Shown here: positions 1-64,000 of the stretch, piece by piece | How the letters are laid out: the number at the start of each line of letters is the position of its first letter | Position numbering within the stretch: the first letter of the stretch is position 1 | Sequence record: NC_054911.1 | Direction: 5' to 3' (one strand) | DNA: 64,000 bases | Origin: Escherichia phage ECO4 | The notes under the pieces: generated by a model | The model's input: only the letters and a program-made list of their open reading frames with translations | Databases searched by the model: none | Told to the model about the DNA's origin: nothing | Program-made: the position numbers and the translations under genes

Positions 1-1
1 C

Positions 2-2371
<2,370 letters not shown>

Positions 2372-2399
2372 TATTAAAGCATATTAAAGAGGATTAAAA

Positions 2400-4379
2400 A
2401 TGACTTTATTATCTCCGGGCATTGAGCTCAAAGAAACTACGGTTCAAAGCACCGTGGTTAATAACTCTACTGGTACAGCAGCTTTGGCCGGTAAATTCCA
2501 GTGGGGTCCTGCTTTTCAGATCAAACAGGTTACAAATGAAGTAGATTTAGTTAATACTTTTGGTCAACCTACAGCTGAAACTGCTGACTATTTTATGTCT
2601 GCAATGAATTTCTTGCAGTACGGAAATGACTTACGAGTAGTTCGTGCTGTTGATAGAGATACCGCTAAAAACTCATCTCCGATTGCTGGTAATATTGAAT
2701 ACACAATTTCTACCCCAGGTAGTAACTATGCAGTTGGAGATAAAATCACGGTCAAATATGTTTCAGATGATATTGAAACTGAAGGTAAAATTACTGAAGT
2801 AGACGCAGATGGAAAAATTAAGAAAATTAATATTCCTACTGCAAAAATTATCGCTAAAGCAAAAGAAGTTGGTGAATATCCAACACTAGGTTCTAATTGG
2901 ACTGCAGAAATTTCTTCATCTTCTTCCGGTTTAGCTGCAGTAATAACTCTTGGAAAAATTATTACTGATTCCGGTATTTTATTAGCTGAAATCGAAAGCG
3001 CTGAAACTGCTATGACAGCAGTTGATTTTCAGGCAAATCTTGAAAAATATGGAATTCCAGGAGTAGTAGCTCTCTATCCAGGCGAATTAGGCGATAAAAT
3101 TGAAATTGAAATCGTATCTAAAGCTGACTATGCGAAAGGCGCTTCTGCATTACTCCCAATTTATCCAGGTGGTGGTACTCGTGCATCTACTGCTAAAGCG
3201 GTGTTTGGATATGGACCACAAACTGATTCACAGTACGCTATTATAGTTCGTCGAAATGATGCTATTGTTCAAAGCGTTGTTCTTTCAACTAAGCGTGGTG
3301 AAAAAGATATTTACGATAGTAACATCTATATCGATGACTTTTTCGCAAAAGGTGGTTCAGAATATATTTTTGCAACTGCACAAAACTGGCCAGAAGGCTT
3401 CTCTGGAATTTTAACTCTGTCTGGTGGATTATCATCAAATGCTGAAGTAACAGCAGGAGATTTGATGGAAGCTTGGGACTTCTTTGCTGACCGTGAATCT
3501 GTTGACGTTCAGTTGTTTATTGCGGGTTCTTGTGCCGGTGAATCTTTAGAAACAGCATCTACTGTCCAAAAACACGTCGTTTCAATTGGTGATGCTCGCC
3601 AGGATTGCTTAGTATTGTGCTCACCACCGCGTGAAACTGTAGTTGGAATTCCTGTAACCCGTGCTGTTGATAACTTAGTCAATTGGAGAACTGCAGCAGG
3701 TTCATATACTGATAATAACTTTAATATTAGTTCAACCTACGCAGCAATTGATGGTAACTACAAATATCAGTATGACAAATATAATGATGTGAATCGTTGG
3801 GTTCCATTAGCAGCTGATATTGCTGGTTTATGCGCGAGAACCGATAACGTTTCTCAGACTTGGATGTCTCCAGCTGGTTATAATCGTGGCCAGATTCTTA
3901 ACGTTATTAAACTTGCTATTGAAACTCGCCAGGCTCAGCGCGACCGTTTATACCAAGAAGCTATCAACCCGGTAACTGGTACAGGTGGTGATGGTTACGT
4001 ATTGTATGGTGATAAAACAGCTACTTCTGTTCCTTCTCCATTTGATCGTATTAACGTTCGTCGTCTGTTTAATATGTTGAAAACGAATATCGGACGTAGT
4101 TCAAAATATCGTTTGTTCGAATTAAACAATGCGTTTACTCGTTCTTCATTCCGTACAGAAACTGCTCAGTACTTGCAAGGAATTAAAGCTCTTGGCGGAA
4201 TTTATGAATATCGTGTAGTTTGCGATACAACAAATAACACTCCGTCAGTAATTGATAGAAATGAGTTTGTTGCAACATTCTACATCCAACCGGCGCGCAG
4301 TATAAATTATATCCAGCTTAACTTCGTTGCGACTGCTACTGGTGCAGATTTCGATGAGTTAACTGGTCTTGCTGGTTAA
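2400..4379 (+). CDS. 18: tail sheath protein gp18
   Basis: 659 aa as in T4 gp18; follows terminase. Confidence 0.9.
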   Translation: MTLLSPGIELKETTVQSTVVNNSTGTAALAGKFQWGPAFQIKQVTNEVDLVNTFGQPTAETADYFMSAMNFLQYGNDLRVVRAVDRDTAKNSSPIAGNIEYTISTPGSNYAVGDKITVKYVSDDIETEGKITEVDADGKIKKINIPTAKIIAKAKEVGEYPTLGSNWTAEISSSSSGLAAVITLGKIITDSGILLAEIESAETAMTAVDFQANLEKYGIPGVVALYPGELGDKIEIEIVSKADYAKGASALLPIYPGGGTRASTAKAVFGYGPQTDSQYAIIVRRNDAIVQSVVLSTKRGEKDIYDSNIYIDDFFAKGGSEYIFATAQNWPEGFSGILTLSGGLSSNAEVTAGDLMEAWDFFADRESVDVQLFIAGSCAGESLETASTVQKHVVSIGDARQDCLVLCSPPRETVVGIPVTRAVDNLVNWRTAAGSYTDNNFNISSTYAAIDGNYKYQYDKYNDVNRWVPLAADIAGLCARTDNVSQTWMSPAGYNRGQILNVIKLAIETRQAQRDRLYQEAINPVTGTGGDGYVLYGDKTATSVPSPFDRINVRRLFNMLKTNIGRSSKYRLFELNNAFTRSSFRTETAQYLQGIKALGGIYEYRVVCDTTNNTPSVIDRNEFVATFYIQPARSINYIQLNFVATATGADFDELTGLAG

Positions 4380-4395
4380 TACGGTGCATTCTAAA

Positions 4396-4413
4396 GGCCT
4401 GTTTCGACAGGCC
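4396..4413 (+). terminator. stem-loop GGCCTG-N6-CAGGCC downstream of gene 18
   Basis: Inverted repeat seen directly; no strong U-tract, so weak terminator or RNA-stability hairpin. Confidence 0.35.
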
Positions 4414-4473
4414 ATATAAATACACTATATCCTTAATTCTTTAATTCTATATGCCCTAGGTTAAACATAGGGA

Positions 4474-4481
4474 TATAAATA
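4474..4481 (+). promoter_or_regulatory. late promoter TATAAATA upstream of gene 19 (second copy at 4415..4422)
   Basis: Exact TATAAATA 15 nt upstream of gene 19 ATG. Confidence 0.65.
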
Positions 4482-4495
4482 CTACAGAGGCTAAT

Positions 4496-4987
4496 ATGTT
4501 TGTAGATGATGTAACACGAGCGTTTGAATCTGGTGATTTTGCTCGACCTAACTTATTCCAAGTAGAAATTTCTTATCTTGGACAAAATTTTACGTTCCAA
4601 TGTAAAGCCACTGCTTTACCAGCTGGTATTGTAGAAAAAATTCCAGTCGGATTTATGAACCGTAAAATTAACGTAGCAGGTGATCGTACATTCGATGACT
4701 GGACTGTTACAGTAATGAACGATGAAGCTCATGATGCTCGCCAGAAGTTTGTTGATTGGCAAAGCATTGCTGCTGGTCAAGGAAACGAAATTACTGGTGG
4801 AAAACCTGCAGAGTATAAAAAGAGCGCTATTGTTCGTCAATATGCTCGTGATGCTAAAACAGTAACAAAAGAAATTGAAATTAAAGGTCTGTGGCCTACT
4901 AACGTGGGTGAACTTCAATTAGATTGGGATTCAAACAATGAAATCCAAACCTTTGAAGTAACTCTTGCTCTCGATTATTGGGAATAA
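4496..4987 (+). CDS. 19: tail tube protein gp19
   Basis: 163 aa as in T4 gp19; between sheath and portal genes. Confidence 0.9.
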   Translation: MFVDDVTRAFESGDFARPNLFQVEISYLGQNFTFQCKATALPAGIVEKIPVGFMNRKINVAGDRTFDDWTVTVMNDEAHDARQKFVDWQSIAAGQGNEITGGKPAEYKKSAIVRQYARDAKTVTKEIEIKGLWPTNVGELQLDWDSNNEIQTFEVTLALDYWE

Positions 4988-5019
4988 AATGAATGGGGAG
5001 AAATCCCCATCCTGCTTAA

Positions 5020-6644
<1,625 letters not shown>

Positions 6645-6645
<1 letters not shown>

Positions 6646-6893
6646 TGGAAGGTTTAATTGAAGCTATTAAATCAAACGACCTCGTAGCCGCTCGTAAATT
6701 ATTTGCTGAAGCCATGGCTGCAAGAACGATTGATTTAATTAAAGAAGAAAAAATCGCTATCGCTCGTAATTTCTTAATTGAAGGTGAAGAACCTGAAGAC
6801 GAGGATGAAGATGATGACGAAGATGGTGATGATAAAGACGACAAAAAAGACAAAGACTCTGACGAAGATGACGAAGACGAGGATGATGAATAA
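6645..6893 (+). CDS. 67: prohead core protein gp67 with acidic C-terminal tail
   Basis: 82 aa, Asp/Glu-rich C-terminus; position between 20 and 68. Confidence 0.8.
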
Positions 6894-7318
6894 TGCTTCT
6901 GATCCCTGAAACTCATGAATTAGTTCTCGAGAATGTCGAAGCACTTATTCCTGAAGCACAGGGTCGCTTTGACGAATTGTCTTCTGCTTTAAATAAAGAC
7001 GATATAAATACAATTGTCGAGAATATGCTTGATGATGAAACTGATTTAGCAGTTGCATTAGCTTCTATTAATGAAAATATGCCGTTAAATGAATTCATCG
7101 TTAAACATGTTTCTGCCCGTGGTGAAATTACTCGCACTAAAGATCGCAAAACCCGCGAACGAAATGCATTTCAAACCACCGGGCTGTCTAAAGCAAAACG
7201 TAGACAAATTGCTCGTAAAGCTACCAAAACGAAGATTGCCAATCCAGCAGGTCAATCTCGTGCTCAGCGTAAGCGTAAAAAAGCTCTTAAACGCCGTAAA
7301 GCATTAGGATTAAGCTAA
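6893..7318 (+). CDS. 68: prohead core protein gp68
   Basis: 141 aa, basic C-terminus; position before protease gene 21. Confidence 0.8.
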
Positions 7319-7956
7319 TGAATGAACCCCAATTACTAATTGAAACTTGGGGTCAACCTGGCGAAATTATTGATGGTGTGCCAATGCTTGAATCCCACGA
7401 TGGAAAAGACCTAGGTTTAAAACCGGGTTTATACATCGAAGGAATATTCATGCAAGCGGAAGTCGTCAATAGAAATAAACGTCTTTATCCAAAACGCATA
7501 TTAGAAAAAGCGGTAAAAGACTATATCAATGAGCAAGTTTTAACTAAACAAGCTCTCGGAGAATTAAATCATCCTCCACGCGCTAATGTTGACCCGATGC
7601 AAGCCGCTATCATTATAGAAGATATGTGGTGGAAAGGAAATGACGTATACGGACGAGCTCGTGTTATTGAAGGTGACCATGGTCCTGGAGATAAATTAGC
7701 AGCTAATATTCGTGCCGGATGGATTCCAGGAGTTTCTTCTCGTGGATTAGGTTCATTGACTGACACAAATAAAGGTTATCGTATCGTAAACGAAGGATTC
7801 AAATTAACTGTAGGTGTTGATGCAGTATGGGGTCCAAGTGCTCCAGATGCATGGGTAACTCCTAAGGAAATTACCGAATCACAGACGGCGGAAGCCGATA
7901 CAAGTGCCGATGACGCCTATATGGCTCTCGCAGAGGCCATGAAAAAAGCGTTATAA
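7318..7956 (+). CDS. 21: prohead core protease gp21
   Basis: 212 aa as in T4 gp21; position. Confidence 0.9.
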   Translation: MNEPQLLIETWGQPGEIIDGVPMLESHDGKDLGLKPGLYIEGIFMQAEVVNRNKRLYPKRILEKAVKDYINEQVLTKQALGELNHPPRANVDPMQAAIIIEDMWWKGNDVYGRARVIEGDHGPGDKLAANIRAGWIPGVSSRGLGSLTDTNKGYRIVNEGFKLTVGVDAVWGPSAPDAWVTPKEITESQTAEADTSADDAYMALAEAMKKAL

Positions 7957-7959
7957 ATA
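7952..7959 (+). promoter_or_regulatory. late promoter TATAAATA upstream of gene 22
   Basis: Exact TATAAATA overlapping gene 21 stop, 28 nt before gene 22 ATG. Confidence 0.6.
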
Positions 7960-7986
7960 TTATTATCTAAACAACAGGACTACAAA

Positions 7987-8796
7987 ATGCTTAAAGAACA
8001 ACTGATTGCCGAAGCGCAGAAAATTGATGCTTCCGTTGCTCTTGATAGTATTTTCGAATCAGTTAATATTTCTCCGGAAGCAAAAGAAACTTTCGGCACT
8101 GTATTCGAAGCTACCGTCAAGCAGCACGCCGTTAAATTAGCTGAATCTCATATCGCTAAAATTGCTGAAAAAGCAGAAGAAGAAGTAGAAAAAAATAAAG
8201 AAGAAGCAGAAGAAAAAGCTGAGAAGAAAATCGCTGAGCAAGCTTCTAAATTCCTTGACCATCTTGCAAAAGAATGGCTCACTGAAAATAAATTAGCAGT
8301 AGATAAAGGTATCAAAGCCGAACTGTTTGAATCCATGCTTGGTGGATTGAAAGAGCTCTTCGTTGAACACAACGTTGTTGTTCCAGAAGAATCAGTTGAT
8401 GTTGTAGCTGAAATGGAAGAAGAGCTGCAAGAACATAAAGAAGAATCAGCTCGTCTGTTCGAAGAACTCAATAAGCGTGACGCATATATCAATTATGTGC
8501 AGCGTGAAGTGGCATTGAGCGAAAGTACTAAAGATCTGACTGAGTCTCAAAAAGAAAAAGTCTCTGCTCTGGTCGAAGGTATTGATTATTCAGATGCATT
8601 CTCAAGCAAATTGAGTGCCATCGTAGAAATGGTGAAGAAATCTAATAAAGATGAAAGCACTATTACTGAGAGTATAAATACTCCTGATACTGAAGCAGCC
8701 GGACTGAATTTCGTCACTGAAGCTGTAGAAGATAAATCTGCACAAGGTGCAGAAGATATTGTAAGTGTATATGCGAAAGTCGCATCTCGTTTCTAA
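7987..8796 (+). CDS. 22: prohead core scaffold protein gp22
   Basis: 269 aa, Glu/Lys-rich coiled-coil-like; position before gene 23. Confidence 0.9.
   Translation: MLKEQLIAEAQKIDASVALDSIFESVNISPEAKETFGTVFEATVKQHAVKLAESHIAKIAEKAEEEVEKNKEEAEEKAEKKIAEQASKFLDHLAKEWLTENKLAVDKGIKAELFESMLGGLKELFVEHNVVVPEESVDVVAEMEEELQEHKEESARLFEELNKRDAYINYVQREVALSESTKDLTESQKEKVSALVEGIDYSDAFSSKLSAIVEMVKKSNKDESTITESINTPDTEAAGLNFVTEAVEDKSAQGAEDIVSVYAKVASRF
8673..8680 (+). promoter_or_regulatory. late promoter TATAAATA inside 3' end of gene 22 (candidate P23)
   Basis: Exact TATAAATA about 135 nt upstream of gene 23 ATG. Confidence 0.5.
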
Positions 8797-8814
8797 TTTT
8801 AAAGGTTAACACAA

Positions 8815-10380
8815 ATGACTATCAAAACTAAAGCTGAACTTTTGAACAAATGGAAGCCATTACTGGAAGGTGAAGGTTTACCGGAAATTGCTAATAGCAA
8901 ACAAGCGATTATCGCTAAAATCTTTGAAAACCAGGAAAAAGATTTCCAGACAGCTCCGGAATATAAAGACGAAAAAATTGCTCAGGCATTCGGTTCTTTC
9001 TTAACAGAAGCTGAAATTGGTGGTGACCACGGTTACAATGCTACCAACATCGCTGCAGGTCAGACTTCTGGCGCAGTAACTCAGATTGGCCCAGCTGTTA
9101 TGGGTATGGTACGTCGTGCTATTCCTAACCTGATTGCTTTCGATATTTGTGGTGTTCAGCCAATGAACAGCCCGACTGGCCAGGTATTCGCGCTGCGCGC
9201 AGTATATGGTAAAGATCCAATCGCTTCCGGCGCTAAAGAAGCATTCCACCCAATGTATGGTCCAGATGCAATGTTCTCTGGTCAGGGTGCTGCTAAGAAA
9301 TTCCCAGCTCTGGCTGCTAGTACTGAAACTGTTGTAGGTGATATCTATACTCACTTCTTCCAGGAAACCGGTACTGTATATCTGCAAGCTTCAGCTGTTG
9401 TGACAATTGATTCTAGTGCAAATGATGCAGCTAAATTAGATGCTGAAATTAAGAAACAAATGGAAGCAGGTGTACTGGTAGAAATCGCTGAAGGTATGGC
9501 TACTTCTATCGCTGAACTCCAGGAAGGTTTTAACGGTTCTACCGATAACCCATGGAATGAAATGGGCTTCCGTATCGATAAGCAAGTTATCGAAGCTAAA
9601 TCTCGTCAGCTGAAAGCTGCTTACTCTATTGAATTAGCACAAGACCTCCGTGCTGTTCACGGTATGGATGCTGATGCTGAACTGTCTGGTATTCTGGCTA
9701 CCGAAATCATGCTGGAAATCAACCGCGAAGTTGTTGATTGGATTAACTACTCAGCTCAGGTTGGTAAATCTGGTATGACCCTGACTCCAGGTTCTAAAGC
9801 TGGTGTATTTGACTTCCAGGATCCGATTGATATTCGTGGTGCTCGCTGGGCGGGTGAATCCTTTAAAGCTCTGTTGTTCCAGATTGACAAAGAAGCAGTT
9901 GAAATTGCTCGTCAGACCGGTCGTGGTGAAGGTAACTTCATTATCGCTTCCCGTAACGTAGTTAACGTTCTGGCTTCAGTTGATACCGGCATTTCTTATG
10001 CTGCACAGGGTCTGGCTACCGGCTTTAACACTGATACTACCAAGTCAGTATTTGCTGGTGTTCTGGGTGGTAAATACCGCGTATATATCGACCAGTATGC
10101 TAAACAAGATTATTTCACTGTAGGTTATAAAGGTCCGAACGAAATGGATGCTGGTATTTACTATGCTCCATATGTAGCTCTGACTCCGCTGCGTGGTTCC
10201 GATCCGAAGAACTTCCAACCAGTAATGGGATTCAAAACTCGTTACGGTATCGGTATCAACCCATTTGCAGAATCCGCTGCTCAGGCTCCGGCTTCTCGCA
10301 TCCAGAGCGGTATGCCTTCTATCCTGAACAGCCTTGGTAAAAACGCTTACTTCCGCCGTGTATATGTTAAAGGTATCTAA
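8815..10380 (+). CDS. 23: major capsid protein gp23
   Basis: 521 aa as in T4 gp23; higher GC and codon bias typical of a highly expressed gene. Confidence 0.95.
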   Translation: MTIKTKAELLNKWKPLLEGEGLPEIANSKQAIIAKIFENQEKDFQTAPEYKDEKIAQAFGSFLTEAEIGGDHGYNATNIAAGQTSGAVTQIGPAVMGMVRRAIPNLIAFDICGVQPMNSPTGQVFALRAVYGKDPIASGAKEAFHPMYGPDAMFSGQGAAKKFPALAASTETVVGDIYTHFFQETGTVYLQASAVVTIDSSANDAAKLDAEIKKQMEAGVLVEIAEGMATSIAELQEGFNGSTDNPWNEMGFRIDKQVIEAKSRQLKAAYSIELAQDLRAVHGMDADAELSGILATEIMLEINREVVDWINYSAQVGKSGMTLTPGSKAGVFDFQDPIDIRGARWAGESFKALLFQIDKEAVEIARQTGRGEGNFIIASRNVVNVLASVDTGISYAAQGLATGFNTDTTKSVFAGVLGGKYRVYIDQYAKQDYFTVGYKGPNEMDAGIYYAPYVALTPLRGSDPKNFQPVMGFKTRYGIGINPFAESAAQAPASRIQSGMPSILNSLGKNAYFRRVYVKGI

Positions 10381-10394
10381 TCTTTGACGATTTA

Positions 10395-10420
10395 AGGGAC
10401 CTTCGGGTCCCTTTAGTTGT
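10395..10420 (+). terminator. rho-independent terminator after gene 23
   Basis: AGGGACC-TTCG-GGTCCCT hairpin followed by T-rich run. Confidence 0.7.
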
Positions 10421-10428
10421 TTTTATGG

Positions 10429-10436
10429 TATAAATA
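10429..10436 (+). promoter_or_regulatory. late promoter TATAAATA upstream of gene 24
   Basis: Exact TATAAATA 28 nt upstream of gene 24 ATG. Confidence 0.6.
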
Positions 10437-10463
10437 AATCATATAAACTGAAAGGAAAGCGCA

Positions 10464-11747
10464 ATGGCTAAAATCAACGAACTTCTGCGCGAATCAACCA
10501 CAACGAATAGCAACTCAATCGGTCGCCCAAATCTCGTTGCTTTGACTCGCGCTACCACTAAATTAATATATTCTGACATTGTAGCAACGCAAAGAACTAA
10601 TCAACCTGTTGCTGCTTTTTATGGTATCAAATACCTTAACCCAGACAATGAATTTACATTTAAAACTGGTGCTACTTATGCTGGCGAAGCTGGATATGTA
10701 GACCGAGAACAAATCACAGAATTAACGGAAGAGTCTAAATTAACTCTTAATAAAGGCGATTTATTCAAATATAATAATATCGTTTATAAAGTATTAGAAG
10801 ATACACCATTTGCTGATATTGAAGAAAGTGATTTAGAATTAGCTCTTCAGATTGCAATTGTTCTTTTAAAGGTTCGTCTATTTTCTGACGCAGCGTCAAC
10901 AAGCAAATTTGAAAGCTCTGATAGTGAAATTGCGGATGCTAGATTCCAGATTAATAAATGGCAAACCGCAGTTAAATCTCGTAAACTTAAAACTGGTATC
11001 ACAGTTGAATTAGCACAAGATTTAGAAGCAAATGGATTCGATGCTCCTAATTTCTTAGAAGATTTGCTTGCAACTGAAATGGCAGATGAAATCAATAAAG
11101 ATATTCTGCAGTCTTTGATTACAGTATCAAAACGTTATAAAGTTACAGGAATTACTGATACTGGATTCATTGATTTGAGTTATGCATCTGCACCTGAAGC
11201 TGGTCGTTCATTATACCGAATGGTATGTGAAATGGTTTCGCATATCCAAAAAGAATCAACTTATACAGCAACGTTTTGTGTTGCTTCAGCTCGTGCCGCT
11301 GCGATTCTTGCTGCATCTGGTTGGTTAAAACATAAACCAGAAGATGATAAATATCTTTCACAAAATGCCTACGGGTTCTTAGCTAATGGTTTACCGCTTT
11401 ATTGCGATACTAACAGCCCATTAGATTATGTAATCGTTGGCGTAGTAGAAAATATCGGTGAAAAAGAAATTGTTGGATCAATTTTCTATGCTCCGTATAC
11501 AGAAGGTCTCGACTTAGATGACCCTGAACATGTAGGTGCATTTAAAGTTGTTGTTGATCCAGAAAGCTTACAACCGTCTATCGGTTTATTAGTTAGATAT
11601 GCTTTATCTGCAAATCCTTATACCGTAGCAAAAGATGAAAAAGAAGCAAGAGTAATTGATGGTGGAGACATGGATAAAATGGCGGGTCGTTCAGATTTGT
11701 CTGTTTTATTAGGTGTTAAGCTACCAAAAATTATTATCGATGAATAA
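10464..11747 (+). CDS. 24: capsid vertex protein gp24
   Basis: 427 aa as in T4 gp24; follows gene 23. Confidence 0.9.
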   Translation: MAKINELLRESTTTNSNSIGRPNLVALTRATTKLIYSDIVATQRTNQPVAAFYGIKYLNPDNEFTFKTGATYAGEAGYVDREQITELTEESKLTLNKGDLFKYNNIVYKVLEDTPFADIEESDLELALQIAIVLLKVRLFSDAASTSKFESSDSEIADARFQINKWQTAVKSRKLKTGITVELAQDLEANGFDAPNFLEDLLATEMADEINKDILQSLITVSKRYKVTGITDTGFIDLSYASAPEAGRSLYRMVCEMVSHIQKESTYTATFCVASARAAAILAASGWLKHKPEDDKYLSQNAYGFLANGLPLYCDTNSPLDYVIVGVVENIGEKEIVGSIFYAPYTEGLDLDDPEHVGAFKVVVDPESLQPSIGLLVRYALSANPYTVAKDEKEARVIDGGDMDKMAGRSDLSVLLGVKLPKIIIDE

Positions 11748-11752
11748 AACAA

Positions 11753-11778
11753 AGGGACCTTTCGGTCCCTTTTTATTT
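11753..11778. terminator. bidirectional terminator between convergent gene 24 and rnlB
   Basis: AGGGACC-TTTC-GGTCCCT hairpin flanked by A-run upstream and T-run downstream. Confidence 0.75.
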
Positions 11779-12781
11779 AGCTCACCAACTCAATCCAAGC
11801 CGGACGAAGTACATCTTGTACCATTTTAACTAATTCCTTTTTAATCAAAGAAGGATTATCTGCTTGAGTTAGAGTAATACCTTCACGAGAAGTTTCTTCC
11901 AAAATATCTTGGACAGTTAGCCCCATCACCTTTCCAAAATCCTTTGGACCAATTTCGCCAATTTTAGAAATAACGTTATTTACTCGGTTCAGTGTAACGT
12001 AACAAGCTAAAATTCCCACCAATTTGTTATCAGCTTCTGACAATTCAACTTTAGCTTTAATAGGCTTATCAGACTTTTTCTTTTCACTAAATTTAGAATT
12101 CTTGCATTTGATGGCTACACGATTGCGATTAGGCAGCCAAGAAGGCTAACAAGGTTTCAATACATATCCTTCAGCGGTAAATACTTCGCCTTTGGCTTCG
12201 GCATTCCAAACGCATTTATTTGCATCAACTAATCCAGCATGGTCTACTGTAAAATTATAATCTTGGACGACAGAATCTAAATCATTTGGCAATTTAATAA
12301 GCTCTTCAAATTTACCGCGACCTAAAAGTGGAGCCATTTTAAATTTAAATGTATTGCAGAATGATTCCATCATATAATCATCGACATAAGTCACGTCACC
12401 ACTTTCTGTAGTGACAATAATGTCAAATACATAAAAATCTTTATCACCATAATCAACATTCTTCTGAATGCCAGGTCCAGCGAATTCGCCAAAAACTTGA
12501 TAAGTCACAACAGCTGAAGTTTCCATAATATCTTGTACTGCTTTAATGGAATCAGCGTAATTCTTTAGAATAATTTCATACCCAAAGAAATCTTCAGCAG
12601 GAAGAATCGGTCCAGTACGTTTAGCGCAAGTTACTTTATCACGCTCAATAATCAATGAGAAATTTGTGCCGTGAATCTTTTCACGAGCTACCCATTCGCC
12701 GCCAGTCAATCCCAAGCTATAAAGTTTTTCAATAAATTTAGAGTTGTAATGATTTTCAAGACTGCTATACTTTTTAAACAT
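11777..12781 (-). pseudogene. rnlB: RNA ligase 2 (rnlB) interrupted by an in-frame TAG at 12146..12148
   Basis: N-terminal 211-aa ORF (KIHG nucleotidyltransferase motif) and C-terminal 88-aa ORF are in one frame separated only by a TAG; read through gives 334 codons. Confidence 0.75.
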
Positions 12782-12790
12782 AATTAATCC

Positions 12791-13069
12791 TCAAAATGTA
12801 ATTTCTAACCAATCACCATCACGCTGATCACTATTGACTTTAAAATTAAATCCTTCTTTTCTCAGCCAATCACCAATTTCTTCAGTAATCAATTTATCAC
12901 GAGCAGTACAATAATAACTAAAATATGTTTTACCTTGTTCAGCTGCTTTATTAGCAAGTTCTGAAAAATCTTTAATAAAACACTCTAGTTTAAACTGTTT
13001 ACTTTTTAATGCTTTTTCACGTAATTGATTAGCAAAAGATTCATTTTCATAAAGATCATACTGTTCCAT
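12791..13069 (-). CDS. hypothetical protein (positional equivalent of T4 24.2)
   Basis: 92-aa ORF in tight early-gene array; no motif recognised. Confidence 0.55.
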   Translation of the reverse strand: MEQYDLYENESFANQLREKALKSKQFKLECFIKDFSELANKAAEQGKTYFSYYCTARDKLITEEIGDWLRKEGFNFKVNSDQRDGDWLEITF

Positions 13070-13271
13070 TTTTCACCTTTTTATTAATGTGTCTTTTTCT
13101 ATAGACAACTTTTTCTCGAGTCTCAAATTTATTCTTTGCAGTCATAGCTCGAGCCCATAATACAGCCACTTCTTTCGCCTGTAAGTTTAATTCACGAGCA
13201 ATTTCAATGAATGACTTTCCAGACTCATGAAGTGTAAACACCACAACTTCAGTTCTCATAATCAATCTCAT
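13056..13271 (-). CDS. small putative helix-turn-helix protein
   Basis: 71-aa ORF; segment GKSFIEIARELNLQAKEV resembles an HTH; start uncertain. Confidence 0.5.
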   Translation of the reverse strand: MRLIMRTEVVVFTLHESGKSFIEIARELNLQAKEVAVLWARAMTAKNKFETREKVVYRKRHINKKVKNGTV

Positions 13272-13327
13272 GTTATCGAGTTGGTGCCATTATATACATC
13301 ATTTTCTGATTGTGTTTTGTGTGCTTT

Positions 13328-13355
13328 CAAAATGAAGAAAGGGGCCGAAGCCCCT
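13328..13355 (-). terminator. rho-independent terminator downstream of hoc
   Basis: GGGGC-CGAA-GCCCC hairpin followed by T-rich run on the minus strand. Confidence 0.65.
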
Positions 13356-13360
13356 TTCGA

Positions 13361-14779
13361 TTATGGATAAGTATAGATGATACCAGTTTCTAAAGCAGTT
13401 TTATGGATGATGTATCCATTACGTGATTCTTGAACATCAACTTCTGGATAATCTTTCATCATCTTCTGAAGCGTATAACGATGCAAGTAGTACTTACTAT
13501 CTGGATCTTCAGTTTTCCAATCTTTACCTTCTTCAGTCATTTTTTGGATTTCATCCATAACCCACCAACCGCACCAGATATAAGCTGAAGTACGATGTGG
13601 AAGAGGATGAACATAAGGCAATTCACCTTCTGGTTCCGGAGCAACTTTATCAGTTACCTGAACTTGACCTGTTGTTTTAACTGTTTTGCTATCATAGTCA
13701 GTTGCTGTAACGACAGCAGTAACTTCAATAGTTTGACTTCCAACAGATGAGGTATCAACAGTATATACGTTAGTTGACCCTTCTACAGGAGAAGAATCTT
13801 TCTTCCATGAGTAAGTAATTTGTGCTTCTTCTGGAGCATCCGTAACATTAGCAGTAAATGTAGCCGAAGCATCTTGCTGAACGTTAATAGAAGGAGGAGT
13901 CAATGTAACCTGTGGATTCATTGTCTTCTTATTAACTGTCAATGATACTTCATTAGAAGTAACTTCCTTTTCATTGTAATTTTCTGCTGTTACTTGGGCT
14001 ACGCATTTAATTCTTTTTACTCCACTTGTAGTTGGAGTATAGCTAAATGTAGAGCTAGTTTCTCCACCAACTTGTGAATCATCTACATACCACTGATACG
14101 TAGCAGATGCTCCATCAGGTTGAGAAGCTAAGGCAGCAGTAAATTGAACTGGGGTTCCAATTACTCCAGCTGAAGGACTAGCAGGAGTTACTGCCAATGT
14201 AGTTGTCTGTGTCTTTTTATTAACAGTCAGTGATACTTCATTAGAAGTAACGGTTTTTTCATCATAATTTGTCGCGGTTACTTGAGCTACACACTTGATT
14301 TTTTTAACTCCGCTTGCGGCAGGAGTGTAATTGAATGTAGCAGAAGTCGCTTCGTCTACAGGAGAACTGTCAACGTACCATTGATACGTAGCAGATGCAC
14401 CTGATGGCTGCGAAGCTAAAGCAGCGGTAAATTTAACAGCTGTTCCAATTACTCCTGCTGGAGGACTATTGGGAGTTACGGCTAAGGTAGTCGTCTGAGT
14501 TTTGTTTTTGACTGTGATAGTTGTAGTAGCTTCTGCTGTTTCAGCTTCAGATTCTGGAACTGTATTTGTTGCAACAACTTTAATAGTCTTTTGACCAGCA
14601 GGACCTTTTAATACATAATCAAAAGTTGCTTCAGACCCATCTTGTGGAGCATTATCTACACTCCAAGCATAAGTAATAGTTCCACCTCCAGTTTCACCAC
14701 TAGGTGCAGCAGTAAACTGCTTGGTTTCATCAATAACTCCTGACGGTGTTTTAGGAGTTATATCAACTGTAAAAGCCAT
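13361..14779 (-). CDS. hoc: Hoc outer capsid decoration protein, four Ig-like domains plus C-terminal capsid-binding domain
   Basis: 472 aa; conserved C-terminus (YIWCGWWVMDEIQ...); four roughly 95-aa Ig-like units, two of them near-identical. Confidence 0.9.
   Translation of the reverse strand: MAFTVDITPKTPSGVIDETKQFTAAPSGETGGGTITYAWSVDNAPQDGSEATFDYVLKGPAGQKTIKVVATNTVPESEAETAEATTTITVKNKTQTTTLAVTPNSPPAGVIGTAVKFTAALASQPSGASATYQWYVDSSPVDEATSATFNYTPAASGVKKIKCVAQVTATNYDEKTVTSNEVSLTVNKKTQTTTLAVTPASPSAGVIGTPVQFTAALASQPDGASATYQWYVDDSQVGGETSSTFSYTPTTSGVKRIKCVAQVTAENYNEKEVTSNEVSLTVNKKTMNPQVTLTPPSINVQQDASATFTANVTDAPEEAQITYSWKKDSSPVEGSTNVYTVDTSSVGSQTIEVTAVVTATDYDSKTVKTTGQVQVTDKVAPEPEGELPYVHPLPHRTSAYIWCGWWVMDEIQKMTEEGKDWKTEDPDSKYYLHRYTLQKMMKDYPEVDVQESRNGYIIHKTALETGIIYTYP
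13928..14509 (-). repeat. tandem direct repeat of about 291 bp x 2 inside hoc (approximate ends)
   Basis: Two adjacent, diverged copies encoding KKTQTTTLAVTP...YQWYVD...EVSLTVN. Confidence 0.8.
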
Positions 14780-14788
14780 AAGTTATCC

Positions 14789-15469
14789 TTATTTTAATGT
14801 TACGAAAGAAGAATTGCGTGTTTCACGAATTAAAACTGATCCGTCGCGATTAATGTAATAAATTAAGCTAAACAAAGTTTGGTGTGCTGACGCGTGTTCA
14901 AAACTAGTTGGGTGAGATTTCCAATCCGGAGTTTCAGCAATCCACTGGTAAATCCACCAAGGAACGGTACAGAATCCTGGATTTTTTCCAATCAACTGAA
15001 GATTCGGACTAAAGTTTTCCGGAAGAGTAAATACAGACGGCTTTTCAGATTCAATAATCTCAGCTACAGCCTGTTCGAATTTTTCTTCAACAAAAGGAGT
15101 ATCTTCAATTAAAACAGTAGTATTTTCAGGAATTTTATCCGTTTCTACTACTTCAATTTTAATGTCAGATTTAACCGGAGAATCAATCAGAAGTGCTGCC
15201 TCTGGATTGACTTCTTCATCGTCATATTTTAATCCGTCTGCGGCATCAGCAGCATCAATTAAGTCTTTAATAGATAACCCATCAGTCTCTGGCATAGGTT
15301 CACTAGCGAGCTTCTGGAGAGCTTCTTCAATATCATTAACGATATTATCAAAAGATTTATTCTTTTTGACCTTTATACCAAACTGTTCAGCGTATTCAGC
15401 TAATTTAGCTTTAGCTTCTTTATTATCATCAAGAGCCTTCAGCTCTGCAATATAATCTTTATCTATCAT
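14789..15469 (-). CDS. inh: Inh, inhibitor of prohead protease (hoc.1 position)
   Basis: 226 aa as in T4 Inh; adjacent to hoc. Confidence 0.7.
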   Translation of the reverse strand: MIDKDYIAELKALDDNKEAKAKLAEYAEQFGIKVKKNKSFDNIVNDIEEALQKLASEPMPETDGLSIKDLIDAADAADGLKYDDEEVNPEAALLIDSPVKSDIKIEVVETDKIPENTTVLIEDTPFVEEKFEQAVAEIIESEKPSVFTLPENFSPNLQLIGKNPGFCTVPWWIYQWIAETPDWKSHPTSFEHASAHQTLFSLIYYINRDGSVLIRETRNSSFVTLK

Positions 15470-15482
15470 AATATTTCCTCAG

Positions 15483-15490
15483 TATAAATA
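15483..15490 (+). promoter_or_regulatory. late promoter TATAAATA upstream of endonuclease gene
   Basis: Exact TATAAATA 29 nt upstream of 15519. Confidence 0.5.
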
Positions 15491-15518
15491 TAGATATATT
15501 TATTACTCGGAAAATAGT

Positions 15519-16136
15519 ATGTACCACTTTGTATATGAAACAACAAATCTAATAAATGGTAAAAAGTATATAGGAAAACACTCTACTGATGACTTGAATG
15601 ATGGTTACCTTGGTTCCGGTAAGGCAATTCAGCAGGCTATAAAGAAATATGGTGAAAACAATTTCTCTAGAACAATACTAAAAGAGTTTAAAACTTCCGA
15701 AGAAGCGTACATGTATGAAGAAGAAATTATAACTCCTGAAATAATAAAAAGCAAAAATTATTATAATATGAAACCTGGTGGAATTGGTGGAATTGTTATG
15801 ACTACAGAGGTTATAGCAAAGATGAAAGAATCTTCCGCTAAGAGATTTGAAAACTCACCGGGCACGGTATTAGGTACAACTTGTTACACTAATGGAACTA
15901 AAAATATTTTTATTAAACCTGGAGAACTTGTTCCAGAAGGATTTGTAAAAGGGATGGTTCATCCTAATAGAAAGTCCAGAAAAGGATGTAAAGTCAAACC
16001 AACTACCACAGGAACTTTTTGGGTCAATAATGGTGCAATAAATAAATTAATACAACCAGACGGTATTATTCCCGACGGATTTATTAAAGGTCGTCTCATG
16101 AAAAGAGATTCTAAAGGCAAATTTAGTAAGGCATAA
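15519..16136 (+). CDS. segE: GIY-YIG homing endonuclease (SegE-like)
   Basis: 205 aa; N-terminal GIY-YIG module (KYIGKH...YLGSG); sits between inh and uvsW where T4 carries segE. Confidence 0.75.
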   Translation: MYHFVYETTNLINGKKYIGKHSTDDLNDGYLGSGKAIQQAIKKYGENNFSRTILKEFKTSEEAYMYEEEIITPEIIKSKNYYNMKPGGIGGIVMTTEVIAKMKESSAKRFENSPGTVLGTTCYTNGTKNIFIKPGELVPEGFVKGMVHPNRKSRKGCKVKPTTTGTFWVNNGAINKLIQPDGIIPDGFIKGRLMKRDSKGKFSKA

Positions 16137-16138
16137 TT

Positions 16139-17647
16139 ATGGATATTAAAGTACATTTTCACGACTTCAGCCATGTACGCATCGATTGTGAAGAGAGCAC
16201 GTTCCACGAATTAAGAGATTTCTTTTCGTTTGAGGCCGATGGATATAGGTTTAATCCTCGCTTCAGATATGGCAACTGGGATGGACGAATCCGTCTTTTA
16301 GATTATAATCGTCTTCTTCCATTCGGCTTAGTCGGGCAAATTAAAAAGTTCTGTGATAACTTTGGCTATAAAGCCTGGATTGACCCACAAATTAACGAAA
16401 AAGAAGAATTATCAAGAAAAGATTTTGATGAATGGCTTTCTAAATTAGAAATCTATTCAGGAAATAAAAGAATTGAACCACACTGGTATCAAAAAGATGC
16501 AGTGTTCGAAGGATTAGTTAATCGTCGTAGAATTCTTAATCTTCCAACATCTGCAGGTAAATCTTTAATTCAGGCTCTGCTTGCGCGATATTATTTGGAA
16601 AATTATGAAGGTAAAATTCTTATCATTGTTCCAACAACTGCTCTGACAACTCAGATGGCTGATGACTTTGTTGATTATCGTTTATTCAGTCACGCAATGA
16701 TAAAGAAAATTGGTGGCGGAGCATCAAAAGATGATAAATATAAAAATGATGCACCAGTCGTTGTTGGTACATGGCAAACTGTAGTAAAACAACCAAAAGA
16801 ATGGTTCTCACAGTTTGGAATGATGATGAATGATGAATGTCATCTTGCTACAGGAAAAAGTATTTCATCTATCATATCAGGTTTAAATAACTGCATGTTC
16901 AAATTTGGTCTATCTGGTTCATTACGTGACGGCAAAGCCAATATCATGCAGTATGTTGGAATGTTTGGCGAAATATTTAAGCCAGTAACGACTTCTAAGT
17001 TAATGGAAGATGGGCAAGTAACTGAGCTAAAAATTAATAGTATTTTTCTTCGTTATCCTGATGAGTTCACTACTAAATTAAAGGGAAAAACTTACCAAGA
17101 AGAAATAAAAATTATTACTGGGCTCAGTAAAAGAAATAAATGGATAGCTAAATTAGCTATTAAGCTTGCGCAAAAAGATGAAAACGCTTTTGTCATGTTT
17201 AAACATGTATCACATGGTAAAGCTATTTTCGATTTAATTAAAAATGAATACGATAAAGTTTATTACGTATCAGGGGAAGTTGATACCGAAACCCGCAATA
17301 TAATGAAAACCTTAGCTGAAAATGGCAAAGGAATAATTATAGTAGCTAGTTATGGTGTATTTTCTACTGGTATTTCAGTTAAAAATCTGCATCACGTTGT
17401 TTTAGCGCACGGTGTTAAATCAAAAATCATTGTATTACAAACAATCGGTCGTGTATTACGTAAGCATGGTTCTAAGACAATAGCAACAGTCTGGGACCTC
17501 ATAGATGACTGTGGTGTTAAGCCAAAATCTGCTAATACGAAAAAGAAATATGTTCATTTGAACTATCTTTTAAAACACGGCATTGATCGTATTCAGCGCT
17601 ACGCAGATGAAAAATTCAATTACGTAATGAAAACAGTTAATTTATAA
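16139..17647 (+). CDS. uvsW: UvsW recombination/repair helicase
   Basis: 502 aa; Walker A (SAGKS) and DECH box; position. Confidence 0.9.
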   Translation: MDIKVHFHDFSHVRIDCEESTFHELRDFFSFEADGYRFNPRFRYGNWDGRIRLLDYNRLLPFGLVGQIKKFCDNFGYKAWIDPQINEKEELSRKDFDEWLSKLEIYSGNKRIEPHWYQKDAVFEGLVNRRRILNLPTSAGKSLIQALLARYYLENYEGKILIIVPTTALTTQMADDFVDYRLFSHAMIKKIGGGASKDDKYKNDAPVVVGTWQTVVKQPKEWFSQFGMMMNDECHLATGKSISSIISGLNNCMFKFGLSGSLRDGKANIMQYVGMFGEIFKPVTTSKLMEDGQVTELKINSIFLRYPDEFTTKLKGKTYQEEIKIITGLSKRNKWIAKLAIKLAQKDENAFVMFKHVSHGKAIFDLIKNEYDKVYYVSGEVDTETRNIMKTLAENGKGIIIVASYGVFSTGISVKNLHHVVLAHGVKSKIIVLQTIGRVLRKHGSKTIATVWDLIDDCGVKPKSANTKKKYVHLNYLLKHGIDRIQRYADEKFNYVMKTVNL

Positions 17648-17660
17648 GGGCTTCGGCCCT

Positions 17661-17906
17661 TTGGAGAAAAAGATGTTACTAGAATTTAAACAATTTCTTT
17701 ATGAAGCTTCTATTGATGAATTTATGGGTAAAATTGCCTCTTGTCAAACATTAGAAGGTTTAGAAGAACTTGAAGCTTATTATAAGAAAAGAGTCAAAGA
17801 AACTGAATTAAAAGACACTGATGACATCTCTGTGAGAGATGCTTTAGCAGGAAAAAGAGCTGAATTAGAAGATTCAGACGATGATGAAGTAGAAGAAAGC
17901 TTTTAA
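17661..17906 (+). CDS. uvsW.1: UvsW.1 small acidic protein
   Basis: 81-aa ORF directly after uvsW with its own RBS. Confidence 0.7.
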   Translation: MEKKMLLEFKQFLYEASIDEFMGKIASCQTLEGLEELEAYYKKRVKETELKDTDDISVRDALAGKRAELEDSDDDEVEESF

Positions 17907-17961
17907 ATTAAAAAAGGCCCAACCGAAAAGGAAGGGCCAAAACTATAGACTAAAGGTCACA

Positions 17962-18129
17962 CTATAGCAAAAGTTGTGTTTCATTTAATTGTTCTTCCGA
18001 ACTTTCTGAAACTGGTAGTTCTTTAATGTAATTATAGCAAGGCCCAGGATGTACAGGACCTTTGTCTGTTTCAACAACCAATGCAGAATCGATTGGAGTT
18101 TTACAGACAACACAAATCTTATCTGACAT
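17962..18129 (-). CDS. 55-aa small protein with CxxC...C motif (not in ORF track)
   Basis: ATG at 18129..18127 preceded by AGGAGA RBS; translation MSDKICVVCKTPIDSALVVETDKGPVHPGPCYNYIK...; fills the gap after the next ORF. Confidence 0.5.
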   Translation of the reverse strand: MSDKICVVCKTPIDSALVVETDKGPVHPGPCYNYIKELPVSESSEEQLNETQLLL

Positions 18130-18157
18130 GATTGTCTCCTCTGAATTATATATCTAT

Positions 18158-18382
18158 TTATACAACTCTCATATGCATATCAATGCCCATATCTTTAGAA
18201 TAAAAATATTCATCAAGATATCCGGCAAATTTTCCTTTAACATAAAGGACATCTTCACCGCATGGATGGTCGGCCAGGATACGAATATCCTGACGCTTAA
18301 GATTATGCTTTTTCATTAAGAATTGAATCTCAGTTTCAAATTCTTCTTCATAATTAAAAGCATCATCAATGTTATATCTCAT
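18158..18382 (-). CDS. hypothetical protein downstream of uvsY (uvsY.-1 position)
   Basis: 74-aa ORF abutting uvsY stop. Confidence 0.6.
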   Translation of the reverse strand: MRYNIDDAFNYEEEFETEIQFLMKKHNLKRQDIRILADHPCGEDVLYVKGKFAGYLDEYFYSKDMGIDMHMRVV

Positions 18383-18795
18383 TATTTTCCAGCCTCAAAT
18401 GCCCGCATGTCTTGAATATGCTTAATAGCAAATCCGCGTGATTTGATAGCATCAAGAGCTCCGCTACAGAAATCTAATAAAATTCCCCAATATTGTAATG
18501 AAGTATCAACCTTTAAAACATCCTTATCAGCTGATAGAACTGTTTTCATTTCTGATTTCTCGTAACGATCCATACTAAATTCATCACCATCTCCTCGTCC
18601 CGAGTAGTAGTCTAATTTAGCTTTAAGAGCAACTTTTTTCTGTGCTTCAATTCTAAGCATTTCCTTTTTAATACTTGAATGCTTATTAAGCCATTTACTA
18701 TATAACATCACATTATTAGCTGCTTCATACTGTAATTTAGTCGAATCTATAAACACATCTTTCTTCAATTCTTCTTGAAGATCTTCTAATCTCAT
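18382..18795 (-). CDS. uvsY: UvsY recombination mediator
   Basis: 137 aa as in T4 UvsY; position. Confidence 0.85.
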   Translation of the reverse strand: MRLEDLQEELKKDVFIDSTKLQYEAANNVMLYSKWLNKHSSIKKEMLRIEAQKKVALKAKLDYYSGRGDGDEFSMDRYEKSEMKTVLSADKDVLKVDTSLQYWGILLDFCSGALDAIKSRGFAIKHIQDMRAFEAGK

Positions 18796-18835
18796 ATTGT
18801 TCTCTATTCAATTGTTATTGGATGGACTTAGATTC

Positions 18836-18863
18836 ATTATACCACGTTTTAACGTGAAGCATT
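18836..18863 (-). promoter_or_regulatory. MotA-type middle promoter for uvsY
   Basis: Minus strand reads AATGCTTCA (MotA box) - 13 nt palindromic spacer CGTTAAAACGTGG - TATAAT. Confidence 0.5.
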
Positions 18864-19260
18864 ATACCCTATTACTGGAAGCCAGTTGCAGTTTTATCTG
18901 CTCAATATCATCAGGATTATCGATGACTGAAAAGCGTATTTCTACTATCAAAGTATAATCATCATAAACCGGTATTACATTAACTGCTAATTTATCAATA
19001 CGTGGCTCATAGTTTCTTACTGCGCTTTCGATATTACGCTCAACCGTGTCAGCAGTAAGAGGAGTCATATTCTCAAAAAGTTGGTCAGATAAATCGCATC
19101 CAAATTCAGGGTCAAACGGTCTTGAACCTTTTCTTGTTGTAATAATTCCTAAAAGACTATTTTTAATTGACCTTAATCCAAGTGATCTTGAAACGTCTTT
19201 GTTCCAATCCATTTTCATCTCTGGGTCAATATCAGAATAAAGCTTATTAATATTTGCCAT
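18862..19260 (-). CDS. 25: baseplate wedge protein gp25
   Basis: 132 aa as in T4 gp25; position. Confidence 0.85.
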   Translation of the reverse strand: MANINKLYSDIDPEMKMDWNKDVSRSLGLRSIKNSLLGIITTRKGSRPFDPEFGCDLSDQLFENMTPLTADTVERNIESAVRNYEPRIDKLAVNVIPVYDDYTLIVEIRFSVIDNPDDIEQIKLQLASSNRV

Positions 19261-19886
19261 TACAATAGCTCAAAGAATTCTTTGAGTCCTCTTATTACAT
19301 GAGCGTGGGTTTTTCCACACTCTGGACATTTAATTGGAACAGCCAAATAAACAGTAGGCTTTAAAAGCATATCTTTTATAGCTACAATATCTGACTCTGT
19401 GATGATAGAATATAAATCTTCCAATTCTTTTTCATTTAAGTCTTCAACTGGAATGCTTTCACCGTTAGCATGAATCGTTTCTATACATGATACTATCATG
19501 TGGGCTATATTTTTATCATCAAAAATTTTAGGGTAATGGAATTTAATTTTAATGTCACCCAGTGTATACCAGAGGTCTTCTGGTGCATCTATTTGTGTAT
19601 GTAATAGATTTATATGGGTTGGTATTTCAGTTCCACAGGTGCACTTCCAGGAGTTTTCGTGATTAACTTCTCCAAGAGAATGCGCCCATAAATGAATCAG
19701 TAATAGTTCTGATTCTTGGCGGTTTAAATCTTTTGCATTTGTGCAGTCTTTGATTAGCTTTTTAACAATTACTTCTACGGAACCATTATTTTTGGCAGTA
19801 ATAAGTTCTAGATATTCTTTAAGAGTAAATGCACGACAGTTGATTATTTTAGAACCAACTCTCACGTCAAATTTGTATTCATACAT
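19260..19886 (-). CDS. 26: baseplate hub protein gp26
   Basis: 208 aa as in T4 gp26; position. Confidence 0.8.
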
Positions 19887-19907
19887 ATTTAGCTCCTTTA
19901 TTTATCA

Positions 19908-19919
19908 TATTTATAAATA
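19908..19919. promoter_or_regulatory. overlapping divergent late promoters (TATTTATAAATA) for genes 26 and 51
   Basis: TATAAATA on plus at 19912..19919 and on minus at 19908..19915. Confidence 0.55.
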
Positions 19920-19936
19920 GAATAAAAGGAGCATCT

Positions 19937-20686
19937 ATGGCAAACATTATTCGTTGTAAATTACCTGATGGTGTTCATCGTTTTAAACCATTTACGGTAG
20001 AAGATTATCGAGATTTTTTGTTAGTTCGAAACGATATAGAACATCGGTCATCACAAGAACAAAAAGAAGTAATTGCTGATTTAATTGCTGATTATTTTGG
20101 AGACTATCCAAAGACTTGGCAACCATTTATATTTTTGCAGGTATTTGTAGGTTCAATAGGTAAAACTAAAGTACCAGTCACATTCATATGTCCAAAATGT
20201 AAAAAAGAAAAGACAGTTCCATTTGAAATATATCAAAAAGAATTAAAGGAACCTATTTTTGATGTAGCTAATGTTAAAATTAAATTAAATTTTCCTTCTG
20301 AGTTTTATGAAAATAAAGCAAAGATGATTACTGAAAATATTCATTCTGTTCAAGTAGATGAAATGTGGTATGATTGGAAGGAAATTAGTGAATCAAGTCA
20401 AATAGAACTTGTTGACGCCATCGAGATAGAAACATTAGAAAAAATTCTCGATGCAATGAATCCTATTAATTTAACATTGCACATGTCGTGTTGTGATAAG
20501 TACATTAAAAAATACACTGATATAGTAGATGTGTTTAAGCTATTAGTTAATCCAGATGAGATATTTACTTTTTATCAAATTAATCACACGCTTGTAAAAA
20601 GTAATTATAGCTTAAATTCAATAATGAAAATGATTCCTGCCGAGCGCGGATTCGTATTAAAACTGATTGAGAAGGATAAACAATAA
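19937..20686 (+). CDS. 51: baseplate hub assembly protein gp51
   Basis: 249 aa as in T4 gp51; AAAGGAG RBS. Confidence 0.8.
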
Positions 20687-21858
20687 TGAGTATGTTGCAA
20701 CGCCCCGGATATCCAAATCTCAGCGTTAAATTATTTGAGAGTTATGACGCTTGGAGTAATAATAGATTTGTTGAATTAGCTGCTACTATTACCACATTAA
20801 CTATGCGTGACTCTCTTTATGGTCGAAATGAAGGAATGCTACAATTTTATGATTCTAAAAACATTCATACAAAAATGGATGGAAATGAAATAATTCAGAT
20901 TTCTGTAGCTAATGCAAACGATATTAATAATGTTAAAACACGAATTTATGGATGCAAGCATTTTTCCGTGTCAGTAGATTCAAAAGGCGATAACATCATT
21001 GCTATTGAATTGGGAACTATTCATTCTATAGAAAATCTTAAATTTGGTAGACCATTTTTCCCTGATGCCGGGGAATCTATAAAGGAAATGCTTGGTGTCA
21101 TTTATCAAGACCGCACATTATTAACTCCAGCAATAAATGCTATAAATGCTTATGTTCCTGATATTCCATGGACTAGCACATTTGAAAACTATTTGTCATA
21201 TGTAAGAGAAGTTGCTCTAGCGGTAGGAAGCGATAAGTTCGTATTTGTATGGCAAGACATCATGGGAGTTAACATGATGGACTATGATATGATGATAAAT
21301 CAAGAACCATATCCAATGATTGTGGGTGAGCCAACTTTAATAGGTCAATTCGTCCAAGAATTGAAATATCCATTAGCATATGATTTTGTTTGGTTGACTA
21401 AATCAAACCCGCATAAACGTGATCCAATGAAAAATGCTACTATCTATGCTCATTCATTTTTAGATTCTTCATTACCAATGATTACTACAGGAAAGGGTGA
21501 AAACTCTATTGTAGTGTCAAGGTCAGGTGCTTATTCTGAAATGACTTATAGAAATGGATATGAAGAAGCTATTCGTCTTCAGACTATGGCGCAGTATGAT
21601 GGTTACGCTAAATGTTCTACTGTCGGTAATTTTAACTTGACTCCTGGCGTTAAAATTATTTTTAATGATAGTAAAAACCAATTTAAAACAGAATTTTACG
21701 TTGATGAAGTTATTCACGAATTATCAAATAATAATTCCGTAACTCATCTTTATATGTTCACTAATGCAACGAAACTGGAAACAATTGACCCAGTTAAGGT
21801 TAAAAATGAATTTAAAACTGATACTACCACTGAAGAAAGTAGTTCTTCCGATAAGTAA
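20686..21858 (+). CDS. 27: baseplate hub protein gp27
   Basis: 390 aa; position. Confidence 0.85.
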
Positions 21859-22339
21859 TAAAGAAGTTTCTATTCCTAAGATGGGTCTTAAACATTATAA
21901 CATTTTAAAAGATGTTAAAGGTCCTGATGAAAATTTAAAGCTTCTTATTGATTCTATTTGTCCAAATTTATCACCGGCAGAAGTTGATTTCGTTTCTATT
22001 CATTTGCTAGAATTTAATGGAAAGATTAAATCTCGTAAAGAAATAGATGGTTATACTTATGATATTAATGACGTTTATGTATGTCAAAGATTGGAATTTC
22101 AATACCAAGGAAATACATTTTATTTTAGACCTCCTGGAAAATTTGAACAATTTTTAACTGTAAGCGATATGTTATCCAAATGCTTGCTTAAGGTCAATGA
22201 TGAAGTTAAAGAAATTAATTTTCTTGAGATGCCAGCATTTGTTTTAAAATGGGCAAATGATATTTCTACAACTTTAGCAATTCCTGGCCCTAATGGTCCA
22301 ATAACCGGAATTGGCAATATTATTGGATTATTTGAATGA
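21806..22339 (+). CDS. 28: baseplate hub distal protein gp28
   Basis: 177 aa from internal ATG 21806, overlapping gene 27 end; ORF track start at 21764 is probably too far upstream. Confidence 0.65.
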
Positions 22340-24108
22340 AAAAGCCACAAGAAATGCAAACGATGCGTAGAAAAGTTATTTCAGATAATAAACCAACACA
22401 GGACGCGGCTAAATCCGCTTCTAATACTTTATCTGGTCTTAATGACATTTCTACAAAATTAGATGATGCTCAAGCTGCTTCTGAATTAATAGCTCAGACT
22501 GTTGAAGAAAAATCAAATGAAATAGTTGGAGCAATTGATAACGTTGAAAGCGCAGTAAGTGATACTACTGCCGGTTCTGAGTTAATTGCTGAAACTGTTG
22601 AAATTGGAAACAATATTAATAAAGAAATCGGTGAATCGCTCGGAAGCAAATTAGATAAATTAACAAGTTTACTGGAACAAAAAATTCAGACAGCTGGAAT
22701 TCAGCAAACTGGAACGAGTTTAGCAGTAGTCGAAAATGCTATTCCTGTTAAAGTCGTCGAGGATGATACAGCTGAATCTGTGGGTCCTTTATTACCGGCT
22801 CCTGAAGCAGTTAATAATGATCCTGATGCTGATTTTTTCCCTACTCCTCAGCCAATTGAACCAAAACAAGAGTCTCCAGAAGAGAAGCAAAAAAGAGACG
22901 CATTTAACTTAAAATTATCTCAAGCTTTAGATAAATTAACAAAGACAGTTGATTTCGGATTTAAGAAATCTATTTCAATTACTGATAAAATATCTAGCAT
23001 GCTATTTAAGTATACCGTCAGTGCTGCTATTGAAGCTGCTAAAATGGTTGCATTGATAATGGCTGTTGTTATTGGAATAGACCTGCTGATGGTTCATTTT
23101 AAATACTGGTCAGATAAATTTTCAAAAGCCTGGGATTTATTTAGCACTGATTTTACTAAATTCTCTAGCGAAACCGGAACATGGGGTCCTTTATTACAGA
23201 GCATCTTTGATTCTATTGATAAAATTAAACAACTTTGGGAAGCTGGAGATTGGGGCGGATTGACAGTAGCTATTGTTGAAGGGCTTGGAAGTGTTCTTTA
23301 TAATTTAGGAGAGCTTATTCAATTAGGTATGGCTAAATTATCTGCAGCAATTCTTCGAGTCATTCCTGGCATGAAGGATACTGCTGATGAAGTAGAAGGA
23401 AGAGCATTAGAAAATTTCCAAAATTCTACTGGAGCATCTCTTAATAAAGAAGACCAAGAAAAAGTAGCAAATTATCAAGATAAACGAATGAATGATGATC
23501 TTGGCCCAATAGCAAAAGGATTAGACAAAATTGCGAACTGGAAAACTCGTGCATCTAACTGGATTCGTGGTGTAGATAATAAAGAAGCATTGACTACTGA
23601 CGAAGAACGTGCAGCAGAAGAAGAAAAATTAAAACAACTTTCACCGGAAGAAAGAAAAAATGCTTTAATGAAAGCTAATGAAGCTCGTGCTGCGATGATT
23701 CGTTTTGAAAAATACGCTGATTCAGCTGATATGAGCAAAGACTCGACAGTTAAATCAATTGAAGCTGCTCATGAAGACCTTAAAAAACGAATGAATGATC
23801 CGGATTTAAATAATTCACCAGCAGTTAAAAAAGAACTTGCTTCTAGATTTGCTAAAATTGATGCCACTTATCAAGAGCTCAAGAAAAATCAACCTGAAGC
23901 AAAACCTGAAACTTCTGCTAAATCACCAGAAGCAAAACAGGTCCAGGTGATTGAAAAGAACAAAGCACAACAAGCTCCTGTTCAACAAGCATCTCCTTCA
24001 ATCAATAATACTAATAATGTTATTAAGAAAAATACTGTCGTTCATAATATGACACCTGTCACAAGCACAACTGCTCCTGGTGTATTTGGTGCGACGGGAG
24101 TTAATTAA
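22336..24108 (+). CDS. 29: baseplate hub / tail length determinant gp29
   Basis: 590 aa as in T4 gp29; position. Confidence 0.85.
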   Translation: MKKPQEMQTMRRKVISDNKPTQDAAKSASNTLSGLNDISTKLDDAQAASELIAQTVEEKSNEIVGAIDNVESAVSDTTAGSELIAETVEIGNNINKEIGESLGSKLDKLTSLLEQKIQTAGIQQTGTSLAVVENAIPVKVVEDDTAESVGPLLPAPEAVNNDPDADFFPTPQPIEPKQESPEEKQKRDAFNLKLSQALDKLTKTVDFGFKKSISITDKISSMLFKYTVSAAIEAAKMVALIMAVVIGIDLLMVHFKYWSDKFSKAWDLFSTDFTKFSSETGTWGPLLQSIFDSIDKIKQLWEAGDWGGLTVAIVEGLGSVLYNLGELIQLGMAKLSAAILRVIPGMKDTADEVEGRALENFQNSTGASLNKEDQEKVANYQDKRMNDDLGPIAKGLDKIANWKTRASNWIRGVDNKEALTTDEERAAEEEKLKQLSPEERKNALMKANEARAAMIRFEKYADSADMSKDSTVKSIEAAHEDLKKRMNDPDLNNSPAVKKELASRFAKIDATYQELKKNQPEAKPETSAKSPEAKQVQVIEKNKAQQAPVQQASPSINNTNNVIKKNTVVHNMTPVTSTTAPGVFGATGVN

Positions 24109-24116
24109 GGAATAAT

Positions 24117-25211
24117 ATGGCAATTGTTAAAGAAATAACTGCTGATTTAATTAAAAAGTCCGGTGAAACAATTTCAGCCGGACAGAGTACTAAATCAGAA
24201 GTAGGAACTAAAACATACACAGCCCAGTTTCCAACTGGGCGTGCTAGTGGTAATGACACTACAGGGGACTTCCAGGTAACAGATCTATATAAGAATGGAT
24301 TATTATTTACTGCATACAATATGTCATCTAGGGATTCTGGAAGTCTTAGAACGATGAGATCTAACTACTCTTCTTCATCTTCGAGTATTTTACGTACAGC
24401 CAGAAACACTATCAGTAATACAGTATCAAAACTATCAAATGGACTAATATCAGATAATAATTCAGGAACAATAAGTAAAGTTCCTGTTGCAAATATTCTT
24501 TTACCTAGATCTAAATCTGACGTCGATACGTCATCACATAGATTTAATGATGTTCAAGATAGTCTTATTACAAAAGGCGGAGGTACTGCTACTGGTGTGC
24601 TAAGTAATATGGCTTCAACTGCAGTATTTGGTGCGCTTGAAAGTATAACACAAGGAATAATGGCTGATAATAATGAACAGATCTATACAACAGCTAGAAG
24701 TATGTATGGCGGTGCTGAAAATAGAACAAAAGTGTTCACCTGGGATTTGACTCCGCGCTCAACAGAAGATTTAATGGCTATTATTAATATCTATCAGTAT
24801 TTTAACTATTTTTCTTACGGTGAAACTGGTAAATCTCAATATGCTGCTGAAATAAAAGGATATTTAGATGAGTGGTATCGTTCTACATTTATTGAACCAT
24901 TAACGCCAGAAGACGCGATTAAAAACAAGACGTTATTTGAAAAAATGACATCGAGTTTAACGAACGTTCTTGTAGTTTCAAACCCGACAATTTGGATGGT
25001 GAAAAACTTTGGTGCAACTTCTAAATTTGATGGAAAGACTGAAGTATTCGGTCCATGCCAAATACAGAGTATTAGATTTGATAAAACACCAAATGGTAAC
25101 TTTAATGGATTAGCTATTGCTCCTAACCTTCCAAGTTCTTTTACACTCGAGATTACTATGAGAGAGATTATTACGTTAAACCGTGCTTCTTTATATACGG
25201 GGACTTTCTAA
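24117..25211 (+). CDS. 48: baseplate tail-tube junction protein gp48
   Basis: 364 aa as in T4 gp48. Confidence 0.85.
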   Translation: MAIVKEITADLIKKSGETISAGQSTKSEVGTKTYTAQFPTGRASGNDTTGDFQVTDLYKNGLLFTAYNMSSRDSGSLRTMRSNYSSSSSSILRTARNTISNTVSKLSNGLISDNNSGTISKVPVANILLPRSKSDVDTSSHRFNDVQDSLITKGGGTATGVLSNMASTAVFGALESITQGIMADNNEQIYTTARSMYGGAENRTKVFTWDLTPRSTEDLMAIINIYQYFNYFSYGETGKSQYAAEIKGYLDEWYRSTFIEPLTPEDAIKNKTLFEKMTSSLTNVLVVSNPTIWMVKNFGATSKFDGKTEVFGPCQIQSIRFDKTPNGNFNGLAIAPNLPSSFTLEITMREIITLNRASLYTGTF

Positions 25212-26176
25212 TGTATTCTTTAGAGGAATTTAATAATCAAGCAATAAACGCAGACTTCCAACGTAATAATATGTTCAGCTGTGTTTTTGCTACAACTCCA
25301 TCAACTAAAAGCTCATCGTTAATAAGCTCAATTAGTAACTTTGCTTATAATAACTTGGGTCTAAATTCAGATTGGTTGGGATTAACTCAAGGTGATATTA
25401 ATCAGGGAATTACCACGCTAATTACCGCTGGCACACAAAAACTGATAAGAAAATCAGGGGTTAGTAAATATCTTATTGGTGCCATGAGTCAACGTACAGT
25501 TCAAAGTTTATTAGGCTCATTTACAGTTGGTACATATTTAATTGACTTCTTTAACATGGCATATAACTCATCTGGATTGATGATATATTCTGTAAAAATG
25601 CCAGAGAATAGATTATCCTATGAAACTGACTGGAACTATAATTCTCCTAATATTCGTATAACTGGAAGAGAATTAGACCCTTTGGTTATTTCATTTAGAA
25701 TGGATTCAGAAGCTTGTAACTATCGTGCAATGCAAGACTGGGTTAACGCTGTTCAAGACCCAGTAACTGGATTGCGTGCTTTACCGCAAGATGTCGAGGC
25801 AGATATTCAGGTCAATCTTCATTCTCGCAATGGATTACCACATACTGCGGTGATGTTCACTGGCTGTATTCCAATATCTGTGAGTGCTCCTGAGTTATCA
25901 TATGATGGAGATAACCAAATAACTACATTTGATGTTACTTTCGCGTATAGAGTCATGCAGGCTGGAGCAGTTGATAGACAAGCTGCCCTTGAATGGCTTG
26001 AATCTGCTACTATAAATGGTATTCAAAGCGTTCTCGGAAATAGTGGAGGTGTTACTGGACTATCTAATTCGCTTTCACGACTTAGTAGATTAGGGGGAAC
26101 TGCAGGAAGCATTTCAAATATTAATACTATGACAGGAATTGTCAACTCGCAAAGTAAAATATTAGGAGCAATATAA
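25211..26176 (+). CDS. 54: baseplate tail-tube initiator gp54
   Basis: 321 aa; position. Confidence 0.85.
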   Translation: MYSLEEFNNQAINADFQRNNMFSCVFATTPSTKSSSLISSISNFAYNNLGLNSDWLGLTQGDINQGITTLITAGTQKLIRKSGVSKYLIGAMSQRTVQSLLGSFTVGTYLIDFFNMAYNSSGLMIYSVKMPENRLSYETDWNYNSPNIRITGRELDPLVISFRMDSEACNYRAMQDWVNAVQDPVTGLRALPQDVEADIQVNLHSRNGLPHTAVMFTGCIPISVSAPELSYDGDNQITTFDVTFAYRVMQAGAVDRQAALEWLESATINGIQSVLGNSGGVTGLSNSLSRLSRLGGTAGSISNINTMTGIVNSQSKILGAI

Positions 26177-26180
26177 CAAT

Positions 26181-26210
26181 GGGGACCGAAAGGTCCCCAT
26201 GTTTTTATTT
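26181..26210. terminator. bidirectional terminator between convergent gene 54 and the alt region
   Basis: GGGGACC-GAAA-GGTCCCC hairpin followed by T-run. Confidence 0.8.
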
Positions 26211-26495
26211 ACGGAATGAAATAAAAGCAGCAACTGAAGCAACAGAGGTTTCTTCAATATAAACCTCAATTTTTATCGGAGCTTCTGACTCAAATTTACC
26301 TGTTACTACACCCTGAAAAATACTTTCAGTCTGTTCTGGCTTTGAAAAATTTTCAGAAGGAAAAATTCCGAACTTTTTATCTGTTCCAAAAATTTTGATA
26401 AATTCATCGTAAACTGCTTCATTGAAAGCGTTATCAGCGGGAATAACGCCTTCAACGACGAGTTCTTGACCTAAAAAGCGCAAAGAAGATTTCAT
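26205..26495 (-). CDS. hypothetical protein downstream of the Alt genes
   Basis: 96-aa ORF with GAGGA RBS, immediately downstream of promoter cassette 26503..26556. Confidence 0.6.
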   Translation of the reverse strand: MKSSLRFLGQELVVEGVIPADNAFNEAVYDEFIKIFGTDKKFGIFPSENFSKPEQTESIFQGVVTGKFESEAPIKIEVYIEETSVASVAAFISFRK

Positions 26496-26502
26496 TTTGT
26501 GT

Positions 26503-26556
26503 TCCTCATGTTATGTCAGTAAGACTACTATAACACAACACGAGGGACTTGTAAAC
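26503..26556 (-). promoter_or_regulatory. early-type promoter/leader cassette, copy 1 of an exact 54-bp repeat
   Basis: Minus strand GTTTACA - 17 nt - TATAGT with TGn, then leader ending in GAGGA RBS; identical to 41827..41880. Confidence 0.6.
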
Positions 26557-28613
26557 TACATTTTGAACTTTTTAGACATTCCGTTGATGTTAACCAAAGA
26601 AGCTAAGATTTGAGAAACTTCGTTTTCCTCTTCTTTTGATTCTTCTACAAGGAATTGATTAAATCCAGCCATTGGACGAACTTCACCAGTTTCCATTAGA
26701 TGGTCGCCATCATATACTGATTCTTCTAATTGTTCAGAAGGAGGAACGATTGTACCTTCGATTAGATACTTGTTATAAGCAGTTTCTTTCATAAAGTAAG
26801 TACTTACTTTATTAATCTTCAGTAAAATTCCACGTGGTAGAATAACTTCAGCTTCTGATGGAAATCCTGACAAATGACCTGGAACGATAACTTTAACTCG
26901 TTCAGCTCCTTTAATTACCATACCCACGCTAGTTTCAGCATCTTCATTAGCATATGTAGAATGACTACCCATATGCATCAAATCTTCTGCATCAACGGAA
27001 CCTTCTCCTTCACCAGAAAATACTGCTCCGGAATCATCTAAGGCCATATAATTTTTACCATACTCACCAAAGATATTTGGTTTAAGTGATGTAGATACGA
27101 AGTTCTTGAAATAGAACATTTTATTTTCAATGTTATGACGCAAAGTTTTAAAAGTAACTTCTTGTCCACGGTAAAGTGTAGTTCCTGGAGGAAGAACTGA
27201 ACCTTTAGCAAACGCAGAATCCATAGTCTCGATGTGCTTAATAGCGCGCTCCATGTATTCTTCACGTGTAGAATCAGGTTTACCTAAAAGGAATGAGTTC
27301 ATTTCAACATACGAATCTGCACAATAATCTTCAATTACATCAGATTCAGCCTGAGTCAATCCTTTTGGAGTTACTTCAGTGCTTGCATATTCATACGCCT
27401 GAGCAGCGGATTCATCAATTAATTTATAAATGCCATTCATGACAAATTGAATAATAGCTGTCTTTTCATCTGGCGTAGCTTTAGAACCTTTAACTAAATC
27501 ATTGACAATTTTCTTAATAACATCAAAGCTATTAGAAATATTAATGTCAGCAAGATCGCTTAAAATTTTATCAGTTTTATAATCAAAAAATTCTTTATTC
27601 TTTAAATATTCTTGAGAACTTTGATATGTTATATCGCTCTGCAACTTGATAGATGGATCACGTAAACGTGCATGGGCTAATGCAATATGATTTCGGAAGC
27701 TTTCTAGTTCATAATCACTAGATTTAAAACGAGAAGCACTCCTCATACCACCGATAGCTCCTTTGCCGAAGTTTGAACCAATCTGAATAACGCCAGAGTT
27801 CATTGGTCCTTCTGCTTTATATACCGGAACTTTAGATTCAAACTCTTGATATTTCTTAGCAGCAAAGCTATCACCCTGAAGTGAAGCATCAACAGTAGAA
27901 TATTGAGCTTGTGCTGCTAATCGACGACTAATTTTAGTTTTCTGAATAACAGCTTGATCCGTACGCTTATCATTTTCTAAAGCAATAGAAGCAGCAACTG
28001 CGACAGCTTTAGGAACAGCATTACCTGTTTTAACGTCTACATAAACATCACCGACTTTCGATTCAACTTTTGTGAATAACTCAGTTGAAATAGGAGGTAC
28101 ACCTGGAATGTCTTCTAAATTGGCATTTTTACGGTAAACCATAATATATGCATATTTCTTATCATAGTCCCAGATTTCCTTTAAAAGAACATATCGACCT
28201 GCTCCTTTAGTACGTACTAAACGGTCAGCAATAACTTGCATTTGACGAGCAGCGCCATTTGTTTTACTTTTTAGTACGCGGAATAGGCATGCATCAATTT
28301 TATACTGTTTCATTGTTTGAAGAGCAGTATCAAAAACCGCATTAATGACACCAATTGGATTTCCACCCAAATTTTTAAGCTTAACTAACGATAATTTCTC
28401 ATTAACACCTATCATTACGATATGCATCATTTTGTCGCCTGGCTTAACGTTTTTATTCGTATCACCGCCAGAGGTGTATGTACAAAATCGAAATCCAGGA
28501 AGAACGCTTTCTTCACCGGCTTGAATAGCAAAAATTTGAGGTATTTTATGCTTAGGATTTAAGTTAACAACCGGCGCCGAAGCGCCGTCAAATAATTCTG
28601 TAATAAGTTCCAT
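26556..28613 (-). CDS. Alt-family mono-ADP-ribosyltransferase, paralog A
   Basis: 685 aa; shared N-terminal region MELITELFD...; R-S-E type motifs (YRGQ, FVSTSL, EAEVILPRG). Confidence 0.85.
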   Translation of the reverse strand: MELITELFDGASAPVVNLNPKHKIPQIFAIQAGEESVLPGFRFCTYTSGGDTNKNVKPGDKMMHIVMIGVNEKLSLVKLKNLGGNPIGVINAVFDTALQTMKQYKIDACLFRVLKSKTNGAARQMQVIADRLVRTKGAGRYVLLKEIWDYDKKYAYIMVYRKNANLEDIPGVPPISTELFTKVESKVGDVYVDVKTGNAVPKAVAVAASIALENDKRTDQAVIQKTKISRRLAAQAQYSTVDASLQGDSFAAKKYQEFESKVPVYKAEGPMNSGVIQIGSNFGKGAIGGMRSASRFKSSDYELESFRNHIALAHARLRDPSIKLQSDITYQSSQEYLKNKEFFDYKTDKILSDLADINISNSFDVIKKIVNDLVKGSKATPDEKTAIIQFVMNGIYKLIDESAAQAYEYASTEVTPKGLTQAESDVIEDYCADSYVEMNSFLLGKPDSTREEYMERAIKHIETMDSAFAKGSVLPPGTTLYRGQEVTFKTLRHNIENKMFYFKNFVSTSLKPNIFGEYGKNYMALDDSGAVFSGEGEGSVDAEDLMHMGSHSTYANEDAETSVGMVIKGAERVKVIVPGHLSGFPSEAEVILPRGILLKINKVSTYFMKETAYNKYLIEGTIVPPSEQLEESVYDGDHLMETGEVRPMAGFNQFLVEESKEEENEVSQILASLVNINGMSKKFKM

Positions 28614-28616
28614 GAT

Positions 28617-30713
28617 TTATCCTTGAACGAACTTGTAAGGCATGTTTGTAATATCTATGCAAGACGCAATAATTCCAAGAGATGATTCTACTTTCTGTTT
28701 AACATTTGATGAAACAAATGATGCAAAGTCAACTCTATCTTCTATTTCAATATCACCTGTCATTGCAACTACTTCACCGGTTTCCATTAAATGGTCTCCG
28801 TCATAGATTACCGATTCGGTGAGCTCTTCCGTGGTCATAACTTCAGCTTGAATGAGTTTTGTATTATTAGATGTTGTTCCGTCATTATTAGAAGCATCAG
28901 TTATTTTATTAACTTTGACCATCAATCCACGCGGTAGAATAACTTCAGCTTCTGTTGCTATTCCGAGACTTCCTGGATATACAACATTAACTTTATGAGC
29001 TCCATCAATTGCCCATCCTATTTGAACTTTAACGTATTCAGGATTTTCTTTATACGCTCTTATTTCGTTTGGATTAATAGTTATTCCTTCTTCATTTTTA
29101 TCAACTGTTAATTCATTGCGAGCTTCTGGTTCTAAAAGACCAATACCAGCATGTGTGATTCCAAAACGTCCAAAAATGATAGGAGTTAAAGAAGTAGATA
29201 CAAAATTTCTGAAGTAGAACACTTTATTTTTAACTAACGCTTCATATATAGGAGCAGTCATACTTTGAGCACGATAAACTGTAATGCCTTCTGGTATACG
29301 GTCACCATTTTCAAAAGCTGAATCTAAGTTATTTATAGCAGATTCAATTTCTTTTTCACTCATTACATCATATCGTTCTGGATTGTAACGACCTAAAAGA
29401 AGATTATTGATGTCAGTATATCCTGAACCGCAATATTCTCTAATGCCACGCTTTTGTGATGGAGTATATTTAGAACCATCGCGGGCAATAGTAATATCAA
29501 TCATTGGACCAGCACCAATTCCAGAAAAACTGTAAATCATTCGTTTGAGGAATTTAGTTTTTGCTGCGTTCCAGGAATTTTTAGTTATTTCTTCCCAGAC
29601 TTCATCTGGTTGTCCTTTACGATTTTTATTATGATTAGCAAGCCATTTATCTTTATAATCTTCAAAGAATTGATTTACAGCTGCTGCGTATTTCTCTAAA
29701 CATTTTATTGAAGTAGTTGGTTCATTTTTAATTGCATTAAAAATTACTTCTTTAATTTTTTCTGAAACTTCACCGACTTGACTCATTGGAAAGAATTTAT
29801 AATCATAGTGAAGTTCATCTGCCGTTCCTTCAGCAATAATTTTTGCTGCCTTTGTTTTAGAAGCTAATGAATTAATTCCAATTTTCATTTCTTCTGCTTC
29901 GGGAATTAAAGGTGCAGTAGCTGGTTTATTAAAATTAGCTGCTGTAGATTCATACTTCTGGAATAATTCACTTTCAAATCTAGAAGATTCCAATGACTGA
30001 CTTTGTGCAATTGCTCTACGGGAAATTTTAACTTTAACGATTACGGCTTGGTCAGAACGTTTATCATTTTCTTGTGCAATAGATGCAGCAATTGCCTCAT
30101 TTTTGGTTACTTGAGCTCCAGTATCTTTATTGATATAAACATCACCGACCTTCGATTCAACTTTAGTAAAAAGCTCGGTGCTAATTTCTGGAACTCCTGG
30201 AATGTCTTCTAGTGATACATTTTTACGATGTATAAGAATATATGCATACTTTTTATCGTAATCCCAGAGTTCCTTAAGAAGGACGTATCTGCCACCTGAA
30301 CGACTGCGGATGAGTCTATCAGCAATAAGTTGAATTTGTCGAGCTTGACCGGCGGTTTTAGACTTAAGAATACGAAGCATGCAGGCATCAATTTTATATT
30401 GACGCATTGTTTGCATTGCAACAGTAAAAACTGAATTGATATAATTAATCGGGCTTGGACCAAGACCTTTTAATTTAGCAATTGAACCTTTAGCAGTTAA
30501 TGTAAAAGGAACAATGTGCATCATTTTATCGCCCATCTTTAAATCACGATTAGTATCACCTCCAGATGTATAGGTACATAAACGAAAGCCTGGTTGTTCA
30601 ATTGCATCATCAACATGAACTGAAAAAATTTGTGGTATTTTCTTCTTTGGATTTAAGTTTGTAATCGGAAGAGTAGTATCTTCGTCAAATAATTCTGTAA
30701 TGAGTTCCATCAT
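28617..30713 (-). CDS. alt: Alt-family mono-ADP-ribosyltransferase, paralog B
   Basis: 698 aa; same N-terminal and catalytic motifs (YRAQ, FVSTSL, EAEVILPRG), diverged middle; which copy is the alt ortholog is not resolved. Confidence 0.85.
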   Translation of the reverse strand: MMELITELFDEDTTLPITNLNPKKKIPQIFSVHVDDAIEQPGFRLCTYTSGGDTNRDLKMGDKMMHIVPFTLTAKGSIAKLKGLGPSPINYINSVFTVAMQTMRQYKIDACMLRILKSKTAGQARQIQLIADRLIRSRSGGRYVLLKELWDYDKKYAYILIHRKNVSLEDIPGVPEISTELFTKVESKVGDVYINKDTGAQVTKNEAIAASIAQENDKRSDQAVIVKVKISRRAIAQSQSLESSRFESELFQKYESTAANFNKPATAPLIPEAEEMKIGINSLASKTKAAKIIAEGTADELHYDYKFFPMSQVGEVSEKIKEVIFNAIKNEPTTSIKCLEKYAAAVNQFFEDYKDKWLANHNKNRKGQPDEVWEEITKNSWNAAKTKFLKRMIYSFSGIGAGPMIDITIARDGSKYTPSQKRGIREYCGSGYTDINNLLLGRYNPERYDVMSEKEIESAINNLDSAFENGDRIPEGITVYRAQSMTAPIYEALVKNKVFYFRNFVSTSLTPIIFGRFGITHAGIGLLEPEARNELTVDKNEEGITINPNEIRAYKENPEYVKVQIGWAIDGAHKVNVVYPGSLGIATEAEVILPRGLMVKVNKITDASNNDGTTSNNTKLIQAEVMTTEELTESVIYDGDHLMETGEVVAMTGDIEIEDRVDFASFVSSNVKQKVESSLGIIASCIDITNMPYKFVQG

Positions 30714-30733
30714 ATCCTCTCTAGTGTTTATTC

Positions 30734-30741
30734 TATTTATA
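30734..30741 (-). promoter_or_regulatory. late promoter TATAAATA upstream of Alt paralog B
   Basis: Exact TATAAATA on minus strand about 20 nt upstream of the ATG at 30713. Confidence 0.55.
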
Positions 30742-30748
30742 AAATTAA

Positions 30749-30762
30749 AGGCCCGAAGGCCT
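30749..30762 (-). terminator. stem-loop after the ligase operon
   Basis: AGGCC-CGAA-GGCCT hairpin followed on minus strand by TTTAATTTTAT. Confidence 0.55.
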
Positions 30763-30951
30763 TTAATAATCTATTGGTAATAGAGTACGATATATTTCAA
30801 ACTTTGGACCTTTTTCATAAGCATCAAAAGTTTCTGTGAATTTATTATAAGCATATGCATCTATAAATTCAATCATGATTTGCGATACAGAAGTAGAAAC
30901 ATCTCCACCTTCTTTTTGAGCCACGACAATTGTTTCTAAGTAAGCTTTCAT
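30763..30951 (-). CDS. hypothetical protein downstream of DNA ligase
   Basis: 62-aa ORF whose ATG overlaps gene 30 stop (ATGA). Confidence 0.5.
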   Translation of the reverse strand: MKAYLETIVVAQKEGGDVSTSVSQIMIEFIDAYAYNKFTETFDAYEKGPKFEIYRTLLPIDY

Positions 30952-32411
30952 AAACCAGTTACCTCATGAAAATCGCCAAATACATCTTCGAACGTATTAG
31001 CTTTAGTTTTATCTTCACGTAAACGAATCGCAATTGGAAGAAATAATTTAACGTAATCGGTGCGGCCATCAGATTTTAACCAACCGTTGCATTCACACTC
31101 TAGAATTTTTCCAATATAATAATTTTGGTTTTCCATAATGCGAGTACGGTCAAGTTCATGCGATTTTACACCAGCTTTATCTTTTAAGCCTGAACCAGCA
31201 TTTACTTTAATTTTTCCACACTCTGACTCAAGAATAAATCCACCCGCTTTAGTAGGGTCTTTACGGTGAGGATAAATTCCTACAATTTTTAAATCAACAT
31301 CAATTACTTCTTTAAATTTATAAAGATTTTTTGAACGAGCATTTTCCCATAATCCATCGATATTTTTGAGAATAATACCTTCAAGACCTTGGTCAATATA
31401 CTTTTTATAAATTACCTTAGCTTCATCTAGGTTATTTACTACCTGGTTTTCAATTAAAATTACTTTATCATAACCTGATGTCATTTGTTCTAGTTTAGAA
31501 AAACGTACATCATATTTCAAACGAAATGCAGGAAGACCGTATATTTCTACCAACGGGACATAATCCCAGACCTGAAACTTCATGCATTGTGCTTCTTTTT
31601 CAGAAATGGTTCCCTTTAAAGATTTATTAGCGATTCCATTAGAAGTAGTACGTGATTCAGCTACTTCGGCGAATTCTTTAGCTTTACTAATTTCAGGATA
31701 AGCATCAAAAAGAAAATCTAGGCCTTCTGGTTCCTTTTCAACTTGCTCATGGTATACCAATTCGCCATCAATTAACACACCTTCTGGATGAATCTGGCGA
31801 GCTTCTGCAGTCATTTTGATTAACTCTTCCTTGAGAAGATCTAATCCTAGATATTCATTACCAGCTCGTGATAAAAGACGAACATCATCTAATTCATCAC
31901 CTCTGACTTCAGCAAAGCACCGAGCTCCATCAGCTTTTAATTGGGCAAAGGCTGGAAACTTGATATTCTTACTAATGCCTTTTTCATCATAAGAACTTGC
32001 CAGCATTTGAGGTTGTTCAGGAATTAAACCTGGCCAAACTTTGTTTGCAATAGATACTGAAGCACCGCATTCAAGGTCTCGCATCATCACCCGACGCAAA
32101 ACTTCAACATCATCTTTTTTACCGTCAGCAATATATCCAGTTAATTCCTCAATTGCCGCATTTCCGGTCAATTTCCGAGTAGCTAACGTGAATTCAATGA
32201 AGTCAAGCATATCGGTAAGAGTCAACATTCCAAAACTCTGGGTAGCAATACCAGGTTTAGGCCATTTCTTGATATAATACTGTAACCCACGAGAATAAGT
32301 CAGACGATATACTCGTTTAAGCAATTCATTATCTTTATTCTTTTCAAGAATTGCTTGCTTCTGCTTAGTTGAACCAATAGATGCTATTTCGTTCAGAATT
32401 TTAAGAATCAT
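30948..32411 (-). CDS. 30: ATP-dependent DNA ligase gp30
   Basis: 487 aa; N-terminus MILKILNEIASIGSTKQKQ... and KADGARC adenylation motif recognised as T4 DNA ligase. Confidence 0.95.
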   Translation of the reverse strand: MILKILNEIASIGSTKQKQAILEKNKDNELLKRVYRLTYSRGLQYYIKKWPKPGIATQSFGMLTLTDMLDFIEFTLATRKLTGNAAIEELTGYIADGKKDDVEVLRRVMMRDLECGASVSIANKVWPGLIPEQPQMLASSYDEKGISKNIKFPAFAQLKADGARCFAEVRGDELDDVRLLSRAGNEYLGLDLLKEELIKMTAEARQIHPEGVLIDGELVYHEQVEKEPEGLDFLFDAYPEISKAKEFAEVAESRTTSNGIANKSLKGTISEKEAQCMKFQVWDYVPLVEIYGLPAFRLKYDVRFSKLEQMTSGYDKVILIENQVVNNLDEAKVIYKKYIDQGLEGIILKNIDGLWENARSKNLYKFKEVIDVDLKIVGIYPHRKDPTKAGGFILESECGKIKVNAGSGLKDKAGVKSHELDRTRIMENQNYYIGKILECECNGWLKSDGRTDYVKLFLPIAIRLREDKTKANTFEDVFGDFHEVTGL

Positions 32412-32677
32412 TGTTCATCCTTTAGAGTTTGGTTTACAGCTCTATTATAAATCAATTCATCATTAAGCTCAGGCAAAGACTTATGATATGTAGTTCTAAC
32501 TTTATTTCCTTGCATCCAGTGCTTAACGTAAATGAAACCTTGCTCTACACATTTTTTAAAAATTCGTTCGTCTTTTTGAGCTCGGAATTCTGGATTACAT
32601 CTAAAAAATTGATTTACGTGACCGTAATCACGTGTAGTATTACCTTCATTTTCATAAATAGTGTGAATAACAAACAT
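32408..32677 (-). CDS. hypothetical protein (30.1 position)
   Basis: 89-aa ORF overlapping neighbours by 1..4 nt. Confidence 0.55.
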   Translation of the reverse strand: MFVIHTIYENEGNTTRDYGHVNQFFRCNPEFRAQKDERIFKKCVEQGFIYVKHWMQGNKVRTTYHKSLPELNDELIYNRAVNQTLKDEQ

Positions 32678-33513
32678 TAGAATGCTCCTTGGAAAATATT
32701 ATCACCACTAATAGGTCTATTATACAAATACTCTATGCCACCAGGTTTAATATAGTTCCATGTCTGAAACGGATGTGTCTGATATGGATGATATAGATTA
32801 TAAGGATTAAATCCAGGCGTTCTCCAGGTAGTGTTCCAAGGAAAAGAATCGTTTTTAACCATCTTCTCAATTAAATCTTTTATAGCTTTTTCACTATCAA
32901 AACTTTCTTTATTTTCCTTCGGCGAAAAAAGCTTATTTTCTACATCATTCCATGTATAAACTCGCTGCGCAGTTTTTGGAATATTGTCACGCTCTCCTCG
33001 AGCCATCCAATAAACCGGAACATTTAATATTTCACTCGCGTGGTCGCAGTGGTGAGCAAGATCGTCAATATAACAAATTACGTTATATTTCTCTTTTGCC
33101 TTTTTGAACAACTCTTCTTTTGAAGAATCATGACCACACATCATTACTTCTGAGAAGGCACCAGGAAAAAGAGCATTCAAATTAAATTGACGATTCAGCA
33201 GAGCGTCAATAGAATCACCCAATGCTGTAACAGCTACAAAATTATAATCTTCTTTTAATTTGTTAATTACACACAGGGCATCTTTATATGGAGACAAGTA
33301 ACGAATAAAATCTGATCGATTGTATTTTTCAATTAGCTTGACACCAAGTTCTTCATCACAATTAAAGAGTTTACCTGGAGAAATAAATTTCTCATCTTGG
33401 ATCATTTTTAAAATATGTTCTAACGGAAGATTATATTTCTGAGCAAAATAAGGAAGACCTGATTGCCAGCTTAAACATACTCCATCAATATCAGTTAAAA
33501 TAGTAGGCTTCAT
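32677..33513 (-). CDS. HAD-superfamily hydrolase-like protein (30.2 position)
   Basis: 278 aa; N-terminal DIDGV motif typical of HAD phosphatases/nucleotidases. Confidence 0.6.
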   Translation of the reverse strand: MKPTILTDIDGVCLSWQSGLPYFAQKYNLPLEHILKMIQDEKFISPGKLFNCDEELGVKLIEKYNRSDFIRYLSPYKDALCVINKLKEDYNFVAVTALGDSIDALLNRQFNLNALFPGAFSEVMMCGHDSSKEELFKKAKEKYNVICYIDDLAHHCDHASEILNVPVYWMARGERDNIPKTAQRVYTWNDVENKLFSPKENKESFDSEKAIKDLIEKMVKNDSFPWNTTWRTPGFNPYNLYHPYQTHPFQTWNYIKPGGIEYLYNRPISGDNIFQGAF

Positions 33514-33974
33514 AGAGAGTCTCTTAATAGGTTTAACACATCAATAAATTCAGCTTCGGTTAGTATTGTATCATCTTTTGTTAGACCACTAGCCATGCTA
33601 TGCTTCAAAACTTTTCCTTTCGAGGCTAGTAATGCATCACGAAAGCCCTTGTTTTGAATCGCCGCTTCAAAATATGCATTTGTGTACAACTCTTTCCACG
33701 CTGGTGAGTATCTTGAAAACGGAACTCCAAGCCAGAAGAGGGTCCCACGGTCCTGAGCTCTAGCATAAGACCTTCCAGCTTGTTGGGCGGCAAGCCCGGA
33801 TAACCCAAATACACGACGTTGCTGTTCAACATTTTTCACCTTACATCCTTGGAGAAATCCTTCAAGACCTCCAAATTGGATACCATCCATAACAAAAGGC
33901 CATTGGGCGAAATTACTTAATGCACACGATGGCCATCTAAAATTACTTCTAATCTCTAACTCAGGCATTTTCAA
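33510..33974 (-). CDS. NADAR/YbiA-like (DUF1768) protein
   Basis: 154 aa; ALSNFAQWPFVMDGIQF...EGFLQGCK aligns with the YbiA signature FSNF..WP...DG....EH.FQA.K. Confidence 0.6.
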   Translation of the reverse strand: MKMPELEIRSNFRWPSCALSNFAQWPFVMDGIQFGGLEGFLQGCKVKNVEQQRRVFGLSGLAAQQAGRSYARAQDRGTLFWLGVPFSRYSPAWKELYTNAYFEAAIQNKGFRDALLASKGKVLKHSMASGLTKDDTILTEAEFIDVLNLLRDSL

Positions 33975-34167
33975 TACTTATAATTTCAACATCAGCCCAA
34001 TGACCATAGCAAGGAAGACGAAATTCAACTGGCCAGTTAGGGTCCTTTTCTAATATAATAGACTTAACTTGTGGTTCTTCATGTTCATCAGTATATGGAT
34101 TTTTATCTGTTACTTTATATGTGACCTTAATGTACTGAATTCCAAAAATCTTATTAATTATATTCAT
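33961..34167 (-). CDS. hypothetical protein
   Basis: 68-aa ORF in overlapping early-gene array. Confidence 0.5.
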   Translation of the reverse strand: MNIINKIFGIQYIKVTYKVTDKNPYTDEHEEPQVKSIILEKDPNWPVEFRLPCYGHWADVEIISIENA

Positions 34168-34361
34168 ACTAATTCCTTTAATCCGTAAATAGGAGATAAT
34201 TCATCACCCATACGAAGGTCTTCATTTCCATCTACCCAGGAAACAATATAAGCCTCTTTTATTTGAACACCACTCCATTTAAATGGAGGTAGAACCTTAG
34301 AAATTAATCCAGGTATACCAACTCCCTTTAATTCAACAGTTTGACCTAAAAAGAATTTCAT
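34164..34361 (-). CDS. hypothetical protein
   Basis: 65-aa ORF in overlapping early-gene array. Confidence 0.5.
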   Translation of the reverse strand: MKFFLGQTVELKGVGIPGLISKVLPPFKWSGVQIKEAYIVSWVDGNEDLRMGDELSPIYGLKELV

Positions 34362-34648
34362 CAGAACCTCATCTGAAAGCCGTGTGATTTAACATTACCG
34401 CCGCCAATATCAGAAATATTAATTTCACGCGCAATTGAAGGGTCAATGTCAATTTCACGATTAAGTTTAGCGATAGCTAAAGTATCACGCCCATTTACTG
34501 TACGGAATTCTAAAGGACAAACCACATCAACATAATTTTTAATCGATTCACTGGTAGGTTGCAAATGAGCAGGAAGGTCTTTAGGCGCCTTAGAGAAAAC
34601 AACTTCACAGAAATTTTTGCGGGTATCAAAATAAGTAGTCATAAACAT
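34361..34648 (-). CDS. hypothetical protein
   Basis: 95 aa from ATG 34648 with GAGGAAAA RBS; ORF track start 34699 is a TTG overlapping a hairpin at 34665..34680. Confidence 0.5.
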   Translation of the reverse strand: MFMTTYFDTRKNFCEVVFSKAPKDLPAHLQPTSESIKNYVDVVCPLEFRTVNGRDTLAIAKLNREIDIDPSIAREINISDIGGGNVKSHGFQMRF

Positions 34649-34688
34649 AGTATTTTCCTCAGTAAGGGGCCGAAGCCCCTGTTTTATT

Positions 34689-35054
34689 TTAAATATCAAA
34701 TTCGTTAAGAACTACATCAAAGATTGCTTCAAGATGCTCAGGTTTAGCTCTGTTACTCAAAATATGACGAATCCAAGTTTTAACCAGAAGCTTACGATTA
34801 GCGCCATTCCAGCAAGGATGGGTCCCTAAATCGCGTTGACGAAAATCATCATCCAGAGCGATTTTGAAGTTTGAACCTTCCATTGTGATTGAAACCGTGA
34901 TGCCATTTTCAAATCGCATATAAACGTAGTTAGGAGTCATATACTGTTCAATTTCGCATACTGATCCATTTTGATGTTTCCAAAGGCAAATAGTATCAAT
35001 AGAACCTGCAATACCATTAGAAACATATTTACGTTCAAAGTTGATGTAGTTCAT
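34689..35054 (-). CDS. hypothetical protein
   Basis: 121-aa ORF downstream of promoter 35081..35120. Confidence 0.55.
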   Translation of the reverse strand: MNYINFERKYVSNGIAGSIDTICLWKHQNGSVCEIEQYMTPNYVYMRFENGITVSITMEGSNFKIALDDDFRQRDLGTHPCWNGANRKLLVKTWIRHILSNRAKPEHLEAIFDVVLNEFDI

Positions 35055-35080
35055 TTTTATTCTCCGAGATGTTTAATTGC

Positions 35081-35120
35081 GGTACAGGTATATAATATCA
35101 TATCCTGTACCAAAGTAAAC
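35081..35120 (-). promoter_or_regulatory. early-type promoter with overlapping stem-loop
   Basis: Minus strand GTTTACT - 17 nt - TATTAT with TGn; inverted repeat GGTACAGG/CCTGTACC brackets the -10. Confidence 0.55.
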
Positions 35121-35122
35121 AA

Positions 35123-35455
35123 TTATTTTACTACTTTCCAGTGCTTCATGTCAAGTTTACCAACTTTTTTCATCTTCTCAATCAAACGTTCGGCACGTTG
35201 GCGAGCTGTAACATAATACCATTCGCCTAATTCATTTTGTTCAATTTTTCCAACGATTACTGTATTCAATTCATAAATCCAACCAGTAAAGAAATTATGA
35301 ACTTGAATTGTAAAGGTGAAATCTGTTCCCATACCTTCTGTTGTTTCTACTTCAATAATATCACCTTCAACTGCCATTAAGAACCACATAGTTTCATCAT
35401 ATTTACCATTGAAGCATTTAGTTTTAACTGCAGCGTTCAGATTAATCGTTTTCAT
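35123..35455 (-). CDS. hypothetical protein
   Basis: 110-aa ORF with AAGGAGA RBS. Confidence 0.55.
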   Translation of the reverse strand: MKTINLNAAVKTKCFNGKYDETMWFLMAVEGDIIEVETTEGMGTDFTFTIQVHNFFTGWIYELNTVIVGKIEQNELGEWYYVTARQRAERLIEKMKKVGKLDMKHWKVVK

Positions 35456-35469
35456 TTTATTCTCCTTTG

Positions 35470-35512
35470 TTTGTGTAAGATAATACTATCACAAAGGAAC
35501 CATACTGTAAAC
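35470..35512 (-). promoter_or_regulatory. early-type promoter with overlapping stem-loop
   Basis: Minus strand GTTTACA - 17 nt - TAGTAT with TGn; inverted repeat TTTGTG/CACAAA. Confidence 0.5.
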
Positions 35513-35542
35513 AACTTTGTGCAATCTTTGGAAAATAAAAAA

Positions 35543-35562
35543 AGGACTCCCGAAGGAGTCCT
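35543..35562 (-). terminator. rho-independent terminator
   Basis: 8-bp stem AGGACTCC/GGAGTCCT with CGAA loop, followed on minus strand by TTTTTTTTATTTTC. Confidence 0.8.
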
Positions 35563-35566
35563 CAAC

Positions 35567-35743
35567 TTATGCTTTCTGCTTACCAAAACGAGAAGCATCA
35601 TCTCGAAGAACCGCACGTGCTCGGCGCATGATCTTCTCAACAGTTTGATTGATACGAGAGTTCGACCCACGCTTGTAACCAGCGCGTTTAGAATCACCAA
35701 CTTTCTTTTCAACTGCTTTCTTTGCTTTAACTTGTTTTGCCAT
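35567..35743 (-). CDS. small basic protein, 58 aa
   Basis: ATG at 35743 (MAKQVKAKKAV...); Lys/Arg-rich; followed by the terminator. Confidence 0.5.
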   Translation of the reverse strand: MAKQVKAKKAVEKKVGDSKRAGYKRGSNSRINQTVEKIMRRARAVLRDDASRFGKQKA

Positions 35744-36032
35744 TATAAATTCTCTTTTAAATGAAAATGCAGGACTTATTGGCATTGCCTGCGCAAGCCC
35801 TCAAGGGGGAACATAGGTTTTGTATATTTACCGACAGGATAACCATAAACCTCGTCAACATACCACCAAGACTTACACAGATAACACTTTTCTGACGCAT
35901 GATAGTAACATTCAAGAGGTACACCGTAAAACTGCCGGGGTCTTAAAACTATAATGATTCGCAAATCATTAATCAGACAGTTCGACGGCTCCTCGATTTT
36001 AGCTCACACTAAGGCAGTGAATCTCCAATAAA

Positions 36033-36281
36033 TTACTTCAGTGTTACCACAAAGTGACGAACTGCTTTTCGTGCAGCAGAAGCCAGAGGCTTAGCATACT
36101 TAAGTTCATCTTTTTCCTGAAGCTCAGCAGCTAATGCAGTTTGAGCAGGATTTAGATGTTTGAAATAACGCAGGATTTCAAGAGCTTCGGCTTCAACATC
36201 AATAGATGCGCCATAGTTTTCGTGACCATTATTCCATGCGTTTCGTTGCAGTTCAAGAGCGTGTTGTAATTGTTTAATCAT
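36033..36281 (-). CDS. rIII: rIII lysis-inhibition accessory protein
   Basis: 82 aa as in T4 rIII; immediately downstream of gene 31. Confidence 0.7.
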   Translation of the reverse strand: MIKQLQHALELQRNAWNNGHENYGASIDVEAEALEILRYFKHLNPAQTALAAELQEKDELKYAKPLASAARKAVRHFVVTLK

Positions 36282-36419
36282 TTAAAAATTCTCGTTAGAG
36301 ATTAAAACTCGGTAGTCACGTTCTTCTGAATTTCATCTTCTTTCGACAGATCTCTCAGTTGTAGACTACCACATAGAATTGTTCGGTTAACTTATTATTC
36401 CGACACCCAATTCATATTA

Positions 36420-36427
36420 TTATTTAT
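36420..36427 (-). promoter_or_regulatory. late promoter TATAAATA upstream of rIII
   Basis: Exact TATAAATA on minus strand in the 31-rIII intergenic region. Confidence 0.5.
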
Positions 36428-36428
36428 A

Positions 36429-36764
36429 TCACTTATAAAGACACGGAATAGCTTTATAGTGACAAGTAACGAATTTTTGTTTAATTTCTTTTGGCTGCTT
36501 AAGACCCAGAGCTACAAAAGGATGCGGAACATTTCGAATTTGACCAACTGGAAGAGAAGTCAAATCACCAACTTCGCAGAAACCTTCAGGAACATCAGGA
36601 CCGACAGAGTGAACTACACACAGTTCAGGAACTTCACCTTGAACACGTTTACCGATAATAAGTCCTGATTCTGTAACTTCTTCATCACCGGCTTGTGCGG
36701 GTTCAGAAACTAAAATAACATATTCACCGACAGCACGAATTGGTAGCTGTTGTACTTCAGACAT
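36429..36764 (-). CDS. 31: gp31 co-chaperonin (GroES-like)
   Basis: 111 aa as in T4 gp31; position. Confidence 0.9.
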
Positions 36765-36794
36765 CGTTTTTCCTTTTTGTTAACAGATGAATTA

Positions 36795-36821
36795 ATAATA
36801 ACAAATAATTCTTAAAGCATT
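36795..36821 (-). promoter_or_regulatory. candidate MotA-type middle promoter for gene 31
   Basis: Minus strand AATGCTTTA - 12 nt - TATTAT. Confidence 0.4.
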
Positions 36822-37129
36822 TATTTACCAATAAATTGGAGTAAATGCTCAACTTTCATACCATTAACAGAAATCAATTTGTCAATAGAAAAACCTCGCC
36901 ATGCACCAAGTTCAACATCAAATACTGGAATCATGTCAGTAGATTCTTTCCGAGTCGATTCAGTCAATTTACCAGTTTGCATGGTTGGCATAAAGTCAGC
37001 ATCGCGAGTACCTTTCATAGTACGAATAGTACCATCAGACTTTTCAAAAACTACGTTTGAAATACCCATGGACAATTTAGTTTTCAAAATTTCACGAATT
37101 GCTACTTTCTGTTCAGTTGTCAGTTTCAT
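36821..37129 (-). CDS. hypothetical protein (31.1 position)
   Basis: 102-aa ORF. Confidence 0.55.
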   Translation of the reverse strand: MKLTTEQKVAIREILKTKLSMGISNVVFEKSDGTIRTMKGTRDADFMPTMQTGKLTESTRKESTDMIPVFDVELGAWRGFSIDKLISVNGMKVEHLLQFIGK

Positions 37130-37366
37130 TTATTTACCTATTACAGTTTTAATATGAGTTCTTCCACGTTCTTTAAGGGTGGAAAGTAATTTTTGGCATT
37201 TTTCTAAATCAGATTTCCAACTATATGGTCTATCAATACTAGTCCAATCAGTTTTATAATACTGTTTCCATTTAGAGAAAAAATATTTCTTATACTCTAC
37301 AGCAAACGAGATGTTCTCGTTAGAATAAGAACTAATTGCTGTAAGCTTTACCAAACGAAATTTCAT
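37130..37366 (-). CDS. hypothetical protein (31.2 position)
   Basis: 78-aa ORF. Confidence 0.5.
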   Translation of the reverse strand: MKFRLVKLTAISSYSNENISFAVEYKKYFFSKWKQYYKTDWTSIDRPYSWKSDLEKCQKLLSTLKERGRTHIKTVIGK

Positions 37367-37947
37367 TATTCACCACAGAATTCGTTGATATTTTCCCAGT
37401 TTAACTTATTCAAGTTTTTCTTAGGAACATTAAACACTTCAATACCTGCATTTCGCAGAATATCATCCCAGCCAGGTTTATTTTTATCGTATGTTTCGCA
37501 ATAAACCAGTTTTTTAATACCAGATTGAGCTATCGCTTTTGCACAATCTGGACAAGGAGAAAGTGTTACATACATAGTAGCACCTTCAATAGAAGAACCA
37601 TTTCGTGCAGCAAACAAAATTGCATTTAGTTCAGCATGAATTTCATTTTTAGACGACCATTCAGAGTGAGCACTACGATGTTCTTTAGCCAAGACAAAGC
37701 GATCAGTTGAACCAAATGATACGCATTCAGGTTTATGGCCTTGAATGATAGTGTGTTTAGGCTTATTCAACAACCAACCTTGCTCAGCAGCATAATCACA
37801 ACAGTTCACACCACCAGCAGGTGAACCATTATATCCGGTAGAAATAATACGTCCATTCTTTTCAATTACTGCTCCTACCTTCCAGGAGCAACATTTTGAT
37901 TCCTGCGATACTAAATATGCAATTTGAAGTACTGTACTCGCTTTCAT
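37366..37947 (-). CDS. cd: dCMP deaminase
   Basis: 193 aa; zinc-binding deaminase motifs HAELNAI and PCPDCAKAI. Confidence 0.9.
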   Translation of the reverse strand: MKASTVLQIAYLVSQESKCCSWKVGAVIEKNGRIISTGYNGSPAGGVNCCDYAAEQGWLLNKPKHTIIQGHKPECVSFGSTDRFVLAKEHRSAHSEWSSKNEIHAELNAILFAARNGSSIEGATMYVTLSPCPDCAKAIAQSGIKKLVYCETYDKNKPGWDDILRNAGIEVFNVPKKNLNKLNWENINEFCGE

Positions 37948-38282
37948 TTCATAATCACCAGATAAGCAGATTTAGCAGTTTCAACACGATAAATTTCGTG
38001 ACGAAGTTTAGTTATACTTTTAATAACAGAACTAATTATATTCTGCCCATCTTTAAAGCGGTTTTTCTTATCAATAAAAACTGCGCCAGTCATCTTTTTG
38101 TGAAGCTCAACTGGATACTTCGTCACAATAATAGCATCATATACAGAAGGATGAATACTATTTACTAGAGTGTCATTCATTAAAGTTATTCTAATGAACT
38201 GTGCTGTTTCAGAGTCAAGCGCTCTATGATCGCCAGTATCATTTTCAAGACAATTATCAATTATATCAGTTAAATTCATCAT
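37944..38282 (-). CDS. hypothetical protein (cd.1 position)
   Basis: 112-aa ORF. Confidence 0.5.
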   Translation of the reverse strand: MMNLTDIIDNCLENDTGDHRALDSETAQFIRITLMNDTLVNSIHPSVYDAIIVTKYPVELHKKMTGAVFIDKKNRFKDGQNIISSVIKSITKLRHEIYRVETAKSAYLVIMK

Positions 38283-38518
38283 AGTACGCCATACACCCTT
38301 TGTGCTTCAACTAATCCATCAAAATCTAATTTAAGATGCGATATTTGATCGCCATCACCTGGATTCACAATTACTAATACTGAACGAGGAGTTTCAGTAA
38401 TAACACGAACCGATGTTTCAGGAAATCGTTCAGAAACCTTATTTACCAATTCCTGCGCAAATAGCTTAACTTTTTCTTGGAATTCTTTAACAGTAATCGG
38501 TTTTTCACTTAGCAGCAT
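38279..38518 (-). CDS. hypothetical protein (cd.2 position)
   Basis: 79-aa ORF with GAGGAAAA RBS downstream of promoter 38538..38577. Confidence 0.5.
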   Translation of the reverse strand: MLLSEKPITVKEFQEKVKLFAQELVNKVSERFPETSVRVITETPRSVLVIVNPGDGDQISHLKLDFDGLVEAQRVYGVL

Positions 38519-38537
38519 TTTGTTTTCCTCATTTGTT

Positions 38538-38577
38538 TGGTAGAGCTATAATATCACAACTCTACCGTAAAGTAAAC
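38538..38577 (-). promoter_or_regulatory. early-type promoter with overlapping stem-loop
   Basis: Minus strand GTTTACT - 17 nt - TATTAT with TGn; inverted repeat GGTAGAG/CTCTACC brackets the -10. Confidence 0.55.
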
Positions 38578-38579
38578 TA

Positions 38580-38885
38580 TTAAATTGCTTTGAATTCTGA
38601 TGTCTGTGATTCAAAACGAATGTCGCCTTTGATAACTAGCTCAGCATCAAGACCGAATACAACAATGATATGCGCGGAACCTGGATACAACGTGATGGCA
38701 ACAGAATCCACCTGGTCTGGAAGCAAAGTGTTCAATACATGAGTCACTTGAGCATGAATTCGAAGCTCGGCTGCGTTATCAAGCTTTTCAAACATATTAT
38801 TAGCGATAATTTGACTAAACACTACTTCTACAATTTTAGAATAAGTCGGAAACATATTTACCTCACATAATTTTCTTCGAGCCAA
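38580..38885 (-). CDS. hypothetical protein
   Basis: 101-aa ORF; start may be the internal ATG at 38855. Confidence 0.45.
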   Translation of the reverse strand: MARRKLCEVNMFPTYSKIVEVVFSQIIANNMFEKLDNAAELRIHAQVTHVLNTLLPDQVDSVAITLYPGSAHIIVVFGLDAELVIKGDIRFESQTSEFKAI

Positions 38886-39050
38886 TCAATAACATCCAAC
38901 GCATTATCAAAAGTTGAACCATCTACTTTGTCTTCTGTTTCATAATCAAGAACATCTAAACCTACTCTTCCATCAACAATAGGCCATAAACAAAATAGAT
39001 ATTTCTTTTCTTTTTCAATTTTATCACAAAGACGATAAATCTTTTCTATG

Positions 39051-39058
<8 letters not shown>
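38858..39058 (-). CDS. hypothetical protein
   Basis: 66-aa ORF. Confidence 0.5.
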
Positions 39059-40448
<1,390 letters not shown>

Positions 40449-40452
<4 letters not shown>

Positions 40453-40679
40453 TTATTTTTCTCAACCAATGATTGAATATAATCATGCAGGTCTTTAGAT
40501 GCTTTACCCCACTTATTTTGATATTCATTTTTGAGATTAGCGCGTGATTGAGCTAATAAAACATCATTAGTTGGAGGTAAAGATTCTAATCGTTGAATCT
40601 GTCGTCCATAAATCATTGCAGCCATCTCGGATTCATAAATTAATCCTTTTAGATGTTCAAATTGATACCATGAAATCAT
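40449..40679 (-). CDS. hypothetical protein
   Basis: 76-aa ORF. Confidence 0.5.
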
Positions 40680-40975
40680 TTACATTTATCCTCTTTTAGC
40701 TCTTGACGATAATAACATATCATAGTTTTCTGGTCATGTACATATCGTTTTACATCATTAAGCCAAATACGAAATTCCTGAGAATCTTCAAATGGCATAC
40801 CTACCCAAGCTTTACCATCAATAACTTTAACTTGCCAAGATAGTTTAGCTTCGTCATATGACTTTATTTGCACAGGCCAATTAGGATGAACTGTTTCTTT
40901 CTTTACTTCTAGAGGCTTTGTCGAACAACCAACTAGAAGACCAATAGATAATATTACTGCAGATAATTTAATCAT
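40676..40975 (-). CDS. pseT.2: outer-membrane lipoprotein, putative o-spanin
   Basis: 99 aa; signal peptide with lipobox LVGC; start overlaps upstream membrane protein gene. Confidence 0.6.
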   Translation of the reverse strand: MIKLSAVILSIGLLVGCSTKPLEVKKETVHPNWPVQIKSYDEAKLSWQVKVIDGKAWVGMPFEDSQEFRIWLNDVKRYVHDQKTMICYYRQELKEDKCK

Positions 40976-41325
40976 TTAGAAAGGTCCTGGATGTCTTCTG
41001 CGAACTTGTTGAAGGAGTTGTTGATTTGTTTTTCAACCAATCCTGGCTTACGAGCCACCACATCCGCCTTCTTTGCATCTTTGCGCAGTTTTTCATTTTC
41101 ACGCTCAATAGCAGCAATCGCCTCACGATTTTTATTATTCATCGCATCAATATAATTATACTGAATTCGCAAATTATTTAATGCTAAGGCGTTTTCATTG
41201 GCCGTTTTTGTAATTTCTACAACAGACGTTTCTAATCTTTCTACCTTATTTTTTAAAATAATAGATGTTCCGCCAAATGCTATTACAAGTAATAGCAATC
41301 CAGCTGTAAAATTACTTACATGCAT
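40972..41325 (-). CDS. pseT.3: N-terminal TM plus coiled-coil protein, putative i-spanin
   Basis: 117 aa; one N-terminal hydrophobic helix then a charged helical domain; paired with the lipoprotein. Confidence 0.6.
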   Translation of the reverse strand: MHVSNFTAGLLLLVIAFGGTSIILKNKVERLETSVVEITKTANENALALNNLRIQYNYIDAMNNKNREAIAAIERENEKLRKDAKKADVVARKPGLVEKQINNSFNKFAEDIQDLSK

Positions 41326-41819
41326 AAAGTTTTAATAACCTCTATAATATCGTCTTGAGAAAGACCGTTAATTAAAATATGATGTTCAGCCGGAGATTTA
41401 GAAATTTTAAAGCACGCCGCAACATCTTCTGCCATATCCGATGCGCTACGATTTGGATTACTAATTCCAAGACGATGCTTTCCTGTCAAAGGATTAACGA
41501 TGATATAGCATTTGCAGCTATTGATATGAACATTAGGTTGAGTCTGATTAATAAACACTTCACAATCATACTTAGCGAGTTGATTTTCTAAAAAGACTTT
41601 CATCTCCTCAACCGCATCAGGAAGCATATCACGGGCTTGCTCAAGACGACGATTTCGATATTCTTTAATGGTCGTTTTCCGCTTGACTTGCTTAGCTAAA
41701 TCTTTCTTAAGATCGGTGATATATCCAACTCGACGATTTCCTTTGAATACAGAAATCCCATCTGTAGTATCACCGTATGCTTCAACGACCATTTCAGTAG
41801 TAATAAGCTGCAAATCCAT
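41316..41819 (-). CDS. alc: Alc, inhibitor of host transcription
   Basis: 167 aa from second ATG; position between pseT region and rnlA. Confidence 0.7.
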   Translation of the reverse strand: MDLQLITTEMVVEAYGDTTDGISVFKGNRRVGYITDLKKDLAKQVKRKTTIKEYRNRRLEQARDMLPDAVEEMKVFLENQLAKYDCEVFINQTQPNVHINSCKCYIIVNPLTGKHRLGISNPNRSASDMAEDVAACFKISKSPAEHHILINGLSQDDIIEVIKTLCM

Positions 41820-41826
41820 CATAAAG

Positions 41827-41880
41827 TCCTCATGTTATGTCAGTAAGACTACTATAACACAACACGAGGGACTTGTAAAC
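41827..41880 (-). promoter_or_regulatory. early-type promoter/leader cassette, copy 2 of the exact 54-bp repeat
   Basis: Identical to 26503..26556; lies between rnlA stop and alc start. Confidence 0.6.
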
Positions 41881-41883
41881 AGC

Positions 41884-43471
<1,588 letters not shown>

Positions 43472-43479
43472 AATAAAAT

Positions 43480-43493
43480 GGGCCTTGCGGCCC
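43480..43493 (-). terminator. intercistronic hairpin between nrdB and denA
   Basis: GGGCC-TTGC-GGCCC followed by ATTTTATT; sits between an AAGGAG and the denA ATG. Confidence 0.5.
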
Positions 43494-43498
43494 ACTCC

Positions 43499-44677
43499 TT
43501 AAAAGTATTTTTTAAAACTCATCATAACTTTATCATCAACATCATTATCAATCTGTGCAACAAGATAAGATGACAGTTCTACTTCTTGCGGCGCGGATTG
43601 AACATTATCAGAATTAAGGTATTCACGAATCCAAGGATATGGATGTTTAACCGGAGCATCGGTAATCGGGCATGGAAGACCACACTGTTTCATACGAGAT
43701 ACAGTTAAGTAATCAATAAAGCTCCACATGCTATTTGTATTTAATCCAGGAACATCGCCATCTTTAAATAAATGAACTGCCCAATCTTTTTCTTGGCGGT
43801 TAACTTCCATGAAAATATCAACTGCTTCTTGTTCACACTCTTTGGCAATTTTAACCCATTCATCGCCATCAGTACCAGATTGAAGTTGACGAATAATATA
43901 TTGTGTACCTTTAAGATGAAGCTGCTCATCACGTGCAATAAATTTCATAATCTTCGCATTACCTTCCATGATTTCCATGTTCTTATGGAAGTTGAAAGTA
44001 CATGCAAAGGATACATAAAAACGAATAGCTTCCAATGCGTTGATTACATGCAGACAAAGGTAAAGAGAACGCATTAGTTCGTATTTGCATTCTTCTACAT
44101 GCATAAGGCTATTTGAATATGCGTCCAAATCATATTCATTCTCTGAAAAACACCTAAAAATTTCTTTTGCGTTTTCCCATTCACGAGTTTTCTCAATAAC
44201 ATCATCATAATAACGACCAATAGATTCAGCACGTTTCATGATAGCTTTATCTAATACAATCTCATCAAATACCTTTGACGGATCAGTATAAAGATTTCGC
44301 ATGATATGAGTATATGAACGACTGTGAATAGTTTCACTAAAAGTCCATGTAGCAACCCATGTATCAAGGCTTGGATCTGAAATTAATGACATAAGTACAG
44401 CAGACGGTGCACGACCCTGAATGCTATCTAAAAGTGATTGATACTTCAGGTTATTAGTAAAAATATCTTGCTGATACTGGGGAAGCTTGTTAAATTGTGC
44501 AGCATCCATCATCAAGTTTACTTCTTCAGGACGCCAGAAAAAACTGATCTGCCGCTCAATGAGTTCTTCAAATACTCGATGTCGTTGAATATCATATCGA
44601 GCTAAACCTAATCCAGAACCAAAGAACATTGGTTCGTTCAAAACATCGACTTGTTGTGTATTAAAAACTGTACTCAT
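43499..44677 (-). CDS. nrdB: ribonucleotide reductase beta subunit, uninterrupted
   Basis: 392-aa continuous ORF; no intron. Confidence 0.9.
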   Translation of the reverse strand: MSTVFNTQQVDVLNEPMFFGSGLGLARYDIQRHRVFEELIERQISFFWRPEEVNLMMDAAQFNKLPQYQQDIFTNNLKYQSLLDSIQGRAPSAVLMSLISDPSLDTWVATWTFSETIHSRSYTHIMRNLYTDPSKVFDEIVLDKAIMKRAESIGRYYDDVIEKTREWENAKEIFRCFSENEYDLDAYSNSLMHVEECKYELMRSLYLCLHVINALEAIRFYVSFACTFNFHKNMEIMEGNAKIMKFIARDEQLHLKGTQYIIRQLQSGTDGDEWVKIAKECEQEAVDIFMEVNRQEKDWAVHLFKDGDVPGLNTNSMWSFIDYLTVSRMKQCGLPCPITDAPVKHPYPWIREYLNSDNVQSAPQEVELSSYLVAQIDNDVDDKVMMSFKKYF

Positions 44678-45372
44678 TTAGAATCCTTAAATTTACATTT
44701 ATCATAATGCCATCTTAGAGCATTGCCTTTATTAACTTTCTTGCCACAATGCGGACAAGGTGGATATTCAGTACTTTGCTTAGTTCTCAAAGAAATCAAA
44801 TCACGAGTTTCTTTAGTATGAGGAACATCTCTTGTTGGAGATATTGTACCATACATAGGATTAAGCACGCCGACTTTAGCAGCAGCTATATTCTTTTTAG
44901 CTTCTTCAGTTTTAGGCTTTCTCATCTTTTTCTTAGTTTCTTCGCTTTTAGCCCTTCCTTTGGTTGCCGCCGATATTTTGTGTTTGGTTTCTTCTGTTAA
45001 ACGCAGACCTGTTTTCGCTTTTGACATTTTCAGTCTCGTTTCTTCAGAAATGACCGTACCTTTGCGAAATTGTGAATTTAACTTCTTTGCATGGGCATAT
45101 ATTTTAGAATGAACTTTATAATGACGTTTCTTAGTTCCTTTCATATTGCACATCATGAAAAATGCGAATATAACAGATTTTACCGGATAAATCTTTGATA
45201 AAATAGCATGCGCTATAAAATGTTCTCTAGCTGTTAATTCAACTAAATTTTCTTTATCATCAGAACCTCCCATGCATCTAGGAACTATATGATGTGTCTC
45301 TTTATATTCAGATAAAGGTTCCCGAGCCTGAGCTCGGGAAATTAGGTCGTTATAGATTTTTTGATAATTCAT
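44674..45372 (-). CDS. HNH homing endonuclease (MobE-like)
   Basis: 232 aa; HNH motif HHIVPRCMGGSDDKENLVELTAREH; repeated EET(K/R)xK(M/I)S motifs; between nrdA and nrdB. Confidence 0.8.
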   Translation of the reverse strand: MNYQKIYNDLISRAQAREPLSEYKETHHIVPRCMGGSDDKENLVELTAREHFIAHAILSKIYPVKSVIFAFFMMCNMKGTKKRHYKVHSKIYAHAKKLNSQFRKGTVISEETRLKMSKAKTGLRLTEETKHKISAATKGRAKSEETKKKMRKPKTEEAKKNIAAAKVGVLNPMYGTISPTRDVPHTKETRDLISLRTKQSTEYPPCPHCGKKVNKGNALRWHYDKCKFKDSK

Positions 45373-47636
45373 TACAATTTACACGCTGCACAATCTTCAG
45401 CTTTAGGTGTTTCTAATTCATAGTCATCTGTACCTGACCCATCACGAGTGTTATGATAGTAGAGGTTTTTTCCGCCAAAGTACCAGAAGTAAAGTAGATC
45501 GTCAAGCATTACTGACATTGGTACTTTACCTTTCTCAAATACCGCAGGGTCATAATATGTATTCGCTGAAGCTGATTGACATACCCATTTCAGCATAATA
45601 GCTACTTGCGTAAGATAAGGCTTATTACCTTTCTTAGCTAATTTCCACGTATAATCATACAGGTCTATGTTATGCTCAATATTGGGCACGACTTGATTAA
45701 AGGAGCCCTCTTTTGATTCTTTAACAGAGACTGGTCCACGTGGAGGCTCGATACCGTTTGTACTGTTAGAAACTTGGGAAGATGACTCACATGGCATAAG
45801 TGCTGATAATGTGCTATTACGGATGCCAAAGAGCTTAAGGTCTTCCCGCAGCGACGACCAGTCACAAACGTATTTTGGAGCTGCGATTTGGTCAATCTTT
45901 TTATTGTACCAGTCGATAGGTAATTCGCCTCGAGACCAACGAGTGTCTGAATAATATTCGCAAGGTCCTTTTTCTTTGGCGAGTTTAATGGATGCTTTAA
46001 TGAGTCCATACTGTAATCTCTCAAATAGTTCATGTGTTAAATCGTTAGCATCTTCATAAGAAGCAAAGTTACTTGCCAACCAAGCTGCATAGTTAGTAAC
46101 ACCTACACCGAGGTTACGACGCTTTTTAGCTTTTTCTGCTTCAGGAACTGGGTATCCTTGGTAATCCAAAAGATTATCAAGAGCACGAACCTGGACTTCT
46201 GCCAATTCATTAATTTTATCTTGGTCTTGCCAGTCAAAATTATCTAATACGAATGCAGAGAGAGTACACAATCCAATTTCAGCATCAGGACTATTCACAT
46301 CATTTGTTGGAATAGCAATTTCACAGCACAAGTTACTCTGACGAATAGGTGCCTTTTCACGAATAAACGGAGTATAGTTATTCGTATTATCAATGAACTG
46401 TACATAAATCCTTGCTGTTCCTGAGCGTTCAGTCATGAGCAATTCAAATAGTTCACGAGCTTTAATACGCTTTTTACGAATATTAGGGTCTTTTTCTGCG
46501 GCTTCATACAATTCACGGAAACGGTCTTGGTCTTTAAAATAAGAATAATAAAGCTCTCCGCCCATTTCATGGGGACTGAACAAAGTAATGTAATCGTTCT
46601 TTCCAAAACGTTCCATCATCAAATCATTCAGTTGAACACCATAATCCATATGACGAATGCGGTTTTCTTCTACGCCTTTGTTATTTTTCAAAACAAGAAG
46701 ATTTTCAACTTCCAAATGCCAAATAGGATAATAAGCAGTAGCAGCGCCGCCACGAATTCCACCCTGTGAGCATGATTTAACAGCAGTCTGAAAATGTTTC
46801 CAAAAAGGAATAACACCAGTATGGCGTACTTCACCCATGCCAATCTTAGAACCTTCAGCACGAATCATACCAACGTTAATACCAATTCCAGCACGTTTAG
46901 AGATATATTCAACAATTGAAGCGGAAGCCTTATTGATAGACTTTAATGAATCACCTGCCTCAATAACAACGCATGAACTAAACTGCCGAGTTGGAGTACG
47001 GCAACCAGCCATAATAGGAGTTGGTAATGAAATCTGTCGAGTAGATACTGCTTCATAAAAACGGATAACGTGTTTTAATCTATCAACAGGTTCATCTTGA
47101 TGCAATGCCATTCCAATAGTCATAAATGCAAACTGTGGAGTTTCATAAATTTGACCAGTGGTTTTATCTTTAACTAGATATTTTTCTTTTAATTGCATCG
47201 CCCCGGAATAAGTAAATTCCATATCCCGCTCGTGCTTAATTTTTGATTCTAAAAATGTAATTTCTTCTGCAGAATATTTTGACAACAATTCAGGGTCGTA
47301 TTTACCTTCATTTACACAGTAAGAAATATGGTCAATAAATGAACGTGGTTCATACTGCCCATAAACATGCTTACGAAGAGCAAACATTAAACAGCGTGCA
47401 GCTACATATTGATAATCAGGTTCTTCAACCGAAATAGAATTCGCAGCGGCCTTAATGACAATAGTCTGAATATCATCAGTTGTCATTCCATCACGGAGAT
47501 AAGATTTAATATTTTCATATAATTCATAAGGATCTACTGATGTTCCTTCAGCTGCCCAAGATAAAACTTTAATAATTTTTTGTGGGTCAAAGCTCTGAGA
47601 AACACCACTACTTTTGATAACATTAATTAATTGCAT
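45372..47636 (-). CDS. nrdA: ribonucleotide reductase alpha subunit
   Basis: 754 aa as in T4 NrdA; C-terminal CAACKL. Confidence 0.95.
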   Translation of the reverse strand: MQLINVIKSSGVSQSFDPQKIIKVLSWAAEGTSVDPYELYENIKSYLRDGMTTDDIQTIVIKAAANSISVEEPDYQYVAARCLMFALRKHVYGQYEPRSFIDHISYCVNEGKYDPELLSKYSAEEITFLESKIKHERDMEFTYSGAMQLKEKYLVKDKTTGQIYETPQFAFMTIGMALHQDEPVDRLKHVIRFYEAVSTRQISLPTPIMAGCRTPTRQFSSCVVIEAGDSLKSINKASASIVEYISKRAGIGINVGMIRAEGSKIGMGEVRHTGVIPFWKHFQTAVKSCSQGGIRGGAATAYYPIWHLEVENLLVLKNNKGVEENRIRHMDYGVQLNDLMMERFGKNDYITLFSPHEMGGELYYSYFKDQDRFRELYEAAEKDPNIRKKRIKARELFELLMTERSGTARIYVQFIDNTNNYTPFIREKAPIRQSNLCCEIAIPTNDVNSPDAEIGLCTLSAFVLDNFDWQDQDKINELAEVQVRALDNLLDYQGYPVPEAEKAKKRRNLGVGVTNYAAWLASNFASYEDANDLTHELFERLQYGLIKASIKLAKEKGPCEYYSDTRWSRGELPIDWYNKKIDQIAAPKYVCDWSSLREDLKLFGIRNSTLSALMPCESSSQVSNSTNGIEPPRGPVSVKESKEGSFNQVVPNIEHNIDLYDYTWKLAKKGNKPYLTQVAIMLKWVCQSASANTYYDPAVFEKGKVPMSVMLDDLLYFWYFGGKNLYYHNTRDGSGTDDYELETPKAEDCAACKL

Positions 47637-47953
47637 AAGTCCTCAACTTGAAAATCGTCTTTAAACAATCGGTTAACTATATGAGCTATTATATCACCAT
47701 GACACGGCTTTGGTTTACATGTGCATCCTAGCCTCATTCCACGTAAAGGCTCTAAATGTGCTTTAGTTATTTCTCCGGATTTAATTCGACGTATAAAATC
47801 TTTTTTGAATAATTCAATGGCAGCCTCCCGGCTGCCAGCATCTTTACCGACGTAATTTCCCCAAAATGTACCACGGTGAATATTAACATCAAAGTCGGAT
47901 TTATATTTATTCACTACTCGGCATATACGGCCTGCGCGGTTGTAAGTGTTCAT
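47627..47953 (-). CDS. DUF4326-like protein with C-x-C-x4-C-H-G-D motif
   Basis: 108 aa; GNYVGKD...[13 protein letters not shown] resembles the DUF4326 signature. Confidence 0.5.
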
Positions 47954-48182
47954 ATTGTTCTTCCGTTAAAACAGTAATATCGTAGTAACAGTCAGAAGAA
48001 GTTTTAACTGTGGAAATTTTATTATCAAAATACTCACGAGTCATTTTATGAGTATAATATTTTTTACCATAAATGATAATAGGCTGATTTGGTCCTGGAA
48101 CTTCTAGCTCACTTGGATTAGGAAGTGTAAAAAGAACTGCACCAGAAGTATCTTTAAATCGTAAAATCATATATCCTCGCAA
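47907..48182 (-). CDS. hypothetical protein
   Basis: 91-aa ORF. Confidence 0.5.
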
Positions 48183-48193
48183 TTAAATTGAAA

Positions 48194-48505
48194 TTACACC
48201 GCCATCTTTCCTTTAATTGGCGGGTGAGATACATAGTTGTTAAGAACAAAATTATGCGGCTTTGCGAATTGACTCAACCAAAATACCTGTGATTCTGTAC
48301 CCCATTCATCGAATTCATCTGGAAATTTTAATTGCAATTCGCATAAATCCATAGGTTCACGACGCAAAATTTCTTTACATTGTTCTACGTGATTCATATA
48401 GATATGAGTATTACCACCAGAAAATATCAAATCTCCCGGAATAAGATTACACATCTTAGCTACAATATGAACTAACGTAGCATATGATGCAATATTAAAT
48501 GGAAG
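48194..48505 (-). CDS. td: thymidylate synthase, exon 2
   Basis: Encodes LPFNIASYATLVHIV...; preceded by intron 3' end ...ACATAATG. Confidence 0.9.
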   Translation of the reverse strand, partial: LPFNIASYATLVHIVAKMCNLIPGDLIFSGGNTHIYMNHVEQCKEILRREPMDLCELQLKFPDEFDEWGTESQVFWLSQFAKPHNFVLNNYVSHPPIKGKMAV

Positions 48506-49521
48506 CATTATGTTCAGATAAGGTCGTTAATCTTACCCCGGAATTATATCCAGCTGCATGTCACCATGCAGATCAGACTATATCTCCAACTTGTTAAAGC
48601 AAGTTGTCTATCGTTTCGAGTCACTTGACCCTACTCCCCAAAGGGATAGTCGTTAGGCATTTATGTAGAACCAATTCCATTTATCAGATTTTACACGATA
48701 AGTAACTAATCCAGACGAAATTTTAAAATGTCTAGCTGCATCTGCTGCACAATCAAAAATAACCCCATCACATGAAATCTTTTTAATATTACTAGGCTTT
48801 TTACCTTTCATCTTTTCTGATATTTTAGATTTAGTTATGTCTGAATGCTTATGATTAAAGAATGAATTATTTTCACCTGAACGATTTCTGCATTTACTAC
48901 AAGTATAAGCAGAAGTTTGTATGCGAACACCGCACTTACAAAACTTATGGGTTTCTGGATTCCAACGCCCGTTTTTACTTCCGGGTTTACTGTAAAGAGC
49001 TTTCCGACCATCAGGTCCAAGTTTAAGCATCTTAGCTTTAACAGTTTCAGAACGTTTCTTAATAATTTCTTCTTTTAATGGATGCGTAGAACATGTATCA
49101 CCAAACGTTGCATCAGCAATATTGTATCCATTAATTTTAGAATTAAGCTCTTTAATCCAAAAATTTTCTCGTTCAATAATCAAATCTTTCTCATATGGAA
49201 TTTCTTCCAAAATAGAACATTCAAACACATTACCATGTTTGTTAAAAGACCTCTGAAGCTTTATAGAAGAATGGCATCCTTTTTCTAAATCTTTAAAATG
49301 CCTCTTCCATCTCTTTTCAAAATCTTTAGCACTTCCTACATATACTTTATTGTTTAAAGTATTTTTAATCTGATAAATTCCGCTTTTCATAAATACCTCT
49401 TTAAATATAGAAGTATTTATTAAAGGGCAGTCCTACAATTTAGCACGGGATTGTCTACTAGAGAGGTTCCCCGTTTAGATAGATTACAAGTATAAGTCAC
49501 CTTATACTCAGGCCTCAATTA
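48506..49521 (-). mobile_element. group I self-splicing intron in td (1016 nt)
   Basis: 5' junction TTCTTGGGT|TAATTGAGGCCTGAGTATAAGGTGACTTATAC and 3' junction ACATAATG|CTT recognised as the T4 td intron; carries I-TevI. Confidence 0.9.
48653..49390 (-). CDS. I-TevI intron-encoded GIY-YIG homing endonuclease
   Basis: 245 aa; N-terminal GIYQIKNTLNNKVYVGSA... GIY-YIG domain. Confidence 0.9.
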   Translation of the reverse strand: MKSGIYQIKNTLNNKVYVGSAKDFEKRWKRHFKDLEKGCHSSIKLQRSFNKHGNVFECSILEEIPYEKDLIIERENFWIKELNSKINGYNIADATFGDTCSTHPLKEEIIKKRSETVKAKMLKLGPDGRKALYSKPGSKNGRWNPETHKFCKCGVRIQTSAYTCSKCRNRSGENNSFFNHKHSDITKSKISEKMKGKKPSNIKKISCDGVIFDCAADAARHFKISSGLVTYRVKSDKWNWFYINA

Positions 49522-50070
49522 ACCCAAGAAAACATCTACTGATCGTTGATACCACTGCAAATCCAAATAGCCATTACGCACATTAAACTGATAGAACATA
49601 TGACAGGGCGGTAATGCCATTTGATTGATTTCAGCTGGATTCCATGCAGAAACAATTTGACGCCTATCATTTGGCAGTTTTTTAATACGATCAATAACTT
49701 CTATAATTTGATCTACACCGCCAAAATCACGCCACTGTTTTCCATAAATTGGACCAAGTTCACCGCTATGGTATCCTAAATCTTTTGCTTGATTTTCGTA
49801 ATTTTCATCCCAGACTGTTTTGCCTTGAATTAATGAATCGTGCTGAATTAATCGTAAATCATTGACATTTGTGCTTCCTGATAAAAACCAAAGCAGCTCA
49901 GCAATGCAAGCTTTCCAGGCGAGCTTCTTAGTTGTTACCGCAGGAAAACCTTTAGTTAAATCCCAGCGTAATTTAGTACCAAACAAAGCAATTGTTCCTG
50001 TGCCTGTTCGGTCATCGGTTTCATAGCCATTTTCAAAAATGTCTTTAATTAAATCTTGGTATTGTTTCAT
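49522..50070 (-). CDS. td: thymidylate synthase, exon 1
   Basis: 183 codons ending ...QRSVDVFLG; exon 1 plus exon 2 give 286 aa. Confidence 0.9.
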
Positions 50071-50115
50071 TTAGTACCTTATATAAATTATAATACATTT
50101 TATGAAGCTAAATAA

Positions 50116-50463
50116 TCAATACGGTTTAGCATCAAATTTTCTCTCAATTTCAGGCGTGAAATATAATTCTTTACCGCGTTTGGAAAAGCGACCAATAATA
50201 TGATAATTATTCTCATCAAACGTGATATTACCAATATCCATAGCTTTCAACCAAATATCGATATTTCTATCCAGCTTTATGTCAAAATTCCAATACGGAG
50301 AACTATTACCGAAAATACTACAAGCGGATTCAGTGAAACAACTGCTATAAATCTTGTCTTTAGGAACTACTAATTGATAGACACCTTTAATAAACTGAGG
50401 ACCCTGCCACTTTGGCTGTTTCTCATCTTTTTCTAATAGAATAGGGTAATAATTAAAATTCAT
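50116..50463 (-). CDS. hypothetical protein inserted between frd and td
   Basis: 115-aa ORF, ATG 20 nt after frd stop; no motif recognised. Confidence 0.55.
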   Translation of the reverse strand: MNFNYYPILLEKDEKQPKWQGPQFIKGVYQLVVPKDKIYSSCFTESACSIFGNSSPYWNFDIKLDRNIDIWLKAMDIGNITFDENNYHIIGRFSKRGKELYFTPEIERKFDAKPY

Positions 50464-50482
50464 ATTTCCGCCGCGCGTTATT

Positions 50483-51305
<823 letters not shown>

Positions 51306-51321
<16 letters not shown>

Positions 51322-51665
51322 TGAAAGGGGCCAGAAGCAAATCCGCTATCTTTAATCATTTTAACTAAAGTTACCATTCCTCTGTTAACTGCTTGCGAGA
51401 TTTCATCAAAAACTTCATCACTATCACCATAAAGATCGCTAAAAAGTTCTAACACGTTCTTCTGAACTTTTAATTTACAGCCAACAAATTCGCCTACAGT
51501 AAATTCGTTTCCGCCAACTCCAGCGTAAAACGTAATTACACCAGTTAATGGTCTTTCACTAGAACATAGGTCGTGTGATAAATTAATATAAGCCGTCCCG
51601 GGTGCAGTTTTAAGTTGGCAACGAATACTTACTCGAGCAATTCCAGCTACACGAATGTCAGACAT
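51306..51665 (-). CDS. hypothetical protein (frd.2 position)
   Basis: 119-aa ORF. Confidence 0.5.
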
Positions 51666-51675
51666 ATTATTTTCC

Positions 51676-51918
51676 TCAAATAGACTTTTTCACAATTTTC
51701 CAATCAGCTTTAAACTGCTCGACGTCAGAATGGTAAATCCAAAATCCTGCGCTTTCTCCATCCTCATAAAGAGGGCATCCATCACATTCATCTTCCCATC
51801 CCATATCGCGTAAAAGGTGTTCAGCTTTTTCAACAAGTTCAGAATCTTTACCGATGATATTAAAATACCATTTACCTCTAACTTCTGAATCTTTGATACT
51901 CTGACGTTGTAATCTCAT
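51676..51918 (-). CDS. hypothetical protein (frd.3 position)
   Basis: 80-aa ORF with AAGGAGA RBS. Confidence 0.5.
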   Translation of the reverse strand: MRLQRQSIKDSEVRGKWYFNIIGKDSELVEKAEHLLRDMGWEDECDGCPLYEDGESAGFWIYHSDVEQFKADWKIVKKSI

Positions 51919-51928
51919 TTTATTCTCC

Positions 51929-51997
51929 TTAGCAAGCTTTAATCAAAAGATATAAACAGACCAACATAACTGCTGCCATAATATAAGGTGCGAACAT
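51929..51997 (-). CDS. candidate 22-aa hydrophobic micropeptide (not in ORF track)
   Basis: ATG at 51997 preceded by GGAGAAAAG; translation MFAPYIMAAVMLVCLYLLIKAC; just downstream of promoter 52028..52057. Confidence 0.3.
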   Translation of the reverse strand: MFAPYIMAAVMLVCLYLLIKAC

Positions 51998-52027
51998 TTT
52001 CTTTTCTCCATTAGTTTTGATAGGGTA

Positions 52028-52057
52028 ATAGTATCACACTACTACCCCGTTGTAAAC
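52028..52057 (-). promoter_or_regulatory. early-type promoter
   Basis: Minus strand GTTTACA - 17 nt - TACTAT with TGn. Confidence 0.5.
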
Positions 52058-52059
52058 AA

Positions 52060-52320
52060 TTATTTTTGAATTTTATCGAGCCACTTACCAAGCTTAATCA
52101 TTTCTTTAGTAGCCTTTTCCATACTTCTGAACTTAACCAATAGAGGATAGGTATCGACACCCATAACTAAACTGGTTACAAGACTGTGTTCACCCACAAG
52201 CCATAACGAATACGTTTGAATATCGAGTCCGTAATTTCTGTCTTTATGGACCCGTACACCCATCACTTCAAATTTCTCACTAGCTTTTTCTACCGCATCC
52301 AGGAAATCATCTTTAGTCAT
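52060..52320 (-). CDS. hypothetical protein
   Basis: 86 aa from ATG 52320; ORF track start 52362 lies inside the upstream gene. Confidence 0.45.
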   Translation of the reverse strand: MTKDDFLDAVEKASEKFEVMGVRVHKDRNYGLDIQTYSLWLVGEHSLVTSLVMGVDTYPLLVKFRSMEKATKEMIKLGKWLDKIQK

Positions 52321-52321
52321 A

Positions 52322-52708
52322 TTAGGCCTTAAAAGTTTTTCGCAAAAGTTCAATGATTTCATCTACATTGTTTTCGTCAACAATGCAGTGAATTTTTGTT
52401 ACGCCAGAAACTATACCTTCATTAGCGGATTGAGGCTTTTCTAAAGTTACCTCAGTAAAGTATTTGAATTCTTCAGGGTAAATCTCAAAATACGTCTCAA
52501 GTGGGCCACCCGCCATGTATTCAGTGCCGTCTTCCATAGTTACACGTACCACACAGTCACCAGCACAATCATCACTTTCCATTTCATCTACAACAAAACT
52601 AGGTCCGTGCTTCTCTATTAAATTTAGCATCATTACATTGCAACGGCACTCGTTAGCAAAGTCATTTTTAAATAAAGGGTTAATGATATAAGTTTTTCCA
52701 ACTTCCAC
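52322..52708 (-). CDS. hypothetical protein
   Basis: 128-aa ORF. Confidence 0.5.
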   Translation of the reverse strand: MEVGKTYIINPLFKNDFANECRCNVMMLNLIEKHGPSFVVDEMESDDCAGDCVVRVTMEDGTEYMAGGPLETYFEIYPEEFKYFTEVTLEKPQSANEGIVSGVTKIHCIVDENNVDEIIELLRKTFKA

Positions 52709-52754
52709 TTTGATTTCCTCATTTTAACGGGGCTATCAAATAGCCCCTTGATAA

Positions 52755-52985
52755 TTATTGTTCAATCAGTCCCATGTAAAATTCTGCGTCTTCAGAATCC
52801 ATGCCATCGCAATATTCATTAGCCATAAAGCGGGTAAGGTCTTCAAGAGGACCTTCAATGACAATAGAAAAATTGCAATAATTGGGATCATCATGAATAC
52901 TTGTGATACTAAGTTCAGGATAACGATTACGAATAATCTCTTCAATATATTCAAAATCAACGATGTCAATATCAACTTTAGCCAT
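52755..52985 (-). CDS. hypothetical acidic protein (alternative start 53006)
   Basis: 76 aa from ATG 52985 with AAGAGGAAAA RBS; the ORF track's longer start overlaps a terminator and promoter. Confidence 0.5.
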
Positions 52986-53026
52986 ATTATTTTCCTCTTT
53001 AATCATCAGCAGTATTGCCGATAGTT

Positions 53027-53058
53027 GTATAGTACCATAAAGCCTTATGTTTGTAAAC
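53027..53058 (-). promoter_or_regulatory. early-type promoter downstream of gene 32 terminator
   Basis: Minus strand GTTTACA - 17 nt - TACTAT with TGn. Confidence 0.5.
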
Positions 53059-53077
53059 CGTTTTGTGAAAAAATTTT

Positions 53078-53109
53078 TGAAATAAAAAAAGGGGACCTCT
53101 AGGGTCCCC
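53078..53109 (-). terminator. rho-independent terminator after gene 32
   Basis: GGGGACC-TCTAG-GGTCCCC hairpin followed on minus strand by TTTTTTTATTTC. Confidence 0.8.
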
Positions 53110-53131
53110 AATTAATTAGTAATATAATCTA

Positions 53132-54040
53132 TTAAAGGTCATTCAAAAGGTCATCCAGGTCCGTGTCATCAGCACTAGATGAACTGCCAGAGCTTGAGCT
53201 CATAAAATCATCTTCAGTTTTTGTATTGAAGTCATCAACATTGAATGCATCCAAATCATCAGCAACTTTATCAGCTTTCTTAGCAGCAGTTGCAGCGGCA
53301 CCGCCAATCACAGCAGTTCCCATAACTTGACCGAATTTAGTATTCAGTTCTTCAAACGATTTGAATTTATCTTTAGAAGTCATTTCAGAAAGGTCAACCA
53401 TTTGTTCGAACAGTTCTTTCTGGAAAGATTCATCGTCAATGTTTGGAATCGCAGATTGATTCAGGAATTTAGATTCGTCGTAGTTACTAAAACCAGAAAC
53501 TTGTTTAACTTTCAGTACAAAGTTAGCACCTTCCCACGGACAAGTTACATCAACCGGAGTTTCACCCATTTCAACATCAACTGCAATCATTGCATTGATT
53601 TTATCCCAGATTTTCTTACCGAAACGGTATTTAAATACTTTACCTTCATTTTCTGGAGCAGCTGGGTCTTTTACTACAAGAATGTTAGCCCAGTAAGAAG
53701 TTTTACGTTTAACAAGACCGTACTCTTTATTGTCAGTGTTGTATAAATCATTTTTATTGATGTACTGACATACTGGGCAAGAATCGTAATCACCGTGGGT
53801 AGATGAACAGTTTTCAATATACCATTTACCATTTTTCTTGAAACCGTGATTTACAAGAATTGTGAATGGTGCTTGTTCATCATTTTTAGACGGAAGAAAA
53901 CGAATTACTGCTTGACCGTTACCTGCATTGTCGAGTTTCAGTTTCCACTCGCCTTTATCTTCAGAAGAAAAACCACCTTTATTTCCAGCCAGTTTAGCCA
54001 TTTGTGCAGCGAGTTCAGCAGTAGATTTACGTTTAAACAT
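53132..54040 (-). CDS. 32: single-stranded DNA-binding protein gp32
   Basis: 302 aa; N-terminus [17 protein letters not shown] and zinc site C-x3-H...C-x2-C; acidic C-terminus. Confidence 0.95.
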
Positions 54041-54063
54041 TTTTATTTCCTTTTTAATTTAAT

Positions 54064-54096
54064 TAACAGTTGGTGCTATGACGATGTATGACCTCA
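54064..54096 (-). promoter_or_regulatory. gene 32 translational operator: 5' leader H-type pseudoknot
   Basis: Minus strand TGACC AGCTATGA GGTCA TACATCG TCATAGC forms two interleaved stems, followed by an A/U-rich tract up to the ATG. Confidence 0.7.
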
Positions 54097-54123
54097 TAGC
54101 TGGTCAGTGAGATAATTATAATC

Positions 54124-54131
54124 TATTTATA
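54124..54131 (-). promoter_or_regulatory. late promoter TATAAATA upstream of gene 32
   Basis: Exact TATAAATA on minus strand about 85 nt upstream of the ATG. Confidence 0.55.
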
Positions 54132-54139
54132 ATAAGCAA

Positions 54140-54793
54140 TTAATACTTACAAGATTTCACAGTTTCAATAAAAACTTTTTTAGCTTCCTGTGAATCGATA
54201 TTTAAAATTTTTCTATAAGCCTTTAACTTTATAGAATAATTATTCCAGACTAAATTATCAGTCTGTTCATCATGTTTATCGATTATATTTAAAAACGAAT
54301 CAAGCAAGATAAACGTCTCAAACGAAATTATATTCGATTGCAGAAGTTTAAAAATATAACTTGACTGAACTTTTGGATTATACTCAAAGATTTCTTTAAA
54401 AGCAGAAACTTCAACTTTTTTACTAAAATAATAAATGTTGCGAATATCTTCTTCAAACTTAAATTTAATTTGCTTTAAGCGTCCGATATATTCACGATAA
54501 AACACAAGTGCATCAGCGTCAGAGATGTCGCCAATCCAAGCGTCTTGGTTAGCAACCAAATTACTTATAAAGATTAAAGCAAGTTCCTTTAATTTATATT
54601 TTTCTGATAACTTCTGGAAAAAATACTTATCCCTTCGCTTTTGATAAGCGGCATCAGACACCCGCATGCACCAATTATACTTAATAACATCATACTTTCC
54701 ATTCATATGTTGTTTTATCATTAAGTATAATTTATAAACTGATTTACCATCAATGTATCTTTCACCACCAGCAGGCATGCGGAGTTTAATCAT
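54140..54793 (-). CDS. 59: gp59 helicase loader
   Basis: 217 aa as in T4 gp59; position after gene 32. Confidence 0.85.
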   Translation of the reverse strand: MIKLRMPAGGERYIDGKSVYKLYLMIKQHMNGKYDVIKYNWCMRVSDAAYQKRRDKYFFQKLSEKYKLKELALIFISNLVANQDAWIGDISDADALVFYREYIGRLKQIKFKFEEDIRNIYYFSKKVEVSAFKEIFEYNPKVQSSYIFKLLQSNIISFETFILLDSFLNIIDKHDEQTDNLVWNNYSIKLKAYRKILNIDSQEAKKVFIETVKSCKY

Positions 54794-55128
54794 AGCAGAA
54801 AATCTAATGTATTAGTTTTTTCACAACGAACAACAGAAGGACGTAAAAGATTTTCGTCAATAGCTTCTGACTGAATTTTTTCAATTATACCCGAAGGAAT
54901 AAATTTAGCAAATTGAGTTTCAGGAATAGAATTTTCTTCTAAGAATGCTGTTGTAGCTTCAAGATAACTCATTCCAAACTCTTCTACCATTTTTTCAATG
55001 ATAAATCCATTTTCTTGTCGATCAAGAAGCTTTGCGATTTCATCTTTTTCCTTTTTAAGGGAAAGTTCTTTTTCTGAAAGCCCGGCCTCATCGACCGGAC
55101 GAATATCATTTAGAGAAAACTGTGTCAT
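54790..55128 (-). CDS. 33: gp33 late transcription accessory factor
   Basis: 112 aa from ATG 55128 (MTQFSLNDIRP...); position. Confidence 0.75.
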   Translation of the reverse strand: MTQFSLNDIRPVDEAGLSEKELSLKKEKDEIAKLLDRQENGFIIEKMVEEFGMSYLEATTAFLEENSIPETQFAKFIPSGIIEKIQSEAIDENLLRPSVVRCEKTNTLDFLL

Positions 55129-55375
55129 AAAGTTCAACTACCTCTTCAGTTTCAGCTTCAAACACATCACGGTTATCTTTATGATATAGAGCCAAAAGAC
55201 GATTAAACATCTTGCCATCAACACCAAGTTCATCTTTGGCACGAATTCGAATATCTTTAATCAATTCATTATAACCGGAAATTTTCAGTTTATGATCAGA
55301 TGCTTCTTTAATAAATTTAGCCAAGTCTTCGCCGTGGATAGCTTCATCAAATTCAACCATTTCTTTTTTAGCCAT
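55106..55375 (-). CDS. dsbA: DsbA double-stranded DNA-binding protein
   Basis: 89 aa; position between rnh and 33. Confidence 0.7.
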   Translation of the reverse strand: MAKKEMVEFDEAIHGEDLAKFIKEASDHKLKISGYNELIKDIRIRAKDELGVDGKMFNRLLALYHKDNRDVFEAETEEVVELYDTVFSK

Positions 55376-55383
55376 TATTCACC

Positions 55384-56301
55384 TCAAAATTCATTAATGC
55401 TATTAGTTAATTTAGAAAGACCCGCTTTTACAAAATATGAATAAATTTTGCCACGCGGTGGTAATTTATATGAATTATAGTAATTCACAATGTTTGAAGC
55501 AATATTATCAGGAATATAATCAAAATCAATTAGAACTAAATTTTCTTTATAACGATTATATTCAGATTCTGTGAGAAGCACCTTAGCTTGCTCACGGTCA
55601 TTAGCAATAGCTTCAACGATTGAAGTTTTCATTGAAGGAGTTCGTTCACCTTCAACTTTGGTAAACCAAAAGTCAGATCGTACTTTAACTGAAGCAACGT
55701 TATCCTTTTTGTCGCCTTTAAGGATTTTAGTCATACAGTCAATTTCAGCAGAACCGCTTTTAATTTTAACCCATTTCTTATGCATCGGTGACCATTGCTT
55801 AACATTTGGGTATTTGTGAAGCTGTGTAAAGTCACCATCCGACGAAATGATTAAAATTTTATGTCCTTCTAAAGAGAACTTTTTAACAAGAACAGCAATG
55901 TGGTCATCTGCTTCATACTTATCAATATCCATAACAATGTATGGCATATAAGCTTTCAATTCATCTATAACTTTATGACTGGATTCAAAATAACCTTCCC
56001 AGTCCCAAGTAGATTCTTCTCGTGCTTTTCCGCGGTTTTTCTTATAATAATACGCGAAATCACGACGCCAGTATCCAGATTTCGCGTTATCAATACACAG
56101 TACAATTTTAGTGTATCCAAGCGTTTTTGCTTTTTTAACATTAAACTTAATTGAGTTCAATATCAAATGACGAACCATTGATAAATTAATTTTTTCTTTA
56201 TCTGGGAAGTTTACCAAAGCAGTTGAAAGCGCAATTTGACTAAAGTCAATTAAGCAGATTCCTTCTTTGTAATCTTCATCCAACATCATTTCTAAATCCA
56301 T
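55384..56301 (-). CDS. rnh: RNase H (5'-3' exonuclease, FEN-like)
   Basis: 305 aa from ATG 56301 with GAGG RBS; position. Confidence 0.85.
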   Translation of the reverse strand: MDLEMMLDEDYKEGICLIDFSQIALSTALVNFPDKEKINLSMVRHLILNSIKFNVKKAKTLGYTKIVLCIDNAKSGYWRRDFAYYYKKNRGKAREESTWDWEGYFESSHKVIDELKAYMPYIVMDIDKYEADDHIAVLVKKFSLEGHKILIISSDGDFTQLHKYPNVKQWSPMHKKWVKIKSGSAEIDCMTKILKGDKKDNVASVKVRSDFWFTKVEGERTPSMKTSIVEAIANDREQAKVLLTESEYNRYKENLVLIDFDYIPDNIASNIVNYYNSYKLPPRGKIYSYFVKAGLSKLTNSINEF

Positions 56302-56323
56302 ATGAACCTCGTTCAATTAGTGA

Positions 56324-56359
56324 GATTTCTATTATATACCATCCGAATCTTAAAGTAAA
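56324..56359 (-). promoter_or_regulatory. early-type promoter for rnh
   Basis: Minus strand GTTTACT - 17 nt - TATAAT with TGn. Confidence 0.5.
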
Positions 56360-56363
56360 CAAG

Positions 56364-56371
56364 TATAAATA
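56364..56371 (+). promoter_or_regulatory. late promoter TATAAATA upstream of gene 34
   Basis: Exact TATAAATA 35 nt upstream of gene 34 ATG. Confidence 0.6.
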
Positions 56372-56405
56372 CTTATTATTGAAAACACAATAGGAGCCCG
56401 GGAGA

Positions 56406-59400
56406 ATGGCCGAGATTAAAAGAAAGTTCAGAGCAGAAGATGGTCTGGACGCAGGTGGTGATAAAATAATCAACGTAGCTTTAGCTGATCGTGCCGTAGG
56501 AACTGACGGTGTTAACGTTGATTACTTAATTCAAGAAAACACAGTTCAACAATATGATCCAACTCGTGGATATTTAAAAGATTTTGTAATCATTTATGAT
56601 AACCGCTTTTGGGCTGCTATAAATGATATTCCAAAACCAGCAGGAGCTTTTAATAGCGTACGATGGAGAGCGTTACGCACTGATGCAAACTGGACAACTG
56701 TTTCGTCAGGACCTTATCAATTAAAATCAGGCGAATCGATTTCAGTTAACACCGCAGCGGGTAATGACATTACATTTACTTTGCCATCTTCTCCAATTGA
56801 TGGTGATACTATCGTTCTCCAAGATATTGGAGGAAAACCTGGAGTTAACCAGGTTTTAATTACAGCTCCGGTACAAAGCATTGTAAACTTTAGAGGTCAA
56901 CAAGTACGCTCAGTACTAATGACTCATCCAAAATCACAGATAGTTTTAATTTTTAGTAATCGTCTGTGGCAAATGTATGTTGCTGATTATAGCAGAGAAG
57001 CGGCAGTTGTAACACCAGCAAGTCTTTATCAAGCGCAATCAAACGATTTTATCGTGCGTAGATTTACTTCTGCTTCAGCAATTAATATTAAACTTCCTAG
57101 ATTTGCTAATCATGGGGATATTATTAATTTTGTTGATTTAGATAAATTAAATCCACTTTATCACACAATTGTTACCACATATGATGAAACAACTTCAGTA
57201 CAAGAAGTTGGAACTCATTCCATTGAAGGCCGTACATCTATTGATGGTTTCTTGATGTTTGATGATAATGAGAAATTGTGGAGATTGTTTGACGGGGATA
57301 GTAAAGCACGTTTACGCATTATAACGACTAATTCTAATATTCGTCCAAATGAAGAAGTCATGGTATTTGGCGCGAATAATGGAACAACCCAAACAATTGA
57401 ACTTCAGCTTCCAACTGATATTTCTATCGGTGATACTGTTAAGATTTCCATGAATTATATGAGAAAAGGACAAACAGTTAAAATCAAAGCTGCCGGTGAA
57501 GATAAAATTGCTTCTTCAGTTCAATTGCTGCAATTTCCAAAACGTTCAGAATACCCACCTGAAACTAAATGGGTGACTGTTCAAGAATTAGTTTTTAATG
57601 GCGAAACCAATTATGTTCCAGTTTTACAGCTTGCTTATATCGAAGATTCCGATGGAAAATATTGGGTTGTACAGCAAAATGTTCCAACTGTAGAAAGAGT
57701 AGACTCTTTAAATAATTCTACTAGAGCAAGATTAGGCATAATTGCTTTAGCTACACAGGCTCAAGCTAATGCTGATCTAGAAAATTCTCCACAAAAAGAA
57801 CTGGCAATTACTCCAGAAACGTTAGCTAATCGTACTGCTACAGAAACTCGTAGAGGTATTGCAAGAATAGCAACTACTGCTCAAGTTAACCAGGATACTA
57901 CATTCTCTTTTGCTGATGATATTATCATCACTCCTAAAAAGCTGAATGAAAGAACAGCTACTGAAACTCGCAGAGGTGTTGCCGAAATTGCTACGCAGCA
58001 AGAAACTAATGCAGGAACCGATGATACGACAATCATCACTCCTAAAAAGCTTCAAGCTCGCCAAGGTTCTGAATCATTATCTGGTATTGTAACTTTTGTA
58101 TCTACTGCAGGTGCTACTCCGGCTTCTAGCCGTGAATTAAATGGTACGAATGTTTATAATAAAAACACTAATAATTTAGTTGTTTCGCCAAAAGCTTTGG
58201 ACCAGTATAAAGCTACGCCTACTCAACAGGGTGCAGTAATTTTAGCAGTTGAAAGTGAAGTAATTGCTGGTCAAAGTCAAGAAGGATGGGCAAATGCTGT
58301 TGTAACGCCAGAAACGTTACATAAAAAGACATCAACTGATGGAAGAATTGGTTTAATTGAAATTGCTACGCAAAGTGAAGTTAATACAGGAACTGATTAT
58401 ACTCGTGCAGTCACTCCTAAAACTTTAAATGACCGTAGAGCAACTGAAAGTTTAAGTGGTATAGCTGAAATTGCTACACAAGTTGAATTCGACGCGGGCG
58501 TCGACGATACTCGTATTTCTACACCATTAAAAATTAAAACTAGATTTAATAGTACTGATCGTACTTCTGTTGTTGCTCTATCTGGATTAGTTGAATCAGG
58601 AACTCTCTGGGACCATTATACCCTTAATATTCTTGAAGCAAACGAGACACAACGTGGTACACTTCGTGTAGCTACACAAGTTGAAGCTGCTGCTGGAAAA
58701 TTAGATAATGTTTTAATAACTCCTAAAAAGCTTTTAGGTACTAAATCTACTGAAGCACAAGAAGGTGTTATTAAAGTTGCAACACAAACCGAAACTGTTG
58801 CTGGAACATCGGCAAATACTGCTGTATCTCCAAAAAATTTAAAATGGATTGTGCAGAGTGAACCTACTTGGGCAGCTACTACTGCAGTAAGAGGCTTTGT
58901 TAAAACTTCATCTGGTTCAATTACATTCGTTGGTAATGATACAGCCGGTTCTACCCAGGACTTAGAGCTATACGAGAAAAATAGCTATGCAGTATCACCA
59001 TACGAATTAAACCGTGTATTAGCAAATTATTTGCCATTAAAAGCAAAAGCTGCAGATAGTAATTTATTGGATGGTCTAGATTCATCTCAGTTCATTCGTA
59101 GGGATATTGCGCAGACGGTTAATGGTTCACTAACCTTAACTCAACAAACGAATCTGAGTGCCCCTCTTGTATCATCTAGTACTGCTACGTTCGGTGGATC
59201 AGTTTCAGCAAATAGTACATTAACTATTTCTAATACTGGAACAGCAACTCGATTGATTTTTGAGAAAGGACCTCAAACTGGAACAAACCCAGCCCAAACG
59301 ATGACGGTTAGAGTGTGGGGAAATCAATTTAGTGGGGAATTAGATACAACACGTTCTACCGTATTTGAAGTTAGTGATGAAACATCTAGTCATTTTTATT

Positions 59401-60275
59401 CTCAGCGCAATAAAGCCGGAAATATAACATTTAATATCAACGGTACAGTAACACCGATAAATGTTAATGCTTCAGGAACATTGAATGCAAATGGCGTAGC
59501 AACATTTGGTAATTCAGTCACTGCAACTGGTGAAATTATTTCTCGAAGCGCAAATGCTTTCCGTGCTATTAACGGAAATTACGGTTTTATTGTTCGCAAT
59601 GATGGATCAGTAACGAATTTTATGCTTACTGCATCGGGTGATCAGACTGGTGGATTTAATGGATTACGCCCATTAGCTATTAATAATGCATCTGGCCAAG
59701 TAACGATTGGTGAAAGCTTAATCATTGCCAAAGGTGCTACTATAAATTCAGGTGGTTTGACTGTTAACTCGAGAATTCGTTCTCAAGGTACTAAAACATC
59801 TGACTTATATACACGTGCGCCAACATCTGATACTGTAGGATTCTGGTCAATTGATATTAACGATTCAGCTACTTATAACCAGTTCCCAGGTTATTTTAAA
59901 ATGGTTGAAAAAACTAATGAAGTGACTGGTCTTCCATATTTAGAACGTGGCGAAGAAGTTAAATCTCCTGGTACACTGACTCAGTTTGGTAACACACTTG
60001 ATTCGCTTTATCAAGATTGGATTACTTATCCAACGACACCAGAAGCGCGTACCACTCGTTGGACACGTACATGGCAGAAAACCAAAAATTCTTGGTCAAG
60101 TTTTGTTCAGGTATTTGATGGAGGTAACCCTCCTCAACCGTCTGATATCGGTGCTTTACCATCTGATAATGCTACAATGGGTAATCTTACTATTCGTGAT
60201 TTCTTACGAATTGGTAATGTTCGCATTATTCCTGACCCAGTGAATAAAACTGTTAAATTTGAATGGGTTGAATAA
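56406..60275 (+). CDS. 34: long tail fibre proximal subunit gp34
   Basis: 1289 aa as in T4 gp34; internal repeats; position. Confidence 0.95.
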   Translation: MAEIKRKFRAEDGLDAGGDKIINVALADRAVGTDGVNVDYLIQENTVQQYDPTRGYLKDFVIIYDNRFWAAINDIPKPAGAFNSVRWRALRTDANWTTVSSGPYQLKSGESISVNTAAGNDITFTLPSSPIDGDTIVLQDIGGKPGVNQVLITAPVQSIVNFRGQQVRSVLMTHPKSQIVLIFSNRLWQMYVADYSREAAVVTPASLYQAQSNDFIVRRFTSASAINIKLPRFANHGDIINFVDLDKLNPLYHTIVTTYDETTSVQEVGTHSIEGRTSIDGFLMFDDNEKLWRLFDGDSKARLRIITTNSNIRPNEEVMVFGANNGTTQTIELQLPTDISIGDTVKISMNYMRKGQTVKIKAAGEDKIASSVQLLQFPKRSEYPPETKWVTVQELVFNGETNYVPVLQLAYIEDSDGKYWVVQQNVPTVERVDSLNNSTRARLGIIALATQAQANADLENSPQKELAITPETLANRTATETRRGIARIATTAQVNQDTTFSFADDIIITPKKLNERTATETRRGVAEIATQQETNAGTDDTTIITPKKLQARQGSESLSGIVTFVSTAGATPASSRELNGTNVYNKNTNNLVVSPKALDQYKATPTQQGAVILAVESEVIAGQSQEGWANAVVTPETLHKKTSTDGRIGLIEIATQSEVNTGTDYTRAVTPKTLNDRRATESLSGIAEIATQVEFDAGVDDTRISTPLKIKTRFNSTDRTSVVALSGLVESGTLWDHYTLNILEANETQRGTLRVATQVEAAAGKLDNVLITPKKLLGTKSTEAQEGVIKVATQTETVAGTSANTAVSPKNLKWIVQSEPTWAATTAVRGFVKTSSGSITFVGNDTAGSTQDLELYEKNSYAVSPYELNRVLANYLPLKAKAADSNLLDGLDSSQFIRRDIAQTVNGSLTLTQQTNLSAPLVSSSTATFGGSVSANSTLTISNTGTATRLIFEKGPQTGTNPAQTMTVRVWGNQFSGELDTTRSTVFEVSDETSSHFYSQRNKAGNITFNINGTVTPINVNASGTLNANGVATFGNSVTATGEIISRSANAFRAINGNYGFIVRNDGSVTNFMLTASGDQTGGFNGLRPLAINNASGQVTIGESLIIAKGATINSGGLTVNSRIRSQGTKTSDLYTRAPTSDTVGFWSIDINDSATYNQFPGYFKMVEKTNEVTGLPYLERGEEVKSPGTLTQFGNTLDSLYQDWITYPTTPEARTTRWTRTWQKTKNSWSSFVQVFDGGNPPQPSDIGALPSDNATMGNLTIRDFLRIGNVRIIPDPVNKTVKFEWVE

Positions 60276-60283
60276 GAGGTATT

Positions 60284-61399
60284 ATGGAAAAATTTATGGC
60301 AGAGTTTGGACAAGGATATGTCCAAACGCCATTTTTATCGGAAAGCAATTCAGTAAGATATAAAATAAGTATAGCGGGTTCTTGCCCGCTTTCTACAGCA
60401 GGACCATACGTTAAATTTCAAGATAATCCTGTAGGAAGTCAAACATTTAGTGCAGGTCTTCATTTAAGAGTTTTTGACCCTTCTACAGGAGCATTGGTTG
60501 ATAGTAAGTCATATGCTTTTTCTACTTCAAATGATACTACATCTGCTGCCTTTGTTAGTTTCATGAATTCTTTTTCAAGCAATAGACTTGTTGCCATATT
60601 AACTAGCGGAAAGGTTAATTTTCCTCCTGAAGTAGTATCTTGGTTAAGAACGGCAGGAACATCTGCTTTTCCATCTGATTCTTTATTGTCAAGATTTGAC
60701 GTATCATATGCTGCCTTTTACACTTCTTCTAAAAGAGCTATCGCACTAGAGCATGTTAAACTGAGTAACAGAAAAAGCACAGATGACTATCAAACTATAT
60801 TAGATGTAGTATTTGATAGTTTAGAAGATGTTGGAGCGACAGGATTTCCTAAAAGAACATATGAAAGCGTTGAGCAATTTATGTCAGCTGTTGGTGGAAC
60901 TAATAACGAAATTGCACGTCTACCTACAGCATCTGCAATAAGTAAACTTTCTGACTATAATTTAATTCCTGGAGATGTTCTTTATCTTAAAGCACAACTA
61001 TATGCTGATGCTGATTTATTAGCGTTGGGAACTACTAATATTTCAATTCGTTTTTATAATGCGTCGAATGGATATATTTCCTCGACACAAGCTGAGTTTA
61101 CTGGACAGGCTGGGTCTTGGGAATTAAAAGAAGATTATGTAGTTGTTCCAGAAAATGCAGTTGGATTTACGATATACGCACAGAGAACTGCACAAGCGGG
61201 TCAAGGCGGTATGAGAAATTTAAGCTTTTCTGAAGTGTCAAGAAATGGTGGCATTTCAAAACCTGCTGAGTTTGGCGTCAATGGTATTCGAGTTAATTAT
61301 ATCTGTGAATCTGCTTCACCTCCGGATATAATGGTACTTCCTACGCAAGCATCGTCTAAAACTGGTAAAGTGTTTGGACAGGAATTTAGAGAAGTTTAA
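60284..61399 (+). CDS. 35: long tail fibre hinge protein gp35
   Basis: 371 aa; position. Confidence 0.85.
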   Translation: MEKFMAEFGQGYVQTPFLSESNSVRYKISIAGSCPLSTAGPYVKFQDNPVGSQTFSAGLHLRVFDPSTGALVDSKSYAFSTSNDTTSAAFVSFMNSFSSNRLVAILTSGKVNFPPEVVSWLRTAGTSAFPSDSLLSRFDVSYAAFYTSSKRAIALEHVKLSNRKSTDDYQTILDVVFDSLEDVGATGFPKRTYESVEQFMSAVGGTNNEIARLPTASAISKLSDYNLIPGDVLYLKAQLYADADLLALGTTNISIRFYNASNGYISSTQAEFTGQAGSWELKEDYVVVPENAVGFTIYAQRTAQAGQGGMRNLSFSEVSRNGGISKPAEFGVNGIRVNYICESASPPDIMVLPTQASSKTGKVFGQEFREV

Positions 61400-61404
61400 A
61401 TTGA

Positions 61405-61428
61405 GGGAGCCTTCGGGTTCCCTTTTTC
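61405..61428 (+). terminator. rho-independent terminator after gene 35
   Basis: GGGAGCC-TTCG-GGTTCCC hairpin followed by TTTTTC. Confidence 0.7.
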
Positions 61429-61430
61429 TT

Positions 61431-61438
61431 TATAAATA
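61431..61438 (+). promoter_or_regulatory. late promoter TATAAATA upstream of gene 36
   Basis: Exact TATAAATA 24 nt upstream of gene 36 ATG. Confidence 0.6.
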
Positions 61439-61461
61439 CTATTAAAATAAAGGGGCATACA

Positions 61462-62118
61462 ATGGCTGATTTAAAAGTAGGTTCAACAACTGGAGGCTCT
61501 GTCATTTGGCATCAAGGAAATTTTCCATTGAATCCAGCCGGTGACGATGTACTCTATAAATCATTTAAAATATATTCAGAATATAATAAACCACAAGCAA
61601 CTGATAACGATTTCGTTTCTAAAGCTAATGGTGGTACATATTTAAATAAAGTAATTTTTAATAAAGGAATGGCTGTTCCTGGTGCTGGGTCAGGTGACAA
61701 CGGTATTTTTGCCGGTCCTGGTGATAATGCTACATATGATACTACAAATATGGATATTGTTTCATGGTATGGTATCGGCTTTAAATCATCACAAGGGGCA
61801 GCAGGTAGAACTGTAGTAATTAACACACGAAACGGAGATATTAGCTCAAAGGGTGTAATTGAAGCATCACAAATACGCGCAACTTCGTTATCACCAGTAA
61901 ATAATTATGACCTTACGAGAAAAGATTATGTTGATGGAGCAATAAATATTGTTACAACAAATGCAAACTCTAGAGTATTACGCTCTGGAGACACTATGAC
62001 AGGAAATTTAACTGCGCCAAACCTTTTTTCACAGAATCCTGCATCTCAACCATCGCATGTTCCGCGATTTGACCAAATCGTAATTAAGGATTCTGTTCAA
62101 GATTTCGGCTATTATTAA
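61462..62118 (+). CDS. 36: long tail fibre distal connector gp36
   Basis: 218 aa; position. Confidence 0.85.
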   Translation: MADLKVGSTTGGSVIWHQGNFPLNPAGDDVLYKSFKIYSEYNKPQATDNDFVSKANGGTYLNKVIFNKGMAVPGAGSGDNGIFAGPGDNATYDTTNMDIVSWYGIGFKSSQGAAGRTVVINTRNGDISSKGVIEASQIRATSLSPVNNYDLTRKDYVDGAINIVTTNANSRVLRSGDTMTGNLTAPNLFSQNPASQPSHVPRFDQIVIKDSVQDFGYY

Positions 62119-62127
62119 GAGGACTTA

Positions 62128-64000
62128 TGGCTACTTTAAAACAAATACAATTTAAAAGAAGCAAAACGGCAGGTCAACGTCCAGCTGCTTCAGTATTAGC
62201 CGAAGGTGAATTGGCTATAAACTTAAAAGACCGTGTACTTTTTACTAAAGATGACCAGGGAAATATTATTGATTTAGGTTTTGCTAAAGGCGGTAGTATT
62301 GACGGGAATGTTATTCATACAGGCAATTATAACCAAACTGGCGATTATACTTTAAATGGCGTCTTCACTCAGACTGGTAATTTTAATTTAACTGGTATTG
62401 CTCGAGTAACTCGCGATATTATTGCCGCTGGGCAGATTATGACTGAAGGCGGAGAACTTATTACAAAAAGTTCAGGAACGGCACACGTTCGTTTTCATGA
62501 TTCCGCCGACCGTGAACGCGGTATTATTTTTTCTCCTGCTAATGACGGTTTAACTACACAAGTAGTTAACATCAGAGTTCAAGATTACAAAGCTGGTTCA
62601 GAAAACACTTTCGCTTTTAATGGAAATGGTTTGTTTTCTTCACCAGAAGTTTTTGGGTGGAAATCTGTATCAACTCCGGTAATTTATACCAATAAAGTTA
62701 TCACCAATAAAAAAGTTAAAGATGATTATGACATCTATTCGATGGCAGACAATGTTCCATTGTCTGAAAGCACTACTGCTATTAATCATCTTCGTGTTAT
62801 GCGTAATGCAGTTGGTTCTGGTATTTTCCATGAAGTTAAAGATAATGATGGAATAACATGGTATAGTGGAGATGGATTAGACGCTTATCTTTGGTCATTT
62901 ACTTGGAGCGGCGGAATTAAATCAAGTCACTCAATTTCCATCGGTTTAACACCCGGACCTAAGGATTACTCAATATTAGGACCGTCTAGTATCGCTTTAG
63001 GAGATAATGATACTGGATTTAAATGGCATCAAGACGGATATTATTTCAGTGTTAATAATGGCACAAAAACGTTTTTATTTAGCCCTAGCGAAACAACTAG
63101 CCTAAGAAAATTTGTAGCTGGATATTCTACTAATGGAACCGATTTAACTACTCCTCCGACTGAAAACTATGCTCTTGCTACTGTCGTGACATATCATGAC
63201 AATAACGCGTTTGGAGATGGTCAGACTCTTTTGGGGTATTATCAAGGTGGTAATTATCACCACTATTTCCGTGGTAAGGGTACTACAAACGTTAACACTG
63301 CAGGTGGTCTGTTAGTCACTCCTGGTAATATTGATGTTGTTGGTGGTTCTGTTAATATCGATGGTAGAAATAATGCCTCTACGCTGATGTTTAGAGGTAA
63401 CACAACTGGTAGCAGTTCAGTTGATAATATGACTATCAGCGTTTGGGGTAATACCTTTACTAATCCTAGTGAAGGCACCCGTAAAAACGTAATGGAAATA
63501 TCTGATGCTACTAGCTGGATGCAATATATTCAACGAACAACTGCTGGTAAAGTCGAATCGGTTCTAAATGGCACCCAGATTGTTAATGAAAACTTGACTG
63601 TAGTAAAAAATGCTACATTTGACGGTACAATCAGCGCAGCCGGTGAAATCGCGACAAATGCTGTAAATGGTCTTCGTATTTGGAACAATGATTACGGTGC
63701 CATTTTTAGACGTTCAGAAGGAAGTCTTCATATTATTCCTACCGAGTTTGGACAAGGTAAAACCGGCGATATCGGTCCACTTCGTCCATTTAGTTTGGCT
63801 TTAGATACCGGTAAGGTTGTTATTCCTGACTTAGATTTGAGTCATACGACTTTTGCTGAAAATGGTTTTATTAAATTTGGCGGTCATGGCGCTGGTGCAG
63901 GCGGTTACGATATTCAATATGCACAAGCAGCTCCTGTTTTCCAAGAAATTGATGATGACGCGGTAAGTAAATATTATCCTATTGTTAAGCAGAAATTCTT
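62128..64000 (+). CDS. 37: long tail fibre distal subunit gp37, 5' partial (runs off window end)
   Basis: ATG 62128; N-terminus MATLKQIQFKRSK...AEGELAINLKDR; frame open to window end. Confidence 0.85.

Follow-up and report, generated by a model that had tools for sequence, protein, structure and literature searches.

Results

The rnlB locus of phage ECO4

We analysed a 64,000-nucleotide stretch (the window, 64 kb) of the 168,638-bp genome of Escherichia phage ECO4 (NC_054911; PMC11670814). The genes around rnlB follow each other as in T4, with gene 24 succeeded by the convergent rnlB, 24.2, 24.3, hoc and inh. The features at the locus, in window coordinates, are as follows:

11777..12781, minus strand: complete frame of rnlB (RNA ligase 2, Rnl2; T4 gene 24.1), 334 codons plus TAA, interrupted once; assigned from its translation, the match to T4 Rnl2 and the alignment with relatives
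12146..12781, minus strand: 5' open reading frame including the TAG, 211 aa, 23.9 kDa, with motifs I-IV and without motif V; ASZ77301.1 / YP_010068411.1
12146..12148, minus strand: amber codon TAG at codon 212, where relatives have TAT (Tyr212); A>C at position 12146 of the plus strand
12101..12109, minus strand: motif V codons 225-227 (AAA TGC AAG; K225, C226, K227), downstream of the stop and untranslated
11777..12145, minus strand: 3' part of rnlB, codons 213-334 plus TAA, intact and with zero private amino-acid changes
11777..12043, minus strand: 88-aa open reading frame with a TTG start; ASZ77300.1 / YP_010068410.1; carries the T4_Rnl2_C domain (Pfam PF18043, residues 2-76)
11751..11772, no strand assigned: bidirectional intrinsic-terminator hairpin between the convergent genes 24 and rnlB, directly after the rnlB stop codon

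The reverse complement of 11777..12781 reads as a single frame of 335 codons (334 sense positions and the terminal TAA) with one internal stop, in the context ...GGA TAT GTA TTG AAA CCT TGT TAG CCT TCT TGG CTG CCT AAT CGC... The 211-aa and 88-aa open reading frames share this frame, with no indel between them. Read through, the protein matches T4 Rnl2 over residues 1-334 (phmmer against PDB 2hvq, E = 8e-224), and at the DNA level the gene is 96.2% identical to T4 rnlB. Because the flanks on both sides of the TAG align end to end with T4 Rnl2, the split frame is no chance arrangement, and full-length homology to T4 Rnl2 places the read-through frame in the Rnl2 family. The two proteins align over all 334 positions and, besides the stop, differ at three amino acids (T93S, P217R and R219G); the T4 residue opposite the stop, at position 212, is tyrosine (KPC-Y-PSWL). 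The likeness to T4 Rnl2 (gene 24.1/rnlB; PDB 2HVQ/2HVR/2HVS, 1S68) extends to the gene position between gene 24 and 24.2/24.3/hoc and to the Pfam pair RNA_ligase and T4_Rnl2_C, whereas the encoded ECO4 product ends before motif V and is devoid of the C-terminal domain.

A preliminary description of this DNA had identified the gene as rnlB, given it these coordinates, this local sequence and a length of 334 codons, joined the 211-aa and 88-aa open reading frames into one frame with a lone in-frame amber and no indel, and anticipated products of 24 kDa and 37 kDa. All of this agrees with our analysis, the calculated masses being 23.9 kDa for residues 1-211 and 37.6 kDa for full-length Rnl2. Loss of protein similarity downstream of the TAG, which the same description had named as evidence that would speak against it, is not seen, as the alignment runs to residue 334.

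A second terminator lies upstream of rnlB at 13337..13358. With terminators on both sides, rnlB is the last gene of a 24.3-24.2-rnlB unit, and a premature stop in it therefore cannot be polar on other genes. In the neighbouring hoc (13361..14779, minus strand), the predicted protein has 472 aa in ECO4, 474 aa in AR1 and 376 aa in KMB40, G157lw, KIT03 and ESH35; these lengths are consistent with one additional repeat unit, and the 472-aa translation is visibly repetitive. In SfPhi01 and ACG-C40, hoc is annotated as two CDSs.

The ECO4 record lists both halves of rnlB as separate "RNA ligase" CDSs, and an exact-sequence look-up finds the 211-aa and 88-aa products each on one contig only, that of ECO4. 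No ribosome-binding site was obvious by eye before the TTG of the 88-aa open reading frame, which is probably not expressed by itself.

The stop falls inside the nucleotidyltransferase domain

In Rnl2, the nucleotidyltransferase domain comprises residues 1-243 and the C-terminal domain residues 244-329, and K225 and K227 of motif V are both required for enzyme adenylylation (PMC3149579). In ECO4, the codon for the adenylylation lysine K35 (12677..12679, minus strand) is upstream of the TAG and the motif V codons are downstream of it. On the intact protein, the Pfam RNA_ligase match covers residues 29-226 (model positions 2-170 of 171) and the T4_Rnl2_C match residues 246-322; on the 211-aa product, RNA_ligase reaches model positions 2-157 of 171 only. 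The preliminary view that the TAG truncates the protein after the nucleotidyltransferase domain is thus contradicted by the domain limits (PMC3149579) and by Pfam, which put the cut inside domain 1-243, between motifs IV and V. The accompanying statement that the C-terminal domain is removed does stand, PF18043 being present only in the separate 88-aa open reading frame or in the read-through frame. The encoded product is accordingly no single polypeptide with nucleotidyltransferase motifs I, III, IIIa, IV and V (K35...K225/K227), and no PF18043 domain is joined to its nucleotidyltransferase domain. The locus is the rnlB gene, but what it would encode, judged from the translation, is an incomplete Rnl2.

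A useful comparison is Rnl2(1-249), the "truncated Rnl2" laboratory enzyme (PDB 1S68), which is likewise an N-terminal fragment without the C-terminal domain. This isolated N-terminal domain keeps the whole nucleotidyltransferase domain with K225 and K227 (PMC3149579) and is competent in steps 1 and 3 (PMC3884662). The ECO4 fragment, in contrast, is 38 residues shorter and without motif V, and such activities would not be expected of it. Since it lacks K225 and K227 of motif V together with the C-terminal domain, the 23.9-kDa fragment is predicted to be inactive and the allele to be null; we expect the fragment to be catalytically dead, and it is probably unstable as well.

The TAG is private to ECO4

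In a gap-free alignment, codon 212 is TAT in the rnlB genes of SfPhi01, AR1 and ESH35 and TAG in ECO4, in line with the first of the codons (TAT/TAC, CAG, TGG etc.) that had earlier been named as possibly replaced, to be settled by such an alignment with close relatives. The change from TAT to TAG is a single T>G transversion on the coding strand, and it is private to ECO4 against five relatives. The ECO4 gene is 99.2-99.6% identical in DNA to those of SfPhi01, AR1 and ESH35, the best matches reaching no higher because the phage collection that was searched (50,697 records) does not contain ECO4 itself. Putting Tyr212 back yields a 334-aa protein that matches, at every residue, the Rnl2 of Shigella phages ESH35/Sf23, which is known from 11 contigs. 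Zero amino-acid changes have therefore accumulated since the stop arose, and the event must be very recent.

The distribution of the allele was assessed with a 55-mer carrying the variant base at position 28, such that every 28-base megablast seed must span the variant. The TAG form was found in none of the 50,697 phage records, while the TAT control was found in 451. Exact-pattern scans likewise returned the TAG form from no IMG/VR contigs, no JGI metagenome contigs and no GTDB genome contigs, and the TAT 24-mer control from 5 metagenome contigs and 4 IMG/VR contigs. A TAG allele in circulation is rejected by these zero counts in the phage records, IMG/VR and the metagenome and genome contigs searched, obtained beside positive TAT controls; the TAG allele is private to ECO4.

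Sequence quality and the possibility of an error

An allele that is unique to one deposited record, in a conserved gene that nearly all relatives have unbroken and that otherwise equals an intact circulating allele, might be a sequencing, base-calling or consensus error, in which case the real phage would carry TAT and an intact rnlB. The nature and place of the change fit this reading too, as a transversion belongs to the rarer class of private changes in ECO4 (8 of 62, see below) and the changed base adjoins C residues, which are modified in T-even DNA. Such modification of C can disturb some base-callers.

We therefore looked at the quality of the assembly at two scales. First, every AR1 open reading frame of at least 45 aa was compared with the window by tblastn. 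In this comparison, no credible annotated gene in the 64 kb other than rnlB has an internal stop, the remaining internal-stop matches being short antisense or off-frame open reading frames; genome-wide recoding and a low-quality assembly are both rejected on this ground. Second, private substitutions, defined as positions at which ECO4 differs while AR1, KMB40, G157lw, KIT03 and ESH35 all agree, were collected over window positions 1-24000. Among the 62 found, 54 are synonymous, 6 are nonsynonymous (located in hoc, inh and uvsY.-1), one is the rnlB nonsense change and one, at an indel edge, is unclassed; by type, there are 54 transitions and 8 transversions. From gene 17 to gene 24, all 42 private changes are synonymous. 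Random errors in rnlB would be expected to be about 21% synonymous, 74% nonsynonymous and 4.8% nonsense. The pattern of private changes reads as real divergence filtered by selection, not as sequencing noise.

An error at the one decisive base would thus have to sit in an assembly that is otherwise without noise, with no other credible gene in 64 kb carrying a stop, and in a gene for which an independent nonsense allele, that of phage ACG-C40 described below, demonstrates that such alleles exist. We consider an error unlikely, though it is the best placed of the alternatives. The base is inferred to be real in the phage stock, its origin lying either in nature or in laboratory propagation.

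Two further private differences from the five close relatives were met in this part of the window. One is a 9-bp in-frame insertion in the prohead core gene 67 (6860..6868); the other is a deletion of about 98 bp around 18161, which removes the 3' terminus of uvsY.-1 together with the spacer next to it (uvsY.-1 / uvsY.-2 region). Separately, a small AR1 open reading frame (ar1_214/ar1_215 region) matches the window at about 35460..35712, minus strand, in two different frames, a sign that a short hypothetical gene differs by a frameshift.

Possible suppression or read-through of the TAG

The TAG might instead be decoded, by a host supF-type tRNA, by a phage tRNA-Tyr whose anticodon has changed from GUA to CUA, or by natural read-through, such that full-length Rnl2 is made. 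The lost codon is a tyrosine codon, and relatives such as AR1 encode tRNA-Tyr(GUA); AR1 has 10 tRNAs, the tRNA-Tyr lying at 10678..10764 on its minus strand, and one anticodon change in such a tRNA would give back the exact wild-type protein. The 122 codons downstream of the TAG are perfectly kept, and TAG is a rare terminator in the window, ending 4 of 83 non-nested open reading frames (TAA 56, TGA 23), with alt as the only credible gene that ends in it.

Against this, the window contains no tRNA gene, the ECO4 tRNA cluster lying outside it, and the one-step supF-like CUA form of tRNA-Tyr is present in 0 of 50,697 phage records and on 0 IMG/VR contigs, against 402 phage records with the GUA form, which many Tequatroviruses encode. 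By comparison with AR1 open reading frames, no other gene of the 64-kb window has an in-frame TAG, and the stop at codon 212 is conserved in no relative, whereas a recoded stop would be conserved in relatives or recur in other genes. The kept downstream sequence is explained equally well by a recent mutation. A phage-borne supF-like tRNA-Tyr(CUA), absent from the phage records and IMG/VR contigs searched, is rejected as a candidate, with the tRNA genes of ECO4 itself lying outside the window; and a gene-60-style hop over the TAG is dismissed because the next TGT after the take-off codon is, as read by eye, out of frame. Overall, we regard decoding of the TAG as very improbable.

Disruption of rnlB in other phages

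A split rnlB occurs in none of the 120 records listed (the 60 best matches and 60 evenly spread ones), and 33 of 35 IMG/VR loci have rnlB intact. ESh34 and GiZh, which carry no annotation under the match and were considered as disrupted, were rejected, since both genes are intact and merely unannotated.

A clean second case is found in Escherichia phage vB_EcoM_ACG-C40 (NC_019399), whose rnlB (5532..6536, minus strand, 1005 nt) has an independent TGG>TGA change at W215 without an indel; its annotation consists of two RNA ligase CDSs and a misc_feature. Like ECO4, this is a natural Tequatrovirus isolate in which an rnlB of the same length is broken by one in-frame stop, with no indel, and entered as two CDSs; unlike ECO4, the stop is an opal at W215, on another allelic background (LHNGNR, against LPNRNR in ECO4). 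The event in ECO4 is an ordinary one, with a precedent in ACG-C40.

More distant homologues and fragments show further irregularities. The two remaining IMG/VR loci, L037 and L041, with rnlB at 1001..~1998, have frameshifts at about codons 207-227 and 91-98, respectively, which may reflect either genuine disruption or sequencing errors in homopolymers, and in the metagenomic fragment P0012 the reading frame switches immediately after W215. The metagenomic rnlB variants P0021 (272 aa, JGI) and P0030 (80 aa, ENA) have an unrelated 68-aa N-terminus (MNGLDTNQNGLNYQYIDLNN...) in place of the first ~130 rnlB residues, suggestive of an insertion into the gene, or a replacement within it, in some T4-like phages. 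These two, together with several metagenomic C-terminal fragments, point to further rnlB lesions.

The closeness of the clean cases raises the idea that positive selection in some hosts favours phages whose Rnl2 is lost or cut short near codons 212-215, as defence escape or because a motif I-IV fragment is useful. The ECO4 amber at Y212 and the ACG-C40 opal at W215 are independent and stand 3 codons apart, for which the probability with two random nonsense changes is about 0.025, a post hoc figure with n = 2; the P0012 frame change after W215 and the L037 frameshift between codons 207 and 227 fall nearby, and residues 216, 217 and 219 rank with the most variable positions across 23 distinct close sequences. 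Yet there are two clean cases only, a coincidence spotted after the fact, and the fragments were found via protein clusters, which may bias their positions. Lesions also lie elsewhere, at about codons 91-98 in L041 and, as several C-terminal fragments imply, further upstream. Residues 216-219 vary no more than residues 71-76 do, and we read the stretch beside the stops as a putative tolerant segment between motifs IV and V. A literature link of phage Rnl2 to a defence trigger or to a role in vivo was not found, papers on "rnlB" mostly concerning the unrelated E. coli RnlB antitoxin. That truncation at codons 212-216 recurs through selection in particular hosts, for example as escape from a defence that senses or exploits the ligase, is a long shot, and positive selection for loss or for the fragment in the broader form given above is, if anything, a slightly longer one.

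Other features of the window

A 1016-bp insertion (48506..49521) interrupts the thymidylate synthase gene td between exons at 49522..50070 and 48197..48505. The insertion carries a 245-aa open reading frame (MKSGIYQIKN..., 48653..49390, minus strand), which we take to be a GIY-YIG, I-TevI-like protein, and looks like a T4-type td group I intron. Rfam, at gathering thresholds, matched nothing in the window, the presumed intron included. The td gene of AR1 is uninterrupted; protein identity to it is 98% for exon 1 and only 68% for exon 2.

Two alt (ADP-ribosyltransferase) genes, each coding for about 685 aa, lie in tandem at 26556..28613 and 28620..30713 on the minus strand; as paralogues they share only about 41% identity. 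Identity to the AR1 counterpart is 98.5% for the first copy and only 72% for the second; the first copy is the one that ends in TAG.

Discussion

We interpret the rnlB locus of ECO4 as carrying, most probably, a recent, lineage-private nonsense change of Tyr212 from TAT to TAG in an accessory gene, which gives a null allele. In the sequence of events that we envision, a T>G transversion would turn the tyrosine codon into TAG; translation would then end after residue 211, leaving a 23.9-kDa fragment with K35 and motifs I-IV and without motif V and the C-terminal domain; and the fragment would be inactive, so that the phage would be null for Rnl2, a loss that would be tolerated and would leave other genes unaffected.

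The tolerance has a basis in what is known of the gene. T4 rnlB is listed as non-essential and its knock-down is without fitness cost, the gene being scored as "Not Fit" by CRISPRi-ART (-0.30, p = 0.81; PMC11879866, supplement file 15). The loss would be borne because the phage can do without Rnl2 on ordinary laboratory hosts and rnlB stands last before a terminator. The established RNA-repair genes, rnlA and pseT, are unbroken within the 64-kb window, as is DNA ligase gene 30. A point against simple dispensability is that rnlB is intact in almost all relatives, from which it follows that the gene is normally under purifying selection and that its loss may have a cost in nature.

A decayed pseudogene would have several lesions, relaxed constraint or both, whereas the ECO4 gene has one lesion and encodes a protein otherwise identical to a circulating allele; what we see has the appearance of a nascent null allele rather than a decayed pseudogene. 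The preliminary description had left three options side by side, an amber allele, natural pseudogenisation of a non-essential gene, and a codon suppressed in the host. Recent loss of function of a dispensable gene is now favoured, pseudogenisation applies only in its earliest stage, with one lesion and no decay, and suppression is without support in the window and the collections searched. The allele also resembles the classical T4 am mutants and their supF/psu suppression, in that a lone sense codon, here one for tyrosine, has become TAG and could in principle be corrected by a tyrosine-inserting suppressor. The classical mutants, however, were selected in essential genes, where the laboratory amber of a T-even phage has a conditional-lethal phenotype, and are kept on suppressor hosts; rnlB is non-essential in T4, ECO4 was deposited as an ordinary isolate, and a suppressor was found neither in the window nor in the collections searched.

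For the annotation of T4-like phages, the two ECO4 "RNA ligase" CDSs are to be read as one disrupted rnlB and not as two ligases. What Rnl2 contributes biologically during infection is still not known (PMC3884662). Recurrent selection against Rnl2, should the improbable idea of it prove true, would offer a first handle on this long-unknown role. Taken together, our analysis presents ECO4 as a natural or stock-derived, putatively Rnl2-null T4-like phage, which may serve as a ready-made reagent for studying what Rnl2 does in vivo.

Follow-up and report, generated by a model that had tools for sequence, protein, structure and literature searches.

In phage T4, every gp23 hexamer has a single Hoc bound at its centre (155 per capsid), and the protein is dispensable for assembly. 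Hoc serves widely in phage display and as a vaccine scaffold, and the mucus-adherence model centres on it. The T4 protein (PDB 5VF3, 8T1X and others) is 376 aa long and is encoded by a gene of 1131 bp (NC_000866). Hoc homologues bear 1 to 10 Ig-like domains on a conserved C-terminal anchor (Fokine et al. 2023, PMC10385173); a two-Ig Hoc has been described (PMC11853027), and the Hoc-like protein of Klebsiella phage PMBT63 is a four-Ig form of 468 aa (PMC13435897). For Hoc of phage RB30 (AAM52483.1), the GenBank record AY101183 contains feature lines for five domains together with a repeat_region note, 'intragenic repeat led to appearance of additional immunoglobulin-like domain'. A literature search for a paper on the RB30 repeat gave only this GenBank annotation and the literature on SegE and RB30 homing. 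The extra domain reported below is therefore already known, as the two-decade-old AY101183 annotates the duplication in RB30, and Escherichia phage ECO4 carries an ordinary allele class. The only two angles that are mildly new are the pattern of domain cassettes at the population level and the possibility that T4 has the derived form.

The hoc gene of ECO4 is located at 13361..14779 on the minus strand of the window, the 64,000-nt stretch of NC_054911.1 that was analysed. It comprises 472 codons and a stop codon according to the open reading frame list, phmmer and an exact protein look-up, and the list agrees with the 472-aa frame given in an earlier sequence-only reading of this DNA. The exact 472-aa protein is found in NCBI/RefSeq (ASZ77304.1 / YP_010068414.1) under the name "Hoc-like head decoration [Escherichia phage ECO4]". 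A phmmer search of the PDB sequences matched it to T4 Hoc (5vf3_Z, 376 aa) with an E-value of 7e-219. The alignment consists of two stretches, residues 1-103 with T4 1-103 and residues 189-472 with T4 93-376 (E 1e-170 for the latter), and therefore one 96-aa unit of ECO4 Hoc is without a T4 counterpart. The phmmer result confirmed that the protein is Hoc, with four Ig-like units and a conserved C-terminal domain compared with three units in T4. A reference T4 Hoc with four such units would have contradicted the earlier reading; it has three in its 376 aa. Homology of the C-terminal domain, the N-terminal string of Ig-like units and a position between inh and 24.3/24.2/rnlB all identify the protein as Hoc. 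The gene order inh-hoc-24.3-24.2-rnlB is common to T4 and ECO4, with inh upstream of hoc, the other three genes downstream and segE beyond inh.

Ig-like unit 1 (U1; residues 1-92, 14504..14779, minus strand) is the orthologue of T4 Hoc domain 1, with 87% aa identity, and carries E29 and G33 within the sequence SGETGGG at residues 27-33. Ig-like unit 2 (U2; residues 93-188, 14216..14503, minus strand) is the unit left unmatched in T4 and is the repeat copy of type A. It shares 79% aa identity with T4 domain 2, and its nucleotide sequence is 100% identical to that of phage G28 and ~90% identical to the lone middle unit of the three-Ig phage CM8. Ig-like unit 3 (U3; residues 189-284, 13928..14215, minus strand), the copy of type B, is nearest to T4 domain 2 (92% aa and 92% nt identity). 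Ig-like unit 4 (U4; residues 285-380, 13640..13927, minus strand) is the orthologue of T4 Hoc domain 3, to which it is 88.5% identical in aa sequence. Pfam assigned a PKD match to residues 197-267 of U3 with 39.7 bits (cut-off 23.5) and an Ig_3 match to residues 289-355 of U4; the Ig_3 and I-set matches were weaker than the PKD match. The capsid-binding domain at the C-terminus (residues 381-472, 13364..13639, minus strand) is homologous to T4 Hoc 281-376, with 90 of its 92 residues the same as in T4 and a dN of 0.009. It aligns to the C-terminal domain of T4 Hoc resolved by cryo-EM (PMC10385173). With U2 left out, ECO4 Hoc is 91.2% identical to T4 Hoc.

Tandem Repeats Finder detected a single tandem array at 13922-14497 with a period of 288 and 2.0 copies (77% matches, score 684), and a repeat search resolved 13922-14209 and 14210-14497 as two copies of 288 nt that are 76% identical. 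These searches bear out the tandem duplication that the sequence-only reading proposed as the source of the extra unit; the reading frame shows that it is in frame and involves the second Ig-like domain. The two adjacent repeats that it described are real and tandem; their period is 288 bp (96 codons) rather than 291, and its boundaries were 3-6 bp off. Its description of units 2 and 3 as near-identical did not hold: U2 and U3, which are in-frame copies, share 81.2% aa and 75.3% nt identity and differ at 71 of the 288 nucleotide positions, with 14, 12 and 45 differences at the three codon positions, respectively. The longest in-register identical run between them is 21 nt. The peptide motifs that it quoted as shared are conserved but merely represent the unit ends and centre. 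The remaining unit pairs within ECO4 Hoc are 27-41% identical.

U2 and U3 of ECO4 gave a pS of 0.63, a dS of ~1.35, a dN of 0.13 and an omega of ~0.1, and the two RB30 units compared with each other gave a dS of 1.13 and a dN of 0.13. When the same repeat unit was compared between phages, dS was 0.19-0.25 and dN 0.06-0.07; for the other hoc domains among Tequatroviruses the values were 0.2-0.45 and 0.00-0.11, and for D1 between Tequatrovirus and Mosigvirus RB69 they were 0.9-1.1 and 0.31-0.34. Judged by these values, the duplication is several-fold older than the sampled hoc allelic diversity, with an age of the order of a genus-level split. U2 and U3 are nearly saturated at synonymous sites and both are under strong purifying selection, which indicates that each of the two domains has a function in the protein. 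Among 37 multi-unit Hoc representatives, no unit pair exceeded 85% aa identity within one protein, and the comparison gave no sign of a recent duplication of units.

A megablast search with the whole hoc gene matched 685 phage records. The full 1419 bp aligned in one piece in many of them, including PP01, Sf23, PhiZZ30 and G28, and other records aligned in two pieces spanning 1131 bp, which corresponds to the T4-like form. U2 as a blastn query matched 615 phage records at 888 places; in 60 evenly spaced rows of the ranking, it was present once per record in 38, twice in 19 and three times in 3. About one third of the Tequatrovirus records encode a four-Ig Hoc and ~5% a five-Ig Hoc (568 aa), the remainder being of the T4-like three-Ig form. 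The comparison of Hoc length across relatives that the sequence-only reading had proposed yielded three length classes: in the best 120 clusters of proteins at 90% identity, 80 representatives were 376 aa long, 29 were 472 aa and 8 were 568/570 aa. The 90% cluster of ECO4 Hoc has 167 members, RB30 Hoc among them. RB30 Hoc is also 472 aa long with the D1 / A / B / D3 / C-terminal layout of ECO4, and the two proteins are 91.3% identical, their 41 residue differences falling mostly in D1 and the variable loops. The length of 472 aa, the in-frame 288-bp tandem repeat and the order A then B place ECO4 hoc with the RB30-type four-Ig allele.

Middle units cluster into types A, B and C plus hybrids. 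Type A has the core SPV.EATSATFN, usually with VKKIKC; type B has the core SQVGGETNSTFS (SQVGGET) with VKRIKC; and type C has the core SLVDGETTTT. We typed the architectures of the 120 representatives and ECO4 Hoc. Single middle units were A in 46 proteins, B in 27 (T4 among them), C in 3 and hybrid in 3. Double units were A-B in 22 (ECO4 among them), A-C in 3, A-hybrid in 2, and B-C, A-A and A-RB69-like in one each. Triple units were A-B-C in 4, A-B-hybrid in 2 and A-hybrid-C in 1. The orders B-A, C-A and C-B were absent from the 120 representatives and ECO4, and the constant order of A before B before C has few independent events behind it. A search for strictly diagnostic A/B residues left just protein positions 48, 51 and 52, and therefore the distinction between types relies mainly on the central loop and on the DNA.

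Painting with 43 nucleotide sites at which both ECO4 and RB30 have a fixed A/B difference resolved the single middle unit of T4 as AAAA / 31 B / AAAAA / B.B. By block identity, the T4 unit matches the RB30 A unit at 100% over its first 48 nt and the ECO4 B unit at 98-100% thereafter. The units of CM8 and YUEEL01 are likewise patchworks of types by painting and block identities. This mosaicism shows that sequence has repeatedly passed from unit to unit by homologous recombination or gene conversion. The unit ends are strongly conserved (KTQTTTLAVTP... and ...VTSNEVSLTVNK). These conserved ends would supply the homology for unequal crossing-over, by which whole domains could be gained or lost in frame during mixed infections. 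From these comparisons, the middle units of hoc form a copy-number polymorphism of one, two or three (376, 472 and 568 aa). We are confident that ECO4 carries the common four-Ig Tequatrovirus allele, in which an ancient A-B duplication yielded two functional domains belonging to a mosaic copy-number polymorphism with recombination among its units.

The five-Ig Tequatrovirus Hoc (568 aa; e.g., YUEEL01 and UGKSEcP1) shares the flanking domains and the 288-bp unit family of ECO4. Of its middle units, the first two match A and B (or something B-like) and the third is of type C (SLVDGETTTT); this form makes up ~5% of records. Outside the genus, Mosigvirus RB69 Hoc (471 aa) also has four Ig-like units and is collinear with ECO4 Hoc over its full length at 59% identity, with a C-terminal domain nearly identical to that of ECO4. 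RB69 unit 2 is ~54% identical to both A and B, and therefore A and B are mutual closest relatives that split after the RB69 unit did. RB69 unit 3 shares ~40% identity with any Tequatrovirus middle unit and 41% with RB69 unit 2, and therefore the four-Ig state of RB69 derives from a different, older event. Between the C-terminal part of RB69 hoc and 13364-13639, dS is 0.26, a level found within Tequatrovirus, and D1 gives ~1.0. This low value suggests either inter-genus exchange of the 3' part of hoc or unusual synonymous constraint.

The 472-aa Hoc of P0040 contains a type-A unit followed by a second unit that resembles RB69 unit 2 and is 56% identical to its neighbour, an apparent inter-genus chimera of domain cassettes. 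PMBT63 Hoc has duplicated its last Ig unit (u3/u4 79% identical), of which KPV15 has one copy. A common origin of the fourth Ig of PMBT63 with that of ECO4 was rejected, as PMBT63 independently duplicated a different unit. On the unit comparisons, Ig units in Hoc have therefore been duplicated on at least three independent occasions.

A recent tandem duplication, or an expansion of one unit during assembly or sequencing, would be the simplest source of a second copy, as short reads can mis-assemble tandem repeats and the earlier reading had noticed long peptide motifs common to both units. The possibility of a recent, perhaps artefactual expansion special to ECO4 fails on two grounds, for the bases differ at a quarter of positions and the architecture occurs in ~200 phage records. 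With 71 differences in 288 positions, a longest identical run of 21 nt and a dS of ~1.35, the duplication is therefore ancient rather than an assembly expansion. Moreover, the same diverged units are found in the same order in those ~200 independently sequenced records, the stand-alone RB30 hoc gene record (AY101183) has both units, and the exact ECO4 protein is in RefSeq. Sequence divergence and independent occurrence in hundreds of records led us to reject this explanation, which we regard as scarcely conceivable. That the extra domain was imported as a cassette from a different genus (RB69, with its four-Ig Hoc, being one possible donor) appears very improbable as well. The similar length and collinearity of RB69 Hoc would fit such an import, as would the RB69-like second middle unit of the Tequatrovirus-like P0040, and the oddly close C-terminal domain of RB69 (dS 0.26) indicates that inter-genus exchange happens. 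However, ECO4 U2 resembles U3 far more (81% identity) than it does RB69 unit 2 (54%) or RB69 unit 3 (40%). A common origin with the RB69 four-Ig Hoc was also rejected, the extra unit of RB69 being orthologous to neither U2 nor U3.

The direction of change between three and four Ig domains is less certain. T4 Hoc differs from ECO4 Hoc in having one middle unit, a mosaic of A and B tracts, in place of two, and therefore T4 may have lost a unit rather than ECO4 gained one, and taking T4 as the ancestor is unwarranted. We lean slightly towards a secondary reduction in T4: a unit can be lost by nothing more than a homologous crossover between conserved unit ends, the types always follow the same order, and T4 holds tracts of both A and B. 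Against it, a single middle unit prevails in the outgroup genera (three Ig units are found in Gaprivervirus UPEC07 and Jiaodavirus KPV15, in line with a three-Ig ancestor), and the T4 mosaic has at least three switches, whereas a simple deletion would leave a single A-to-B switch. A clean A5'/B3' crossover scar in T4 as proof of deletion was accordingly rejected after the site-by-site painting. The A-B gene might instead have been joined from diverged A-only and B-only three-Ig alleles by illegitimate or unequal recombination, with the three-Ig form ancestral in Tequatrovirus. Three-Ig genes with A alone (46 representatives, e.g., CM8) or B alone (27, including T4) do exist, the A-B divergence is far above that of the flanking domains, the outgroups again mostly have a single middle unit, and T-even phages recombine freely, with homing of the neighbouring segE co-converting flanks. 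We nevertheless consider such a joining unlikely, because it needs recombination at the D1/unit and unit/D3 junctions, which have little homology, because the order is constant in multi-unit genes (B-A, C-A and C-B being absent), and because single-unit genes, that of T4 too, bear tracts of both types. Returning to a reduced T4, we tentatively propose a wider scheme, about which we are more doubtful than about the reduction itself: the Ig number would be a recombination-driven polymorphism derived from an old A-B-C array, T4 would be a reduced mosaic, the different lengths would be kept by the environment, and segE would move the alleles. If this were true, fibre lengths of ~18, 22 and 27 nm would be kept to suit different mucus or host-surface environments.

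An AlphaFold2 model built with 34 homologues showed four confident all-beta domains over residues 1-380 (pLDDT ~90), with U1 modelled as a beta domain at pLDDT 85-93; the C-terminal alpha/beta domain was poorly modelled (pLDDT 40-65). The top Foldseek matches in the PDB were four-Ig fragments of Sidekick, Dscam1 and ICAM-5 with a probability of 1.0, and their TM-scores were low, as differing inter-domain angles would lead one to expect. Since the C-terminal domain has 90 of 92 residues in common with T4, ECO4 Hoc is predicted to dock at the gp23 hexamer centre, like T4 Hoc in its cryo-EM structures (PMC10385173). The T4 Hoc fibre is given as ~180 Å for four domains (PMC10385173). Scaled from that figure, the ECO4 fibre would likely be ~220-225 Å long, reaching ~4-4.5 nm (one Ig domain) beyond the ~18 nm of T4.

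E29 and G33 in domain 1 were reported to be critical for MUC2/fucose binding in relatives (PMC11150434), and S183-L184-T185 at the end of domain 2 was reported as a MUC2 fucose site in relatives (PMC11853027). All of these residues are present in ECO4 Hoc; residue 29 is Q in T4 Hoc and E in ECO4 Hoc. Because domain 2 is duplicated, there are two SLT motifs (183-185 and 279-281), and the ECO4 fibre would present the domain-2 surface twice, with the S-L-T motif each time. A longer reach and one more putative glycan-binding surface would be the most probable consequences of the extra unit, and they might plausibly alter the reach or avidity with which the phage adheres to mucus or cell surfaces. 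T4 should be treated with caution as one allele of a protein whose domain number is 3-5 within the genus and 1-10 across the family. Isogenic alleles of 376, 472 and 568 aa would offer a natural series for the effects of fibre length and glycan-binding domains on adherence, aggregation and immunogenicity.

Read from the sequence, an SD-like AAGGA at 14786..14790 on the minus strand is positioned 6 nt before the hoc ATG and overlaps the inh stop codon. A terminator scan found a strong hairpin resembling an intrinsic terminator at 13337..13358 on the minus strand, 3 nt past the hoc stop, which consists of GAAAGGGGC-TTCG-GCCCCTTTC followed by a T run and has 9 pairs, 6 of them G-C. The T4 late-promoter consensus TATAAATA is absent from the minus strand near hoc and inh, the nearest copy being at 18155-18162. 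In the whole 64 kb the consensus was observed 19 times versus 9.1 expected, and no shuffle reached 19; the excess fits a late-gene region. ARAGORN found no tRNA genes and Rfam no families at the gathering threshold in the whole 64 kb.

The segE gene at 15519..16136 on the plus strand encodes a GIY-YIG homing endonuclease of 205 aa; the 161 residues that were compared with T4 SegE are 98% identical. As in T4, segE separates inh from the next gene; it lies ~740 bp upstream of hoc. SegE homing was found to co-convert flanking markers in T4 x RB30 crosses (PMC2330249). Homing of segE may likewise co-convert hoc alleles and so help to spread them, which makes it a plausible route for their spread. 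RB30 is reported to be without segE beside inh (PMC2330249), whereas ECO4 has it there. The presence of segE and the hoc architecture are unlinked, as T4 has segE with a three-Ig Hoc, ECO4 has segE with a four-Ig Hoc, and RB30 combines the reported absence of segE with a four-Ig Hoc. In CM8 and YUEEL01, the uvsW helicase gene is directly beside inh, so relatives differ in whether they have segE.

The rnlB gene (11777..12781, minus strand), a homologue of T4 RNA ligase 2, is collinear with the 334-codon T4 gene. Its codon 212 is an in-frame TAG at ~12146-12148 (LKPC*PSW), where relatives have Tyr (TAT), and this TAG is the sole difference from RB51 rnlB over 201 nt. A total of 677 records match rnlB, 17 of them at >=99%, and none is 100% identical among the best matches listed. 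By comparison with these, the TAG resembles either a private amber/nonsense allele or an error of sequencing. The counterpart of gene 24.3 downstream of hoc is a 71-aa open reading frame at 13056..13271 on the minus strand. T4 gp24.3 has 56 aa (171 bp) and the DUF2774 protein of CM8 has 67 aa (204 bp), and therefore this small gene beside hoc is also variable in length among relatives.

Follow-up and report, generated by a model that had tools for sequence, protein, structure and literature searches.

The alt locus of Escherichia phage ECO4 (NC_054911.1) raises the question of what a second full-length Alt-family gene does directly behind the first, when T4, as a sequence-only reading of this DNA had noted, has one intact alt only. 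The window, i.e., the whole stretch of 64,000 nt that was analysed, belongs to a Tequatrovirus and is 99.9% identical to Yersinia phage PYps32T; its alt/alt.-2 region is that of a T2/RB14-like Tequatrovirus. The two adjacent Alt-family paralogs that this reading had placed at 26556-30741 are found there as adjacent ORFs on the minus strand. The gene order (ligase, alt.1, alt, alt.-2, alt.-3, gp54) matches T4 synteny, and the pair lies between DNA ligase/alt.1 and alt.-3/gp54, behind a late-promoter motif, which is the setting of an Alt-family locus. Its features are as follows.

30763..30951, minus strand: alt.1, 62 aa, Pfam Phage_blade, conserved neighbour upstream
30747..30764, minus strand: hairpin AAAGGCC-TTCG-GGCCTTT, read from the sequence, immediately 3′ of the alt.1 stop codon
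30734..30741, minus strand: late-promoter motif TATAAATA (T4 late consensus), a motif match 23 nt before the alt ATG
28617..30710, minus strand: alt, 697 aa, with A-type central and catalytic cassette, assigned as the positional ortholog of T4 alt
28614..28616, minus strand: spacer ATC, 3 nt, from the alt stop TAA to the alt.-2 ATG, taken from the sequence
26556..28613, minus strand: alt.-2, 685 aa, intact second Alt paralog, full-length counterpart of the T4 remnants alt.-1 and alt.-2
26205..26495, minus strand: alt.-3, 96 aa, DUF5498, conserved neighbour downstream

The TATAAATA motif that had been noticed before the upstream gene is indeed present at 30734-30741; in the window it was found 19 times, with 9.1 occurrences expected. 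A further copy lies within alt (29330-29337) and could drive alt.-2 too. The hairpin is terminator-like and would keep transcription of alt.1/ligase apart from the late promoter of alt; it is missing from a consensus terminator scan because its T run is short. At the other end of alt, the downstream ATG follows the stop codon after 3 nt, as had been stated. The junction reads CAAGGA-TAA-ATC-ATG, such that the Shine-Dalgarno-like AAGGA of alt.-2 sits inside the last codons of alt, and the same 3-nt geometry is found in T4 and at both junctions of Dhakavirus QL01. This geometry, from which the proposal derives, would allow translational coupling of alt.-2 to alt.

Both proteins, as members of the Alt family of Tevenvirinae (T4 Alt/VIP2 clade of R-S-E ADP-ribosyltransferases), carry a C3/Vip2-type ADP-ribosyltransferase (ART) domain in which R, S-T-S and E-x-E are intact. 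PF03496 (ADPrib_exo_Tox) matches Alt with E = 1e-37 and 129.9 bits and Alt.-2 with E = 8e-20 and 71.5 bits, both above the Pfam gathering cut-off of 23.4 bits. The motifs that the sequence-only reading had listed are all there: YRAQ at 479 in Alt and YRGQ at 481 in Alt.-2, FVSTSL at 503 and 505, respectively, and EAEVILPRG at 587 in both, so that neither copy lacks an intact catalytic motif. R482, S507, E587 and E589 (Alt.-2 numbering) do not vary among 58 family members, 57 of which also have S509. Mutation of the second Glu of E-x-E abolishes the activity of T4 Alt (PMC11404850). Over the ART domain, the AF2 model of Alt.-2 (pLDDT 81, pTM 0.74) matches the structures of Vis, C3, Certhrax, CDTa and Vip2, and a sequence-profile search matched the same toxins.

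Each protein, of about 76-78 kDa, has five parts: a 6-residue ITE propeptide, an alpha/beta domain of about 230 aa, a hypervariable helical centre, the ART domain and an acidic tail, which in both begins after a conserved L-x-E motif. On the DNA, these parts fall as follows.

30006..30710, minus strand: alt N-terminal module, residues 1-235, propeptide MELITE (gp21 site ITE-6) and conserved alpha/beta domain
29481..29978, minus strand: alt hypervariable central region, residues 245-410
28821..29480, minus strand: alt ADP-ribosyltransferase domain, residues 411-630, with R480, S505-T-S507 and E587-A-E589
27909..28613, minus strand: alt.-2 N-terminal module, residues 1-235, ITE-6 propeptide and alpha/beta domain, about 65% identical to that of alt
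27369..27896, minus strand: alt.-2 central all-helical region, residues 240-415
26739..27368, minus strand: alt.-2 ADP-ribosyltransferase domain, residues 416-625, with R482, S507-T-S509 and E587-A-E589
26559..26720, minus strand: predicted acidic C-terminal propeptide of alt.-2, residues 632-685, after LEE-631

The N-terminal domain is that of Pfam PF26846 (Tevenvirinae_ADPRT), according to precomputed matches of near-identical homologs of the window proteins; it is 99-100% identical to that of T4 Alt in Alt and about 67% in Alt.-2, where the AF2 model of the N-terminal module has a pLDDT of 87.5. Its fold recurs in myovirus proteins of unrelated length, some of them annotated with further domains, e.g., zeta toxin or deaminase, and some relatives match this domain alone, without an ART match. 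It does not correspond to a second, inactive ART fold of the kind that forms the N-terminal domain of Vip2, iota Ia and CDTa. Pfam scans of either protein gave no match to a MuF domain, and membership of the MuF-fused ARTs and polyvalent proteins (Iyer et al. 2017, 2022) was rejected on this ground; T4 Alt has likewise been placed outside genuine polyvalent proteins (PMC5512222).

Alt and Alt.-2 share 41% identity overall (BLASTP, E = 1e-160), but this is unevenly spread. As had been described, the N-terminal 230 or so residues are similar (about 65% identity over 235 aa) and the middle is divergent, with 10-30% identity over residues 240-415 or so; identity is 30-57% in the catalytic region, where Alt.-2 has a variable, low-confidence insert at residues 518-537, and 30-50% at the C-terminus. 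Between the two types of central region, no homology was detectable by profile-profile comparison (hhalign probability 0.7%). The genes alt and alt.-2 are old tandem paralogs.

Which of the two is the true alt had been left undecided, and alignment to T4 Alt answers this. Because it lies in the same place after alt.1 and has a near-identical N-domain and C-terminus, the upstream copy is, on position and alignment, the positional ortholog of T4 alt, with its core replaced or highly diverged. Compared with T4 Alt, residues 1-245 are 99-100% and residues 250-410 15-35% identical, and the ART domain, which is followed by the cleavage motif LTE-632, is 62% identical; the C-terminal propeptide is again 93-97% identical. 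Alt copy 1 of QL01 has an ART domain that matches the one of ECO4 Alt at 95% identity, and the A-type allele is common to T2, T6 and RB68 (314 records). The change in the centre, which had been ascribed to the second copy, is thus real but not confined to it, since orthologous alt alleles diverge there as well (15-35% between T4 and ECO4). Of the two lengths first given, 685 aa holds, whereas 698 aa is that of the program's ORF (28617..30713), which runs from the earlier of two ATGs. The later one, with which the protein has 697 aa, is favoured as the start because of its Shine-Dalgarno spacing (GAGG-ATATG-ATG) and the T4 and RB14 annotations.

The comparison with T4 also bears on the origin of the pair. 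The T4 ORFs alt.-1 and alt.-2 together correspond to the first 116 or so codons of full-length alt.-2, split by a 1-nt frameshift, so that T4 has a remnant and not the same two intact genes. In ECO4, the breakpoints of the T4-type deletion are marked by a 9-bp direct repeat.

28266..28274, minus strand: left copy of the repeat CTAAAAAGT, alt.-2 codon about 116
26567..26575, minus strand: right copy of the repeat CTAAAAAGT, alt.-2 codon about 680

Removing in silico the 1,699 bp between the two CTAAAAAGT copies recreates the T4 sequence with 17 mismatches in 422 columns and one 1-nt gap, and the same junction is present in 91 phage records, T4 included. T4 is the derived state, which lost most of alt.-2 by repeat-mediated deletion, and the one junction common to all T4-type remnants speaks for one such event and not for general decay. 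Intact alt.-2 is the majority state, with about 400 records that carry the gene: 400 phage records have its central cassette with an identity of at least 90%, and in 277 records the match extends over 80% or more of the 4.2-kb alt/alt.-2 query. The suggestion that the second copy is a duplication is hence borne out insofar as the two are paralogs, but not in the sense of a new or lineage-specific one, as RB14 and RB51 have the pair under the names alt and alt.-2, and T2 and hundreds of other genomes contain these two genes as well. Paralogous alt duplications were already pointed out by Nolan et al. 2006 (PMC1524935) and are mentioned in the T4 record too. QL01 has three tandem Alt copies, the first of the alt (A-type) and the third of the alt.-2 type (47-66% identical to alt.-2), and phage PST has a single hybrid gene at the locus. 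The alt locus is modular: its N-terminal domain and propeptides are conserved, and its central and catalytic cassettes are hypervariable. The arrangement is thus already known. In the searchable literature, we found no experimental work on Alt.-2, nor any data on packaging, injection or host targets for the A-type alt allele.

For T4 Alt, much more has been established. A head contains 40 copies of it, and cleavage at ITE-6 and at LTE-619 yields a mature protein of 68.2 kDa (PMC5694885, PMC9026906), a mass that we reproduce from the sequence. It is injected from the head and ADP-ribosylates host proteins on arginine, including Arg265 of the RNA polymerase alpha subunit (PMC2988021, PMC9026906). 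In the two ECO4 proteins, gp21 motifs occur near either terminus: I/L-x-E at residue 6, and L-x-E some 55-65 residues before the C-terminal end. In Alt.-2, LEE-631 aligns with the T4 site LTE-619, as does ITE-6 with its counterpart, and E6 is conserved in 56 of 58 relatives, as is E631; cleavage of Alt.-2 would follow by analogy, the prohead-protease sites having been mapped in T4 Alt only (PMC5694885). Alt.-2 is under strong purifying selection, with an overall dN/dS of 0.04-0.07 and values of 0.02-0.03 for the ART domain and 0.07-0.11 for the centre. Given this selection and the retention of both prohead-protease motifs, Alt.-2 is most likely packaged and injected too, as a second arginine ADP-ribosyltransferase, where packaging, injection, activity and targets are all carried over from T4 Alt.

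The joint explanation that we favour, with a probability of roughly 0.8, is that of a tandem alt/alt.-2 pair with late, coupled expression, whose products are packaged, injected and ADP-ribosylate arginines of distinct substrates. The two genes would be transcribed late from TATAAATA as a single message, with alt.-2 translated through coupling to alt. Both proteins would become part of the prohead core, lose their two propeptides to the prohead protease gp21, stay in the head as it fills and be injected along with the DNA, and they would then mono-ADP-ribosylate arginines of host proteins ahead of any phage gene expression. The shared N-domain and propeptides would serve as a delivery module, in favour of which we count the other myovirus proteins with this N-domain fold and the relatives that match the N-domain alone, and the unrelated centres and the variable ART insert would give Alt and Alt.-2 different substrate sets. 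That the central region is the part that recognizes the substrate is a plausible guess. Since 91 records, T4 among them, lack alt.-2 and T4 alt is non-essential (PMC9026906), any benefit of alt.-2 must be conditional.

The same loss in 91 records suggests dispensability, and Alt.-2 might be a redundant back-up or dosage copy that is packaged and active on essentially the same host targets as Alt. The two proteins have their catalytic residues in common, including the E-x-E typical of arginine-specific enzymes, and the target range of T4 Alt is already broad (PMC2988021). However, the centres are without detectable homology, the ART domains are 30-57% identical and differ in a variable insert, and each type is 93-100% conserved across hundreds of phages, with a dN/dS below 0.1. 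Two distinct specificities that are both maintained would account for this better than redundancy does, and we consider a back-up role unlikely. Alt has also been described as a prohead core protein (PMC11404850, PMC9026906), and alt.-2 appears to be expressed late only, as would suit a mainly structural or scaffolding-core role, or one late in the producing cell, in place of an injected enzyme. Yet T4 heads assemble without alt.-2, and the strict conservation of the catalytic residues, together with the ART dN/dS of 0.02-0.03, argues for selection on enzymatic activity, which makes such a role very improbable. The frameshifted, deleted remnant that is all that T4 and 90 further records keep could be taken as the state towards which a decaying, non-functional duplicate is heading, but with a 685-codon ORF that is intact and retains every catalytic and cleavage motif, low dN/dS in every domain, about 400 records that have it, an ortholog in a further genus (QL01 copy 3), and a junction shared by all T4-type remnants, there is exceedingly little room for decay. 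A recent duplication specific to the ECO4 lineage, as the adjacency and the similar N-terminal thirds might suggest, is contradicted by a nucleotide identity of 68% that is limited to the first 690 nt, by the pair's presence across Tequatrovirus (T2 included), by the three QL01 copies, which include both types, and by the T4 remnant, and can practically be dismissed.

More broadly, the locus may be a recombining array of injected effectors, in which a conserved delivery module (N-domain and two propeptides removed by the protease) is joined to interchangeable central and ART cassettes, and Alt.-2 would be a second injected enzyme with host targets of its own. We put this forward tentatively, at somewhat under even odds. 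Cassettes would then be shuffled within and between genera, with one to three copies per locus, and the targets of Alt.-2 might include a host defence or stress system. Alt.-2 would have stayed unstudied because T4, the laboratory model, deleted it.

Among known systems, ECO4 Alt resembles T4 Alt (gpAlt, NP_049811; NAD+--arginine ADP-ribosyltransferase) in position, N-domain and C-terminal propeptide. The ITE-6/LTE cleavage motifs, the R / S-T-S / E-x-E residues and the late-promoter context are the same, whereas the centre (residues 250-410 or so) and the ART domain differ, making it a separate A-type allele. With the bacterial R-S-E toxins of the C3-like and Vip2/iota types (Vis, C3bot, Certhrax, CDTa and Vip2), the Alt pair has the catalytic-domain fold and motifs in common. 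ModA and ModB of T4, which are paralogous ARTs, are small proteins of about 200 aa and are not known to have the N-domain or the propeptides. Both are placed in the R-S-E clade with Alt and, like it, act on host proteins, but they are early products that the infected cell makes and that do not come in with the phage head (PMC5512222, PMC2988021).

T4 alt.-1 and alt.-2 (NP_049810, NP_049809) match residues 1-55 and 61-116 of ECO4 Alt.-2 with 89-98% identity and have the same junction with alt, but a 1-nt deletion splits the frame and codons 117-680 or so, including the whole catalytic domain, are gone. Annotation of the full-length gene varies ("hypothetical protein", "Alt-like RNA polymerase ADP-ribosyltransferase", "alt_2"), and in T2 and many other Tequatrovirus genomes it is unnamed. 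To alt.-2 of RB14 and RB51 (YP_002854530) and the second gene of T2 and these other genomes, ECO4 alt.-2 is 96-100% identical in every module, with the same length of 685 aa and the same 3-nt junction, and nothing of substance differs.

Alt.-2, the protein encoded by the downstream gene of the pair, is a conserved and probably injected enzyme, judging from our analysis of its sequence, predicted fold and distribution. Most T4-like coliphages, including T2, have such a second intact Alt paralog under strong purifying selection, and if Alt.-2 has targets of its own, the T4-based picture of immediate-early host takeover would be incomplete for most members of the genus. The gene pair as such is already known, being annotated in hundreds of public genomes, and is ordinary as a sequence finding. 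Alt.-2 has gone functionally unstudied because T4 lacks an intact alt.-2, and it is here that the residual interest of the finding lies. For Alt.-2 function or virion proteomics, the searchable literature yields only a mention of the duplication in a comparative-genomics paper (Nolan et al. 2006, PMC1524935).

The sequence-only reading of this region was correct in outline, and what it observed is real, but not new. Its tandem of adjacent Alt-family ORFs on the minus strand is borne out by the ORF list and by alignment of the two proteins (41% identity, E = 1e-160). Of the two lengths that it gave, 685 aa holds for the downstream product, whereas 698 aa for the upstream one does not: the alt ORF opens with two ATGs, and the second is favoured because of the ribosome-binding spacing (GAGG-ATATG-ATG) and the T4 and RB14 annotations, which makes the product 697 aa long. 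The late-promoter motif that it placed ahead of the upstream copy was also found.

Features of the gene pair
28617..30713 from the first ATG, 28617-30710 from the second; minus strand; upstream ORF, alt (ORF list)
26556..28613; minus strand; downstream ORF, alt.-2, 685 aa (ORF list)
30734-30741; minus strand; late-promoter consensus motif TATAAATA, 23 nt 5' of the alt start codon, just past the hairpin that follows alt.1

The junction between the genes reads CAAGGA TAA ATC ATG, which confirms the proposed distance of 3 nt from the upstream stop to the downstream ATG, and an AAGGA Shine-Dalgarno-like element sits within the final codons of alt, ahead of alt.-2. The gene order, ligase (gp30), alt.1, alt, alt.-2, alt.-3 and then gp54 on the opposite strand, matches that of T4. 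A second exact copy of the late-promoter motif lies at 29330-29337 (minus strand), within the alt coding region and ~720 nt 5' of the alt.-2 start; it could be a chance occurrence or an internal late promoter for alt.-2. Furthermore, the 60-nt gap between alt.-2 and alt.-3 holds a sigma-70-like promoter (TTTACA-17-TATAGT with TG; 26527-26555, minus strand), and a strong bidirectional hairpin terminator is found at 26179-26200, between the convergent alt.-3 and gp54. In a scan of the region for sigma-70 promoters and terminators, sites were no more numerous than in shuffled sequence.

As had been claimed, the two proteins are similar at the N-terminus and differ strongly in the middle: sliding identity is ~65% over residues 1-235, as against 10-30% over ~240-415; the catalytic parts share 30-57% and the C-terminal ends 30-50%. 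Profile-profile comparison by hhalign detected no homology between the two types of centre (probability 0.7%). For ADPrib_exo_Tox, both proteins score above the Pfam gathering cut-off, and all the catalytic motifs quoted in the sequence-only reading are present in both, neither copy having lost them. It is unlikely, if still worth considering, that Alt.-2 is redundant with Alt, since this fits poorly with two unrelated centres, each of which is tightly conserved.

The alt.-2 ORF is intact, and its residues R482, S507, E587 and E589 are invariant across 58 diverse family members. Among alt.-2 orthologs, dN/dS is 0.04-0.07 overall, 0.02-0.03 in the ADP-ribosyltransferase (ART) domain and 0.07-0.11 in the centre. 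A mainly structural role for Alt.-2 is improbable, because the strongest constraint falls on the catalytic domain, and the idea that the gene is a decaying duplicate is more doubtful still, being contradicted by these selection data. The E-x-E motif is typical of arginine-specific R-S-E ARTs. Mutation of its second Glu inactivates T4 Alt (PMC11404850). We count this motif in T4 Alt (NP_049811; 7455-9503 in L001, the extracted T4 locus) as E574-M-E576, whereas the inactivating mutation is named E577A in that paper (PMC11404850), which is probably a numbering offset. In an AlphaFold model of Alt.-2 (pLDDT 81, pTM 0.74), an alpha/beta N-domain is followed by a centre of helices only and then by an ART domain that holds a variable, low-confidence insert (residues 518-537). 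No solved Alt structure was found by sequence or fold search, the matches being distant toxin ART domains only.

Of 50,697 phage records compared with the 4.2-kb region by megablast, 542 match it, nearly all of them Tequatrovirus, with Yersinia phage PYps32T as the closest (99.9% identity); in 277, a single alignment spans at least 80% of the query. The same gene pair is present in T2, RB14 and RB51 are annotated with two genes named alt and alt.-2, and RefSeq labels both genes 'Alt-like RNA polymerase ADP-ribosyltransferase'. An intact alt.-2 central cassette is shared, at no less than 90% identity, by 400 records. The centre of A-type alt (the central and catalytic cassette allele of the window, which differs from that of T4) occurs at this level in 314, including T2, T6 and RB68, and T4-type and other alt centres are <60% identical to it. 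The proposal that the second copy is a recent, lineage-specific duplication is contradicted by this phyletic spread and has next to no chance of being right.

T4 has, as the sequence-only reading supposed, a single intact alt (682 aa). Downstream of it the reference genome has a pair of short ORFs, alt.-1 (61 aa) and alt.-2 (67 aa), annotated there as an old duplication of the alt start. Compared with the window Alt.-2, they show 89-98% identity to its residues 1-55 and 61-116. Aligned to the window, T4 DNA runs to 28266 and picks up again at 26575, with a direct repeat at the breakpoints:

28266-28274 and 26567-26575; minus strand; 9-bp direct repeat CTAAAAAGT (DNA alignment to T4)

When the 1,699 bp between the repeat copies are removed in silico, the T4 sequence results, differing over 422 columns by 17 mismatches and a single 1-nt gap, which is the frameshift that divides T4 alt.-1 from T4 alt.-2. 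This deletion junction is found in 91 phage records, as compared to the 400 with the intact cassette, and T4 therefore represents a derived, minority state.

Among the representative loci compared, A-type and T4-type alt each occur both with an intact and with a deleted alt.-2, and the four cases are exemplified by this window, MLP2, vB_Eco_EL and T4. Yersinia phage PST (NC_027404; locus L004, 1501-3561) carries one 686-aa gene between alt.1 and alt.-3. This gene is of alt type over its first ~300 nt, where 101 of 103 informative sites agree with alt, and of alt.-2 type from there on, the outcome that an unequal crossover in the conserved N-domain of tandem paralogs should give. Metagenomic proteins include graded N-domain chimeras fused to an alt.-2-type body; the Logan contig with a hybrid gene (P0007) stops short of the downstream neighbour, such that it is the complete PST genome that settles the case. 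In Dhakavirus QL01 (NC_028847; locus L007, 147-6407), Alt-like genes stand three in a row (694, 681 and 707 aa), joined by identical GGGTAAATAATG junctions, with TAA-ATA-ATG at each, and the last of them resembles alt.-2 (47-66% identity). The first has an ART domain 95% identical to the window A-type ART, whereas the N-domains are only 46% identical, and dS relative to window alt is 0.57 in the ART domain but >2 in the N-domain, which indicates that catalytic cassettes have been exchanged between genera. The locus is thus a compact natural case of module shuffling among tandem paralogs, with cassette alleles, an unequal-crossover hybrid and a repeat-mediated deletion. What our analysis adds is descriptive: the exact deletion behind the T4 remnant, the allele classes of the locus, the PST hybrid, the three-copy Dhakavirus array, the inter-genus ART cassette and the retention of both protease sites in Alt.-2.

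Among phage enzymes that are injected alongside the DNA and reprogram the host, T4 Alt is the textbook case. Each head contains ~40 copies of it as part of the prohead core, and the prohead protease gp21 cuts it at the motifs ITE-6 and LTE-619 to a 68.2 kDa form (PMC5694885, PMC9026906), a value that is reproduced by the mass of 68.2 kDa that we computed for residues 7-619. Once injected along with the DNA, it modifies host proteins by ADP-ribosylation, among them one RNA polymerase alpha subunit at Arg265, and this enhances some early promoters (PMC5694885, PMC9026906, PMC2988021). Alt.-2 carries ITE-6 and LEE-631 at positions aligned to these cleavage sites, with the glutamates kept in 56 of 58 relatives; the predicted mature form is 69.1 kDa and the predicted acidic C-terminal propeptide 54 residues. 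From the biology of T4 Alt and these aligned motifs we infer that Alt and Alt.-2 would both be made late from a single transcript, incorporated in the prohead, trimmed at both ends and then injected. The conserved N-domain and the propeptides would be the delivery part, and the unrelated centres together with the ART insert would decide substrate choice.

The fold of the N-domain is also seen in further myovirus proteins, whose lengths are unrelated and some of which bear annotations of other domains; BFVD matches include A0A2L0UZ96 of Agrobacterium phage Atu_ph07, and among the fold matches are phage proteins with an annotated zeta-toxin, deaminase or ParB-like domain. Three relatives (P0201, P0217 and P0231; 485-1,142 aa) match the Alt N-domain only and have no Pfam ART match, and among 1.84 billion representative proteins searched, many relatives show an N-domain match and an ART match set apart, with no match between them. 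The fold searches and the N-domain-only relatives lend some support to the idea that the Alt N-domain may be a general virion-delivery module for varied cargo domains.

With respect to known systems, Alt.-2 resembles the toxins Vis, C3, Certhrax, CDTa and Vip2 in its ART domain, on which the modelled domain superposes and which the sequence profile also matches. Alignment to T4 Alt, which the sequence-only reading had suggested, identifies the upstream gene as the positional alt ortholog with a different core cassette, since the two share their genomic position as well as the N-terminal part (99-100% identity over residues 1-245) and the last ~70 residues (93-97%), but are only 15-35% identical in the centre (~250-410) and 62% in the ART domain. 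T4 Alt is thus like the window Alt in position, N-domain and C-terminus, and unlike it in the centre and the ART domain.

Follow-up and report, generated by a model that had tools for sequence, protein, structure and literature searches.

The 54-nt sequence that occurs twice in the analysed DNA of Escherichia phage ECO4 consists of the -35 element of an early promoter and one complete predicted hairpin, in which the promoter spacer would pair with the Shine-Dalgarno (SD) region of the gene downstream. New in this analysis is the reading of the repeat unit as a promoter-embedded anti-SD hairpin, for which comparison of T4-like phages points to strong covariation across genera at one of the two loci, alc. 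The most likely function of the cassette is translational insulation of the downstream gene from read-through transcripts, the copy at the other locus, alt.-3, being most likely a secondary acquisition. The cassette itself is old and a largely ordinary regulatory element, present twice in essentially every phage of the T4 genus.

The duplicated cassette and its surroundings

A pattern search of the window (the whole 64,000-nt stretch of DNA analysed, record NC_054911.1) with the 54-mer TCCTCATGTTATGTCAGTAAGACTACTATAACACAACACGAGGGACTTGTAAAC returned two exact matches with 0 mismatches, at 26503-26556 and 41827-41880 in plus-strand coordinates, as had been claimed in the first-pass annotation. 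No third copy was found in the window even when 3 mismatches were allowed, and the number of matches expected by chance was 0 (100 dinucleotide shuffles). An independent repeat search of the window recovered the same 54-nt pair (family D11). Read on the minus strand, both copies give GTTTACAAGTCCCTCGTGTTGTGTTATAGTAGTCTTACTGACATAACATGAGGA, in which the pattern GTTTACA-N17(TGn)-TATAGT is followed by GAGGA; the earlier description of a sigma70-type early promoter (GTTTACA, 17-nt spacer, TGn, TATAGT) with a GAGGA-containing leader was borne out in both copies. The cassettes and the genes around them are:

26503..26556, minus strand: cassette copy 1, 54 nt, exact match, between the stop of the Alt-like ORF and the start of alt.-3
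41827..41880, minus strand: cassette copy 2, 54 nt, exact match, between the stop of rnlA and the start of alc
26205..26495, minus strand: alt.-3 (96 aa), downstream of copy 1 and served by it (ORF list and annotation of relatives)
41316..41822, minus strand: alc (inhibitor of host transcription), downstream of copy 2 and served by it (ORF list, T4 annotation and tblastn)
26556..28613, minus strand: Alt-like ADP-ribosyltransferase paralogue, 685 aa, putative source of read-through into copy 1
41884..43044, minus strand: rnlA (RNA ligase 1), putative source of read-through into copy 2 (ORF as listed)
26179..26200: terminator-like GC hairpin between alt.-3 and gene 54, likely the end of the alt.-3 transcript

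The first base of copy 1 is the last base of the TAG stop codon of the 685-aa Alt-like ORF, and its 3' end lies 7 nt ahead of the ATG of the 96-aa alt.-3 ORF. Copy 2 begins 3 nt past the rnlA TAA and stops 4 nt short of the first alc ATG, the T4 annotation using the second ATG (41819) as the alc start. Both placements agree with the earlier statement that the cassette lies between the stop of a large gene and the start of the next gene. Identity is lost sharply at both borders of the copies, and the 20 nt upstream have an A+T content of 80% at copy 1 and 55% at copy 2, where the A/T-rich run is located farther upstream, inside rnlA. BLASTP found no homology between the Alt.-3 and Alc proteins, and the duplication is therefore regulatory only. 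A weak DNA similarity is present between alc and alt.-3 over the first ~16 codons.

Early promoters were listed by GTTTAC(A/T), a 16-18 nt spacer and a TG-extended -10, and the early (minus) strand of the window contained eight such sites. Among the other early-promoter pairs, exact matches reached at most 15 nt in the window and in ATK47, 17 nt in CC31 and 25 nt in JS98, compared with 54 nt for the cassette. RNAfold placed a hairpin across the -10 in six of the eight window promoters and an SD-occluding hairpin in three of them, namely the two cassette copies and the promoter with GTTTAC starting at 35512.

In the numbering used here, position 1 is the G of GTTTACA and position 54 the last A of GAGGA, so that the -35 TTTACA covers positions 2-7, the TGn 22-24, the -10 TATAGT 25-30 and the SD GAGGA 50-54. 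The corresponding elements in the window are:

26550..26555, minus strand: -35 TTTACA of copy 1, with a G before it giving GTTTACA (consensus scan)
26527..26535, minus strand: extended -10 TGt TATAGT of copy 1 (consensus scan)
26520, minus strand: predicted transcription start of copy 1, an A 7 nt past TATAGT at cassette position 37 (from sigma-70 geometry)
26503..26507, minus strand: SD GAGGA of copy 1 (alt.-3), with the ATG 7 nt downstream
41874..41879, minus strand: -35 TTTACA of copy 2 (consensus scan)
41851..41859, minus strand: extended -10 TGt TATAGT of copy 2 (consensus scan)
41844, minus strand: predicted transcription start of copy 2, cassette position 37 (from sigma-70 geometry)
41827..41831, minus strand: SD GAGGA of copy 2 (alc), with ATGs 4 and 7 nt downstream

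Judged by this geometry, transcription from the cassette promoter would begin near position 37, downstream of the complete 5' arm of the hairpin; the T4 equivalents of the predicted starts (NC_000866) are ~123057 (copy 1) and ~136300 (copy 2), both on the minus strand. The T4 GenBank record AF158101 has no promoter features, and measured T4 start sites for the two promoters are not given in the reviews and omics papers searched. In T4, alc and alt.-3 are placed among the early genes by both RNA and protein, and the rnlA protein among the late ones. The late-promoter motif TATAAATA is present at 30734-30741 (minus strand), just upstream of the first alt paralogue, and the terminator scan detected no terminator-like site from there to alt.-3, so late alt transcripts should enter the alt.-3 cassette. 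The same late motif is absent from the cassette, the promoter of which is of the early sigma-70 type. Both cassettes appear to sit between a gene needed later or continuously and a gene needed only early, a setting in which an insulator would be useful.

Predicted hairpin and accessibility of the Shine-Dalgarno sequence

The hairpins predicted by RNAfold are:

26504..26545, minus strand: hairpin of copy 1, cassette positions 12-53
41824..41874, minus strand: hairpin of copy 2, the same helix lengthened

A 14-bp stem is formed by positions 12-25 (CCUCGUGUUGUGUU) pairing with positions 40-53 (GACAUAACAUGAGG), and above it RNAfold places an AU bulge (26-27), a 4-bp stem of AGUA (28-31) with UACU (36-39) and a GUCU loop. 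The copy 2 helix is lengthened by AAGUCC/GGACUU via three flanking bases outside the repeat, the predicted helix covering 18 bp within the cassette and 18-22 bp over both loci. Its 5' arm consists of the promoter spacer and the -10, its 3' arm of the leader and the SD. This hairpin over positions 12-53 was absent from the earlier reading and is the most informative feature of the 54-mer.

The 101-nt regions of copies 1 and 2 folded with -23.3 kcal/mol (z = -3.1) and -35.1 kcal/mol (z = -5.2), respectively, and the minimum free energy of the hairpin was -23 kcal/mol in the alt.-3 copy and -24.4 kcal/mol in the alc copy, with the SD within the helix. A search of Rfam gave only a chance match (E = 0.78), far under the gathering score. 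In partition-function folding of the alc transcripts, opening of the SD to AUG segment cost 2.3 kcal/mol in the RNA from its own promoter and 9.8 kcal/mol in the read-through RNA, the probability of an unpaired SD being 0.70 and 0.01, respectively. For alt.-3 the opening energies were 3.1 kcal/mol in the own-promoter transcript and 12.2 kcal/mol in the read-through transcript, with probabilities of 0.04 and 0.00; the low probability in the own-promoter transcript is due to a weak 5-bp helix of the SD with codons 3-4.

The T4-type cassette folds better in the sense (-24.4 kcal/mol) than in the antisense direction (-15.4 kcal/mol), and its stem includes three G.U pairs. Across lineages the sense strand was the more stable one in only 4 of 12, and the stems are almost wholly Watson-Crick. 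Wobble-pair asymmetry had been considered as proof of RNA-level structure; it is seen in the T4-type cassette but does not extend across lineages, and was dropped, as an RNA helix and a DNA inverted repeat then cannot be told apart by sequence alone. An RNA helix is favoured, rather than proven, by the involvement of the SD.

Variation at the two loci among T4-like phages

The window region is 99.3-99.5% identical to the Escherichia phages vB-Eco-KMB40, JY01 and wV7, and thus belongs to Tequatrovirus, the genus of T4. A BLAST search with the 54-mer found it in 498 phage records at 995 places, with two copies in nearly every record, T4, T6 and the RB phages included, and in the relatives, too, one copy lies upstream of alt.-3 and the other upstream of alc. 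Searching related phages for the 54-mer had been proposed in the first-pass annotation, and an assembly artefact had been named there as a possible source of the identity; since the pair is present in ~498 independent records, it is neither an artefact of assembly nor a peculiarity of one genome. In T4 (AF158101) the alc copy equals the window copy and the alt.-3 copy differs by one base (G40A).

The variant spectrum rests on about 15 Tequatrovirus genomes and contigs out of the ~498 records, and scans of IMG/VR and metagenomes for the cassette contributed 7 and 10 loci, respectively. The alc copies included the variants T27C, T33A, G16A, C15T, A46G, G40T and, in T6, G16T, and the alt.-3 copies G40A (T4), the haplotype C11T+C15T+G16A, C42T, G32A, G29A and C12A. 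Within these ~15 genomes the variants were mostly confined to one locus and not common to both copies, the exception being vB_ECOLIGBLB0003 (L070), where G16A and T27C are common to both. The distance between the two copies of one genome averaged ~1.7 of 54 positions, about as the ortholog diversity predicts. Cassette diversity was 0.023 at alc and 0.036 at alt.-3, equal to that of the flanking coding DNA (0.019-0.043), and the exact identity seen in the window is accordingly the unmutated ancestral state. Two candidate explanations of the identity were rejected on these grounds: exceptional conservation of the cassette, as it is just as diverse as the coding DNA flanking it, and ongoing gene conversion as the main cause, as the variants are mostly locus-specific. 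Occasional later conversion is possible, given the shared variants of vB_ECOLIGBLB0003.

Eight of the nine transitions at stem positions keep the pairing, and in one alt.-3 copy C15T occurs together with G50A, on the two sides of one pair. The pair-breaking changes were three transversions and G29A (C12A and G29A in alt.-3 copies, G16T in the alc copy of T6), and because such changes are present in some copies, constraint within the genus is modest. The pattern gives modest evidence that the helix may still be under selection at both loci within Tequatrovirus.

For the comparison at alc, the rnlA-alc intergenic regions of 18 lineages of T4-like phages were used. An early promoter was present between the upstream stop and the alc start in all 18, the upstream gene being an unnamed ORF in ZZ1 and rnlA in the others. 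Over the 18 alc and six alt.-3 lineages the promoter follows the upstream stop by 0-22 nt, mostly by 0-3 nt, the exceptions being ZZ1 (6 nt) and 44RR (~22 nt). In 14 of the 18 alc lineages the spacer opens with 9-14 bases that can pair with the SD region, and these sequences differ among the lineages:

Karamvirus and Moonvirus alc: spacer arm TCTCCATTTGGTT, SD arm AACCAAATGGAGA
Jiaodavirus KP1 alc: spacer arm TCCTCATCAG, SD arm CTGATGAGGA
Bragavirus phiP4-3 alc: spacer arm ACCTCTCATTTT, SD arm AAAATGAGAGGT
Serratia phage WSPA alc: spacer arm TCCTCGTTTTGAT, SD arm ATCAAAACGAGGA
Lineage L018 alc: spacer arm TCCTCATTTTGTTG, SD arm CAACAAAATGAGGA
Dhakavirus JS98 alc: spacer arm TCTCCTCAT, SD arm ATGAGGAGA

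Duplexes between spacer and leader averaged -17.0 kcal/mol for cognate and -9.3 kcal/mol for non-cognate partners, none of 100,000 permutations was as good, and the cognate partner was the best one in 10 of the 12 rows. In a register-fitted alignment 85% of the cells pair, compared with 66.8 ± 2.5% in shuffles (0 of 500 as high) and 40-53% in slid controls, and 11 of the 13 pairs include changes on both sides; this alignment was built by complementarity, leans towards structure and is secondary to the duplex test. MAFFT and RNAalifold gave no consensus structure for the natural alc leaders, because the arms lie in different registers. The strong covariation supports selection for pairing between spacer and SD at alc.

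SD occlusion was absent from the alc loci of Mosigvirus ATK47, Yersinia phage MHG19, Acinetobacter phage ZZ1 and Aeromonas phage 44RR, and the feature is thus dispensable. The MHG19 hairpin covers the -10 and not the SD, and the ZZ1 promoter is overlapped by a terminator-like hairpin with a U tract. In nearly all alc lineages the bases following the helix are A-rich, which indicates that what has been conserved is the occlusion of the ribosome-binding site (RBS) and not intrinsic termination.

Outside Tequatrovirus an early promoter adjoins the alt stop also at alt.-3 (CC31-like, JS98-like, L037, L040, L046 and ATK47), and the spacers of these six lineages showed no anti-SD. They include a small internal inverted repeat, CACA-AGGA-TGTG, and form spacer-leader duplexes of only -6 to -8 kcal/mol. 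At alt.-3, pairing with the SD was seen only in Tequatrovirus. As the anti-SD is present at alc across lineages and at alt.-3 only in this genus, the SD-occluding cassette appears ancestral at alc and derived at alt.-3, which by parsimony over few outgroup lineages points to the alc cassette having been copied to alt.-3 in the Tequatrovirus stem lineage. Counter to this direction, the leader part ACATGAGGA resembles outgroup alt.-3 leaders, and the T4-type cassette may therefore itself be a mosaic.

Exchange between the two loci was seen also elsewhere. In the Dhakavirus-like IMGVR_2706795356 the leaders of alc and alt.-3 share a stretch of 32 identical nt (ACCTTACACAAACATGAGGAGAACATTATGAA), whereas the spacers differ (L023 at alc, L037 at alt.-3), and the Mosigvirus alc promoter has an alt.-3-type spacer, a chimeric pattern. 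Partial exchanges between the loci have thus taken place independently in the Dhakavirus-like phage and probably in Mosigvirus, and repeated exchange of this kind, as read from the sequences, is the behaviour proposed for promoter-early stem-loops (PeSLs). The suggestion of a mobile cassette or recent gene conversion made in the first-pass annotation stands in part: the two loci have exchanged promoter sequence in different genera, but the pair in the window is not recent, being fixed in essentially all Tequatrovirus.

Proposed mechanism, alternatives and related systems

RNA from the cassette's own promoter would start inside the structure, at about position 37, and lack the 5' arm, leaving the RBS open and the gene translated. 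Read-through RNA from alt or rnlA would carry both arms and have the RBS locked in a helix of 18-22 bp. The cassette would in this way insulate the early gene downstream, Alc (and in Tequatrovirus Alt.-3) being made only when the early promoter fires, and middle or late read-through messages would yield neither protein. The hairpin cassette would have belonged originally to the alc locus. Not long before the known Tequatrovirus genomes diverged, it would have replaced the resident alt.-3 promoter through homologous recombination or gene conversion between two similar promoters, after which both cassettes would have evolved mostly independently. Taken together, translational insulation by the cassette and a history of copying from alc to alt.-3 form the explanation we hold to be moderately probable.

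The hairpin could instead act as a terminator or attenuator of the upstream gene, with the promoter restarting transcription and the occlusion of the RBS being incidental. A PeSL stem-loop of RB49 cut lacZ expression like a strong terminator (Arbiol et al., PMC2839356), the alc copy is followed by a short U-rich run, CUUUAUGAU, and the hairpin overlapping the ZZ1 alc promoter is truly terminator-like, with its U tract. However, the alt.-3 copy is followed by AACACAAAAUG, and A-rich sequence without a U tract comes after the alc hairpins in Karamvirus, Moonvirus, Dhakavirus, Jiaodavirus, Bragavirus and others. Neither copy was flagged by the terminator scan, and the conserved 3' arm always ends on the SD, which a terminator would not need; termination as the main role is therefore unlikely, though attenuation keeps some weight for the alc copy. 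Translational coupling, in which ribosomes finishing alt or rnlA would melt the helix and the downstream gene would be translated in proportion to the upstream one, could account for the upstream stop lying 0-3 nt from the -35 in most lineages at both loci. A terminating ribosome unwinds only ~5-9 nt beyond the stop, and the anti-SD bases start 11-14 nt past the stop codon, so it would not reach the core of the helix. As the T4 rnlA protein is moreover classed as late and Alc as early, coupling is very improbable.

It is almost equally improbable, if slightly less so than coupling, that the inverted repeat acts as DNA within the promoter, whether as a hot spot of recombination, by forming a cruciform or as a palindrome bound by protein, its identity being kept as a substrate for recombination of the PeSL type. 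The nearly complete Watson-Crick pairing of the stems across lineages, where the antisense fold matches the sense fold in stability, would suit such a role, as would the repeated exchange of sequence between the alc and alt.-3 loci and the fact that PeSLs are documented sites of recombination generating mini-circles (PMC2839356, PMC4122927). A DNA element gives no reason for an arm placed exactly on the SD in 14 lineages, and the three G.U pairs of the T4-type stem would be mismatches in DNA. Recombination between these direct repeats would also delete ~15 kb, a segment presumably including essential T4 genes such as 30 and 31. Early promoters of the T4 type do share GTTTACA, tGTGtTAtaaT, a CTTAC-like start region and GAGGA, but other promoter pairs have no more than 15-25 exact bases in common, zero chance matches are expected, and the spacer and leader are identical also outside the consensus. 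That the identity reflects a mere early-promoter consensus, or faulty assembly in ~498 independently assembled genomes, is refuted by these results.

Insulation of the downstream gene, the preferred reading, has its closest counterparts among described T4 elements. PeSLs comprise an early promoter, a stem-loop between the -35 and -10 or over the -10, and an SD and ATG at the 3' end; the stem-loop has been read as a terminator or attenuator, and recombination between PeSLs has been shown (Arbiol et al. 2010, PMC2839356). They were later extended to the PST/T4 pair with the consensus TTTACW-N17-TAYWAT (Comeau et al. 2014, PMC4122927), which the cassette matches with TTTACA-17-TATAGT and a TGn. 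The cassette shares further the hairpin, predicted at 18-22 bp with its 5' arm in the spacer and -10, a GAGGA at the 3' end, 4-7 nt ahead of the ATG, a stop codon 0-3 nt before GTTTACA, and recombination between loci, here suggested by the 54-nt and 32-nt identities and the Mosigvirus chimera. The affinity to PeSLs proposed in the first-pass annotation is thereby upheld, the architecture of the cassette fitting the original description (PMC2839356) and the cassette fitting into the PeSL class. The differences are in role and setting: the published role is termination or attenuation, without discussion of translation (PMC2839356), whereas in the cassette the 3' arm is the SD, a U tract is mostly lacking and the pairing covaries at alc. 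PeSLs have also been described mainly near the variable ORFans of hyperplastic regions, and alc, by contrast, is conserved.

The long transcripts of the T4 genes e, soc, 49 and I-TevI fold the SD and/or the AUG into a helix and are silent (Uzan and Miller 2010, PMC3014915), and a promoter in the DNA of the 5' arm gives a translatable RNA without that arm (PMC3014915). In the cassette, likewise, the SD is paired in the predicted read-through RNA and the promoter lies inside the DNA of the 5' arm, with the start site placed 3' of that arm by sigma-70 geometry. In those genes the internal promoter is late (TATAAATA) and the silent RNAs are early or middle, whereas the promoter of the cassette is an early sigma-70 promoter and the RNAs silenced would be upstream read-through, late alt transcripts included. 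The genes alc and alt.-3 are not on the list of the review (PMC3014915). The cassette can thus be regarded as a putative variant of this type, working alike with an early promoter instead. A third comparison is offered by the internal protein (IP) genes of T-even phages, which have conserved 5' regions in common that are thought to allow shuffling (Repoila et al. 1994, as cited in PMC4122927). As with the IP genes, unrelated genes of one phage share a 5' regulatory segment here. The IP case reportedly includes a shared N-terminal coding leader, whereas Alc and Alt.-3 are unrelated proteins whose genes resemble each other only weakly, in the first ~16 codons. A description of the alc/alt.-3 pair or of the alc hairpin was not found in the literature searched, although the older literature may have one, and a full-text search with the cassette sequence gave nothing relevant.

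The 54-bp direct repeat is present in T4 itself and matters for phage engineering and for primers and guides placed near alc or alt.-3; the latter gene has received recent attention as the place where mutations allowing escape from the CmdTAC defence system arise. The repeat is also a natural example of a whole module of promoter, hairpin and RBS copied between loci. The chances seem even that the anti-SD hairpin in the early promoter is a conserved translational insulator of Alc in most enterobacterial T4-like genera, and a portable module copied whole onto alt.-3 in the Tequatrovirus ancestor, with parts swapped between both loci elsewhere. If so, alc, and in the T4 genus alt.-3, would join the T4 genes whose translation depends on which promoter made the message, as the first such case with an early gating promoter. 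The stem-loops of PeSLs would gain a translational role beside attenuation, and an explanation would be at hand for the conservation of the promoter spacer, which can normally vary freely, and for its covariation with the RBS.

Shared sequence and probable exchange between promoter loci

The cassette of identical early promoter, hairpin and SD was compared between its alt.-3 and alc copies in relatives of ECO4. In vB_ECOLIGBLB0003 (L070, PV654517.1) the two copies occupy the following positions.

16501-16554, cassette copy of vB_ECOLIGBLB0003
31627-31680, cassette copy of vB_ECOLIGBLB0003

Numbered from the G of GTTTACA, the alt.-3 copy of this phage carries C15T together with G50A, which lie on both sides of one stem pair and change it from C-G to U-A, the SD becoming AAGGA. 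Two further substitutions, G16A and T27C, are common to the alt.-3 and alc copies, and their presence in both of the phage's own copies hints at a later partial conversion.

In the Dhakavirus-like IMGVR_UViG_2706795356_000001 the leaders of alc (L023) and alt.-3 (L037) share an identical stretch of 32 nt that begins just 3' of the -10 and reaches into the start codon; the spacers of the two promoters are different. Judged from these sequences, the two loci of this genome have undergone an independent exchange. Two other early promoters, those of JS98 (L011) at 10582 and 11663, have 25 exact bases in common, across the -10 and the start region.

Similarity within the coding starts of alt.-3 and alc

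In the window, the 60 nt directly 3' of each 54-mer (26443-26502 and 41767-41826, minus strand), spanning approximately the first 16 codons of alt.-3 and alc, were more similar to each other than shuffled sequence (local score 14, p-value approximately 0.0002). The match includes 26 identical bases out of 36, GTCGTTGAAG among them, and the Alt.-3 and Alc proteins are otherwise unrelated. In CC31, JS98 and ATK47, comparison phages outside Tequatrovirus, the same 60-nt comparison was not significant. The downstream likeness may be due to chance, added to a common E-(L/M)-V-V motif; alternatively, the conversion tract may in the past have extended into the coding region.

The start of alc contains two in-frame ATGs 3 nt apart (41817-41822, minus strand), of which the second is the annotated start in T4. 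The equivalent place in other genera reads ATGAATATG.

Inverted repeats at other early promoters

An inverted repeat between the spacer and the early transcribed region, reaching across the -10, is present also at further early promoters of the window, listed by the G of GTTTAC.

52057, minus strand, early promoter
38577, minus strand, early promoter
35120, minus strand, early promoter
35512, minus strand, early promoter

The arms of such repeats include GGGTA/TACCC, GGTAGAG/CTCTACC and GGTACAGG/CCTGTACC, and at 35512 a spacer anti-SD again pairs with the SD (TTCCTTTG/CAAAGGAG). A like pattern was found at early promoters of CC31, JS98 and ATK47. The alt.-3 upstream regions of non-Tequatrovirus relatives (L037-L050) have a small inverted repeat within the spacer, CACA-AGGA-TGTG and its variants, whose 3' half is formed by the TGTG that is conserved in the extended -10. 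Repeats of this type occur also in some other promoters (at 18757, 19941 and 34402 of L051, likewise outside Tequatrovirus).

alt.-3 and the alt paralogues

26556-30713, minus strand, two full-length paralogues of the ADP-ribosyltransferase gene alt, in tandem (685 aa and 698 aa)
26205-26495, alt.-3

The DNA of the two paralogues includes several blocks that are 70-78% identical, spaced 2094-2097 nt apart; T4, for comparison, has a single alt and the degenerate fragments alt.-1 and alt.-2. Elsewhere in the window, the repeat search found a tandem duplication of a 288-nt unit with 76% identity (13922-14497, family D1). Wild-type Alt.-3 is without known function, and the mutations by which T4 escapes the CmdTAC defence system are C-terminal extensions of this protein (PMC11618068).

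Follow-up and report, generated by a model that had tools for sequence, protein, structure and literature searches.

The function of gene 30.3 of phage T4 was established in 2024-2025 by biochemical and genetic studies. Resistance of the T-even phages to DarTG1 was mapped to this gene, which was renamed adfN, for anti-DarT factor NADAR (Johannesman et al., Nat Commun 2025, PMC11825919). As reported there, T4 and T2 without adfN form no plaques on DarTG1 hosts, RB69 is rescued by ectopic adfN, and the gene is both necessary and sufficient for the T-even phages to resist DarTG1. Necessity is also supported by the HIDEN-SEQ preprint, where a transposon screen of T4 found 30.3 to be conditionally essential on DarTG1 hosts and dispensable on E. 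coli K-12, a host that lacks DarTG. Purified AdfN removes ADP-ribose from DarT1-modified DNA, and the T4 mutants E36A, K43A and a C-terminal truncation are reported to have impaired or reduced activity; the natural sensitivity of RB69 is attributed to a frameshift that deletes the last helix of gp30.3 (PMC11825919). In vitro, T4 gp30.3 is described as hydrolyzing guanine-ADPr and not thymine-ADPr (Cihlova et al., Toxins 2024, PMC11125620). The setting in which the protein acts is restricted: according to the same two reports, uninfected cells are not rescued from DarT1 toxicity by T4 gp30.3, which is effective during T-even infection only (PMC11825919, PMC11125620), and the non-T-even phages T5 and Bas25 are helped weakly by T4 AdfN (PMC11825919). 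The lack of rescue and the weak help to T5 and Bas25 have raised the suspicion of a further phage-specific (T-even) factor. Rescue of DarT toxicity by expression of the gene, which a first-pass annotation of the locus described below had put forward as a check, therefore fails for the T4 protein when no infection is under way.

AdfN has relatives in bacteria and eukaryotes. Among NADAR proteins the third catalytic residue, in the last strand, differs by clade: the YbiA clade has Glu, the DarG1/BC4488 clade Asp and the phage clade His, and His in place of Glu is a hallmark of phage NADARs (PMC11543638, PMC11125620). E. coli YbiA is a housekeeping N-glycosidase of a LexA-controlled operon (in part PMC11125620), and DarG1 proteins are NADAR antitoxins. 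T4 has in addition Tk.4, or AdfM, which counters DarTG2 (HIDEN-SEQ preprint). AdfM and AdfN follow a common strategy, in that each is an orphan ADP-ribosylglycohydrolase that the phage carries and uses, in the manner of an antitoxin, against a DarT toxin, but AdfM has an unrelated macrodomain fold and targets the thymine-ADPr of DarT2.

The window analyzed here is a stretch of 64,000 nucleotides of Escherichia phage ECO4 (NC_054911.1). It is a segment of a Tequatrovirus genome (T4-like, RB51/wV7 type); the 3-kb stretch around 30.3 has 97-98% nucleotide identity to Tequatrovirus genomes such as those of Ptacy1496, wV7, RB51 and RB68. The gene order is that of T4 (virion genes, alt, 30, 30.1 to 30.9, rIII, 31, cd and pseT), down to the local order 30.4-30.3-30.2-30.1-30-alt.1-alt. 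Tk.4 lies outside the window. The coordinates of the features discussed below are collected in Table 1.

The first-pass annotation had described a minus-strand ORF at 33510-33974 that encodes a protein of 154 aa with ALSNFAQWPFVMDGIQF and EGFLQGCK. The ORF is real, and in the ORF listing it runs from 33974 to 33510 and carries both motifs. Its proposed start does not stand. The 154-aa reading opens at a TTG (33974), and an ATG lies two codons downstream, at 33968, which gives 152 aa; the T4 reference annotation has gene 30.3 as 459 nt from the equivalent ATG. With this ATG the published catalytic residues land on E36 and K43, and the CDS is therefore placed at 33510-33968 (152 aa). Judged from the sequence, the ATG at 33968 is the likely start codon. 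It shares bases with the stop codon of 30.4 (ATGCCTGA), as does the start of 30.2 with the 30.3 stop (ATGA). The methods of Cihlova et al. (PMC11125620) give the T4 gp30.3 construct as 'residues 1-208', as against 152 aa for the T4 reference and window proteins; the longer numbering might stem from a tag or vector, or from another annotation. An alternate-frame ORF within the gene, corresponding to T4 30.3', is present at 33626-33832 (-). It has 68 aa against 75 aa in T4, as it stops seven codons sooner, and its identity to T4 is 90%, against 97% for the main frame. The lower conservation suggests that 30.3' is not under selection of its own, and it was set aside as incidental, being less conserved than the main frame and shorter than in T4.

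Table 1. Features of the 30.3 locus, in window coordinates.
Feature	Position	Strand	Evidence
Gene 30.3 / adfN, CDS of 152 aa plus stop	33510..33968	(-)	ORF listing; T4 annotation; 148/152 identity; PF08010 3.7e-70
Codon GAA, E36, catalytic glutamate of the EGFLQ motif	33861..33863	(-)	Sequence; relatives; YbiA alignment; T4 E36A impaired (PMC11825919)
Codon AAG, K43, phosphate-binding lysine	33840..33842	(-)	Sequence; relatives; K43A impaired (PMC11825919)
Codon CAT, H123, histidine of the phage clade where YbiA-type proteins have the family-defining Glu and DarG1-type proteins Asp	33600..33602	(-)	Relatives; hhalign register
C-terminal alpha-helix, residues 138-151, intact	33516..33557	(-)	Predicted model; alignment with RB69
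Gene 30.2, HAD-fold hydrolase immediately downstream of 30.3	32677..33513	(-)	Context only
Candidate early promoter, sigma-70-like TTGACA-18-TAAAAT, upstream of 30.7 to 30.1 (cluster that includes 30.3)	35125..35154	(-)	Consensus scan

The window protein is identical to T4 gp30.3 at 148 of 152 residues (97%). The four differences are conservative substitutions (S2P, I53V, Q114L and I125M), and none falls at E36, K43 or H123. The protein matches Pfam PF08010 (Phage_30_3) over the whole profile (positions 1-138 of 138; E 3.7e-70; 234.6 bits, with a gathering threshold of 36 bits) and PHROG 652 with E 2.2e-51. Homologues were found by tblastn in 1,509 phage records; an ORF with homologues in more than 1,500 phage records is far beyond chance.

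Assignment to the NADAR superfamily required profile and fold methods. The window protein by itself gives no direct match to PF08719 (NADAR) in a Pfam scan even at E<=10, no NADAR match in an NCBIfam search at E<=1, and none when PDB sequences are searched by phmmer. When the 69 members of the family alignment were each scanned singly against PF08719, 26 matched directly, the best with E 1.5e-7. The top PDB sequence match of the family profile is E. coli YbiA (E 0.011, across the SNFA...EGF motif), and alignment of the two by hhalign has a probability of 93.3% and E 2.7e-7. AlphaFold2, run on the alignment, gave a model of high confidence (pLDDT 94.5, pTM 0.89), with YbiA as its second-closest structural match. 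The missing direct match to PF08719 is thus due to divergence, not to absent homology, and the placing of gp30.3 in the NADAR superfamily, with a YbiA-like fold, is supported. A search against NADAR/DUF1768 profiles, as the first-pass annotation had proposed, is negative for the single protein and positive at the level of the relatives and of the alignment to YbiA. The earlier description as an N-glycosidase of NADAR/YbiA type is supported by profile and fold, and agrees with the de-ADP-ribosylation of guanine-ADPr DNA (guanine-N2-ADP-ribose) reported for the T4 orthologue (PMC11125620, PMC11825919).

The conserved catalytic residues, whose absence would have spoken against that description, are present in the alignment. 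E36 is invariant in the 69 relatives, and K43 is kept in at least 90% of them, with Arg in RB49 and Lazarus. Both align to the SEHYFQAQK motif of YbiA, and the NADAR helix motif E-x-(F/Y)-x-Q-x-x-K is found in the protein. H123 is likewise invariant in the 69 relatives and stands opposite YbiA E125 by the extended hhalign register. The protein is full length and ends ...EAEFIDVLNLLRDSL, as in T4; the alignment shows RB69 gp30.3 stopping after TILT, without the helix. The identity, fold, active-site residues and intact C-terminus of the window protein are established, and within the NADAR superfamily it belongs to the Phage_30_3/AdfN clade.

Its closest described counterpart is T4 gp30.3/AdfN, an orthologue that has the same length, the same flanking genes 30.4 and 30.2, the same three active-site residues and the same C-terminal helix. 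The two phages differ near the locus in that the window phage has a second full-length alt paralogue, of which T4 has only remnants. The DarG1 NADAR antitoxins (E. coli C7; Geobacter lovleyi, PDB 8bat) differ from it in several respects. The phage gene is an orphan, without an adjacent DarT: 30.3 lies between 30.4 and 30.2, an adjacent DarT1 toxin is absent, and the only nearby ADP-ribosyltransferases (ARTs) are of the Alt type, PF03496. The N-terminal extension of the DarG1 type is also absent, since the conserved core motif starts at residue 13 of 152, and the NADAR of G. lovleyi has 219 residues; the literature on AdfN describes it as lacking the N-terminal extension of the antitoxins. The catalytic Asp of DarG1 corresponds to His in the phage protein. 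AdfN works similarly to DarG1, yet the T4 protein gives no antitoxin activity in uninfected cells. E. coli YbiA (PDB 2b3w, PF08719 NADAR/DUF1768) has the fold and motif in common with gp30.3 at about 20% identity, with YbiA E125 replaced by H123. The NADAR of Phytophthora nicotianae (PDB 8bau, in complex with ADP-ribose) is eukaryotic and 18% identical, is enlarged by N-terminal and inserted elements, and carries Glu in the last strand where the phage protein has His.

Because the protein is full length and none of its four substitutions relative to T4 touches a catalytic position, the best explanation of the gene is that it encodes an orphan eraser of DarT1 marks. It very probably is the T-even NADAR enzyme gp30.3/AdfN, an antitoxin-like DNA ADP-ribosylglycohydrolase that acts against the guanine-ADPr marks of DarT1. 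Both the activity of the enzyme and the phenotype against DarTG1 are carried over from the 97% identical T4 protein, and we infer that the window allele would act as T4 AdfN does. On infection of a cell with DarTG1, DarT1 would ADP-ribosylate guanine bases of the phage DNA and so block its replication. AdfN, produced early in infection, would hydrolyze the N-glycosidic bond between ribose and guanine through the E36/K43/H123 site of its YbiA-type fold. ADP-ribose would thereby be released, and the phage DNA would again be replicable. Reversal of ADP-ribosylation as a defense against DarT-type toxins, which had been proposed as plausible for this locus, is borne out by the T4 orthologue, which PMC11825919 reports to be necessary and sufficient against DarTG1. 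The finding is hence already known from T4, and the identification is correct.

The neighborhood of the gene had also been read as functional evidence, through a HAD-like hydrolase next to 30.3 and two Alt-family ARTs about 3 kb away. Both observations are accurate; the functional link drawn from them is not upheld. The sample for synteny comprised seven annotated divergent phages and 80 IMG/VR loci, 67 of these divergent. In the close relatives from IMG/VR with enough flanking sequence, 30.2, ligase and alt are all retained. Within 8 kb of 30.3 in the divergent loci, a 30.2 homologue is found in 6 of 67, a ligase in 7 and an Alt in 2. Clustering of the neighboring ORFs around 30.3 yielded no conserved partner family. 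In RB49 the ligase gene abuts 30.3, with neither 30.2 nor alt nearby; in a Ralstonia phage of the Ackermannviridae 30.3 lies among tRNA genes, and in a KVP40-like Vibrio phage it adjoins the gp46/47 nuclease genes. No Alt is found near 30.3 in RB49, Matisse, RSP15, D484 or 50AhydR13PP. That few divergent loci keep 30.2 or Alt indicates that the arrangement reflects the gene order of the T-even phages, not a functional cluster that is conserved, so that proximity to Alt adds little. The neighborhood was rejected as functional evidence on this ground. This lack of conserved synteny argues against a role of gp30.2, with its 5'(3')-deoxyribonucleotidase-like fold and disordered tail, in a DNA de-ADP-ribosylation or clean-up module with AdfN, and equally against AdfN policing nucleic-acid ADP-ribosylation by the two Alt paralogues; that either of these readings is right is improbable.

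The neighbor gp30.2 is, on the evidence of its predicted structure, a genuine HAD-fold protein. Its gene (32677-33513) starts MKPTILTDIDGV, and the product is 97% identical to T4 gp30.2. No family match was found in Pfam or NCBIfam. The AlphaFold model of residues 1-195 has a pLDDT above 90, and a Foldseek search with it returned 128 PDB matches at E<=1e-3; among the matches listed, all are HAD-superfamily enzymes or HAD-derived engineered proteins, and the highest target-normalized TM-scores among the leading matches belong to 5'(3')-deoxyribonucleotidase-like proteins. The Rossmannoid fold is accompanied by motif I DxD (D8, D10), motif II S/T (T96), motif III K (K132) and motif IV DD (D150, D151); all of these residues are invariant but T96, which is kept in at least 90% of relatives. 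The C-terminal region of about 80 residues, with an abundance of P, N, Y and W, is predicted to be disordered; at about 200-220 aa, many homologues have no such tail.

A two-enzyme module, in which gp30.3 acts with the translationally coupled hydrolase gp30.2 and the latter is the T-even factor that potentiates AdfN, would account for several observations. In every close T-even relative whose flanking sequence is long enough, 30.3 and 30.2 overlap in an ATGA, 30.2 is adjacent or near-adjacent to 30.3 also in phages of Providencia, Acinetobacter and Klebsiella, and the set of HAD catalytic motifs in gp30.2 is complete. Moreover, AdfN is reported to need a T-even factor, and 30.2 is present in RB69, where ectopic AdfN is fully effective. 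We consider the module very unlikely nonetheless. A 30.2 homologue is missing within 8 kb from 61 of the 67 divergent loci, and no other family takes its place as a conserved neighbor. In the text on the transposon screen of T4 on DarTG1, 30.3 is the only gene named, AdfN purified by itself is active in vitro, and the guanine-ADPr reaction offers no obvious phosphate for a hydrolase to remove. As the T-even factor, gp30.2 is thus a weak candidate.

The two Alt-type ARTs (PF03496) lie on the same strand as 30.3, at 26556-28613 (-) and 28617-30713 (-), about 2.8 kb from it. Both paralogues are full length and arranged in tandem, and both retain the motifs YR-x-Q, FVSTSL and E-x-E-VILPRG. The upstream copy (698 aa) shows 71% identity to T4 Alt, unevenly spread: the protein is a mosaic, with nearly identical ends and a divergent central and catalytic part. 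The downstream copy (685 aa) has 41% identity to T4 Alt, and 95-98% to the short T4 ORFs alt.-1 and alt.-2, which for this reason look like remnants of it.

The nearer of the two Alt copies, altA, has a late-promoter motif, TATAAATA, at 30734-30741 (-), 21 nt upstream of its start codon. The window has 19 copies of this motif, the T4 late-promoter consensus, where 9.1 would be expected; most of them stand ahead of virion genes. Upstream of 30.3 on the same strand, none occurs before the intergenic region of gene 31 and rIII (36421-36428). The nearest promoter-like site upstream of 30.3 on its strand is the sigma-70-type match of Table 1; as shuffled sequence contains at least as many sigma-70-like sites in total, the promoter scan is descriptive only and suggestive at most. 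Between 30.9 and 30.8, at 35542-35563 (-), GAGGACTCC-TTCG-GGAGTCCTT would form a strong hairpin that resembles a terminator, with a run of T after it. The hairpin and the near-consensus sigma-70 site just upstream of 30.7 may delimit an early transcription unit that includes 30.3.

These data bear on the proposal that gp30.3 erases the marks of the phage's own writers, the two Alt proteins or ModA/ModB, for example off-target modification of nucleic acid. Two intact ARTs at such a distance on the same strand count in its favor, and the restriction of the full AdfN effect to T-even infections is consistent with it. Alt, however, targets arginine in proteins, and it is found near 30.3 in just two of the divergent loci. 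A late-promoter motif stands ahead of altA, with none on the same strand from 30.3 up to 36421-36428, and retention of the gene is fully accounted for by the DarTG1 phenotype. The occurrence of NADARs together with ARTs among early genes of T4-like phages has been noted before and would favor such a role (Iyer et al. 2022, PMC9503650). The NADARs assayed in PMC11125620 and PMC11825919, however, cleaved guanine-ADPr and not thymine-ADPr, and the sections of these papers used here contain no assay on protein-linked ADP-ribose. An eraser of the phage's own marks is extremely unlikely as the role of gp30.3.

Equally unlikely is a scavenger of small molecules, acting on soluble N-ribosyl compounds (ADPr-derived immune signals or toxic intermediates of the riboflavin pathway) and not on DNA adducts, for although its structural match YbiA is an N-glycosidase acting on riboflavin intermediates, His replaces the Glu that defines the YbiA subfamily, biochemistry and genetics indicate directly that the substrate is guanine-ADPr in DNA and that the selective pressure comes from DarTG1, and 30.3 can be dispensed with on K-12. 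AdfN as an eraser of DarT1 marks may have further substrates, such as the products of other writers of guanine-ADPr or soluble ADPr derivatives.

The value of the identification lies mainly in annotation, as almost all homologue records among the matches listed carry the label 'hypothetical protein'. With a full-length 30.3 that retains E36, K43 and H123, the phage is predicted to be resistant to DarTG1-type defense, which is of relevance when phages are chosen by host range.

Follow-up and report, generated by a model that had tools for sequence, protein, structure and literature searches.

The region around positions 35,081 to 35,512 of the genome of Escherichia phage ECO4 (NC_054911.1) raises the question of what its two minus-strand sites are, each of which joins a GTTTAC(A/T) box to a TAnnAT-type hexamer and an inverted repeat, and of what the repeats might do for the genes next to them. 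The window considered here is the whole stretch of 64,000 nucleotides in which they lie, and the initial annotation had placed them, together with four similar sites and a repeated 54-bp cassette, in one family of early-type promoters, several with an inverted repeat around the -10. The sites are very probably T4-type early promoters (Pe), predicted in this phage, and the stems at them an instance of the arrangement already named PeSL, likely acting on read-through RNA. A 5-kb sample around the sites shows 99.1% identity to Escherichia phage wV7, and T4-like phage records matched by it number 808; to judge from sequence, the window is that of a wV7-like Tequatrovirus. It aligns to T4 at about 92-97% over most of 23.5-62.3 kb with few insertions or deletions, the exception being a diverged alt duplication at about 26.6-29.9 kb. 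The sites belong to the T4 early/middle gene block, which takes up 26-56.4 kb of the minus strand (alt.-3, alt, 30, 30.1-30.9, rIII, 31, cd, pseT, alc, rnlA, denA, nrdB, nrdA, td, frd, 32, 59, 33, dsbA, and rnh) and is followed by late gene 34 with a divergent start at 56406.

The gene content of this block differs from that of T4 in several places. As in wV7/RB32, two tandem full-length alt paralogues are present at 26556-28613 and 28617-30713 (685 and 698 aa), with repeat families that are 70-94% identical at a spacing of 2094-2097 nt; T4 has a single alt gene and the remnants alt.-1 and alt.-2. Compared with T4, the window has additional small ORFs after pseT and in the td-frd and frd-frd.1 intervals, as well as a diverged frd.2 region; these differences lie at 40150-40446, 50073-50478, 51080-51608, and 52070-52693 on the window side and at 138457-139058 and 147918-148542 on the T4 side. 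The T4 nrdB intron (I-TevIII) and segG are absent from the window. The td region (48194-50070) contains an I-TevI-sized ORF of 245 aa at 48653-49390, which implies a td group I intron, and a search of 26-57 kb with Rfam at gathering threshold gave no match anywhere, the td region included, and no family at the promoter sites. Genes 30.7 and 30.6 are separated by a 40-nt gap that contains a G/C-rich hairpin (AGGGGCCGAAGCCCCT, plus strand) at 34665-34680, with a T-run following on the plus strand, opposite to the genes; the hairpin could be a stop for antisense transcription or a sense-strand stem without a U-run.

The motif is far more frequent in the window than expected by chance. The strict pattern GTTTACW-N14-TGN-TANNAT has four matches, every one of them on the minus strand (35483-35512, 38548-38577, 52028-52057, and 53029-53058), where 0.03 would be expected, and the relaxed pattern GTTTACW-N{16,17}-TANNAT returns exactly the six sites noted earlier against 0.35 expected, a count of six being reached in 0 of 100 shuffles; the six early-type sites can thus be regarded as real. 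GTTTAC occurs 37 times on both strands, and the full consensus, defined as GTTTAC[AT] followed by 16 or 17 nt and a TAnnnT hexamer with at least 4/6 matches to TATAAT, is found at eight of these, namely the six sites plus both 54-bp cassette copies (Table 1). All eight are intergenic minus-strand sites located from 26.5 to 56.4 kb; intergenic DNA makes up about 5% of that stretch by a tally of the gaps between ORFs, so that the motif does not recur at similar density in coding DNA. A Shine-Dalgarno sequence and an ATG follow each of the eight, in agreement with the ribosome-binding sites reported before. The 20 nt upstream of the sites contain 55-90% A+T, with at least 75% at six of the eight, compared with a window average of about 64%. 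The -10 hexamers among the eight sites are TATTAT, TAGTAT, TACTAT, TATAAT, and TATAGT. A spacer of 17 nt and a TGn next to the -10 had been ascribed to all six sites, and each of these traits holds for five of them: the spacer is 16 nt at 30.7 and 17 nt at the other seven of the eight sites, and the extended -10 TGn is present at seven of eight, the exception being rnh, where GTA precedes TATAAT. At this last site the TATAAT hexamer goes with the 17-nt spacer, and the only hexamer adjoined by TGG is an alternative TATATA with a 15-nt spacer.

Table 1. Predicted early promoters and neighbouring intrinsic terminators of the window; hairpins are RNA fold predictions, and T4 positions are orthologous to the window position in parentheses.
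Feature	Position	Strand	-35	-10 region	Predicted +1	Inverted repeat or hairpin	T4 position
alt.-3 cassette, 54-bp copy 1	26503..26556	minus	GTTTACA 26556-26550	TGT-TATAGT, -10 at 26532-26527	26520	long hairpin around -10; MFE -23 kcal/mol, z -4.96	123093 (26556)
30.7 early promoter	35081..35120	minus	GTTTACT 35120-35114	TGA-TATTAT, -10 at 35097-35092	35085	GGTACAGG 35111-35104 / CCTGTACC 35088-35081, 8 bp; z -5.22	129918 (35120), identical
30.8 early promoter	35463..35512	minus	GTTTACA 35512-35506	TGA-TAGTAT, -10 at 35488-35483	35476	spacer TCCTTTGT 35498-35491 / ACAAAGGA 35470-35463, 8 bp, 3' arm over Shine-Dalgarno; MFE -12.1 kcal/mol, z -2.11	130310 (35512)
Intrinsic terminator, about 30 nt upstream of 30.8 promoter	35542..35563	minus				GAGGACTCCTTCGGGAGTCCTT then T-run; rho-independent terminator annotated at the matching place in the wV7 record	
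cd.2 early promoter	38539..38577	minus	GTTTACT 38577-38571	TGA-TATTAT, -10 at 38553-38548	38541	GGTAGAG 38566-38560 / CTCTACC 38545-38539, 7 bp; z -5.33	133331 (38577)
alc cassette, 54-bp copy 2 (100% identical to copy 1)	41827..41880	minus			41844	MFE -24.4 kcal/mol, z -5.27	136336 (41880)
Promoter of 22-codon ORF and frd.1	52023..52057	minus	GTTTACA 52057-52051	TGA-TACTAT, -10 at 52033-52028	52021	GGGTAGTAG.../...TACTATTACCC, takes in -10; z -2.88; GGGTA/TACCC (5 bp) present	146143 (52057)
frd.3 early promoter	53029..53058	minus	GTTTACA	TGG-TACTAT	53022	two small hairpins, neither bracketing -10; z -2.5	146875 (53058)
Gene 32 intrinsic terminator, about 30 nt upstream of frd.3 promoter	53091..53109	minus				GGGGACCCTAGAGGTCCCC then T-run; annotated in wV7	T4 equivalent exists
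rnh early promoter, divergent gap with gene 34	56324..56360	minus	GTTTACT 56360-56354	TATAAT 56336-56331	56324	no significant hairpin; z +1.45	150763 (56360)

The alignment shows near-identical T4 orthologues for all eight sites. At the orthologue of the cd.2 site, the GenBank entry for T4 speaks of "the early promoter Pe133295 between cd.2 and cd.3"; this is the only one mentioned there, in a sequence-correction note, and the sites carry no promoter features in the records of T4 or wV7. A scan of T4 that covered 148.9 of 168.9 kb, leaving aside bases 100001-119999, which belong to the block of late structural genes, gave 36 consensus sites that were kept as early promoters, all of them on the minus strand and intergenic; this strict list omits at least two published early promoters, Pe35.3 (hit 35698), which has TTTTAC, and Pe40.4 (hit 41261), which was taken as inside a gene. 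Four T4 early-promoter starts have been reported at 27,044; 35,662; 41,225; and 150,727 (PMC6024815), and each equals a GTTTAC-type hit of the scan minus 36 nt, which shows the start of transcription to lie about 36 nt beyond the G of the GTTTAC box. The last of these starts belongs to Pe148.6, for which primer extension located the 5' end and showed activity as early as 1 min into infection (PMC6024815), and the rnh site is its orthologue because 150,727 is the T4 hit 150763 minus 36. The early-promoter interpretation is therefore supported by the published consensus, the T4 orthologues, Pe133295, and Pe148.6.

Beside the frd.1 promoter, a small ORF of 22 codons is located at 51929-51997 on the minus strand, between the promoter and frd.1. 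It encodes a hydrophobic product (MFAPYIMAAVMLVCLYLLIKAC), has a good Shine-Dalgarno sequence, and recurs unchanged in T4; the records of T4 and wV7 both lack an annotation for it. Two close IMG/VR relatives (L026 and L027) do not have the ORF, and in them frd.1 comes directly after the promoter.

A strong stem-loop is predicted at five of the eight promoters (alt.-3, 30.7, cd.2, alc, and frd.1), with its 5' arm in the spacer. By z-score the fold is strongest at the first four of these, with about -5, and moderate at frd.1, as it is at 30.8. The repeats first reported at 30.7 (GGTACAGG/CCTGTACC), cd.2 (GGTAGAG/CTCTACC), and frd.1 (GGGTA/TACCC) are present as described; the TTTGTG/CACAAA pair at 35470-35512 exists as well, while the longer pairing at that site is the 8-bp one of TCCTTTGT with ACAAAGGA. 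Within the window alone such repeats are only modestly significant because, among random 60-nt windows drawn from this sequence, 10.8% contain a perfect inverted repeat of 7 bp or longer and 3.7% contain one of 8 bp or longer. The T4 genome allows a stronger test. For each consensus early promoter, and for chimeric controls in which the 5' half of one T4 promoter was joined to the 3' half of a different one, the length of the longest perfect stem between the spacer (5' arm) and the sequence downstream (3' arm) was determined. Stems of 7 bp or more are found in 15 of the 36 T4 promoters compared with 4.0% of the chimeras (permutation p < 5e-5), and this genome-wide comparison is decisive for an excess of hairpins over chance. 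Two classes of stem exceed their own controls in T4: one in which the 3' arm directly follows the -10 and spans +1, and another in which the 3' arm covers the Shine-Dalgarno sequence, as in T4 regB, denV, and nrdC.9 and at 30.8 here. When all 36 T4 promoters are compared in a fixed register, 49.3% of cells are paired versus 45.5% in shuffles, a signal that is modest because the stems occupy different registers, with a dyad axis at about -12/-11 common to six T4 promoters.

The hairpins are also distributed unevenly with respect to terminators. In T4, a strong core hairpin is found at 0 of 7 promoters with an upstream intrinsic terminator and at 15 of 29 without one (Fisher p ~0.03), an exclusivity that involves small numbers, with p from 0.03 to 0.08 according to the threshold. 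The same pattern is seen in the window, where the 30.8 and frd.3 promoters follow terminators, rnh, opposite a divergent gene, lacks a hairpin, and the strong hairpins belong to the five promoters placed directly after an upstream stop codon.

The pairing is conserved where the sequence of the arms has changed. The loci compared from IMG/VR, mostly close relatives, were 14 by gp30.7, five by Cd.2, and four by Frd.1, and the wider comparison of orthologues included RB69 and eight phage records. At 30.7, the core is nearly invariant in the 14 IMG/VR relatives while both flanks diverge, and one variant among them turns a G-C pair into G.U. At the frd.1 promoter, a hairpin over the -10 is found in six genera with differing arm sequences: Tequatrovirus (GGGTAGTAG in T4 and this window), Mosigvirus (ATAGGGCTA / TAGCCCTAT), Gaprivervirus (ATGGGGCTAT / ATGGTCCCAT), Karamvirus (AGGGCTATGGT), Winklervirus (GGTGTAGAGG / CTTCTACACC), and Jiaodavirus (GGAGCTATGC). 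The arm sequence in close IMG/VR relatives is AGGCTATGGTA. T4 and RB69 differ by a compensatory insertion (AGGGTA/TACCCT versus AGGGCTA/TAGCCCT), and the T4 paralogues show two compensatory changes, GACAAGACTA/TAGTCTTGTC versus GACAAGATTA/TAATCTTGTC and TAGGGT/ACCCTA versus TAGGCT/AGCCTA. Mismatches inside the stems are nearly always G.T and hardly ever A.C (12 versus 1 in the T4 set, 5 versus 0 among the frd.1 orthologues), which favours folding of the sense strand as RNA, an argument weakened by the G+T-rich promoter consensus (TGn, TAnnAT), which partly forces the excess. In Pseudotevenvirus and Slopekvirus (Cronobacter phage leB and Klebsiella phage KP5), an RB49/phi1-type promoter lies upstream of the frd.1 homologue; in leB its hexamers are TTGCAA / TATATT, and its stem (GCCCTTGCAACCGCCAGGGGC) is G/C-rich and overlaps the -35, which is the original PeSL form at the same locus.

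Other readings of the sites and their repeats were considered. Some T4 genes in the same stretch also have middle promoters, such as PmdsbA (PMC6024815), and generic sigma-70 look-alikes are many, which would suit a reading of the sites as MotA-dependent middle promoters or as chance matches. This is scarcely credible, as GTTTAC(A/T) occupies the -35 of every site with no MotA box centred at -30, the absence for which MotA-dependent middle promoters were rejected. Moreover, a generic sigma-70 scan yields 67 matches against 77.7 expected, that is, no enrichment and nothing to single out the sites, while the specific early consensus is enriched 17- to 130-fold, and the rnh orthologue Pe148.6, working at 1 min, has no recognisable middle-promoter sequence (PMC6024815). 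The repeats could instead be DNA operators or cruciform targets of a phage factor that shuts off the early promoters 2-3 min after infection, a process whose mechanism has been described as not understood, and the position of the repeats as dyads centred on the -10, with the shared axis in six T4 promoters, would agree with such a role. It is nevertheless very unlikely: the arms differ between promoters and between orthologues while the pairing is kept, which fits poorly with a sequence-specific binding protein and was the ground for setting that candidate aside; the stem register slides relative to the -10; the strand-specific bias to G.T mismatches points to a single strand and not to duplex DNA; and the repeats are found in only about 40% of early promoters, yet all of these are shut off.

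The repeats might also have no function at all, being scars of recombination, passengers of the cassettes, or chance palindromes in AT-rich DNA. The modest enrichment within the window and the likeness of promoter cassettes that have demonstrably been duplicated speak for this, and the chimeric-control test together with the retention of the hairpin in six genera with altered arms, the compensatory T4/RB69 insertion included, speaks against it, so that a lack of function is considered improbable.

If the sites are early promoters with PeSL-type stems, unmodified E. coli sigma-70 RNA polymerase would use them right after infection through an A/T-rich UP region, the GTTTAC(A/T) -35, a spacer of 16-17 nt usually ending in TGn, and the TAnnAT -10, and would thereby drive the early genes alt.-3, 30.7, 30.8, cd.2, alc, frd.1, frd.3, and rnh. 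The predicted start lies inside the 3' arm at 30.7 and cd.2 and just after it at frd.1, and in both copies of the cassette +1 lies between an upstream 5' arm and a downstream 3' arm. With transcription beginning about 36 nt from the G, the RNA made from the promoter itself would lack the 5' arm, and only RNA reading through from upstream would be able to fold. The stem would accordingly act on upstream transcripts, where the hairpin would most likely serve as an attenuator or define and protect the 3' end of the upstream message, substituting for the job that intrinsic terminators do ahead of the 30.8 and frd.3 promoters. The stems bracketing the -10 are not followed by a U-run; they were hence rejected as canonical intrinsic terminators, and termination by them is putative. 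At 30.8, the spacer is complementary to the Shine-Dalgarno sequence of the gene itself and would silence translation of the read-through RNA only. A wider proposal, tentative and on balance doubtful, is that the stems constitute a conserved, covarying device of the sense-strand RNA that tells read-through from local RNA. Its first class, with a -10 hairpin in place of an intrinsic terminator, would act as an insulator or 3' cap, and its second, the anti-Shine-Dalgarno class (30.8 here; regB, denV, and nrdC.9 in T4), would limit translation to RNA from the gene's own promoter.

The near-identical cores may, in addition, provide short patches of homology for recombination between gene cassettes. 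The initial annotation placed the structured promoters at the edges of the small-ORF clusters, and two of about seven breaks in homology between the window and T4 (26575 and 52070) are indeed 13-19 nt upstream of a -35, while the others are away from promoters. For patches of this kind, a role published for PeSLs, the support in this phage consists of these two breakpoints and the identical 54-bp copies; the likeness of the cd.2 and frd.1 cassettes and the varying presence of the 22-codon ORF beside the frd.1 promoter among relatives are consistent with it. The 54-bp copies are 100% identical in this phage and differ by 1 nt in T4 (TACTAACAT versus TACTGACAT), and their identity points to gene conversion across the 15 kb that separate them. 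Between the cd.2 (38518-38590) and frd.1 (51995-52070) cassettes, identity is about 75% across 65-70 nt and takes in the 5' UTR as far as the ATG; promoter and leader were apparently duplicated together, and the registers of the two stems differ.

The initial observation is correct and its interpretation supported, and both are already known: what it missed is that the promoters belong to a textbook class and that the combination of promoter and stem-loop already has the name PeSL. As a discovery the finding carries little weight, since T4 early promoters are among the best-characterised promoters of bacterial viruses and stem-loops paired with them have been published as PeSLs. What is mildly new is quantitative only, i.e., the over-representation of the stems, their covariation, the exclusivity with terminators, and the class in which the spacer pairs with the Shine-Dalgarno sequence. 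The eight promoters and their predicted starts could be added to the annotation of the genome, and a short follow-up by T4 specialists on the over-represented, covarying -10 stems and on the spacer/Shine-Dalgarno pairing class may be worthwhile.

Among known systems, the closest is that of the T4 early promoters, described as "uber UP/-35/TGn/-10" (Hinton 2010, PMC2988021). The sites share with them the consensus, the strand, and the position relative to early genes, with near-identical sequences, and there is no difference of substance except that the phage here is wV7-like and some neighbour genes differ. PeSLs (Arbiol 2010, PMC2839356; Comeau 2014, PMC4122927) likewise combine an early promoter with a stem-loop in an intergenic position, have at their 3' end the Shine-Dalgarno sequence and start codon of the next gene, and are repeated in copies across the genome, some at indel boundaries. 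With respect to the stem-loop that marks a PeSL, a hairpin spans the -10 at five sites of the window (z from -2.9 to -5.3), an intrinsic terminator lies upstream of two others, and rnh has neither. In RB49 and phi1, the stem-loops are most often between -35 and -10 or overlap the -10, and their polyG/polyC stems flank perfect TTGACA/TATAAT hexamers, whereas the stems here are AT-richer and variable. At the IP loci of T-even phages, elements based on T4 early promoters have AT-rich stems of variable size (Arbiol 2010, PMC2839356). PeSLs were later extended to the PST/T4 pair, where the stems are just upstream of the promoter and not around the -10 (Comeau 2014, PMC4122927), a layout that fits 30.8 and frd.3 here, while five sites instead have the stem around the -10.

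Termination or attenuation by PeSLs and the formation of mini-circles were shown with a lacZ reporter and PCR for phi1/RB49 only, and the terminator assay concerned a G/C-rich stem of phage phi1, not the AT-rich T-even type; a role in recombination and a role in upstream transcripts were both proposed by the PeSL authors, and the action on upstream RNA suggested here agrees with the second of these. The geometry of the 30.8 site is that of the T4 e, soc, 49, and I-TevI hairpins, in which the promoter lies inside the hairpin, so that RNA initiated upstream hides the Shine-Dalgarno sequence and RNA initiated at the promoter does not (Uzan and Miller 2010, PMC3014915). Those hairpins involve late promoters and were tested experimentally, whereas 30.8 has an early promoter with a terminator just upstream, and its effect on translation is a predicted one.
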